From Tubiluchus corallicola (taxonomy: Eukaryota > Animalia > Priapulida): a stretch of 64,000 nt of DNA. Position 1 is the stretch's first letter. Every line of letters begins with the position of its first letter. The DNA is taken from contig JAQGDQ010000267.1 in the NCBI GenBank assembly GCA_030141605.1, forward strand, positions 249,115 to 313,114. Direction: 5' to 3'. Both the position numbers and the translations under genes were made by a program. The notes below the pieces were generated by a model. It searched no databases and was not told where the DNA came from. It worked only from the letters and a program-made list of their open reading frames with translations. Shown piece by piece: positions 1-64,000 of this stretch.

Positions 1-1132
1 CCGTTGTAACAACAAATATACACTGTGAAAAGGCATCATAGTACAATATGTCAGTAGATGATGTCATATCCTTGGAAACCATGTTGATGATTGATCTTCC
101 TGCTATGGCAGAGGTCTTTCCAATGCACACAAATACTTGAATTTCCCAATTTTTAGTTAAATGTTACTTATATCGTTATGCAAGCTAACCTAGTGAAGAA
201 ACTGTTTGAACTACTTTTAAATTTTTGTTCATTTCCTCTATAACATCAACTTTTGTTTTTGCACATTGGATAATTAAATCAAGCAGGTGTTCATTTTCAA
301 AAATTTCTAAAACAAAGCTCTACTAAACATGTTAAAACAATGAACAGTGGTGATAATGAGAACAACAAGGTTTAATGACAATGGCAACAGACAATTCACA
401 ACAAACTAGTAAGTGCACAATTTGATGAAACAAAAAAATTATAATTGATGCTCATCAATCTAAAGTTTTAATGGCAGAAATCTAGCACAGTTAAAAAAAC
501 CATGGCTCATTTATTGGGTGAAAATTAAAAATTAAAAAGATTGACTGAAAAATAATTATCAAGTAACGTCGTACCAGGTTCATGTATGGTATTTTACCTG
601 CCACTGTTATATTGGAGAGTATAGATATACCCCTATATTGATAATAGCCATAAACATTATAACAGCTAGAACTACTACAACTTCTTTTTGAATTATATAT
701 AAAGAATTAGTTGGGTTTAATCATCAATACTAAATTTCTTAAGCATCCACATAGCCCTAGCAGCTCACAACAAGTACAAAAAAGAAACTATGTAATAAAC
801 ATACATCAGCACTCTGTAGGAATGGTAAAAATTCAAGTTTTAGACAAAATATGAGCCACTTAACATACATTTTATCTCAGATACAATAGATATGCTGGAT
901 ATGTTAACAAAAATGCTTTTGGTAAACAGCTAATTGGAAATGTCACTTAACTGTTAAATTTAATGCTGCATTGAACCAGTTCACTAGGTTTCTTCCGGTA
1001 AAGATGTTTACATAAAAAATTTTGCTCAAAAATAAAAAAAGTGAGTAAAACTGAACAAACTTGCAATAAGGAAGACTAGATTGCTTCATTTTGCAAGAGC
1101 ATAACAAATGGTGCAACTTTGGTCAGTGTCGC

Positions 1133-4100
1133 TTATACATCCACTGTATCGTCAACATTATCTTCCAATTGATGATTTCTTTCATCCTCTGTTTTTTTTT
1201 CTTCATTTTCATGTGAAGTCTTCTTTTCAATTTCTGCAAGGTTTTCGCCAGATCTCTTTTTCAAGATTTCGCTAGAATCCTTCTTTTCAATTTCTCCTGA
1301 CAACTTTTTGTCAACTCCTTCACTAACATCACCTGACTCCTTCTTTTTTACTTCTGTCACGACTTCACTAGATTTTCGTCGCTCAATTTCATCGGATCGT
1401 TTTTTTTCCAGATCAGTTGGTTCTCTCTCTTCCAGGTCACCCGACTTCTTTTTTTCAACTTTTACACTAGTTTCACTTGATTTCTTTTTTTCAAGTTTAC
1501 CAGATCCAGTCTTTCCAATTTCACCAGATGTCGTTTTTTCAATTTCTCCAGATATTTTCTTCTCAATTTCACCAGACATTGTTTTTTCAATTTCTCCAGA
1601 TCTTTTCTTCTGAATTTCACCAGACGTTGTTTTTTCAATTTCTCCAGATCTTTTCTTCTCAATTTCACCAGACATTGTTTTTTCAATTTCTCCAGATCTT
1701 TTCTTCTCAATTTCACCAGATGTCGTTTTTTCAATTTCTCCAGATCCTTTCTTCTGAATTTCACCAGACGTTGTTTTTTCAATTTCTCCAGATCTTTTCT
1801 TCTGAATTTCACCAGACGTTGTTTTTTCAATATCTCCAGATCTTTTCTTCTGAATTTCACCAGACGTTGTTTTTTCAATATCTCCAGATCTTTTCTTCTG
1901 AATTTCACCAGACGTTGTTTTTTCAATTTTACCAGATCTTTTTTTCTCGATTTCACCAGATGTCTTCTTTTCAATTTCCCCAGATTTCTTCCTTCCAATC
2001 TCTCCTGATTCCTTCTTTTCGAGGTCGCCTGACATTGTCTTCTCAATTTCGCTTGATTTCTTTTTAACTACTTCAACCGATTTTTTTCGTTCAGCTTCTA
2101 TTTCCTTCACTTTGTCTTCTTCTAAACTTGTAAGCTTAGAATCAAAGTCCTCATCTATACCCGACATTGTGTACTCAGACAATTTTGTACACTTCCAGTG
2201 TGAGGTAAGCTGTGGTGGTTGTTCCTCCTCCATCTCATCCTCATCGACTGGAATCTCCTTCACGACATAATCTCCATGCTGTTCGCACCCAGTTTCAAAT
2301 ACGTATTTCCCTGGTCCAGCAGGAATGTCATTGACAAATTTGCCCATATACCTGTGGTTTCTGTGAATGATGAGGCAAGTACCATCACGCTTACCATTCT
2401 CCCACATGCCTATGTATTTGCTACCAGTTTCAGCATGGGTGTAAGTACCCTTACCATGGCGAACATTGTCACGCCACTCTCCCTCATAGATGTCACCATT
2501 GATATATTTGTATATACCATGACCGTTGCGTTGGTCCTCATTCCAGCTTCCTTCATACTGTGAGCCATCAGGATAGATAAAGGTACCTTGGCCATACTTT
2601 TTGCCAAATGCATACTCTCCAATGTATCGTGCTTTACTTCGAAACCTGGTAAAGAAAACTGTGAGAATGTTACCTATCTTTAAAAAAGCACGAATGGTTT
2701 AAATACAATGTCACATTCATGCACTTAAATCAGTAATAAATTGTAGGACCTGTTTGCTGAGGTGAGATTGCTGTTCTGAACAGTTGTGCACAAGAATAGT
2801 GTGCCCAAGACAATCATTTCCTCTCCTTCTTTAAAAATAGCTACCAGGCAATATAAGATATTTTTAATTAGTAAATATTCAATGGCGTAGAAGACCAGAG
2901 GTCTTTTCTCTTTTTTGTGCACGTGTGTCTTTTTGCACTAGTGTTTTTCTTTTACTAATAGGTATCTTTACGACTTTTGTTACTTCAAAATTATTCATTC
3001 ATCACAGCCTATATCTGTATCTGTTTCCACTTGGAAAATAAGCCATTGAATGCTCTTAGCTTATAGCTAGCACATACCAGTGATACAAAAAATTTTGAAT
3101 GTATTATTGTAGCATTAATTTTGGTATTGAATCACTTACATTCTTATAATTTGCCCCCCCCCTTCCCCATAGCCCATCTTTAATGGTTATGATGGCTACA
3201 TTACTACCATCAATTATATCTAAATATTCTATACAATTATAGTTATTACTACAAGTATAATCTCCCCCACTTAAATTTGGGTACATATATGTGTATATGT
3301 GTATATGTGTATATGTGTATCGTTGTATATACAAGTAATATGGTGCATTGTAATACAAGTAAGTGGTGCATTGACAGATAATCACATAATTCAAATTCGT
3401 AACTATTTAAATTTTTTTTCACTCTTTAAGGCTCACACAAAGTCGTAATTACATATAATGTTTTCCTTTCTCAACTTTCAGGTTTATTGCTCTTATATAA
3501 TTGCTATTATTACAACATTATTACATCCTTATTTACATTAAGTTATCTACAGAAGCATGGATAACTATAATCATTTTTTTCATTTAAGTAAGGTGAGTGT
3601 GTTAATGACCGTATGGTCGCACACTCACCTCGCACTACTCAAATTATTTTATTTAAAATTTATTAATGTGTTTGATATTGTATTTTTTGATGTGTGAAAT
3701 AAAATTCATAGTTCATAGTGCATTAAATCTGACATTACTAATACAAAGGGTACAATTAAGTGTAGAAGAATGATTTTTTTATATAATTGGGGGCTTGAGA
3801 AAACTGCATTTTCTCATTTTCTTAAATGTCACACAGCCTGGTTGTGTGAGTGCATATCTGAGACTGAAATAAAATATATGGACACAAACATAATATTTTC
3901 ATAAAACTTATAAATTACTTAATATTTACAACAACATAAATATTGGTAGAATGCAGCTATTAGTCAAAACACCTTCACAAATGTGACATTTCAGGAACTT
4001 GCACGAAAGTTGTTTTATTTTGAATTGAAAACATATTTAGAGATATACTCTAATTTACATAAAAAAATTTTTTTGATGGGTTATTTCAAGTAGCAAATAA

Positions 4101-5404
4101 AACTTCAAGAAAAAGCATGGTTAAGTCCCGACAATCACAAAATGTTCTATGACCAGCTAAGTACACTTTGTTGCAAATGGTCTATAAATTTTCCCAGAAT
4201 TTGTTACAAATATGTTCTGTAATTTTGGTAACTAGTGGGAGTTATATGCTAAACACTTTTTAAAGTTGTTACCATCTTTTTACAACAGCTGTATTTGGAA
4301 TTCGTAAAACCTGCTGTTATACAGTTTCTATTCATCTTCCTTCTGAAAAATTGCACATTAATAATGTTAATTTGTGTTCATTATCTGAGCAACAGGCTAT
4401 GATGGTGCCAAATTCATGCACATGTTTCCAATCATAGGCAGTTTTTCACAACTATGGACAAGCAAGTAGTATGCCCACCTTTATTACAGAAATTTAGGTT
4501 CTACACTTATAAATATTATAATGTATACACATACATGTATATGTGTTTCATCAGCACAGTAACAATAAACTGGGTGCAGCAGTCTATTGAACATTAGTGG
4601 CAGTGTCCGTTAATTGTCCTTGTTTATTTACAAATAATAATTGAAAATGTCTATATAATTTGAATAATTTATTAAATACAACTGATAAAATAAAATAATG
4701 TTATTCTGAGCTAGTCAATTCAGCAATATTAAATTTGGCATCAAGATAAATCTTTTTGAGGTGAAATAAGGCCACTTTTAGGCAATTCCAACATTTGGTT
4801 AAGATATATCATCTACTGATATAAGTTAGTATGAGTTAAACACCTGGTCAAGCAAGTTTTCGTGATGCCAAACGGACGGTAACTCAGCCAACAAGCTTAA
4901 TAAAATGAAGAAACATACAGAATTTTTAAAAATTTGTCAATATTATCGATGTAAAGTTAAAGATCTCTCAAAGAAATCACCAGTGCGCTACTTGGGCTAC
5001 TCACATACAGCACTGGTTTTCCACAAATTTTGCGCATGAGCTTTAGCGCAACTGCCCTACATCGGCTAGGTCACTACTCCGCGCCCTCGGAAAACTGTAC
5101 ACATGCATCTATTCTAGAAACAAACACAGGTCGCACAGGATTAATTCACAGGCCAAAGCATAAAAGGATGTGATAGATACTTAATTTTTGACTAATGAAC
5201 GGTAATAATTACAATATTTTGTAACCTGTATGTTCCTTGCCCATGCCTTTTCCCATGTTCGTATTGTCCCTCGTATTTGTCGCCGTTGGGTAACGTAGCT
5301 TTCCCGAAGCCGTGCCTCTCTTCCTCCTCATTTCTATCGCCTTCATATGTTCCCAGGTTAGGTTCTAGCTCTTCTTCTAAGTCATCTGACCCAAAATCTG
5401 ACAT
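1133..5404 (-). CDS. RSPH1: Radial spoke head protein 1 homolog (MORN repeats) with long charged repetitive C-terminal tail; exons 5404-5226 and 2645-1133 (~563 aa)
   Basis: [60 protein letters not shown] joins in phase 2 (AG|GT...CAG|G) to [11 protein letters not shown]...[14 protein letters not shown]...[14 protein letters not shown] and runs into the 424-aa ORF; consecutive MORN repeats and GPGKYVF..GCEQHG.Y are typical of RSPH1. Confidence 0.9.
1490..2030 (-). repeat. Coding minisatellite: 24-bp units forming a 48-bp dimer ([16 protein letters not shown])
   Basis: Repeated units such as tcaccagacgttgtttttttcaatttctccagatcttttcttc inside the RSPH1 ORF. Confidence 0.9.
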
Positions 5405-5477
5405 TTTGACGAAAATATTGTGTAAAGTTACTAAATTACGAGACAAACACACATTGAAATTATTGCTGGTGATCTCT

Positions 5478-5492
5478 GTTTCTAGTGACAAC
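5478..5492 (-). promoter_or_regulatory. Candidate RFX X-box upstream of RSPH1
   Basis: GTTGTCACTAGAAAC (minus strand), imperfect GTT..AAC palindrome ~75 bp upstream of the ATG of a motile-cilia gene. Confidence 0.5.
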
Positions 5493-6429
5493 AAACGTAG
5501 CCAAGACGTGTGGCGCGATTGAAGTGTGCTTCCATCGAGCGGCAAGCGTTGAAATCATTGTTCTTGCCAGTAAGCTAATATTGACTCTAATTTTGCAAAC
5601 TAGGTTCATTTCAAAAGCGATGTTAAAATTATTAGTTTTCCTACACAAAATGAAACTTTTTATAATTTGTTATCTAGACAGGATAACGGTTATGGTTACG
5701 TTTTAATCGACTAATAATAGTAGTAGTTTATTGACTCAAAAAGGTCTAACATGATATCATTTATATCTATTCCAATATATGACGGATAACTCAGAAAGAT
5801 TTCATTATTATGGGTTATAAATAGATGCATGTTATTAGAAAATATACATTCTACAGTCAGGAAAAGAACTGCCCGAAATAGAAAATTATAAAACAAATAA
5901 GTATATCCATAATCTCTAACCTCTCTGCAAACGCTGAGTTTTCTACTGTATGTTCGATGCTAGTACCCTTAGTTATAGATGCCTATATGTTTTTGTTCTA
6001 CATTGTATTTGTATATACTGTATATAATGCATCAAAAATCGTTATAATTATTGTAGTTAAAGTGCATGGAGAACAGATCATTTGGGCGTGGCCTCGACAA
6101 TGAGTCTTCTTTGATTGCTTAGTTACAATATTATTATACTGATTTGTGAAATTTAGCTACTGCAGGTAAACAATTTTTTGTGAACACGATCGAGAATTTG
6201 CTATATAATGTAAAAAACGCTGCAGCTGAACGAAGTATTTCATGCATTTCAGCACAATAATGCATTTCACAAGCGATGTCATGAAGAAACTTATAATTAT
6301 TGTTAATCTTAAAAGTGATAATTATGTGTTAAGCATTTTAGTTCTTTAATTGATCTGCTTTCCTTCTAGTACGTAGCTAGCATTATATAAACAACTTAAC
6401 GACGCATTCCACGTCTATTTTATCTAAAG

Positions 6430-7720
6430 CATACCAGAAGTCTTTTGTGGGCTATGTGGCATTATGGACATAGCGGTTGACTAATATGATGAAGCGAAAT
6501 TTCTCTAAAAGACTTTCCAGACCCATACCCAACCCATAGCTCTGAAATATTCAGCTGATTGAAGAGTTGAATCGCAAGAAAAACCACATCTGTGTCCACT
6601 GTTTTTAAATAGGCCTTCTTAAGCCCCTGTTTAATGGCGTGATACAAGTGAAGGATCGTCCGTATGTCTGCTTTTTCCTGTTGACAAGGAGACAAGTCTG
6701 TTACAGCAGCTGCTCTGTTTCTGAGCACAATGTTGGCTTTTATTAGGAGACGATACTTTGAACCAAGGGTATCTTTTATCAAGGAACTGAAACAACTCAT
6801 TTTTGCCATTCAGTTCCGTTTGACAGACGCGTTTTTGCTGAAAACCCTGAAAGTTTCAGCAAAATAATAAAAAAATAAAATAACCCTGATCATAAAGTTT
6901 CCACAAAACAGATAGCTTGTGAGGAAAACAATCAAACTGGACATATGCTGCAAGCTAAGCAGTTACCACAGGATCACAGGGCAGTTGGTTTGACATTGTT
7001 TCTGACTTGGAAATAGGTGCACAAGCAGTGGTCTTGAGCTTTTTATAATATGCTTTGTGATAATGAATATCTGCTGGTTCTGCATCCTGAGCATTAACTG
7101 TAATATTTAACCAAGCATGAGCACCCTGTTCTGAGCTTCCATAGCCGCTTTCAAGAGATTTTCTTCCACAATTAGCACTATCTGCAGAATACATTGGTTC
7201 TTCACAACTCTGCTTCATATTTTTCACTGTAGACACATTGTGAGTTTTTGCTATCAAGAACTTGCATTAAAACTCAACATCTTTTCTTGGGGGTAAATTA
7301 TGTTCACTCTCATGCTGCCTTCTTTGCCTCCTCTGCAGTTCTCTCTGCACCATATTAAAGCGAAACAAAGTTCGACATCAATTGTGATACATTGCTTTGT
7401 TTCTCAGGCATATGTTGACAATTCCTGAATCATCCATTAAACACTTCAAATTCATTACTAGACTCAAGCCAACATCATTTCCGAGAAACTTCTTTAACTC
7501 GTTTTCTAAGGTTTCGTATGCTTTGTGAAGACATTCCATGTTAAATGAAATCTCGAGTCTTCTGTGTGACACATATACTTGAAACTTACTAAACCGTGAT
7601 GACTATGCAACAAACAACAAGGTGAAATAATCTTTACGCCTACATATAAATTGAGTTGTTTTCTGAGATATCGAATGGGCTCACTGTTTGCACAAAGGCT
7701 TCCCATCACCAGTCAATATG
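6430..7720 (-). mobile_element. Degraded DNA-transposon-like coding fragments
   Basis: Broken ORFs with QEKADIRTILH...KTVDTDVVFLAI...ELWVGYGSGK and ADIHYHKAYY, resembling EEADTR/DTDV and YHxxC motifs of common TE-derived invertebrate proteins; superfamily not assigned. Confidence 0.55.
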
Positions 7721-7898
7721 GAATACGCCGTTTGTGCATTTTTTACCAATTGCTTTACAGTTCTAACCAACCTATTATCTGGAATTGACAATTCAGGTCC
7801 GTTCTTTAAAATCCATTAAAGGTGTCCTAACAAAAAACAATGTTATACAATTTGCCTTTTTTGCTGCATATATATTAAAGAGGTAGAATTGATTTCAG

Positions 7899-8002
7899 TA
7901 CCAAGATTTTTAAAGGAACCAGAAGATGGGGAGGTGGTCGAATATCAAGCATTTTTATTGGATTGTGTCGTAGCAACTCTGAAACATTACAGTGAGTATA
8001 GG
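7899..8002 (+). pseudogene. Isolated Ig-domain N-terminal half-exon, copy 1
   Basis: ttcag|...|gtaag, 104 nt, reads PRFLKEPEDGEVVEYQAFLLDCVVATLKHYSEYR (Ig-like P.F...P.D...L.C; the W position is Y). Confidence 0.5.
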
Positions 8003-8084
8003 GTAAGCATCGTTGCTACTAATTTGCTTTAGATTTAATTGGTATTAACGTGCTGAAAGCTGGACTCATAAATGATTTTTAGCA

Positions 8085-8351
8085 TGAGTGAGCGATTGAG
8101 TGAGTAAGTGAAGATATGATTAACTAAACAATCAAACAAGGAAGCTTGTGAGTGAATGATGGGTGAGTGCGGTGTGAGTGAGTGAGTAAGCAAGCAAGCA
8201 AGTGAGCAAGTAGGTGAGTAATTAAAAAAGTAAATAAATAAATTAGTAATTAAATAAAAAAATAAATAAATAAGTAAGCAAGCAAGTAAGTAAATTAGTA
8301 AGAGAGTAAGTGCGTGAGTAACTGAGTGAGTGAGTGAGTGAGTAAGTGAGT

Positions 8352-8398
<47 letters not shown>

Positions 8399-8489
8399 GA
8401 GCTAATGACCAAGCGAGTGAGTGAGTGGTGAGTGTGCAAGTGATCAAGCAAGGGAGTTAATGAGAATGTGGTGAGTTAATGTGTGTGTG

Positions 8490-8521
<32 letters not shown>

Positions 8522-8535
8522 TGTGTGTGTGTGTC
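8085..8535. repeat. Compound GAGT/AAGT/GA/GT microsatellite
   Basis: Direct inspection. Confidence 0.95.
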
Positions 8536-9857
8536 AAAGAAAGTGCGAAATAAACCTTTCGACTGTGACTTTTTCACATTAAGGCATTTTGTATAGTAGT
8601 ATATAAAGTGCATAAAGTTACTTTTCATCAAATGCACAAAATGACTTAGTCAGTACGTGTAATAAATTAAGCAAGCAGTTCAAGTAAACCAGTGAATTAA
8701 TTGTTCTATTGGTAATGTGCCATCTCTGACATGCTACTCATTCACGTAGGCCACTTCCCATACCTGGAAAGACTGCCTTCCAAACATACACTTTGAATAG
8801 GAGCGCCTAATTTGGCTTTTTGGAAACTTACAAAAAGAGTCTTTGAGAGCAGAAATTTAAATGAATCTTATTTTTTATCAAGTTGTCATATTCTCAGCCT
8901 TGCTGTATGTAGCTGTGAAAGTTTAATTCTACATTTATCGTGGTATCAAGCAGCTTGAACTTTGCCCAGCAACAAGCCTTTCCCATATTTCTAAATTTCG
9001 AACAAATCTAGTATATTATCAACAGCGCTACCTTGAAAGAGAGAAGGCATCGATTCCATCATATTGAAACACTGTCTTCACTGGTCACGACATTGCCATA
9101 ACTATGCTCAACGGTGAAAAAAACAGAAATCGAAAACCAAGCTTAGCAGTATTCCCACTGGCATCGGTACATCCACAATGGAATTTTGAAACAGAAAAAG
9201 AGAGAAGAAAAGTGGCAACCGGGCAAAATAAAGAATCAACAAAGTCAACTGCACCATCAAAAAGTTTCGAATGCCTTCTTGGTCAAAAAGTCAAACGTGC
9301 ACAGCAAATTAAAATGTACCTTGTTCACGCACACACACGCACACGCATACCCACGCACGCACGCACGCACACACACACACACATTTGTGTATATATATGC
9401 ATACAGTATTAGCAAACACATAAAAACAGTTGTCAACTTTACAGGGGTCATAGTGTTAATCTGGGGAAATTTTGGGTTCCGGTTATTCTGTCATGCAGAA
9501 AATTCATCACACAACTTTTGTACTTTCTATGTGACACATAAAAGTAAAACTTGTACAAAACTATGATCAAGATGTCATAATTAATAAGGTGCAATAATCT
9601 TTTTGTGTAAATATAAATTCATTTACTTTATGTGACATCGAATGACTTACTGTTGGCGCAAATGCTCCCATCACCAATCGCTACCGAATAATACTATTTG
9701 TGCATTTTTACCAATTAGCCTACCAATCTGACCAAACTACAATCTGGGTTAAGCTGTATAGATCAATTCTTTAAGATGTGTGTCGTTACAAAAACCATAT
9801 GATACAATTTCCTTTTATTTTTCAGTACATCTATTAAAGAAGTAGAACTAATTTCAG

Positions 9858-9961
9858 TTCCAAGATTTTTAAAGGAACCAAAAGATGGGAATTGGAGTGA
9901 AACGCAAACATTTGTCTTGGATTGTGTTGTGGCAAACCCGAAACGTTGCAGTGAGTGGAGG
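9858..9961 (+). pseudogene. Isolated Ig-domain N-terminal half-exon, copy 2
   Basis: ttcag|...|gtaag, 104 nt, reads PRFLKEPKDGNWSETQTFVLDCVVANPKRCSEWR; paralogous to 7899-8002 including flanks. Confidence 0.55.
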
Positions 9962-10059
9962 GTAAGCATCATTACTATTAATTTGCTTTAGAATTAATTG
10001 GCATATATGTGCTGAAAGGTAGACTAAAATGATTTCGGCATGTTATTAGAGTGTGGGGG

Positions 10060-10600
10060 GGTGAGCGAGTAAGTGAAGGTATGAGCAAAAGTAAGCAAGT
10101 ATGCGAGTGATTGAGTGAATGAATAAATGAGTGAGTGAGTGCATGACTAAGTGAGTGAGTAAGTAGGTAGGTAGGTGGGTTGGTAGGTAGGTAGGTAGGT
10201 AGGTAGGTAGGTACGTACGTAGGTAGGTTGGTAGGTAGGTAAGTAAGTAAACAGATAAGTAATTAATTTAGTAGGTAGGTAAGTAAATAAGTAAGTGAGT
10301 GAGTGAGTGGGTGGGTGAGTAAGTAAGTAAGTAAGTAAGCAAGCAAGCAAGTAAGTAAGTAAGCAAGCAAGCAAGTAAGTAAGTCAGTAGTTAAGTAAGT
10401 AATGTAGCAAGTAAGTAAGCAATAGGTAAATAAATTAATTAGTGTGTGAGTTGGTGAACAAATGAAAGAGTTAGTCAGTGAGTGAGCATGCAAGTGAGTT
10501 GGTGAGTGAGTATGAGTGTATGTCTGCATGTGTGAGTGTGTGAGAAAGTAAGTAAGTAAGCAAGCAAGTAAGTAAGGAAGTAAGGAAACAAAGAAACAAG
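10060..10600. repeat. Compound tetranucleotide microsatellite (GAGT/AGGT/AAGT/AAGC)
   Basis: Direct inspection. Confidence 0.95.
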
Positions 10601-10601
10601 T

Positions 10602-11010
10602 ATTTAGCAACTAATTTATTAAGAAATGAAGTCAGCTCGGAAACAATAACAAGTACTTTACCTACGAAGGTAAAGCCTGCCATTAGACTAAACATTCCAA
10701 ACCATCCTAGTGTGTCGTCAATGTAGAAGACAAAACAGCTCCTATAATTGATGTAACGGCCTATTAAAATAAAATGATTACATAAGCTACTAAGTGCACA
10801 CAAGTAAGGACTAAACAATAAAAAATCTTAAGGCTAGTATGCCGGTTGGCGATAGCAATGAAGTTCCAAAAATCATCTAATAGCCTAATGATGTTAAAGC
10901 AGTTTTTTTACTCACACTAAAATAGTTTATCTAGACTACAGATAAGCGCAGTTAGACTAACACTCACATTTGAAACTGCCAGTTTATTGAAAATGCTCAT
11001 TATGAAAACT
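10602..11010 (-). pseudogene. Displaced copy of the penultimate MFS exon plus intron flanks, frameshifted
   Basis: Near-identical to 31571-31980; 1-bp deletion in the exon (tgtgtcgtca vs tgtgtctgtca). Confidence 0.85.
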
Positions 11011-11376
11011 CAATGCGTATGTTTACACTATATGAAAGTGGATAGGTACTTCCATGCAAACATGTGCTACAAAAATAAAATGTTATGTTATTAATTAATT
11101 TAGTTCGCCTTTTCTGAGTTCAAGATGTAAAGTGTGGTGTCAGGTATACATTCTATTCTATGTACATCATCGCATTCTGTATACATTGTATTTTATGTAC
11201 CTGGTCATATTCTGTATACATTATATTCTATGTACAGTGTGGTATCCGGTATACATTCTATTCTATGTACATCATCATTTGTATTCTAGATACAAAGTGT
11301 CAAAAACGCATAGACTCGTTCCACTTTTAAGTAATTAGGTAGGTATAAATGTGCAAATTACATCTTAGAGAAACTT

Positions 11377-11652
11377 TGGTGGTCTGTTGGTAGAGTGCTT
11401 GGCTACCAATCCAGAGGTTCTGAGTTCGAATCCCGCTCTAGTCTGGGTGTTTTCGAGCCACTTCCCACTCGAACAAGGCTCTTGGGTTGCCTTCCTATGT
11501 CGCTCAGTCTTAACGTTCCTACATGGTCGTTCTGCTGGGGGAAGAAACACGGCCGAACAACAGGCTAGCCACCTGTCCTCCTTGTGTGCTGAGGATAGGA
11601 ATATAGATGTTGTGTCAATCTATCCCAAACATGGACCTTTCTTCTTCTTCTT
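11377..11652 (+). mobile_element. tRNA-derived SINE
   Basis: A-box-like TGGTCTGTTGGTAGAG, B-box GAGTTCGAATCCC, unique body, (CTT)n tail. Confidence 0.8.
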
Positions 11653-11699
11653 ACGTCTGTATTTTCAGGAACATTCTTACCATGTTTTATGATAAATAA

Positions 11700-12522
11700 A
11701 ACAAAACACTGTTCATTGTAACATAACGACAAACTGCCTTTACTATCAGACAAGTAGTTCTAAACATCCTCCCAAAATGCTGCTTTTTGATTTGCAGGAT
11801 TACAATTACAATAGTTCCTAATTATATTGAAAGTGAACCCTATTCATTGTAATATGTGTATCAATAAGTACTGGTATATAGATACGTTTGAACGTACTCA
11901 AAAATGCCTTTGATTCACGGCATTACAATTACAATAATTCATATTTACATTCAAAATGAACACTATTCATTGTAACATGTATAACAATAAGTACTTCTAT
12001 ATCATAAACGTTTGAACGTACTCAACAATTCTTTTGATTTTCAGTATTACAATAACTCATGTTCACAATGAAAGTGAACCCTATTCATTGTAATATGTGT
12101 AACAATAAGTACTGGTATATAGATACGTTTGAACGTACTCAAAAATGCCTTTGATTCACGGCATTACAATTACAATAATTCATATTTACATTCAAAATGA
12201 ACACTATTCATTGTAACATGTATAACAATAAGTACTTCTATATCATAAACGTTTGAACGTACTCAACAATTCTTTTGATTTTCAGTATTACAATAACTCA
12301 TGTTCACAATGAAAGTGAACCCTATTCATTGTAATATGTGTAACAATAAGTACTGGTATATAGATACGTTTGAACGTACTCAAAAATGCCTTTGATTCAC
12401 GGCATTACAATTACAATAATTCATATTTACATTCAAAATGAACACTATTCATTGTAACATGTATAACAATAAGTGCTTGTATGTCATATATGTTTGAACG
12501 TACTCAAAAATACTTTTGATTC
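11700..12522. repeat. Tandem array of alternating 124/117-bp monomers (241-bp dimer)
   Basis: tttgaacgtactc at 11887, 12011, 12128, 12252, 12369, 12493. Confidence 0.95.
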
Positions 12523-12775
12523 ACTAAGAAAATACATTTGGTAATTGCCAGGTGCATCAATATGTGCCTGACCACATTTCTTGACTGGTAAATAATTTTT
12601 GCTGCCACCTGCATTGTCTGATTTAACCAGCATCCCGATGATTGGTATTCATTGCTCCCCCAGTTGCCAACCGCACCCATGTTCTCCCTACATCTTCACT
12701 TGAGCTACTGGTCCTGAGACCTGTTTACAGAGATGACGAACGAGACGTCATTGAACTGTGGATGATTGGATATGT
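12490..12775 (-). pseudogene. Degenerate C-type lectin domain, paralog of 14049-14428
   Basis: RTSSSSEDVGRTWVRLATGGAMNTNHRDAG* / frameshift / SDNAGGSKNYLPVKKCGQAHIDAPGNYQMYFLSESKV aligns with WTSGADEHEESVWVWLATGGTMDPALWDASEPNGGTSENH...NDAPKSNLAYFVCESEL. Confidence 0.75.
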
Positions 12776-14048
12776 TAACTAAAAAATGTTCGTTGCCCCA
12801 TCCGTTCTTTGGTTCACCATTGCCCCAGCGAGAGAGTGGTTCACCGCTTTTTCAGTTGTCAGTCACACACACACCGTCCGTCTGTATCTTCCATGCTGGC
12901 AGAGATGGGGAATGGCAGATTAACGTATGCTATTTTCCTATCACTTGACTGTACATATTTTGTGTTCCTTCATATTTTGTGTTGTGGAATTCTCACACAA
13001 TAAACCTGTTTAATTTGACAACGTGTTTTCTTGTTTTCTCTACGAGCCGTCCGAGAGAAAGAAACACAACAGTTCTTCCAAAGTCCATAGCAACCAGACT
13101 TTCGTACGGTTGCTAAGTGTTTTGTAGAAATGTGACAAAAAACAATGGCAAACTTTAACTGTGATTTTCTCAAGATTATGTTTTTCAGTGTGCAGCCTGC
13201 ATCTCAACTTCAACGTGGATTATCTCAGCTTAGAGATAACATAGAGCAATGAACTTGGTATCAAAATGATCCTCATCAAATAGAGATTCAAGACATGTGA
13301 ATAGCTAGAAAAGCTTAATTGCCAGCTTATGGATGATTTTGCTATGCAAGCTCACACATAATTATTGATTAACAAATTTGGAAAAGTGATTTTTATTCTA
13401 AGCCTTTGTATGCTCTTTTTCTATAATTAACTACTGGAATCACCTTATATAATAATAAAAATAATAATATAATAACATTCTTTATTGTAATTAAAATTAC
13501 ACATCGATGAACTGTGAACTTACATTCAAAAATTGATAGTGCAATCAGTGTTTCCACTGCTGTGAGCAATAGTGTTAAAAAATAAATTTACAATTAAAAA
13601 CACATGTGAAATTGTAATTAATTACATTAAGACTTAAGACTCATTTAAGACTCTAAAATACTTACAAATTCAAATTCAAATTAGGTGCTTTATGGATGTT
13701 TTGTCTTAGTGACTTGATTGTTTTGTGTGTGGTGGGTTTTAATTTGTTGATGTGATGTTAATGCATGACAGTAATAACATGACATGACCTTAACAATAAC
13801 ACAAACAATGTTCATTCATTTGGGGTCTAAAAAGGCTGGAGATCCACCACAGAGTACAGATTTTCAGTCGATGTTGTCTCTCTGGTCTCCTGCGGCTGAC
13901 GTTTATGCTGGATCCCCTCTCAGAGCCCCCTCTGACGTTCGAAATTCATAATTACAAGCAAAAGTGGATTCTGAGTTGATGATCTGCTGGTAGGTTATTA
14001 GATAAGTAGGAACGTGGGCCGTTCAAAAGCGTTTCTGATTCAGGACAA

Positions 14049-15105
14049 TTACAATAATTCGCTTTCACAAACAAAATAAGCTAGGTTACTTTTAGGGGCA
14101 TCATTGAGCTTCGGACGCTGGCTTATAATATATATATGATTTTCGCTTGTTCCTCCATTGGGTTCTGAAGCATCCCAAAGGGCTGGGTCCATTGTTCCTC
14201 CAGTTGCCAGCCACACCCATACACTCTCTTCATGTTCATCTGCGCCACTGGTCCATGCCGGTAGAGATTGTGTATTACTGTACACAAAGTTTAATTCCGC
14301 ATCTGTCTCCAGGCTGACCAGGTCCGAGCCGATGTCGATGCAAGACTGACGAGCATCGGACCAGCTTTTCAAGTCCTTGCCGAAGAAATAGCAGCGACCT
14401 TGGAACTTGTTGAAGCCAGCTGCGCATTCTGTAAAGAATAGATTCATGTGTGTAAACTTTTTCTTAAAAATTTCGAAACTGCCTTAAATATTCCAACTCA
14501 GATTTAATTCATTGCAAATGAAACACTTCTGATAAATGAATATGGCTGCCGGAGAAATGAGATGCATATATGGCTGCTATCGTGGAAGAGAACTGTTAGA
14601 AAAGACCGCTATAACATCAGAAAGTATCCCATTTTTTGTACTTTTAAATTTGCAATTATGAAATCATACCTCCAATTTGGTACAAATGTATCTCCTGCCT
14701 ACAATGATATTATTACTTATTATTTACTTATTTGTATGATATTATTTACTTCAAATAATAAAGGACCTTTATGAGAGTGAGAAAATGCTGAGAACAAAAG
14801 AGTACAATAACAGTGACAACTTTACCCTTTTCGTAATAGTCAACTCCGCTGGCTGTAGCAGCAGCAATACCAGTGAGAGCGCAGCTGCTTAACTCGCATT
14901 GCACACGCCCGGAAATTACTTCAACATTAAATCCCAAACAACCGTTTTGGACATCACACAACGCTGCACATTTGAGTTTACTAGAAACGTCATGCGTGCC
15001 AAGCGGACACTGTCGCCATGCCGTGTCCGTAAACTTTTCGTAAGAAGTACTTTCAGCAACGCAAACTATTACACTTAGTAACCAAACTGTTGGATGCATT
15101 TCCAT
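14049..15105 (-). CDS. Secreted PAN/apple + C-type lectin domain protein; exons 15105-14826 and 14428-14049
   Basis: Signal peptide MHPTVWLLSVIVCVAES; PAN-like SKLKCAALCDVQNGCLGFNV...CELS; phase-1 intron; CTLD with FQGRCYFF, SWSDARQSC, LVSLET, EPN, FVCE. Confidence 0.88.
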
Positions 15106-15328
15106 ATTCTGATGTCGCACATCGGTTTTCAAGGAAGAAATAGATTGCAATGAGCCTACAGGTGTACATCTGTGACTTAAGTCAGCTGGTAAACTGCTCT
15201 TATCCTCACAATAATAATTATCCCAATTAATAACGACAATATTACTCACAATAGAGCTTGACAATAGCCATTGATTTCTATTCCTATTTATATTGCATTG
15301 GGCACTATGCATTAAGCATTAGACATAG

Positions 15329-15426
15329 CATGTGTGCGAAATAAATGATCTATATCTATGTATTGATATGTGATATATAGATATCTATTATAGATATAGA
15401 TATAGATCATTCATTTCGCATACATG
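15329..15426. repeat. Long inverted repeat (hairpin) upstream of the lectin gene
   Basis: catgtgtgcgaaataaatgatctatatctat ... atagatatagatcattcatttcgcatacatg. Confidence 0.8.
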
Positions 15427-15947
15427 GTTGAATACTGTAACATAATAAAACAACTAATGAAAACAAGTCAGTTGCGAGGGCAATGGGGTCCTTTACACGT
15501 TGCCCCATATTTTAAAGATTAATGAATTTGCAGTGGTCGGGATGATCATGTGAAAGAAGGCAGTATCAACTCTTTTTAATTAATAAAAGATACAAATGTG
15601 TAAAAGTCTCTTTGAAATCAAAGATTTCCTATTAAACATCATTACTATTAATAAAGAATAAATCTCAACAATGTACAAGGGCAAGGGAAGTGAAGGACAA
15701 GGGTGTTGTGCTAATTAATAATAGCTCATTTAGTAAAACGGTGAACATACTTACCTTGTATATTAGAGATTATCTTCAGTGGACTACAATAGCATTAAGT
15801 GGATCTCGGACATAGTTAAGTAATGGGGCTGCAACAAGATGTGAAATGCACAGCTAAACATGTGATCTAATAAATATTTTGTAAATACATGTAAGCCATT
15901 GTGCTGCATTTGAGACGTTATGTATTGATATTTTAGACAACAGCTGC

Positions 15948-16578
15948 TTGAGACGAGTAACATTTAGACTTGAGATAAGTAGCATGCAGACTTGAAATAA
16001 GTAGCATCTAGACTTGAGATAAGTAGCATGCAGACTTGAAATAAGTAGCATCTAGACTTGAGATAAGTAGCGTGCAGACTTGAGATATGTGTCGCGCAGA
16101 GTTGAGATAAGTAGCGCGCAGACTGAGAGGAGTAGCGTGCAGACTTCAGATTAGTAGTGCGCAGAGTTGAGATATGTGTCGCGCAGAGTTGAGATAAGTA
16201 GCGTGCAGACTTGACATAAGTAGCGTGCAGACTTGAGATAAGTAGCGCGCAGAGTTGAGATAAGTAGCGTGCAGACTTGGGATAAGTAGCGCGCAGAGTT
16301 GAGGTAAGTAGCGTGCAGACTGAGATGAGTAGCACACAGACTTGAGATAAGTAGCGTGCAGACTTGAGATAAGTAGCGTGCAGAGTTGAGATAAGTAGCG
16401 CGCAGACTGAGATGAGTAGCACACAGACTTGAGATAAGTAGTGTGCAGACTTGAGATAAGTAGCGTGCAGAGTTGAGATAAGTAGCATGCAGACTTGAAA
16501 TAAGTAGCATCTAGACTTGAGATAAGTAGCGTGCAGACTTGAGATATGTGTCGCGCAGAGTTGAGACAGGTAGCGTGC
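15948..16578. repeat. 22-bp minisatellite (gacttgagataagtagcgtgca), ~28 copies
   Basis: Direct inspection; source of the spurious ORFs at 15854-16510. Confidence 0.95.
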
Positions 16579-16699
16579 CAGCAGTAAACTTAAAACAAAA
16601 TTACAGAAATCACACGTTTCTTTATCGTTTACAAAATGTTACCAAGATCTTCAGATTCATAAGTCTTCTACATTCATTCCTGTCATTTATTTGATTTTT

Positions 16700-16888
16700 C
16701 GTAGTACTGTAGAGGCTATATGGTTTTCTTCAAGTGGTCATTGCTATAAATCGTAGTACTGTAGAGGCTATATGGTTTTCTTCAAGTGGTCATTGCTATA
16801 AATCGTAGTACTGTAGAGGCTATATGGTTTTCTTCAAGTGGTCATTGCTATAAATCGTAGTATTATAGAGACTTGGTGGTTTTCTTTT
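16700..16888. repeat. 52-bp tandem repeat, ~3.5 copies
   Basis: Units start at 16700, 16752, 16804, 16856. Confidence 0.95.
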
Positions 16889-16944
16889 ATTCTGCCAGGT
16901 AGTCCGGGTACATTTCATTCTGTTTATTTCGCTTACTTGTAGAT

Positions 16945-17405
16945 TTATGGATTGATGAAAACTGGTTTGGGTGGACCTGAAGTGTGCCCACATTTTCTGG
17001 ATAGATACCAGCAGGCCCCTGTATTTGTCATATAGTTGGTGATTTTGCTTGTGTTAAATTCTCCTGTACAAGAAGAGTTACTTTTACAATTTAACATTGG
17101 GTCTGAAACCATTAAACTCTTGCAGTAAGCACCTTTACTTTTAAAGAAAGGCAGAACTGAAAACGGGAACTAACTCGAGAGTTAGATATTAAAACTGAAA
17201 AGGTTCAATAGAGGTTCTTAATAATTGTAGTCCAGCAGTCCCAAACAGCGTTGTTGGGTAATGTCAGGGACTCAAGATCCAGGTTGTCAATTACCAGCTA
17301 AAATACTAGAGCAGGTGAATTAATCCAGCCTGAGCTTAGAGCTGTGCAAACACGGCCTTCGAAATTATTCGGCAAAAGAGCAGGTCGATTTCCATCAGTT
17401 TGTGA
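16945..17405 (-). pseudogene. Degenerate LRR-coding relic, inverted relative to the adjacent receptor
   Basis: Frameshifted pieces LMEIDLLFCRIISKAVFAQL, LDLESLTLPNN, LGLLDYNY*EPLLNLFSFNI resemble LxxLxLxxN repeats. Confidence 0.45.
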
Positions 17406-17462
17406 TATATACATTTAATGTATTTGGTGGTATGTACTAAGTCTGTGATCTTTGTTTTGCAG

Positions 17463-19969
17463 AGAACAAACAGCTAACATGCGATTGTTATCTAAGATGG
17501 GTGGCTAATTCAACCTTTCTGGACAAATATATCAGACCTGGCGGGAGCATTGAATACACCTGCTACCATCCAGACTACAATCAAGGAAAGACCCACAATT
17601 CCAATTTGCAGATAAATGATTTTGAGTGTACATCTTGTCCCCCGGGTAATGAGGTACCTTTTTGCATACCTATAGATGAATGCAAGTCAAATCCGTGCAA
17701 AAATGGTGGTACATGCATAGACGGTGTGAACAGTTTTATTTGTAACTGTACTGATGACTACAATGGATCCACTTGTGAATTTGCACAGTGTACGCCTAGT
17801 TCATGTCGTCATGGAACGTGTGCACTTGATAACTACACAGCGATATGCACGTGTGATCCCGGATACACAGGTGAAAAATGCAACGTGAATATTAATAAAT
17901 GCCAGCAGCTACAGCAGCCGTGCAAATATGGCGGACTCTGCGTAGACCAGATAAACAATTTCACGTGTGTCTGCTCTGCAGGATTCACTGGAAGAACTTG
18001 CGAAACTGATGTTGACGAATGCCTACTTGATAAACTTTGTAAAAATGATGGAACATGTGTTAATACATTTGGCTCTTTTAAATGCAACTGTTTACCCAGA
18101 TATGAGGGGCAGCTATGTCAGCAAAAGATCGACGAGTGTAGAAGCAGTCCTTGCAAAAATGGGGGCGCATGTGTGACTGGTGAAAATAAGTTCATTTGTA
18201 TTTGTATGCCAGGCTACGTGGGAAACCAGTGCGAAACAAATTACAATGAATGTGCCTCTAATCCATGTCAAAGTGGAGGAACTTGTTGGGATTTTGTAAA
18301 TAGATACACGTGTACATGTGCGAGTGGATACACCGGAGAAGATTGTCAATTAATTGATGACTGCAGATCATCTCCATGCATACATAATGGAACTTGCATC
18401 AATGGAAGGAATGGATTTACGTGCAACTGTACAAAAGGATGGACGGGCGACACATGTGACTGTAATAAAGATTATTGCATAGCAAATGTTAGAGATTATT
18501 AGGAATTTAATTAAAGATGAAATGACAAATCATAACCGCATGAATAGCCACGGATATCATAAATCATCCAAAAGTATATATTGTAACTTTGAACTACACA
18601 AATACTAACAGACAAATGTGTCCGCAACAGTATTTGCCATCCGCCTGAGCTCACAGAAAAATAATTAGCACAATTGCTAATGAGCTAGAGTGGTCCTACA
18701 ACAATAACTAACAGCGTTGTATGGCATCTTAATTACTACTAAATTATCTTTCTACAAATCTAAGTTAATGCCGATGTTGCCTTTGCGTTTTTATTATACT
18801 CATAAACTAATTGTTTCTCCACTAGTTTAGGTCAATGCTGAATATGACAAATGCTGTTTCCAAAACATTCGGTTTTTCAGTATTTTCACAGTTCAACATT
18901 GTTCAATATATACTTTAGGCTAAACTACAATGACATTTTTATGGCTGACAAAAAATATTGTCACCATCTATTGTTGATGAAAAAGAAAAGTATCACAATG
19001 ATATTAAAGGTATAAATGGTAGATACTTCAAACAATCTAAAAATACACATGACAGTAAAATGGCAAAGCTTAACAAGAAAAGGAATAACGATACTTTCCA
19101 ATGGATGGTGGATATCCATTAGTGTCATCTAGCTTTTTAAAGCCCCAGAGTTTAAAACGAAACTGCAACCATACCCTACACTGTGGCGATTATCATGAAA
19201 ACCATAATTTGAAATCAGGCCCAATACGTGTTCGGATAAATTAAAGGACGTTTGCTCAACTCAACATGCAAAATGTGTGACTAACTTTTCCCATTAACTG
19301 TTAAAATAAAAATCAATTATATTAAAGATGATTCCTAAAAATCATTTAATGTTAATCCCAAATTGTGTCTGTTGTAGTTGCTTAAATATTCTGCAAGCAA
19401 TTTCAGTGTTGATTCAATCATTTTCAGTTTCAGAAACGATTGGTGTTAAAGACCAAGAGAAGTTAATCAGCAACTGGACAGCCGTGTGCTCAGCAGTTTC
19501 AGTTGCTCTGATTGTGTTGTCTTTGCTAGCAACTTATGTAATTTTTAGATGGCAAAAACAAAGACGTCAGAAGGCGATCACGGGTATGCTTAAATAGTCT
19601 AGTTGCTGTTGTCTGGTTACCAGTTACCACTTTGGTTTCCAAAGAGAGCATATGCTATTCAAAGTGAATCATTTTCACATTTGAGGACGGAGGGCAGACT
19701 AACTAGCTCGACGTAATTACCTAGCAAATGAACAAACAGGCGAGCAAGTGGCCTAATTGCCAACTAACTAACTGACTGGCTAGTTAGCTAGCTAACTGTT
19801 TGGCTTATACATGTATGCAATTAACAACTGACACTAGTCTACTAAACATGCTTACAATATTTGTTGATATCATTTTGCAGGCTTTAGTGAAGATAGTGGA
19901 GAATCAGAAAGTGGAAAAACTGAAAAGGGAAAATCCGGAGGTAGTAGTGAAACAACAGAGAGTAGTTGA
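17463..19969 (+). CDS. LRRCT + 7 EGF repeats + TM + short cytoplasmic tail; exons 17463-18461, 19428-19583, 19881-19969; 5' exons not found
   Basis: NKQLTCDCYLRWV...CYHP...G...FEC is an LRRCT cap; seven EGFs (e.g. IDECKSNPCKNGGTCIDGVNSFICNC); TM AVCSAVSVALIVLSLLATYVIF then RWQKQRR; phase-1 joins give tail GFSEDSGESESGKTEKGKSGGSSETTESS*. Confidence 0.8.
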
Positions 19970-21381
19970 GAAGCAAAAGAAAAATACTACAAGACAAAAG
20001 TGATCTGCGAATGACATATTTCATTGAACATCAAAAGAAGTGAAACAAAATTTAATTTTAATTAAAGTGTGTGTAGTGATATAACCGTGTCTAATAATTA
20101 TGTGTATTATTATGCCCAAGAAATGAAATATTCATGTGGTGATATGCTCAGGAGTTCATGCCACCACCCATATTCTTATTCTTATTCTTCTCGAAAAACG
20201 CGCATACTTTCATATTCATGTAAATGGTGCATTTTATTATAGCACACCACATACAGTTAGTGAGAGCAACTTTTACATAAGTGCTACATAACGAGCAGGT
20301 GAAAGGTATCACACAACAAGCATTTGTGCAGGCTGCTGAATATAAGCGATATGCAAATACATGTAATTAATAATGACGACGTAGAAATTATGTTAAACGT
20401 GTGTCTAACACACCACAAGTAATTGTTCAAAGTGCTTATTACATTGGCAACTATGAATTCACATAGGCGGGGCTGAACTGTCAGTCTAGCATGTCTTTTA
20501 AGTCTTGAAACTCCCCTGATAGCAACTGTTAGGAGAGCTTGCAATTTCTTGCTAAAAGTAACTCGCAAAGCAGTTCACACTTGTGAGTTTACTGTCAGTG
20601 TGAAAACTCGCGACATAAACTGGCTAGTCTGAATGCGCTGTTACATATATATTGTCAGTTAATATCTGATTTAAAGCAAAGCCGGGCCCATAGTCAAACT
20701 ATAGGTCAAAATACTCTACTCTACTATGAAATAAAATATTCGCACGCAGATATGCGCAGGAGTTCATGCCGCTACCCTTATTCATATTGCATATGCTATT
20801 TAGATGGCTAAGGTTAAAGTCTTATGAATAAGTGTGCAATAAGTTAGAAGCTTGTAGTTTCAGCAAAATATCTTTGATCTAACAATTCACTCTTATTTAC
20901 ATGAAGATAACAAATTTTGTACCACTAAATGCAGGTGTAAACTTTCAGCCTAACATCGAGTCTGTTTGTCAAATTTCTAATAAACTGCCGCTGCAATTTT
21001 GCTCTGCTGTGAGACATATCTTATCTTTGTGCATTCCAAAGAAACATTTCACTAAAACTTTGCTTCCAGAATAAGATCTAACTCAAGCATTGTCTTTAAT
21101 GTGGAAGAATCACGTCTAGGGGCTGAAACAACCACAAAAATGATCCAAGTTGGAACCCCTTAAGAAGAACTTTTAACACGAATATTGGGATCCCTGGGGG
21201 ACTGTCCTAGTCCAATACTTGTCGCGCTCTACCTGGCAAGTGCACTTCAAATAAAAAACGAAATCCTGAAATGATGGTCATGATTACAATACTACTCTCT
21301 GTAATAACTTTCCTCAACATATTCTGGATCACTTCTATCCTGCATTGGAATCCTATGAACCATTCCTTTGTGACCAACAAT

Positions 21382-21871
21382 CTTGTTCTTCTTCCCAGCT
21401 TTTCCCTATTCGGGGTCGCCGTTGTGAATGAGTCTTCTCCACGCATTCCTGTTGTTGACCATCTCTTCATTTATGTCTTCAATTCCCACAAGATTTTCAC
21501 CGACTCTTCCTTTCAAGTGTCCATACCATGGCAATCTTGCGAGGCTTCCACTACTTTTACTGTTCCTCTGATATTATTATTTCTAATTTTATCTCTTCTT
21601 GTTATTCCCACCATCCATCTCATCATCCTCATCTCCACCACACCCATTTTCTTCTCTTCGGTCTTCTTTAAAGAAGCTGCTTCCAGCCCATAGATTAGAG
21701 CGGGTCTGACCACTTCTTTGTGGACTTTCCCTTTAAGTCTCACCGACTCATTCATAGAAGGTTTTGGCGCAGTTTTTACAGGCGGATGCCCTTCCTGACC
21801 CTAACCCTCCCTATTTATCCAGGCTTGGGACCGGCACTGAGTTGGGTTGGCTTGCCCCCCCCGTGGCTAGG
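21382..21871 (-). mobile_element. Non-autonomous, internally deleted RTE retroelement with 19-bp TSD
   Basis: TSD ttcctttgtga(c/t)caacaat at 21363-21381 and 21872-21890; RTE-type C-terminus RLKGKVHKEVVRPALIYGLE...EMRMMRWMVGITRRDKIRN; 3' end gcgacccc...gggaaaagctgggaagaagaa. Confidence 0.85.
21798..21850 (-). ncRNA. Twister ribozyme-like motif
   Basis: Minus strand CCAACC-CAA-CUCA-GU-GCCGG-UCCCAAGC-CUGG-AUAAA-UAGG-GAGGG-UUAGG matches the twister core GCCGGUCCCAAGCCCGGAUAAA...GAGGG. Confidence 0.75.
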
Positions 21872-21953
21872 TTCCTTTGTGATCAACAATATGTAGACGA
21901 TATTGGATGGATTATTGTATCTAATTTTCAAACTAACACAATAAAAAGGATTG

Positions 21954-22160
21954 TGCAACGTGTGTACGGTTTGGCAACTTCTCTCGCAACTTGTTGCAAC
22001 GTGTGTACGGCTTGGCAATTTCTCTCGCAACTTGTTGCAACATGTGAAGGGTTTGGCAACTTCTCTCACAACTTGTTGCAACGTGTGGGCGGTTTGGCAA
22101 CTTCTCTCTGAGAGAAGTTGCGCAACAAGTTGCGAGAGAAGTCTCTCCGTCTAAACGTGT
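21954..22160. repeat. 41-bp tandem repeat (~4 copies) followed by an inverted partial copy; MITE-like internal array
   Basis: Units at 21954, 21995, 22036, 22077, then gagagaagttgcgcaacaagttgcgagagaag. Confidence 0.85.
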
Positions 22161-23009
22161 CACAAGAACCCATTGTCTCGTGTTGTTATTTCATTGTTTC
22201 CCTGAATAGAATATTTTAAAAATAAAAAAAACTCGCATTAACATATTTACATATTCGTATTTTTCGGCAATGATTGTCTGTATCCAAGTTAGCAATCTTT
22301 TTGTGTATAAAGTGATTCAGAAAGCACCATGTTGACTTTGTTAAAAAGGCATATCTTGCAAGTTGTAGCAGCTTTTCTCTTAAAATCAGTTTGTGAGAAT
22401 TTTCTACAACATTCGTAGAAGCCGTTCCTAACCACCCATGTAAACTTGAACAAAGCGTAGAAGAATGCAACAAGACAACTGGACTTACAACATGTCACGT
22501 GACATGCGGGGTGAACCATAAGATCAACATGACACGACTTGTAGCCACAGAGAAGGCACTCCCTGTCTTTTTGGACGGTCTCTCTATTTACCAGTACTCA
22601 GAAACCATACTACCTCCAGGATTTTTAATGGGAAGAAGCGTCGATGTCTTAGCATTTGTTTCTGGGGACTTGGGAAGTTTAGGCAAACCCGATATCGCAG
22701 CCAAAGTTAAGAATTTCCGGTTGATTGAATTACAAAATTTGCATAAAATTGAACCTGAGTTGTTTTACGAATTCGGTGAGTTACAGCGCATTGTCATTCA
22801 TGGCTGCAAGAACCTGGAACATTTGGAGTTATACTTGACAAACAGTCCAAGATTCAATTACATCGACCTTCAAGACAATGGGCTGAAGCGAATGAAGGAG
22901 CCAAAACTGCATAAAAATGTTAATCCAAATGACGCAGAATTGGTTATGACAGGTAGGTTATGAAAATGCTTATGTCTACAGTACAGACTAATGTTTAGGC
23001 TAGCAGTAT

Positions 23010-23500
<491 letters not shown>

Positions 23501-25082
23501 AAGAATAAATCTTTATTAGTTCTTTTGTGACTGCATTAACACACGTAAACGTGCAATTATTAGTATACATATATACAATTTGGACCGCCATTGCCAGTGT
23601 AGAGTACACACCAGGCGACAAACTATACCAGGGGTGTAAAATAGCCTTGGCCAGATTATGCCCATCCAGGCCTAATCATAACCCTAACCAAATCCTAACC
23701 CTAACACTTCCCCAACGCTACCCTAACCCTAACTCAAATCCTAACCCTAACCCTAATTCGCTTCAGGAACTAATTTCTTTATATATAATAAAGTTGTAGA
23801 CATGCATAATTCTTTGACTTTTTGGGTAACTCACTTGCGATGTAACCTGATAAGTAGAACTCTTTCGCCGCTCTTGTTCTTCTTGTTCATGTAATGCCAA
23901 TTTTTATATTGTTACGTCACAATTCCAAAAAAATCAGACTGAACAAAAAAGGCTCAGAAAGTATTTAAAAATTGTAAACTTTAGTCGTTAGACACAATCT
24001 GTCAGCAGCAAATGTGGGATAATAACTATTCTTTCGGTAAATGTACATGAATGAGCACACTAAATGGTTATTAATATTAATATGCATGCTATAGCTCTTA
24101 GACCCATCCACCAATGATCAATAATGCACGGACATTCTACGCAGTTTTTGCAAATTGCTCTTTTCGATCGTAATAGACTACTGTTATAAAGTTTAAGTTA
24201 TAACAGCCAACAGCTTTATAAGTTCAATGGAATGACGTCAGAACAATGAAAAACGTCAGCAGTTTTCCAAGCGAGAATAGCGGAAAATGGAACATCCAAA
24301 TCAACTCGCTGCAGCTTTATTTAGGAGAGGCGTCCTAAGATGTCACCACATTATCGTGTAGCCCAGTTCCTGCTCTTTTTAAAGAGCTATATGCCTCCTT
24401 CCGAGAGTCCCACCAGGCGCCAATAGAATGTTTTTCTACACTTAATTTAGTCAAAATTTGGAAAAAAATCGGGAGTTGGTTTATCCCTTACAGGATTCCA
24501 TGGCTCTCTCACGAATACAATACAACACACAATGTTATCACGTTTTATCAACAATATATATAACGCCCTATACCACCGAAACTAATTAATCTAATGTTGA
24601 TTGTATGGATAGGAAACCCACTTATTTGTGACAGTGAAATGGAATGGACAAAGAGAATGAAATGGAGGAGGTCACGTGTTGATTGTGCTCAACCAACGCG
24701 AAAACATGGGGTAAACGAAATCACGCTTCCGGAGTTTGGTTGTCCGCTAGTAGAAACGCCACCAGTTTTCTCCGGCGCATGCTCAGTTGTCAGATTCACC
24801 ACCAGGACTCGCTTCAGTCGCATGGTCACCTGCTCAGTTAGTTTGATTTTAATTTTTGTACTAATTACAATATATTAAATGCAATTAAACTTTTGTTTTT
24901 AATACAAGACTTTTTTATCTAAGCTTAAGACAGGTAAGGGGTAAAATAAAGTTGTTAATTTTTAAAACTCTCATTCTACCCCATTTTTTTATACGGATGC
25001 ACATCTCTTCATGAAATTTCAAGATACAGCTGTAATAAACTAAATAGCGTTCAAAATCATGCCTTAAGATATGATATATCTT

Positions 25083-25113
<31 letters not shown>

Positions 25114-26737
25114 GAAATGGTTACAAAACACTAGTTTAACGTGTTGACCAAAAGTTTCTTTATTCTGAAAGACAATTATTAACATTTAGTTTAACTTGAA
25201 TTGAATAGAAGAAAATTAGTTGCATGATTATATGTATTGCTATAACTAAGTACTGATATTTAAGATTATGTAAACTATATTGAAATTAATTAACAATAAC
25301 TTACGTTGTTAGAGCCTTTAACAGTTTTAAAGACAGAAATGAGATAGTATCAAAGTTTAGTTTAAACATAGTTTATAATGTTCTTGGTTTCTTTAAAGTG
25401 GCAGTTTGCTTGTTTGTATTACAGATATTAATGAGTGTTTGTCATTCCCCTTTCATGGTTCGTGTAATGATAAAGTTAATGAATGCAGTTGTAAATGTGA
25501 AGCTGAATACAATGGATTTAATTGTCAACAAGGTATATGTTAAGTCTTACATCAACTCAACACATAAGTTTACATGGATAGTTACCTCCATGCAACATAT
25601 TTTACAAAAATGAATTGTGGTATTTTTAATTAGTTCAGTTTGTCACTTCTGTCCTTTTCTGAAGTCAAACAGGTATCAAAGTTTACTTCCTAAACATACG
25701 TGATAACACAGGTATTGGCTTCTTTAAGGTTACCGTTTGTTTATTTGTTTTACAGACATTGATGAGTGTTTTTCATCTCCCTGTGTGCATGGTTCATGTA
25801 TTGATAAAGTTAATGAATACAACTGTAGTTGTGAAACTTGATACAGTGGAACCAAATGTGAAGAAAGTGCGCGTAATATATACATATTAATATGTATAGA
25901 AATATGAAAAGATGAAGAAATTGAATTAGTTGCTTTCCTAATATTATAAATTATGTGACATTAAGCATATAAATCTATCAGGCTGTTTGAATATCAAGCT
26001 TTGCTTTTAGCTGAACAGAGAACAGACTTTTACGGTAGTGTTTTATTCAGGTGAAGCTGTTAGCATAATAAAAAAATTTTGAGTAGCAATTGAATATTTT
26101 TCCCACTAAAGCTACTGAAGATCGCTGACTAGGCAATTCCTTTTTGGCACTGTGTAAGTTAATTTATGTTCTATCGCCAGTTGCATGTCTTTTGCAGACA
26201 TTCTTCCTTGACTTAACTTAAATTCACTGATTTGCCACCAAGATCGGTTTTACCACCATGATAGGCCTACAATGAGTAGTCCATGTTTGGTTAGCCAGTC
26301 ATGCAAAATTTTCGAGTTCGAAACCTCTTGCAGTTTGTGTTTACTCCGTGTTGCCCATAGCAGCTGTCAAGCCTAGACTAATGTCTAAGAATTTTGAGCA
26401 GTTAAGATACATAAGCAAAAACATTTAAAAAATATAGTGAAATTTGTTGTGAGGCAGGCCTCTACCAAACGTTGGAGGGTAAAATTGTTTACTAAACTAC
26501 ACAGCAATTGTTCTCTGATTCAGTCAGCTGATTCATCACGCGCACCCCAAATGTTTAGATGGCATGTATATGCAGAGAAAGATCACGAGGTTGGTTCAAA
26601 AGTGTGTGCCATCAAAAGCTGGTTGTACCATCTTTCTAATCGCATGTAATTTTTGTAATGTTCAACACGGCACCCACAGTTTGCCAAACAACAAATCATA
26701 GAATTTGTATTGTAAAATGTTTACTTCGAGTCTAGCA

Positions 26738-26839
<102 letters not shown>

Positions 26840-28417
26840 AGCTTGCAGTTTATACGTAAGACTTTATCTCACAATCACTGCTAAAACTGAAAGCAGTCTT
26901 CTTTGTCCTATATTCCATCATTCCAACAGAAAGTTTCGTGGAAGTCAGCAAAGTCTTGCAAACAAACAAGCAAGCAAGTTTTCTAGCTAACTAACTAACT
27001 AAGGGCAATGAAAGCATAAGAATATATGGAGCAAATAATAAGCTTATAAATAAATGAGTTTATGCAGTTGAATAAACTAGCGTGGTGATTATTAAATTTT
27101 ACTGATGAACTAAACTTAAAATTAACATTTCAAGACAACTTCATTATCCTTTGCAGCTGTGCAAAATGTGACAACAGAAGCGCCACCAAGGTTTTATAAT
27201 ATTACCGAAACTTTCTGCATGGACACTAACTACAAAGAGGCATCATGGCAGTGGCCTGAGGGAAGACTGGATCTCACATCGCCAAATGTTTGTTACGATG
27301 ATCGCATCTCGGCTGGTATTAGATTTTTGCAAGGTGTTACGAGTTGGAATTACGAAAAATGTTACACTGCTTTTTTAAACATAGAATCACCAAAAAGAAC
27401 TGATTCTGGAATTTACACGCTCACAGTAATATGGGGGGGGGGGGGGGGCTTGAGAACTATTATTGGCGAGTTTAGAACAATGGTTGAAATTTCTTGAAAC
27501 CTGAATGGGAGCAAATTCTTATTTGCATTTTTTTGCATTGCATCCTTGAGTCTGAACGCATAAGATTAATCTAGCTCAAATTTAATTGAGTTATAATTTG
27601 ACAAAATCACCAAAGGTTATACAAGATGTTCGAAAATTAGAACACAGCAGAAACGCGACAGAATGAATCTTTACGTCAACGTTATGACATCATAGTGGCA
27701 CAAAATAATAATCGATTTCTACATCATTATTGCAATTTTCCTAACAAATAATTTGATATGACCACACAAGCCAGATCCTGTTTGGTATAATCTTGGTGTC
27801 ATTATAACATTTGCTATTTTTGAATAGTTTTAGTAAATTAGTAAGTTTGTTGCAGCTTGTCACCATAACTCTGTGCATCCGTGCTCCGGTGCTCCGTGAA
27901 TTTGTATGATGCAATGCGCATGAATAGCCAAGAAGGCACGTGAAACTGGAAGTCCTGAATTATAAAAACCAACAATTTTTGAATAACAAAGATCAGAACT
28001 AGACATGTGAGGTACAAGTCTGCATTCAGTCATCGCAACACACGCTCGCTGGCTCCAGACCAGGTCCTTTTGCTAAACCTAGGGATGCGCAATAGGTGTC
28101 ATGCCTTATTTGGACATGGCAACTTGGCAGGTTCTGTAGAGCAACTAAAATCTATCCACTCACTAACATCTGCGCAGCCAGAGCCTGCAAATCAGGCTTC
28201 CCGAGTTATGCTAAGTGAGTCATACTAAAACAATATCAATTATAAACTAATTAGACATTCTGTCATTACCACACGTGTGTAAAAGCTATGAAAGCTACCC
28301 CATAATCAAAGCTACTGTTAGTCGTTTATTCACTCAGTCAGTCATCCGCGCAATGATACAGAAACACTACCACCTGTAAAAAAGTGAAGTGAAAGTAAAC
28401 TTAATCTTTTTATTTCA

Positions 28418-29340
28418 GAGATATAGCTCATGGAAACTCAAGCTGATATGATAGGTCCTAAAATAGGACAGTTAGCTCAAAAGTGTTGTACTCAACTATA
28501 TTCTGTTTGTGCGTTTCCTTTATCGTCAGCTATCGCAACAGATTTAACTTTTAGAAATTTTGATTACAATAAAAATTTCAAAAACATAACAATTGCATAA
28601 AATGTATTCACATTATAAAAACAAAGCCACAAAACGCTTCAACTCCTGTTTGGTCTAAACTGTAATCGTTCAGAACGTGTAGTTAAGAAAGTAATAAAAT
28701 TGTTGAACTGTCATTGCCATTATCCTGAAAACCTCCACCATTACCCAGCTCACTGTCCTTTTTAAACCATTATCTTGCCAGTAAAAGTGACTTTAATGTC
28801 TTACGCAGAGCTAACACCGAATTAGGTATTAATTAAAGAGAGTGTGAACATTACTGAACACAAGCCTGCTTCAAACAATGAGCTAAGTTCTATCCCTTTC
28901 ACTCTTTTCGCTTGAAATTCTCCATTCATAAGTTGCTCCACCATGTAGCTCCGCTCACATGCATTTTACTAATTTTTGTGTGTTGTTTGGGCATCAAGCT
29001 GTAATGCAAGTGAGCACTTAGCTTTTCATCAATGTTCAGTAAGAACGTAATGTTATAATAGAATGTTCCGGTGTAACTAGTAGAGACTGACCATTGTCCA
29101 AAATTTGGAAAATCCCACATTCTGATTATTTAACATGCGTGATACAAATTTGCAGTGGAGACAGTATGATACAAGTTTTCTACTGTACTATTACTCCAAG
29201 CACAATATTTTAAACTCACTAATTGCATACATATATGGCAGCACTACAATGCAGTTCCGAATAGTCTATGATCCTGCGCCGAGGTATGACGGAGGCGGTG
29301 AATTTTTATTAGTCAAGTGTACTTGAAGGGATATTACTAA
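28418..29340 (+). pseudogene. Probable further degraded Ig exon(s) of the LRR-EGF-Ig pseudogene
   Basis: Acceptor tttatttcag near 28418; fragments such as ERNVIIECSGVTSRD*PLSKIWK (Ig C...W pattern) with stops. Confidence 0.3.
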
Positions 29341-29557
29341 TCCAGGCGCATTTTTGGTTAAAATGTTTGCAACGATACAAAATTCGTCTGTTTGGGCCAG
29401 TCGACACTGAAGTAGCATTGTTCTTTGAGTAATAAGTCTTTTGCTTTTCGTAAGAGCTACGATTATATTTTTGAAGTTCTCAATAATGCCGATATTATGA
29501 TATCTCTTGTTTTTGGCATGTTCCTTTCAATTCACGAAATAAGGAGGAAGAATTTTG

Positions 29558-32500
29558 TTAGACAGGGTGGCCCTCAGGTGTGAGGCCTTTGAAGGAAAAT
29601 GTCAATATCCATCCTGAAAATAAAAACAGTTTTAGTAAATTTATAATAATAGTACGTGAAGTGTTCATCAAAGTTAGACATTTTAGGCTTTTAAATAAAG
29701 TTCAAGATGTAACTGAGAATATATCCTAAAGTAATCTCTTAGTCATTTTGAAAAGTATAAAAGAATCGTGTTTAGAAGCAAAAATGTGCTTTATCGATTG
29801 TATGAGTAACCAGTGCTACAAAAAGAAACAACGATCAAAAGTTACAATTAGAGCATGAGCGCATTATGGCCGAGATGGAGTTACATAAACTTGAATTGAC
29901 CGCTGCCAGTCCGGTCGGTCAGTCTCCAATGATGTCACAGTCCCTTCAATAGTCGCCAAGCGGACTCTACCGTTGATGAATTAAAGCTCATGAAAATACG
30001 TCCCTTTGATGAAACCTAGGACGACATACAAAAGTTTCTTGATTGGTTTCAAGCTTGTGCTGCTGCAAACAATATTGATAGAGCAGACTTCGCGGCGTGT
30101 ATTGGCCCATCTTTGTCTGGCAGAGCAGCAGACGCTTTTCAGCAGATTTCCGAGTCTGATACGCGGAACTACATGTACGTTCGCAAAGCTTTCTAAGCAA
30201 CGACGTTTACCTGGAGAGATTCCGCGGTACAATAAAGTTTAAGAATGAAAGTTATGGCCAGCTTTTCAGACGCTTGGATAATAGTTGGCGGGACTATCTT
30301 GAAGCCATACAAGCTAAGACTTTTGAGGCTGTTAATGAAGCAGTAGTAATTGAACAAGCGCTTAGTTTAACGCCACACAATTTGGCCGCTTAGTTAAGGA
30401 TGGACAGCATCAGGACAATTGAGAAGATGGCCCAACGGGCAGATCAATTTGTCGAGACAAGTCACTTCCGTTCCTAGGAAAAATGTTCATTCATTTAAAA
30501 AGACTGGTAAATCCAATGTTTCCACGTCGCAAAGTGGAGGCGCGAGCGATACAAATATAAGCCAGAATTTTTTTGGATACATTATAGGCAAGAACCGCCT
30601 ACGTCCTCAACAGAAGAAGCTACAACAAATATGTGATTTTCCACGGCCACAAACAAAAACTCAAGTACGTAGATGCCTGGGAATGGTGGACTTCTACAGA
30701 CGTTTTATTGAAAACTTCAGTACTATCGCTGCACCTCTGTATTCTTTAACAGAAAAATATGCACCCACCCAAGTACCTTGGCCAGAAGCTTGTGAGAAGA
30801 GCTTTCGTACCCTTCAGAATGCTTTAACTTCTGACAGTGTTCTACATTCCCCTGATTATTCGAAACCACTTATCCTAACTACAGATGCCAGCTTTGTGGG
30901 CATTGGTGGTGTATTCACACAAGATCGTATGGATGGTTTGGGTGAAGTGCCTATCTCATATGTCAGTCGTAGTTATACCCACCGAAGTCAGATATTCTGT
31001 AGTTGAATGTGAACTTCTGAGTGTTGTACTTTGCGTGCAGAAGTTAAATTACTATTTAGAAGGCCGCCAGTTTACATTGCGCTCTGATCAAAGAAGTTTG
31101 CTTGCGCTCAGAAAAATGCGTAAGAATAACAGACGTTTATGTCACTGGGCACTTATTCTTTCAGAATACTTCTTTACAATGGAGCATATTGCTGGCGCTC
31201 AAAACCTTGTTGCTGATACTTTAAGTCGGAAATAAAGATAAAGCGTCAGAGCATGAAATGCCCAACAAGTTGTATTTGTTTTTCAATTTCAATAACTGAC
31301 AAACCCATCAAACACACAGGCAAGAAAACAAGTAAACACACAACCAAAGACACAAGCAAATAAAAAATAAACAAATAAACAGCCAGTAGCAAGCAAAGCT
31401 TAGCAAGCAAGCACGAAGCAAGTAAACAAATAATCGAAGTAACAATTGCGACAACAATGATAAAGGCTTCAGCAACGGTAATGGCAATGACAGCAACAGC
31501 AAAACTCATATGTAAAAAGCAAGTTTAGTTACAGAAAACGCTGGCACACTTGCCTGGCCAATAAGTTAATTTTAGCAACTAATTTATTAAGAAATGAAGT
31601 CAGCTCGAAAACAATAACAAGCACTTTTACCTACGAAGGTAAAGCCTGCCATTAGACTAAACATTCCAAACCACCCTAGTGTGTCTGTCAACGTAGAAGA
31701 CAAAACAGCTCCTATAATTGACGTAACAGCCTATTAAAATAAAATGATTACATAAGCAACTAAGTACAAACAAGTAAGGACTAAACAATAAAAAATCTTA
31801 AGGCTAGTATGCCGGTTGGTGATAGCAATGAAGTTCCAAAAATCATCTAATAGCCTAATGACGTTAAAGCAGTTTTTTTACTCACACTAAAATAGTTTAT
31901 CTAGACTACAGATAAGCGCAGTTAGACTAACACTCACATTTGAAACTGCCAGTTTATTGAAAATGCTCATTACGAAAACTTACAAAACCAGTGAAAACAA
32001 GCCCGTAGTTGACAGCGAAATATTTGCTTCCAAAAAGTCGACTAGTTGCTGTCGGAAACATCGAAAAGTTTCCAGAAAATGACAGATTTATTGCACATAT
32101 CCAGATGAGAAACATTGCGTTTCCTCCATATGGAGTTGTGATTAATGTGAAGAGAAAAAACATCATAGAGACTTGAAGACAAAGCATACACGTCTGGAAG
32201 AAGCAGAAAGAAACGTCTTTTTAGATTAATAATTTAGATTATAGATTAAAAATGAACTTCAATCCAAACGACATATTACTAACGCATTTTATAACTCGCG
32301 TGTAACAAGCCTACAAAGGCACATAAAATACATTCTTCATTTTAATTCCGGGGTAGTAAAATACTAATCTTCATATTTCTTCGAAGTCTTTGCTGCAAAT
32401 AATTCTTTTTTTATCAAGAATTTTTTGCAAGAACTTCTTAATTATAACGTTCTAAACATGGGGATTAATCAAGTTGACTAGAATTACTGGACAAAGGACT

Positions 32501-35500
32501 CACTGAACTCGAAACTGTGGACCAAAAAATCTGGTTCCTTCAATAGATTTAAAATAATTTTGTTCTAGTACACTCATTTGCAGATTTAGATTTAGGCTTT
32601 TAGCTTTTTTTGAACTAAAAATGGTAAGTAAAAAGTCGGTGCAGCCATTTTGAATTCAAGATGGCTAATCGGAAATCCGACACTTTAATCGATGCGGAAT
32701 TTATTCTAGAACGTTCCTATAAAGTTTGTGACAATCCATTCCAAACTGGTATAGAGCCATAGATTTTTTTCGAAAATCGTGTTATCGTTGCCGTCTTGAA
32801 TTCAAAGTGCCAGATCGAATATCGGATTCCAACAGTCAATGCATAATTCACTTTAGTATGCTTCTATGAGGTTTCATGATGATCCATTACGAAGTTATGG
32901 AGCTGTAAGCATTTTAAAAATGATGTTATTGCTGCCGTCTTGAATTTGAGACGGCAGATTATCGTTCCGAGTCTGCAGTCGACACAGAATTTGATAATAA
33001 TAAAATAATAATAATAATTCTTTCTAGTATATTTGTTTAAAGTTTCGTGATTATCCGTGGAAAACATGTTCGGGGCGCTATATTGAATTCAAAATGGCTC
33101 CATCACTCAATGTGCAGTTCATTATGGTGTATTCTTATACAGTTTTGCGACGATCGTTGCGAATTCGGATTCCTTAGGATTCTGCAGAACCTTGGGATTT
33201 TTTCGAAAAAATGTTACGCCGCTATCTTGAATTCAGAATGGCAGATCGACAACCCGACTCAGTCAGTCGATGCAGAATTCGCTTTAGCGTATTAGTGTGA
33301 AATTTCATTACAATCCAAAAGAAAAGCGATTTTGGTCGAGATCATCGTTTACGATTAATAGATTTTATCAGATTATTGTGACTGCAAAATATATAGACAA
33401 ATTTAAACACAAAAACACACACACACAAACACTATGACAACAAATTACAAATAAGAACGGTTTTTCTCAAGTAATAAAAGGCTAAAGTTTAATACGTGGT
33501 TTACAGTTCAGTCATGCTGTTAAAAATGTCAAGTATTGTGCACACAAGATCTTAGAACAACGTACAGATCACAAAGTGATCGATTGTCGTGATCCGTATT
33601 AATTAACATCTAAGCGAAAAATGTCGAAATTTGCGGAAAATAAAACACGTAATTAACTCGTTGATACTCCTCTCGGTGGACCTGCCCTAACATATAGCCC
33701 ACATCATCGTGTAGCCCTGTCCTTCCTCTTTGTAAAGAAGCCCATATCTCCTTCCTAGAGTCCCACCGGGCGACGCTAGAACGTTTTTCCCGCATGCTGT
33801 TTGGTCAAAATTTCGAAAAAATCGCGAGTTGGGTCCGGGAAAACGCCCGTTGCGGGGCGCCCTGGCCCTCTCGGGAATTCTAAATATGCCTACTACACCC
33901 ACCGCTGAACGGGCTATCTATCCGTACCCAGTACCCCACTCGGCCCGTTCCCGTTCTCTACATCTCAGCCGTATAACTTTTGCAAAAAACGGCCGAAAAG
34001 GGCCATTTTTGGAGGTTTTTCGCCCCCCTTCCTTCCGGTGGGCCCAATTCGAAAAATAAACCATCAATGGCACGACACTAGATCGAGACCTTTCGTTTGA
34101 TGTATAGATCGCTGCAAATGATGCCCTCGTCCGGGCTGTAGCCTCGAATCTTATATATATATAAATAAATTAAGCCCATACCAAGAATATTAATATTAGA
34201 GTATAGATTCTGATTTCATTCGTAGACAACGGTTTAATTCATAAAAAATTCAGCGTCAAACAATGTTGTATGAACAGCAACAGAATCTTTATCAACCGCT
34301 CTACTACAAAAAAGACAAAGAACACAGCAAAAAAGAGAAAGGATTATAACTTACACGAAATGTGAGTTTATCACAAAGGAGACCCCAAAGAATTCTTCCT
34401 GCACAGTTACAAACTGAGGCGAATGAACCAACTAGAGCTAAAAATCTATCATCAGATATGAATGTTTGACCGTACGCCTGAAAACACTCTTAAAGTAAAT
34501 AAACAAAATAAAAAATGTGTTCACTTTATGTTTAATACGTTTTCACCTTTTATTAGCAATACTCAACCATTTTTGACAATTTTTTGCTAAAAGAATGAAA
34601 TGTAAACCCGCTAAGGTTTCCAGATTACGTCTTACACGGGTTAAAATGCGAACTTTTATGTTTCGTTCTTTTTTATTTTTACGTTTATATTTCAAATCAA
34701 CTTGTGCAAAATGTCTTTGACGTCAATGAGGTAATAATGACGTTGTCATATTACATCTGAAGTAATCATCAAAATAAAAATTTATATGAACGCACAGCAA
34801 TTATTTGAAAAATATTTATACTTGAAGATGAACACGAACACAACTTTTCCGATGCCGTTGCAAAATGATGATTTCGCGAGCTGAAAATGTTCAATTTTTG
34901 AGCCAAAATTTATCGTTCACTACAAGCCTACCAAACACCATCAAATGTTGAGGAATATTGCTGGATCTAGACAGACGAATAAATTCAAAAATTCAAATCC
35001 AAACATTCAATACGAATTCAATATAATTACAAGAGGATCTGGCTTATAATAGTTTCAATTTCCTATCACAAGGCGTGGTTGTGACTAATATTCTATAACT
35101 AGTGTTGAGTGTCTACAGTGTTGGAGTTGTCATCTACTTAATTTATTATTGAACTCAGCATGCAAGCTGGTATGTCTTTAATACACCGTATGAAAAAGTT
35201 ATTTGAGCAAATCAGAAAATTCACCTTATAAAGCGTTGACATGAACAACACGGCTTGATTATTCAGGAAAAATAAAAGCCAAATTGTCCAAAATTCTCTG
35301 GTTTTTAGCACCTCCTTTGGGTGAATGTAAAGACCTTGATGTAGTTCTTTGTCTAAGGCACACAGTCTGCTGCTCAGACTAGTTCCTGCTCTTACCAATG
35401 GAGTTTGTTCTCCCTAAAATTGAAAAAAAGGCGATCCATTAACACGACTCCCTACAGTTTTTACAAGAACACCAAATACTAAGAGTTCAATGTTTTTTAA

Positions 35501-37579
35501 ATCTATAAGAAGAAATGTGCAAAAAGCTGAATCGTTCATATGAAAACTGCGGGTAATTGGCTCCACAGATTACTGTTGGCTTAGTGGATACAGCATTTAC
35601 CTTGTAAGTATGAGAGCCAGATTCAAGTTCTTATCCAGAAGTTAATTTCTTGTCACTTGATATCATGCAAATATTCGCAAAAATAACACTCTAAAATGAG
35701 ACATTGAACCAGCAAAGGTGTCTTAGTCGTGTTCGAGATAAATGACTATGTAAATAAAACCGTTTATATGCACTTTTCCCGGTAGACACCCATCTTTTTT
35801 TACTGACCACGATTTGCAATCCTTTATTTCATTTGTAAAACACAAGCTATCATTCATCACTCAACTATGCGAATGAATATTTCACTTACTTCTAGAATCA
35901 CTTACTGAAATTGAAGACTATAATAGAAAAACGAAATAGGGGAAAGAATCTGGCAAAATAAAGCGACCTTATCAGTGAATTCGGAAAGAACAGAAGAAAG
36001 AAAGGAAGAAATGAATAAACGAGAAAAGGAATGAAAGTACGAAAATAATAAGGAAAAAACAAACAAAGAAAAAACAAGAAATAAAGAAAGATATGATTGT
36101 ATAACTAACCAACTAAGATAAGCAATAAGATAAATAAAGTGCGGAATAAGGAACCAAATACTGAATAATGGGGAGAAACAGAAAAAAAGTAGAGAAAAGA
36201 GGGAGGCGATGAAAAAATGACAGATAGACGAACCACGTGATAAGCCGGTGGCGTTGACAACAGTAATCCTGCGACGAGCACCATGGCTGCATAAATACAT
36301 CCGAACAACAAAAAACACCATGGAACTTTGTCTAAAAGACTGTCCTCACAAAAGTACCTAGATACACAAGTAAAGAATCATTGTGGTGTAAAAAAAAAAC
36401 GCGTCAAAACTTTTTGTTGAAGACAAATGAGAGCAAAAATACCATCAAATAAGTAACTATCTTTAGCGCAGCGAGCCGTTGTTCTATCCAACAAAATGTC
36501 CGCTAGCGTCACCTATTGAGCAATGTATGAAATATAACAAATACTAACCGAATACTTACAAGACACCATCGCCATCAATATCACAGTTTGGACTTCGATT
36601 TTCTGGATTTATGAAAGCTGTATGCAACTGAACGAATAATATAGACGAGGCTCCAAATCCACCAACAATAATGCCTGATATTAACCCCTTGCTACGGCTA
36701 AACCACTGAAAAAACGTCTAATATTTTGATACCAAAATGAAAAACAGGAAATGTGACAAGATCGGAAGGCAGCCTGGATTTGAAACAAGGACATGCTTAC
36801 ATTGCAAAATAAAAAAAATGATTCGATAAATTGCCTTAGTGTGAGTGATCTCACACTGGAAATACTAAATTTGGTTGTTCAGCTGTAAGGGATGAACGTT
36901 GGACTTCTTTGACCCCTGGGCTATGCAGTAGGTTAGTCGTTAAAGGGTCTGCAAGGTAAGCAGAAAATCTCATGGTCAAATCTTGGTTCTATTCCCACTT
37001 TCCACATTTCCTGTCTTCCAACTGTGGTATCAAAAATTTAATTAATTATGAGTTTTGTGCTACCATGTCTTAAATAATTTTTGCTTTAACTGACACTATA
37101 GGTTTTACATGTCAAATGTAGACCTACGTTAAGTCAAATGTAGATTTAGGTAATTTAAATGTGTCTTGGTAACTCAAATGTAGACTTAGGTAGTTCAAAT
37201 GTATTAACATTGGTTTTCAACAAATCTTAAGCGTTTTTTAGTAAGTCAAATGTAGACACATGTCAAGTCAAATGTCCTATGTCTGCATTTGAGTTACCGA
37301 AACACATTCGAAATTCCTATGTCTACATTTGATTTACCTAAGTCACATTTGTGTTACCAAAACACATTCGAAATTCCTATGTTTACATTTGACTCACCTA
37401 AGTCACATTTGAACTTTCCTGTGTCTACATTTAACGTGTAAAACCTATATTAGGCATCGTTAATTCTGAGAATAATTGCATCATCAGCTTTGCCATTAAT
37501 ATCATCATCATAGAGAATGAATGCGTCATTCTATCATGAAAAAAGGATGCGTCAAACCTATGTAGAATGAACGCATCAT

Positions 37580-37611
<32 letters not shown>

Positions 37612-39541
37612 GCATCAAAAATGAATGCGTCATCACAATTATCATTATAATTATCATCATTTCCATCATCTTCTTCGTCATCATCATCATCATCATCATC
37701 ATCAATAATGTCAGTTGTCTGATTAGCATTAAGGCAAAAAACAATGTCAAACCTGCATTGCACAGTGTAGAGGAGGGGCATAGGCTATTCCAACACCTGC
37801 CCCAAACAGAAACCCATTTGTGAAGAAGACCAGACCAAAAGAGGTGTCTAGGGTTAAGTACGTCAATGCAAAGCCACCACTAAAACAGATTGAAGAAATA
37901 GCGTTTTCAAGCTATAGAAGTTTTACCTGCAAAGAAATCTAATATATATATGTCTTTACCATATTAAAATTTACAGACTTATAAATATCATTGATCTTAA
38001 CGTGGCTAAGACGCTTCTGCCAATTCAGTGTCTCATTTCATTTGAGAAAAATTTTTGTCATTATTAATTACATTCCGGTCCTGCTACAAGCAACAACATT
38101 TGCAGACCCTATAGTCAAAAATACAAGACGACTTACAGTGTATCAAGCTATGCAAAATAGGCGCTGATATACATGCAGTTGATAACTGTATAGTCTAAAT
38201 TTTAATAAAAATCATAAATATAAACTTTAATAACTCTAACATTTGGTAGTGATTTTTGTTCACATACTCAAGTTCATAACGCACAGCATATGCGCGCGTG
38301 CTTACATGCACACACGAAGGCACCTATGCACACATACACGCACGCAATCTTTTTTGAAAATTATTTTACAAGTAACGTTTCAGTAATATTGAAAAAATGA
38401 CTAACAAAAGACGCCTGACCAAAGCTGGATGACCATCACAAACTAAAATTACAAAAGTGAGATAACAAAAGTCTCTCGTCACTAATCACTATTCATTAGT
38501 CACGAATCACTAGCCACTTGGAATCGAATATTTTTTTAAATTAGCTGTTAATATTGATGTCTAGTTCAAATTTTTTTTGGAAATTATGAAATTATTCATA
38601 GTATTGTTAGTTGATTATAACAACAATGGAATTGTGTTTAACCAAAGGTTTTCGTGTATATATATCGTTTTGCAGCACTTTTGACTGAGAAATTTGCCAC
38701 AAATGTGGCGTTACATGATTTAGTATACCTTGCTATCAATCCACCCAAAAGGCTAGTCCATCTTGGTCCAACCTTGTGTTCCAGAAGGCCACCAGCAAAC
38801 ATGAAACTTCCCTGACCGCAAGCGGCTAAAGCGATTATCCAGGCAGCGTCAGGATAAGTTGCTGATGTTGAATGACCTCGTAATTTGACATAAGAGACCA
38901 CGTAGGGTATTAAATTACCTACAAGAAGCCTTAGCTGAACCAAACATGAATTATTAACAACATATCAAAGCTCTTAACATAGTGAGAAATACTTTTCCAT
39001 TCTGATAAACAAAACGGTACTCAGGTTAGTCTCAGCTAACTGTAAAATCATTCTTTTGTGTTCAGTATTGGATTGCACTTTATAAAAAGTACGAGACAAA
39101 ACTGAGTCCACAGCGCTTATCTTAGTAACTTCCTGAATGATGTATACGTTTTCCATTCACACTGACATCACACAAACTTCTGATATGCAGCAAAACATTA
39201 TGGACTCGCTTTATTTCAATGTGTTAACAGCTTTATAAGCTTATTGGCCAGTATGCTAGGGTTGACAACATATTACTGTGACATGAAGTTAATATTGTTT
39301 GCAGTCCGATAGACATAATCTGGCTGTCTTTTGGACAGCATTTGCGTTTTAAGTAAGGGTGAAGAATAATGAATGAATATGTTCAGTTAAAATCTCAAGG
39401 AACAGAATTGTTAATTAACTACCGACATTATATTTTCAAACATGAACTGAGAAAATACTTACCGAAGGAGTACGTGCTACCTAAAGTAAAGTGAAGCAAA
39501 AAACCTCCCAAAACGGTGATGTATCCTCTGAATTTCGTCAT
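29558..39541 (-). CDS. MFS transporter, oxalate:formate antiporter (OFA)-like, ~447 aa; exons 39541-39463, 38918-38729, 37879-37753, 36705-36560, 36357-36234, 35413-35225, 34477-34355, 32193-31984, 31730-31631, 29613-29558
   Basis: All junctions GT-AG with matching phase and no stops; motifs GGFLLHFTLGSTYSFGN, GAGVGIAYAPPL, WF...KGLISGIIVGGFG, GRILWGLLCDK, FGSKYFAVNYGLVF; ends GLTPEGHPV*. Confidence 0.9.
29850..31235 (+). mobile_element. Degraded Ty3/Gypsy (Gmr1-like) remnant in the last MFS intron
   Basis: gag-like DDIQKFLDWF...LSGRAADAF and VVIEQAL...MAQRADQF; RT C-terminus GMVDFYRRFIENFSTIAAPL; RNase H LTTDAS...YSVVECELL...NLVADTLSR*; frameshifted. Confidence 0.88.
32635..33360. repeat. 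Interspersed element with ~145-bp sub-repeats, each carrying a GCCATTTTGAATTCAAGATGGC-type palindrome
   Basis: Related cores near 32644, 32790, 32934, 33077, 33221. Confidence 0.65.
33610..34165. mobile_element. GC-rich non-autonomous interspersed repeat; diverged relative at ~24260-24490
   Basis: Shared atcgtgtagccc...gagtcccacc...gtcaaaattt..aaaaaatcg.gagttgg; abrupt composition shift. Confidence 0.6.
37097..37449. mobile_element. MITE-like element with TIRs and internal ~21-bp repeats in opposite orientations
   Basis: tataggttttacatgtcaaatgtagac ... gtctacatttaacgtgtaaaacctata. Confidence 0.7.
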
Positions 39542-41189
39542 TGTCACACCTTGATTAGAGAAAAATTAGTGATTAATTAAAAGAAAGTTCGGTAACTTGT
39601 GTCTGGGGCTTTTGTGTTAATTAGGTGCTCATATCAAGGTTATTCCTTCCAGTCTTTGGTATAAAAAACGCTTGCAGAAGCTACAGAAGTTTATATTTTA
39701 ACTTTTTTGCAAAAGTATCTAATATTTGATTTCATAAGTCCAGTCTTCGCTAATAAAAAAACTCTTCATTGAAGAGAATCCCAAAACACAACAATTTAGA
39801 AAAACAAGTGGTTATACGCACAAATGGTGTATGTATGACCAAACAAATGGTCATTGATAAGAGCTGGAATTCATATTCAAAATCTATTTTAAATCTTTCA
39901 AGTTTAGAAATTAATTTTAATTATTAAAAATATTAAAAAAATACTAAAAAATAAATCAAATAATACTAAAAATACTAAATACTAATACGAAAGTATAAAA
40001 TTAGCATTGAAGTCAATAAATAAAGTCTATTTTTTCAATTAGATAATTGAAATTTTTAACTTTAAATTATTAAATTATTAGCAAAAAATTAACTTTAAAT
40101 TTCTGAATTAAAATTTTTTTAATGATTTACATTATCTAAACACTGCTGATAACTACGATGTTTATTTTTACTGTTTCTCGAAGATGCCCTACGAATGGTG
40201 AAACAACATATAAAAACAAAGATGCAAAGTAGAATAGCAGTACAACCTTATCTTCAGTGATAAAAAGAAGAACATCTATTAAAAGCTGCGTGTATTATAA
40301 GATAAGGGAAATGCTAAGTTGTCGCAGCTTGTGTTTAATCACCAAAGTTAAGCAACGCTGAACCTGGAAGTTATATATATATATATATACTCGAACATGA
40401 TTAAGACTGTTAACGGTTCATTCTCTCAACTTAAGGATTATGCTGATAGATTTTACTGCCGCAATCAATTTAATCCCAACAGAAAAATTGGACACTGTCA
40501 TCTAATGGACAGCTTCGTACAAACTTTTTGCTGGGAGTACAAAACCATTTATTACATCAAATGACTGCTGAGGCAAGGTGAATCTATCACGTCCACAATG
40601 TTTGTTGTGACACAACACCCTCCACCCCGTCTCGCAGAACCGGCAGTCTAGAGGGGTATGATCGGTAGCAACGACCTGAAAAATAACGAGTTTAATTATT
40701 TCATTTGAACTGAATCGTCTGAAAATTCTCCAGAAGTCAATCCCGGCAAACACATTGGGGTATCCCGAACGAAGAGGAACGCCAAGACAATAAAAAACCA
40801 CGCCATTGATCAAGATTCAATCGATGAGTTTGTGAGACATCTACGAGATCTGTTGGAGTATTTGAGTTCTTCAAATCACTGCTCCAGTCTATCTGTTTCG
40901 ATATTTTAAGCTGTGCAAGACGTATAAGGCTCCACTTCAAATTTTGAGGGCACGATAGACCTGTTTGTCATGTTGTTTTGGCAATTCTTTGATATAATAC
41001 CAACGTCATCGCAATCAATTTTAAATTTTGTCATCAGTCTCAGTAGTTGCTTTAATGTGTTAATTGCTAATTTAAAATTCCAATTCTACTTTACCTTTGT
41101 TATGGATATCCGTATATCTCATCAGATCTTGTTATATTTGTGACCGTGCAATGTTGTGTTTTTGTTTGCCAATAAATTTTAAGAACCAG

Positions 41190-41325
41190 AGGGTATACGT
41201 ACAAGAACACTAGGGTTATGGAACAAACTACCTGAATACGTACTTAATTCACCCTCACTAAACACCTTCAACAAGAGTCGCTTGTATGAATACTTCGGTA
41301 CCATGAAATATACTCAACTGATCTA
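41190..41325 (+). mobile_element. LINE (CR1/L2-type) ORF2 3' end fragment
   Basis: RTLGLWNKLPEYVLNSPSLNTF/KSRL resembles the WNxLP...SLxxFKxRL terminus. Confidence 0.55.
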
Positions 41326-44300
41326 AAAGACTGCGTTAGTGGGCACTTATTATAAAATTTCAAGACAATGACTGGTAGCTGGTTAATAAATTGTTCTGTA
41401 CGTTAGCTATTACTCGTTATTGCTTAGCAAAAGAACATGCATCACCCTGTAAATGTAGAAAGCATGGATTAACATTGACATAAGAAACATACAGTTACTT
41501 AACAGAAACTTTACCTTATTCGCTATTATTGACTCGCTTGATGTTGATAATGTTGATTTTCATGCACCTAGTCCGTGAAATCATACCACATTAAAGATCT
41601 CCGACATAAACGATAAATTTACAGTGTACCTTAGCAACCATATTTATTACCGATCATTTTTAAAATACTAATTGTAATGTTTACTGTCACATGTATTTTA
41701 CCTAGACCTATTGTAAATACGTGAGTGCGCTGTCTTATATGACCTTGGTAATGATGTTTACTTACACTATGGTCTTGCAGTGGACAAATGGTATAGTTCA
41801 TGTGTATTCTGGTTCAAACTTGAATGGCTTAAATTTGCAGATTACGTTTTATGTTTGTTGGTAAACCTAGTTTTTGATGAATAAATAAAGAATAAAACCG
41901 AACGGAGAAGAATGGAATTGAATAGGAGTAGAACAGCGTAGAACAAAATTGAACAGAGTAGAACAGAAAAGCTAAAACAGAGTAAAGTAGAATAGAGAAG
42001 AAAAGATGGAAATAGACGAAGGGTAATGAAAGAAAAGAGACGAGAGGTGACGAGAAGAGACGATTACTAAACAGAAGGTAAGGAAGGGAAGGGAAGAGGA
42101 GAGGGGAACAGAAGAAAAGAGAATTGAAGAGAAGAGAAAAGAAGAAAAAGAGATAACAGGTAGTACCTGAAAAAGTTTGGAGAATTGCAAGTTCAGCTAC
42201 AACATCAATGATTGTCTGCTTCCAATAACTGAAATGCCAAAGAATCGAGTCGGCGCTTTAAACACTCTCAAACAAGCTTAGAATGTTTACAATTTTAAGA
42301 CAAGTTGTTTATGTTTGTTCAAGTACTTCCGGCTGTCAAATGAATGCCGTCACTTCTTGTCAAACCTGACTCTTCGTTGCTCTTTCTTGTGACTGAGAGT
42401 ATAGATGCCGTGCGCATTGATTGCATGGACACTGCAATCACAGTTAAGTATAAAAACTTTCCTTATACCAATATCTATAAGAGGATACAGTCAGTATATA
42501 TATTTCACCTATGAGCATCAAGTTAAATTTGGTGGATACGAGCTTATGAGCTTATGAAGATATGGTGCATGAAATGGTGGTATTGATTTTTGTAACTTTG
42601 TGGTATTGATTTTTTTTACATTAAAGGAAACAAACCAGTATTGACAATATCAACTCATCTCTCCTGGAATAGATAAACGACCAACGGAAACACAAATTAT
42701 AGTAAGTAAGAAAAACTATCATTGACAATAAAGACAACGCATAACTACCCATAATGTACACATTCATACACACAAGCAACCATACAAGTACTTATGGACA
42801 TCCATCCACTCACACGAAGAATATAAGGTTCTTACTAAAACGGTGTTCACATTACTAATTAACCGGCGGATTAATAAGCTAATAAAAATCAAAACATTTC
42901 GTTTGACGTGATCAAGAATCGCCGAAAGTAGTGCAGCCGTGGAGCTGTAGCCTTGGAAACCACATATTCGTGCACATACAAGAGGATCATGTATGGATTG
43001 TGTTTTCGTCGTCTAGGTGCTTCAAGTTCTAAAATATGGCAGTCTCCACATAGTGATGTCACGCATTCCTGTCCACCGCCACTGCTCACGATGCATCATC
43101 CTCAAGTCTAGAGTTGAATTTCCTAAATCCTTGCAGCATAGCTATGTACGTCAGTAGATGACCCTATTTCTAATTTACGTAATGCTATAGGAAGAGGGAA
43201 CCCTTGGGGTAGTTTTAGTGCATGCTCAATCCAATGTAATCTTCTTACATGTGTTTGTTTATTCCAAGGATTCTTCTTCACCTCATCATACAGATTATTT
43301 CGTTGTTTCCCGAATAAGAAGCTGTGAAGAACTTTAAGTAAACGTTTTTAAATTTTCATTAAAGAAATTAATGAATGTCTTTCCTCCAATGATACGAAAC
43401 AACCGAGAAATTTAAACTTTTACTACAAAACTTTATTATCACATTGCTTATTTTTAAAACCCGTATATGCATAAAAAATAAACGATTTAGATAATGGTAA
43501 AAAACATGATTGACAACCAAATGAATTACATATGTAACAGATATCAATATTAATTTAACACGTATAAAGCAATCAGCTGTTGTCATTAATTGCACAATCT
43601 AAATGGCTTGAATGACTGATTTCATTGATTATTATTTGTACTAAAAAACATACGCGAAAATAGTATTTAAAAATAAACTCCAGTTGTGCCGAAATATATC
43701 TCATTGCAATAATAACACGTTTACAATATAGTAATATGTATATGATGCACGACGTAGGTATCTGTTTTTGTAGTACGTGTAGGTGTCCGTCGTATAGTTT
43801 GGCTCTGCTTGCATCACATTCAGTAAAATTATATTTCAGTAAAAATAGCTTCAACAATGTTACGTATTATTAACAATTAGTACAATTAGTTTAGGGCTCT
43901 GTGAAAGTTATTTGTGAAGTTGAAATTGAACACTTGTAGAAAACAACTAAACACAAGATTGCATGTTTGCACAAAACTGAAACACTTTTATTGCACTAAA
44001 TACACAGTAAAATGCACAAGTAAAATGAAGATCACAACTGCTGCACAGCACTGAGTGTTTGACAGTGTGTCCCATGAGTTGCACGACTGCACTGCCTGAG
44101 ACAGAGAGTCACTAGCAGCGAAATATAGCCAGTTTATATAGGTAGAGAACTATGCAAAAACTTGGCTTCACATATCCCATTACAGTGAAAATAGGGGAGA
44201 TCCAGTGAGTTTGAATATTCACTGGACCGAACAATTGTACTAAGGGTGAGTTGAACTAGTAAAATGTTAAAGTAACTAATCAATAGATGGCAGCACCTAA

Positions 44301-45029
44301 AATATACAGTTACAACTTTTACAGGCTCAGCGTGTAATACAATGATGATTATTTTCACAATGTTGTTTTGTAGCCCGAATTACGTTATGACGATTTGTGC
44401 TACAATCAGAGCTTTCGGTTTCACATTTTTTTTAAAATGGACATTGCTATAAAGAAAAGCAACCTTTATACATCGTTAGATTTTATATTGTCAACTCTAG
44501 GAAGGAGATGTAATGAAATGGTGTCCAAAACGCTGATGAATGTATATTGTTCTGTTGTTCGCGGATACATAGAAGCTAATTTATCATCTTTTGAGCAAGA
44601 AAATATTATAAAAGTTTGAACAACAATATTGCTAGATGAATGTCCTATGAATATTGCTTCATAGAACACAGACTACAGGAATATGCAGGATTATAAACGT
44701 AATGAGAGTGTCAAGGTTTTAATGAATTACTCTGGTATTGTACCAGAAAACTTTCTAATTGATTGCAAAAAATAATTTTTTAAAGAAAATTCAAAGCCCG
44801 AGTTTGAATTTTGCTATTTAATGTTGAATTTTGCTAACGACATTTATTGTCGCTTAAGAAGAAAGCATGGCTTACCTTTAAGCTTTCTGAATGTTAAAAA
44901 GCTAGTTATTAATGTATTTAATGTGTGTTTACAAGATTACCTGTGAAAGATAAATAAAGATTAACAATATTTTGATGTAGTTCGACATATTTATAAATTG
45001 TTTTTCTTATGCACACTAATTTTTCTCTT

Positions 45030-45088
45030 CGTGTGTGTGTGTGTGTGTGTGTGTGCGTGCGTGCGTGCGTGAGTGAGTGAGTGTGTGT

Positions 45089-45169
<81 letters not shown>

Positions 45170-45245
45170 GCGTGTGTGTATGTGTGTGTGCGTGCGTGTG
45201 CGTGTGAGTGTGAGTGTGAGTGTGCGTGTGCGTGTGCGTGTGCGT

Positions 45246-45290
<45 letters not shown>

Positions 45291-45298
45291 TGTGTGTA
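45030..45298. repeat. (GT)n compound microsatellite
   Basis: Direct inspection. Confidence 0.97.
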
Positions 45299-45748
45299 CT
45301 TGTTATAGACGCACACATTAAACTATTTCTTCGTATAGACACTAAACTATTTCTTATTGTATTTTGTGTATAACCTCTACCTAACTTTACCTATCATGGC
45401 ATGTAACAAAAGAACAGTAATGGTAAAAAATGAATCACAATGACTCTTTGCTATTATAGCTAAAATACTAAGCGATGCAGGAAGAAAAATTTCGTGAAAA
45501 CTATAACACTACTAAATAAAGCGGCTGCTGATTTGATTTAGTGAGACGAATAGATGGGATACCAGGTGGAAAATAATAAGATGGTGGTAGGAAGCTGCCT
45601 AATAATGATGGAAGCCAGAAAGGGTGGGAAAACGAGGAGAAAGGGTCGGATAATGTTAATTTATTTAAATACTTACAACAAGGAATAAAAACGTACCCAA
45701 TAATTTAAGCTGAGATTGAGATTAACAACAATTTTAAGTAAGTGGCAG

Positions 45749-45897
<149 letters not shown>

Positions 45898-47178
45898 GGG
45901 TTACAGCATTTAACAATGAACACAACAGTTATTTGTTATTTCTTCATACTGTTTATTTTGTAATTAAATTGAAACTACAAGTTTACATCCAATCCAGAGC
46001 ATGTAACCATAGCAAAATTACATTATGTGAATAAAATTGCCCTGGCTGAAGGATGACTAATAAATTGTGGCATTTGTATGTCTTCGCAAAGCATATGCAA
46101 CATTCAACAGTACCAATTTGTCAGACATTAATGTTGAAATTGTTCAAAGCTTGAATTAAACGCAAGTTGTCGGATGGTCTTTTCCGACTTTCTCGATCGA
46201 CAAATTCGGATATAAATCGGATCGTGAATACCTATCTCCCGACATCAGTCCGACTACAACCAACATGATCCGATTTTTTCGGTCGACGTAAGAACAGGGC
46301 AAGACGTAAGAACTTTATTTCACACATAATCATGATTTACAGTATGTCAGTTTACGAATAAATGTTTAAACATCGTTTAATCATTTCTCCTATCTAAAGT
46401 GAAGTACATAATTTTAATCAGCATTGTAGACAATAATAAAGTTATTTTTACTAGTCTAGTACAATATAATGGTGCTGTTTGTTAAATTGTAATTTTTTTC
46501 AGTTACTGCATAAATTAAACTTTAGATAATATAGAGGCCTAAATTACAAACAGAAAATAAAATAATTATACTAATTTGTAAAGCAGGGAACTTGTGAATT
46601 GCCTTAAATGAAGAAGAAAAAACACATTTACATATGTTTGATCTCAAGATATAAAAAGACAACAATTTTTACATGAAATATAATCACGGACAATTAGAAA
46701 ATACCATAATTGTTTGCTGACATTGAGATATGTAGATTAATTTTGATCGATTATATTAAATAATAGGCATCTACATTAGATTCCGTAATTTTTACGAGTG
46801 AGGATTTGAACGATTAAAATCATGAATTAAAAAAGCACAAAAAGTAATACATAAGAAAGCGAGATAACCACGCGTGCAGAAAGCACTGAAATGCATAAAT
46901 GATAGATTCAGAGTGAGTACGTATTCAATAATATTTTTTATCATTGAAGTCAAATCTGTGCCCGACTTTACCTCAGATGGTAAAGTCTAATTCTTCCAGA
47001 CTTTTGCAGCGTTATGTCGTAGACTATTTAAGCCATAAGATAATTCGAATCGTTTTGAAAAAAATCCTTTACTTGTAGTACTTGTGTGATAAGTGTAGAC
47101 TTTACATGTATAATTAAAACAGTTTTTGAAAAGTTCGGGTGAAAAATTATTATTTTTATCTACTTTTGCTTTGAATTT

Positions 47179-57717
<10,539 letters not shown>

Positions 57718-58045
57718 GGTGAGTGGTAATTCGATATTTCTGTGGAAAAAGCAGTGTAATAGTTATAAAGCTTTGATTACGCTCATTTTCGTAACTTAAA
57801 GCTACACGAGGAAGCCTGCGCGTAAATGACGCAAATTCGCATTATTTGCAATTATCAAACTCCACTGGCCGCAGTGGTTTCTCATGTACATGAAAGCTGA
57901 TACTTTAATGTAGTTCTAATTCGCATATTAATAATATTGCATAAATTGTGAGCAGTCCTGTTAGCAGCAGTAGCTTCGACGCAGAAGGTATGCAATAACT
58001 AAATGAAAGATCAAGGAATGAGTTGTGAGCACAATTGGTTTCTGT

Positions 58046-58777
58046 AAAGTTATGTAAATTCGCTCTTGGCGTCAATAAATTTTCCGTGAATCATGCAGTC
58101 AGGGGAGAGCTGGGTCATTTCGCTCTATACGTAGACGTTATAATTAGGACAATAAAATACTGTCTTAAAAAACTAAATTCTCCACAAAATACATTGATAT
58201 ACCAAACTTACGAAGAAAATAAAAATCTCCTTACCCAAAATACGGGATGTTGGTTACAATTTGTAAGAAAAATTTTACGCCATTTGGGCTTTTCTCATAT
58301 TTGGGAACAGCAAGGGGTCGATCAAACTAAACCTTTTCTACATGCTTTAAAGGAGAAATTACAAACAAATTATAAAATTTACAGGAAGGAATGTGTTACA
58401 AAAGAAACGGGCAAAACAGGCGAAACTAATAAACTATGAACCTACACAAAATGTAAGCAAGAATTTGAAGCTGAAAGGTATCTTCTTTTTATACATAATC
58501 ATGTACTAAGATCGACCTTTACTAAACTGCGTATTAGTCCTCACAACTTGTATATAAAAAAGACCGACATTGTATACCCAAAATACCTGTTAACAATCGA
58601 ATATGTAAACATTGTAATGAAGGAAAAATTGAAGATGAAATGCATTTTACTGTAAAAATTACCATGATCTAAGGTTAAATTTATTCAGTTCCATTGCGAA
58701 AATTTTCACTACTTTTATTAATCTACTTATAGGCCAAAAATTTATTTTACTGTTAAGAGGTAGTGATGAGGTAAAGA
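58046..58777 (+). mobile_element. LINE ORF2 C-terminal fragment (possibly RTE-X-like) between 29-bp direct repeats
   Basis: CKFALGV...AVRGELG; TKLRISPHNL; ICKHCNEGKIEDEMHF; direct repeats at 58017-58045 and 58778-58806. Confidence 0.8.
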
Positions 58778-61604
58778 AATGAGTTGTGAGCAAAATTGGT
58801 TTCTGTTGTGTCCCACTTTCTCCTTTATATTTCTTTTATTTACTGTGTTTCTGTGTTGTTCTTTCTACATGTTTGTATATTTTTAGTGCTAATGAATAAA
58901 AAACAGCTCAAATTATTATACTATTAGTAATTCTGTGTGATTAATTTTCTTTTTTTCACTTAAAGTTAAAGTACAGTAATACTTTGAAACACCACGCTCT
59001 TCTCTCTTTTTTTCCTTGTTTTGTCGTTAAAAATTTATTGGTGTTCTTGTGACCAAATGTTTAAAGAAAAGGACAAATTTAACTATTAACATGTTAGGTT
59101 TATTCTACTACTATCAGTTAAACTGAGAAAAATATAACACAAAATTTGCAAAAAATGTCTATGAAGCACTAAGACAATACGCTGCTTTTCTTCTATGGAT
59201 GAACGACGTCATCGGTGGGAAAATGAGTTTTCAAAATAGCAGCACCCGAGCTTGAAATTAACGCAACTGTAAAGTGACTAAGCGAGGCACTTATCACTTT
59301 TTTAATTAAATCCTTCTAATATTTTTCGCAAATATTGAAATAAGCCTAACTTCCTACAAGAATTGGCCTTTGCTTTAAACTCTGCATAAGTTCAGCTCTT
59401 TTTCGTTTATATACAATCTGCCATATATGATCTTACCTCTAATCCTCAACATAGCACAAGTTCGAATACTTATTTAAGTCATTCTACGCTATGTACTTTG
59501 TATGCTGTGAGCGCCTTACACAAACTATTTAATCAAATATGCATTTAGCATCTCAGCACCTGTTCCGTAGAACTAGGATGAAGCACACTGGAGTCTGGCA
59601 AGCTTATTTTATAAAAAAACATCTTTGTCGTTTCTTTTGAAGTTTTTCTATAACATGTCCTATCGAGCACTATCACCATCGTTACAAGATCTTGAAGTTT
59701 AGTAAGCCTTCTATAATTTAAAATTACTAAAAAAATACAAAATACACTTACAAGTGGAAATAAGCTCCGGCTCGTCCGCTACACTAAACTTGTTTCCTTT
59801 TTTCATTGAAAGGGCCTTTTTATAAGGTTTCCTCGATGTCTGGGGGCAAAATAGCGACATAAACATGTTACACCGCTTAACATGCCACAGCCTGCGTCAC
59901 ATCTTTGAAAAATGAATGAAAAATGTTACAGGCGTTGGCTGTTTTGCTATGGGGCACAAAAATACCGATTAAAGTTGACACGCCCAGCCTGTAGACTTCC
60001 CTGCCTTGACCAGGGTCAAGAAAGGTTAACTGCTACTGCTGTGATTACCAAAGAATTAAACTTTCTGTTTTAGAACTGTCCATGCAAAGAAATTGACTGC
60101 TTTTTGTTACGTGATAATTGCTTTGATACCTAGTAGACGGTATTTTTTTACACTCAGCAGTAACTATTTTTAGCGATGTAGGTCACTTCTTTGACTTTAT
60201 TTGACTTCATTAAAGTCGTAATACTTTGATAATTAAATGCTCAAAGGAAATTTTAGAAAATTGCATATAAGTGTTGCACAAATCTAAATGCTCAATCACG
60301 AAGACGTAACAAGAGGAGAAAGCGTCCCTTAATTAATTTAATGATCATAATTGTTATTCCTCATGTAAAATTTTTTCCTAATTATTATTACATTTTATTT
60401 TCAGAAATCAGGCCAACGATCTTCTTAATTAAAAATTAAATGCTGAATTTCGTTTTTTTTTTGCTTTTAGCTTTTCCCAAAAAAGGTGTGAGGCAATTGT
60501 TTCTTGCCACCAACACGACTTACTCAAAATAACTCAAGTTTTTTAACACGGTAAAGTTTAATAGCAAACCATTTACGTCTTAAAGTAGAAGGTATATCGA
60601 TTTCTCCGAACGGTGCACGCTAAAAATGCACAGGTAAAAATGGCGCACATGTGTTATTTTGATGCAGTTGATTTTTATAATGAAACTGGAATGCGCTCGG
60701 TAGGAAGCAGATCTCTGACAAAACCGAACATTCTTAAACTTATTCGTCTGATCATTTTGATTAAATAAATTTAATACAGAGACAAACAAGCAAACATACA
60801 AAAATGTACCTGTATTAGTACCATACAGACTAGCAAAGACTCACAAAATATATGTTCATTAAATAAGTTGATAATCAATCATGCACAATTGTTCCACATA
60901 GTGCATATCTGCCTTTTAAACCGTTATTTTCGTCGATAGTAATAGAATGACAAATATATATGTATTTACATACCAAGTCGCCTTATAAGGACATTAATAA
61001 GCAAAGGTTATAGAGCGCCTTACACAGTTTTCCAAGCGAGAATTTCTCCAAATGGAACTGGAACTAATTAGTAGTTGTGCGTCCAGGTGGAGATAACAAA
61101 AAAGAAGTACTAAACACTGAAGACCGCCACAAAGTTTTTTCCATGAAAGTTCTTTTGTACGTGGTGTTCGGTTAAGTTTTGTGAAAAAAGAACCCGCGAA
61201 AAGATTCCCATTTTGACACTTTAGACCCGCCTTTTCTCACGAAATTTCTTGTAGTCTGTTCAGGAGACAGTTTTGCGTAATAGACTTACTGCGATAATAA
61301 ACAAAAACAACCAAGCAAATAGACAAAAAACCGTTTTTAAGCTAAACTTTCTTGCAAGATGCAAACATAACTAAAATTAATATCCCTCACAGTAACCCTA
61401 ACTATACCATCATCTCACTACCATTACTTTACTAAGTGTGCCATTTTTACCAACTTTTCCATTTGTGTCATTTTTCCCGTGCGATTTTTACCTGTGTCAT
61501 TTTTACCTATGTCATTTTACCTACTTTTTCATTTGTGCATTTTCTTTCCTGCACCATTTTTACAGTGCCATTTCTTCCTGTGCCATTTTCCCTGTGCCCT
61601 AACT

Positions 61605-62285
<681 letters not shown>

Positions 62286-63714
62286 CCTAACTATACTTTT
62301 TGGTAAAACGCTTGTACCAGCGAATCGACTGCTTTTATAGTTGAACATTTTTATGACCACAGTAACCTGTTGGATAAATAAGTGCTTGGTAAGATCATGT
62401 CGGAATGCTTATCCTTGACTTAAAACTACGGCAGTTTCATAACATTTCTGAAAATTGAATTTTATCGCGCAAACTGAGAATGAATTATTGTTATTACTGT
62501 AGATAGTTTTGTTACTTAAAATACTTTGCAGTTAAAGGGGAAGAAAAGGGATTCTTAAAGAATATCCTAAAAAACTTTCCGTACAAAGTTATATTACTTA
62601 GCATCACACTTACCTTTTTGAAACGCATGTAATAAGAAAAGGAAAGTCTTAATTTAATGTGTTCGCGCCAACTGTGTCACTGACATCACTGGCTCACCAA
62701 AAAAACTATTATTTTTAATGAGTTAGCGAAGAGTACCCTACGAATGTAATGCTACGAATAATACATCACATTCTCAGAGACAACAAAGGCATAGACCTTT
62801 GGTGAGAATTTTATCTTCCAGGTAGGTGGGCTGTTGTTGCAGAAGGAAACCATAATTGTTGTTAACAGAGTGCAAGTTTGTAACAATATAAATATCATTT
62901 TTAATAGATGAATCTGCTTGCTTTTAAATATGAAATATTTTTTTCATTGAGAAAACTATCTTGTAACTAGTATATGTGTATATATCTAAGTTTAGTAACT
63001 TTTTAATTAATTAAAACATGTTACATTTTTTATATTTGTGAATAAAGACAAATGCGAAACTAAATCTCTGTGCCTTTCTTCTCTCTGCGCTGTTAACGAC
63101 CTGTAGTGCAACGATACAAGTTTAGCATTGTGGAAGTTTTAACAATCAATTTTATATGATTTACAGTAAGTTTCTCACTTCATTCTACTTAATATTAAGC
63201 TAAAACCTTGCGATACTCTTAGAAAAACGTCAGACAACACGTCTTATAAGAGCTATCGCAATATAGTTGATCCTTAGTGGCCAGATTGTTTCATTCTATT
63301 ATTAACCCCATACTCGCTTCCGAAAGAGATGGTATTTACCACAAAATGAGGCTCTTACTGCAGCTTCTGATGTGGCCATGTGGGTCCTTTCGCGGAGGTG
63401 TTACTGTAGAATCTACGAAATTCATTCCGCAATAAAACCACACTGGCAATATCAAAGAATCTAGGTCTATTTAAAAATGGATCAAGTGCTGCTCTCAGTA
63501 ATCATGAATGTTAGTTATCTATGAATTTGCTGAAGGAATACTTTTGAGACATATTGTGTGTGTTATACATATCACGCCTATATGATATATTATTCGTTGA
63601 TGTGATTATCTGTGGTGAAAGCAACAGTCAAAGTATCTTAGTATAATTTCTCAGGCGATTACAGGGTTGATAACAAACGTTCTGAATAAAGAAGGAAAGC
63701 AATGAAAACGAACG

Positions 63715-64000
63715 GAATAGAATGAAATGGAATGAAAAAGAAAGAGAGTAAAAAAAATAGAATAGAATAGAATAGAATGGAATGGAATGGAATGGAATGG
63801 AATGGATTGGAACGAAACAGAACAGAGCAGAGCAGAATAGAGTGGAGTGGAGTGGAGTGGAGTGGAGTGGAGTGGAGTGGAGTAGAGTAGAGTAGAGTAG
63901 AGTAGAGTAGAGTAGAGTAGAGTAGAGTAGAGTAGAGTAGAGTAGAGTAGAGTAGAGTAGAGTAGAGTAGAGTAGAGTAGAGTAGAGTAGAGTAGAGTAG
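63715..64000. repeat. Pentanucleotide array (AATAG, AATGG, AGTGG, AGTAG), running off the window
   Basis: Direct inspection. Confidence 0.97.

What the first reader, a model, noticed from the sequence alone, without database searches (positions are those of the whole stretch)
21363..21890. Mini-RTE retroelement carrying a twister ribozyme, mobilised as a unit
Seen: a ~490-bp element bounded by a 19-bp TSD (1 mismatch). It has a 5' leader with a twister core (P4 CCGG/CUGG, L4 UCCCAAGC, GAGGG partner for CCC, P2 CUCA/UAGG with one mismatch, weak P1), then an ATG fused directly to the RTE ORF C-terminus and a GAA-rich tail; endonuclease and RT are absent. Known: twister ribozymes occur in RTE-clade elements such as Schistosoma Perere-3. 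Inference: a SINE-like parasite made of the two LINE ends plus a ribozyme. The copy keeps ~28 nt upstream of the predicted cut (21844/21843), so it derived from uncleaved RNA.
Basis: partly seen in the sequence, partly recalled or inferred. Interest (0 to 1): 0.85.

Follow-up and report, generated by a model that had tools for sequence, protein, structure and literature searches.

The report
Twister-headed mini RTE retrotransposon family
This 490-base insert is one young copy of an abundant shortened jumping gene that has lost its enzymes and begins exactly where a predicted self-cutting twister RNA would cut, so it likely came from cut RNA rather than uncut RNA, a further example of an arrangement already known from a blood fluke and from fly elements.

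Summary
The element is real. It spans 490 bp on the minus strand (21382-21871) between 19-bp duplications with one mismatch, and reads show the empty site. It belongs to a multi-copy family sharing the leader/C-terminus junction. It derives from an RTE-type LINE by three deletions, not one, and lacks endonuclease and RT. The leader matches Rfam twister-P1 (E 1.9e-8; 44.6 bits, below the 67.2 cut-off).

P2 is CCUA(21871-68)/UAGG, followed by GC and a long P3. The predicted cut is 21874/21873, at the element boundary, and other copies end at 21873 with unrelated flanks. The 'uncleaved RNA' claim therefore fails; this resembles Perere-3. The parent's start codon is probably 21751, out of frame with the C-terminal piece.

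Cleavage, expression and an intact partner were not shown. Both halves are published (Perere-3 twisters; bipartite RTEs and R2 SIDEs). This scan noted seven similar elements on other DNA. Verdict: new member of a known kind, interest 0.3.

The parts
21872..21890 (-). Target-site duplication, copy upstream of the element; its last two letters (AA, 21873-21872) are also the first two letters of the predicted cleavage product
   Evidence: empty-site joint skipping 509 nt; loose ends at 21873
21382..21871 (-). Internally deleted, non-autonomous RTE-type retroelement, 490 bp (492 counting the shared AA)
21801..21878 (-). Type-P1 twister ribozyme (predicted). P1 5' strand is host-derived (21878-21875; 2 of 4 pairs); cut 21874/21873; P2 21871-21868 with 21813-21810; GC 21867-21866 pairs with L4; P3 21865-21835; P4 21834-21831 with 21822-21819 (one G-U in this copy); L4 21830-21823; GAGGG 21809-21805; P1 3' strand 21804-21801
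21745..21800 (-). Rest of the RTE 5' leader with two ATGs: 21755 (in frame with the C-terminal piece, 80 codons) and 21751 (likely the parent's start; reads M-S-R-stop here)
   Evidence: leader 80-91% identical to six other leader matches; frames; parent-like loose end at 21745
21744..21745 (-). Junction 1: loss of about 840 codons (endonuclease and RT); shared by many copies
21541..21744 (-). Segment of the RTE ORF C-terminal region (P0013 residues 841-909)
   Evidence: tblastn, 74% identity
21477..21540 (-). Next ORF segment after a ~16-nt frameshifting deletion (junction 2, near 21540); P0013 residues 914 to about 934
21406..21476 (-). Last ORF segment and stop codon after a 30-codon deletion (junction 3, 21477/21476)
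   Evidence: loose ends at 21476 carrying the deleted stretch in all four runs
21382..21405 (-). Short 3' UTR and GAA-type tail
   Evidence: sequence; loose ends at 21381 with unrelated flanks in 19, 15 and 18 contigs of X1, X2 and X4
21363..21381 (-). Target-site duplication, copy downstream of the element

Best explanation
This is a young copy of an abundant non-autonomous, internally deleted RTE-type retroelement whose first base lies at the predicted cleavage site of its 5' twister ribozyme, and it likely spreads by being cut out of longer host transcripts by that ribozyme and then being copied into new sites by the enzyme of a full-length RTE. Shown: the boundaries, duplication and empty site; the shared junction; the loss of endonuclease and RT; the twister fold with covarying P2 and P3; and copies whose 5' ends coincide with N|AA. 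Inferred steps: (1) a source copy is transcribed, probably by read-through from host DNA; (2) the twister, with a weak P1 completed by host sequence, cleaves to leave a 5'-AA end; (3) the RTE protein, supplied in trans, recognises the retained 3' end and GAA tail and primes reverse transcription at a nick; (4) the cDNA end joins the target, here using a 2-nt AA overlap, giving a 17-19-bp duplication and rebuilding a ribozyme with a new P1.
For: On a four-sequence alignment, P2 pairs in 16 of 16 cells with 3 of 4 pairs changed on both sides, and P3 in 23 of 24 cells; 1 of 500 shuffles reached the covariation score. Loose ends at 21873 in 5 contigs of X1 and 6 of X2 with agreement 0.56 and 0.53 indicate unrelated flanks; no listed loose end lies beyond 21873. 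Junction 1 is bridged by 8 of 32 listed pieces from all four runs (two studies), and summed depth runs flat across it. Parent-like continuations exist on both sides of junction 1 (X4, 21745 and 21741) and at junction 3. Published: cleavage gives a 5'-AA end, G*AA substrates cleave, and duplications abut the cut in Perere-3 (PMC8501958 sections 19, 21). P1, P2 and P4 imperfections are tolerated in natural twisters (10.1101/2024.07.11.603121 passages).
Against: No cleavage assay, transcript or 5'-end map. The Rfam score is below gathering (44.6 against 67.2). The largest loose-end cluster is at 21862, not 21873 (47 contigs in X1, 7 in X2, 12 in X4). It lies at the edge of an 8-nt homopolymer and cannot be split between run-length variation and true 5' truncation. 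The covariation set is only four sequences, chosen because they kept the upstream strand (L006 and L007 lack it; L010 duplicates L008; four phage twisters were left out), and one of the four (L008) lacks the AA. The leader does not fold better than shuffles (z 0.4-1.3), and an alternative helix is about as stable as the P2 fold (-16.1 against -16.6 kcal/mol). An intact autonomous partner was not recovered, only 30-nt loose ends. X1-X3 are one sample and may be the window's source.
Confidence: 0.8

Rival explanations
1. Same family, but the 5' end is set by an internal promoter or inherited from the parent's end. The twister is carried along passively and is not needed for the small element's spread.
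For: No expression or cleavage data. The family is young (at least 9 listed majority differences in 490 bp; 2 in 21700-21873), so an intact ribozyme may reflect little time rather than selection. Kojima 2018 regards bipartite LINEs as probably Pol II-transcribed, with 5' regions responsible for transcription (PMC5786205 section 23).
Against: Ends coincide to the base with N|AA, the known product end. In 21700-21873 the majority of laid depth differs from the window at only two positions, and at 21821 it has the G-C pair in P4. A cleaving ribozyme would remove anything upstream whatever the promoter.
Confidence: 0.13
2. One reading: a compact twister without P3 cutting at 21844/21843, with about 28 nt retained upstream, so the copy came from uncleaved RNA.
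For: A 3-of-4 P2 can be drawn and its G-U/G-C pseudoknot pairs are invariant. With that P2 forced, the leader folds about as well (-16.1 kcal/mol). Three X1 contigs have a loose end at 21843.
Against: That P2 pairs in 13 of 16 cells, its P1 in 5 of 16, and its covariation is no better than shuffles (141 of 500). The three contigs at 21843 agree at 0.99, so they are one related sequence, not unrelated flanks. Read by hand, their continuation forms seven Watson-Crick pairs with CUCAGUG, which supports the P3 reading. Rfam chooses the other register.
Confidence: 0.03
3. A full-length RTE inserted here and later lost its middle: a one-off relic, not a mobile family.
For: Only one copy lies in the window; single-copy internal deletions of this family do occur (joints).
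Against: Junction 1 is bridged by contigs that differ from the window and from each other, in two studies. Only 1 of the 24 listed loose-end rows sits at 21741 and 1 at 21745. Summed depth over the element is about three orders of magnitude above the flanks.
Confidence: 0.02

Closest known systems
T-variant twister ribozymes at the 5' end of Perere-3 (RTE clade), Schistosoma mansoni (PMC8501958; abstract, sections 17, 18 part 1 of 2, 19, 21, 22 and passages read)
   Same: Type-P1 twister with P3 at the 5' end of an RTE element; duplication abuts the AA of the cut site and supplies the 5' strand of P1; the P1 3' strand starts UU.
   Different: Perere-3 is described as a coding element. This one lacks endonuclease and RT and has a different P2 and P3 sequence. 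Cleavage is shown there and only predicted here. About 19% of their twisters had no downstream domain, so some may be elements of this kind.
Bipartite non-autonomous RTE LINEs: Bov-A, RTESINE1/2, WALLSI3, RTE-N1/N2_Lch (PMC5786205; parts 1-2 of 5, section 23 and passages read)
   Same: Internal deletion joining the RTE 5' end to its 3' end; multi-copy; the paper notes that such elements keep the true 5' end and links this to 5' ribozymes.
   Different: Longer (490 bp against 195-286 bp for the RTE-N examples tabulated), keeps about 340 nt of C-terminal coding sequence in three pieces, and has a twister head; that paper cites HDV-like predictions and does not mention twister.
R2 SIDEs of Drosophila (PMC3414825; abstract and section 5 read)
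   Same: About 500-bp internally deleted LINE derivative headed by a self-cleaving ribozyme that defines the 5' end; depends on an autonomous partner.
   Different: R2 clade, HDV-like ribozyme, site-specific in 28S rDNA, cleavage shown in vitro; here RTE-type, twister, dispersed sites with duplications.
Retrozymes (PMC7761336 passages; PMC4918200 search listing and start of abstract only)
   Same: Non-coding, non-autonomous retroelements with small self-cleaving ribozymes.
   Different: Those use hammerheads and circular RNA. This has one twister, LINE-derived ends and a duplication. PMC7761336 separately mentions twisters at RTE 5' ends as unpublished work.

Membership tests
Type-P1 twister ribozyme (RF03160) | Covariance-model score at or above the gathering threshold | tested here: not met
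   44.6 bits against 67.2, E 1.9e-8; leaders of long RTE loci also fall short (63.9, 61.3)
Type-P1 twister ribozyme (RF03160) | P2 and P4 stems, GC pseudoknot partner, L4 and GAGGG core, N|AA cut site | tested here: met
   P2 4 of 4 Watson-Crick, P4 4 of 4 (one G-U), GC invariant, GAA at the cut site
Type-P1 twister ribozyme (RF03160) | P1 of at least two pairs | tested here: met
   2 of 4 pairs in this copy; host-derived; reported dispensable
Type-P1 twister ribozyme (RF03160) | Site-specific self-cleavage | not testable with these tools
   needs an in vitro assay
Non-autonomous internally deleted RTE LINE (RTE-N / SIDE type) | 5' end and 3' end of a LINE with the enzyme domains deleted | tested here: met
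Non-autonomous internally deleted RTE LINE (RTE-N / SIDE type) | Many copies sharing the deletion junction | tested here: met
   8 of 32 listed pieces bridge junction 1 with 3-9 other letters; junctions 2 and 3 less resolved
Non-autonomous internally deleted RTE LINE (RTE-N / SIDE type) | Target-site duplication, 3' short repeat, different sites for different copies | tested here: met
   empty site; unrelated flanks at 21381; unrelated flanks at 21873; other copies' duplications were not read
Non-autonomous internally deleted RTE LINE (RTE-N / SIDE type) | Strictly two-part structure | tested here: not met
   three deletions, four parent segments
Non-autonomous internally deleted RTE LINE (RTE-N / SIDE type) | Intact autonomous partner in the same genome | tested here: inconclusive
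   only 30-nt parent-like loose ends at 21745, 21741 and 21476; no genome held
RTE clade of non-LTR retrotransposons | Single ORF with APE endonuclease then RT in the nearest full-length relatives | tested here: met
   P0007 (962 aa) and P0013 (987 aa), Pfam PF03372 + PF00078; L006 leader followed by one 1019-codon frame
RTE clade of non-LTR retrotransposons | RT phylogeny groups with typed RTE elements | not tested
   no typed references at hand; the clade label rests on architecture and on recall of RTE C-terminal motifs
SINE in the strict sense | Pol III head derived from tRNA, 5S or 7SL RNA | tested here: not met
   no such Rfam hit; the element starts with the ribozyme
Retrozyme | Hammerhead ribozymes in terminal or tandem repeats | tested here: not met
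   single twister, no terminal repeat other than the duplication

The most novel reading that the evidence does not exclude
A young, promoterless parasite whose life cycle is gated by its ribozyme: it is released only from host read-through transcripts, and after cutting its 5' end refolds into a conserved helix (21871-21865 with 21806-21800; 5-6-bp equivalents in L005, L008 and L009) that blocks re-ligation and shields the uncapped end. Because its ribozymes are still largely intact and each copy has a different host-made P1, the family would let one test directly whether cleavage efficiency decides which copies become sources.
Probability: 0.2. Interest if true: 0.55.

Novelty: new member of a known kind. 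Interest (0 to 1): 0.3.

Why it matters
It extends the Perere-3 rule (5' end = twister cut site, P1 supplied by the target) to a non-coding parasite of an RTE-type element in another animal. It also removes the apparent anomaly of an 'uncleaved' copy. I found no paper on a twister-headed non-autonomous RTE in six searches (open-access library only), but each half is published and the combination is what R2 SIDEs predict. The practical value is a young family whose ribozyme is predicted to be intact, suited to testing how flanking DNA tunes cleavage and which RNA ends an RTE enzyme needs in trans.

Tried and rejected
Whole-genome copy extraction was impossible because no genome is held. Expression: no RNA holder listed, so nothing follows either way. 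Rfam at gathering level found nothing in the window. Minimum-free-energy folding of the leader gave no signal over shuffles, as expected for a double-pseudoknot RNA, and cannot choose between registers. A viral-collection scan gave four twisters with no RTE context, not used further. The host's taxon could not be narrowed: the radial-spoke protein is 42-66% identical to many animal proteins with no close relative. Nearest named relatives of the RTE piece are from decapods, but that does not identify the host. Summed contig depth (X1 about 0.8 million over the element against 300-500 on flanks) was rejected as a copy number, because short overlapping contigs inflate it; I say only 'likely hundreds to low thousands'. 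The idea that the target site is a decayed RT gene got no support from Pfam (0 of 3 pieces) or from a representative search (3 hits, all repetitive proteins judged chance). No thymine stretch is evident about 10 nt upstream of the duplication (signature from PMC6007223, abstract and Results part 1 of 2); one site is uninformative. A text search of Kojima's one supplementary file for the twister core found nothing; sequences held as pictures would be missed. PMC10085705 and PMC6765202 (passages) added nothing specific. A sequence look-up among earlier findings returned nothing.

Full report
Setting. The window is animal DNA of about 35% G+C, with a radial-spoke-head gene, an EGF-repeat gene and a retroelement fragment. 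No whole genome is held, so family-level evidence comes from contigs of four public runs laid on the region. X1-X3 are one sample, possibly the window's source; X4 is a second study.

Boundaries. A 19-bp direct repeat with one mismatch lies at 21363-21381 and 21872-21890. Comparable repeats appeared in 8 of 1500 random draws, all inside tandem arrays. Contigs of X1 and X2 join 21362 to 21872, skipping 509 nt, which is the element plus one repeat copy; X3 and X4 show no such joint. The left flank is itself repeated (summed depth 10,500 at 21276-21339 against 300-500 further out), so the empty site may be another allele or a paralogue. Either way it shows the pre-insertion state. At the 3' end, 19, 15 and 18 contigs of X1, X2 and X4 leave the stretch at 21381 with unrelated flanks.

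Anatomy. The coding remnant matches the C-terminus of full-length endonuclease+RT proteins: P0007 (962 aa) at 77% and P0013 (987 aa) at 74%. Against P0013 there are three deletions: about 840 codons at 21745/21744, about 16 nt with a frameshift near 21540, and 30 codons at 21477/21476. Loose ends carry the missing parent sequence (read by hand): upstream ORF sequence at 21741 (1 contig, X4), the deleted stretch at 21476 (6, 4, 3 and 10 contigs), and a continuation of the leader at 21745 (2 contigs, X4). From the ATG at 21751 the last one reads M-S-Q-N-Q-R-S-E-L-N-A-R, like the N-termini of P0013 and L006; from the ATG at 21755 it stops after eight codons. The parent's start is therefore probably 21751, which in the small element reads M-S-R-stop. 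The 80-codon frame from 21755 is likely an accident of the deletion, though a peptide is not excluded.

Family. Of 32 pieces listed (of 3,074), 8 bridge junction 1 by 31 nt or more on each side. They come from all four runs and carry 3-9 other letters each. Summed depth is flat across the junction and about three orders of magnitude above the flanks. That sum is not a copy number; hundreds to low thousands of copies is my inference. In 21700-21873 the majority differs from the window at 21821 and 21847 only, and 21729 splits about evenly. At least 9 majority differences are listed over the whole element (list truncated), so the copy is young. Depth dips at 21468-21531, so junctions 2 and 3 may not be shared by all copies.

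Ribozyme register. Rfam finds twister-P1 at 21801-21878 (E 1.9e-8, 44.6 bits, gathering 67.2). Its alignment pairs CCUA (21871-21868) with UAGG (21813-21810), follows it with GC and a long P3 (21865-21835; -10.7 kcal/mol for the hairpin), and puts N|AA at 21874/21873. Scans of metagenome and genome contigs gave six loci with the same leader, five of them followed by RTE-like coding sequence. An automated search for a strand complementary to the 3' side of P2 and followed by GC found one in the window, L005, L008, L009 and L010, but not in L006 or L007. On an alignment of the window, L005, L009 and L008, this register pairs 16 of 16 P2 cells with 3 of 4 pairs changed on both sides, and 23 of 24 P3 cells; 1 of 500 shuffles matched its covariation score. 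The set is small and was chosen for keeping the upstream strand. Energy alone does not separate the registers.

5' ends. Five contigs of X1 and six of X2 leave the stretch at 21873 with unrelated flanks, so those copies start with the AA. None of the 24 listed rows lies further out; 103 rows were not shown. A larger cluster sits at 21862 (47, 7 and 12 contigs), at the edge of an 8-nt homopolymer. In X2 its consensus continues through the normal 5' end, but in X1 and X4 it is smeared, so truncation there cannot be excluded. In L005 a 21-nt spacer separates a 3' tail from the UAA cut site, which would fit a collapsed duplication; this is inference. Twister cleavage leaves a 5'-AA end, G*AA cleaves, and Perere-3 duplications abut that end and supply P1 (PMC8501958). 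This copy has a 2-pair P1 and one G-U in P4, both of a kind reported as tolerated (10.1101/2024.07.11.603121), so it is predicted to be active. The claim of derivation from uncleaved RNA is not supported.

Mechanism. Most likely (0.8): transcription from host DNA or the leader, cleavage at N|AA, recognition of the 3' end by an RTE protein in trans, target-primed reverse transcription, and 5' joining, here with a 2-nt AA overlap. Transcription, cleavage and the partner's activity are all inferred.

Comparison. It works like Perere-3 at its 5' end and like R2 SIDEs overall (PMC3414825). It belongs with internally deleted non-autonomous RTEs (PMC5786205), though it has four segments rather than two. 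Twisters at RTE 5' ends are also mentioned as unpublished work in PMC7761336. It is not a SINE in the strict sense. Six searches found no paper on the exact combination; subscription journals, Repbase and supplements I did not open (those of PMC8501958 and the preprint) could hold one. L007 is a separate leader-plus-C-terminus derivative with a different junction. Seven earlier unreviewed notes of this scan describe shorter, decayed elements of the same plan on other DNA. I read them after fixing my reading and did not check them.

Verdict. Real feature; family and twister supported; register and 'uncleaved' claim corrected. New member of a known kind, interest 0.3.

Noticed in passing
window 21871-21865 with 21806-21800 (minus strand): An alternative 7-bp helix closes the minimum-energy fold of the post-cut leader and is about as stable as the P2 fold. 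By eye, equivalents of 6, 5 and 5 pairs exist in L005, L008 and L009, but not in the S. mansoni sequences of Table 1 in PMC8501958. It could be a post-cleavage refold or a by-product of similar P1 and P2 3' strands.
   Followed up: partly
window about 21100-21381 and 21872-21958 (+ strand): The target lies in a broken frame with RT-like motifs by eye (GDCPSPILVALYLA, then DQQ-YVDD across the site; motif likeness recalled), and the flank is moderately repeated. Pfam and a representative search did not confirm it.
   Followed up: partly
window 21954-22108: A 41-bp tandem repeat of 3.8 copies, part of a separate multi-copy repeat reaching about 22157, with strand-switching joints in contigs.
   Followed up: no
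window 21803-21804 and 21843, loose ends: Contigs of a related leader with a different P3 and a different downstream leader point to a second twister-headed family in the same genome.
   Followed up: no
L007:848-1332: Twister-core leader joined within about 30 nt to RTE residues equivalent to P0013 750-889: an independent internal-deletion derivative with a different junction; the contig ends before the 3' end.
   Followed up: partly
L008 and L009, upstream of the ribozyme: Short tandem duplications of the element's first 12-20 nt; in L009 the duplicate supplies a 3-pair P1.
   Followed up: no
L008, L009, L010: RTE-type leaders (with coding sequence in L008 and L009) on small contigs of bacterial genome assemblies; most likely animal DNA contamination.
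   Followed up: no
window 1133-2698 (minus strand): Radial spoke head 1-like MORN-repeat gene in one long open frame with a repetitive C-terminal extension.
   Followed up: partly
run X4 on window 21404-21467 against 21724-21851: Summed depth of the 3' end exceeds that of the leader about 20-fold in X4 but about 1.5-fold in X1; unexplained, and summed contig depth is a poor measure.
   Followed up: no
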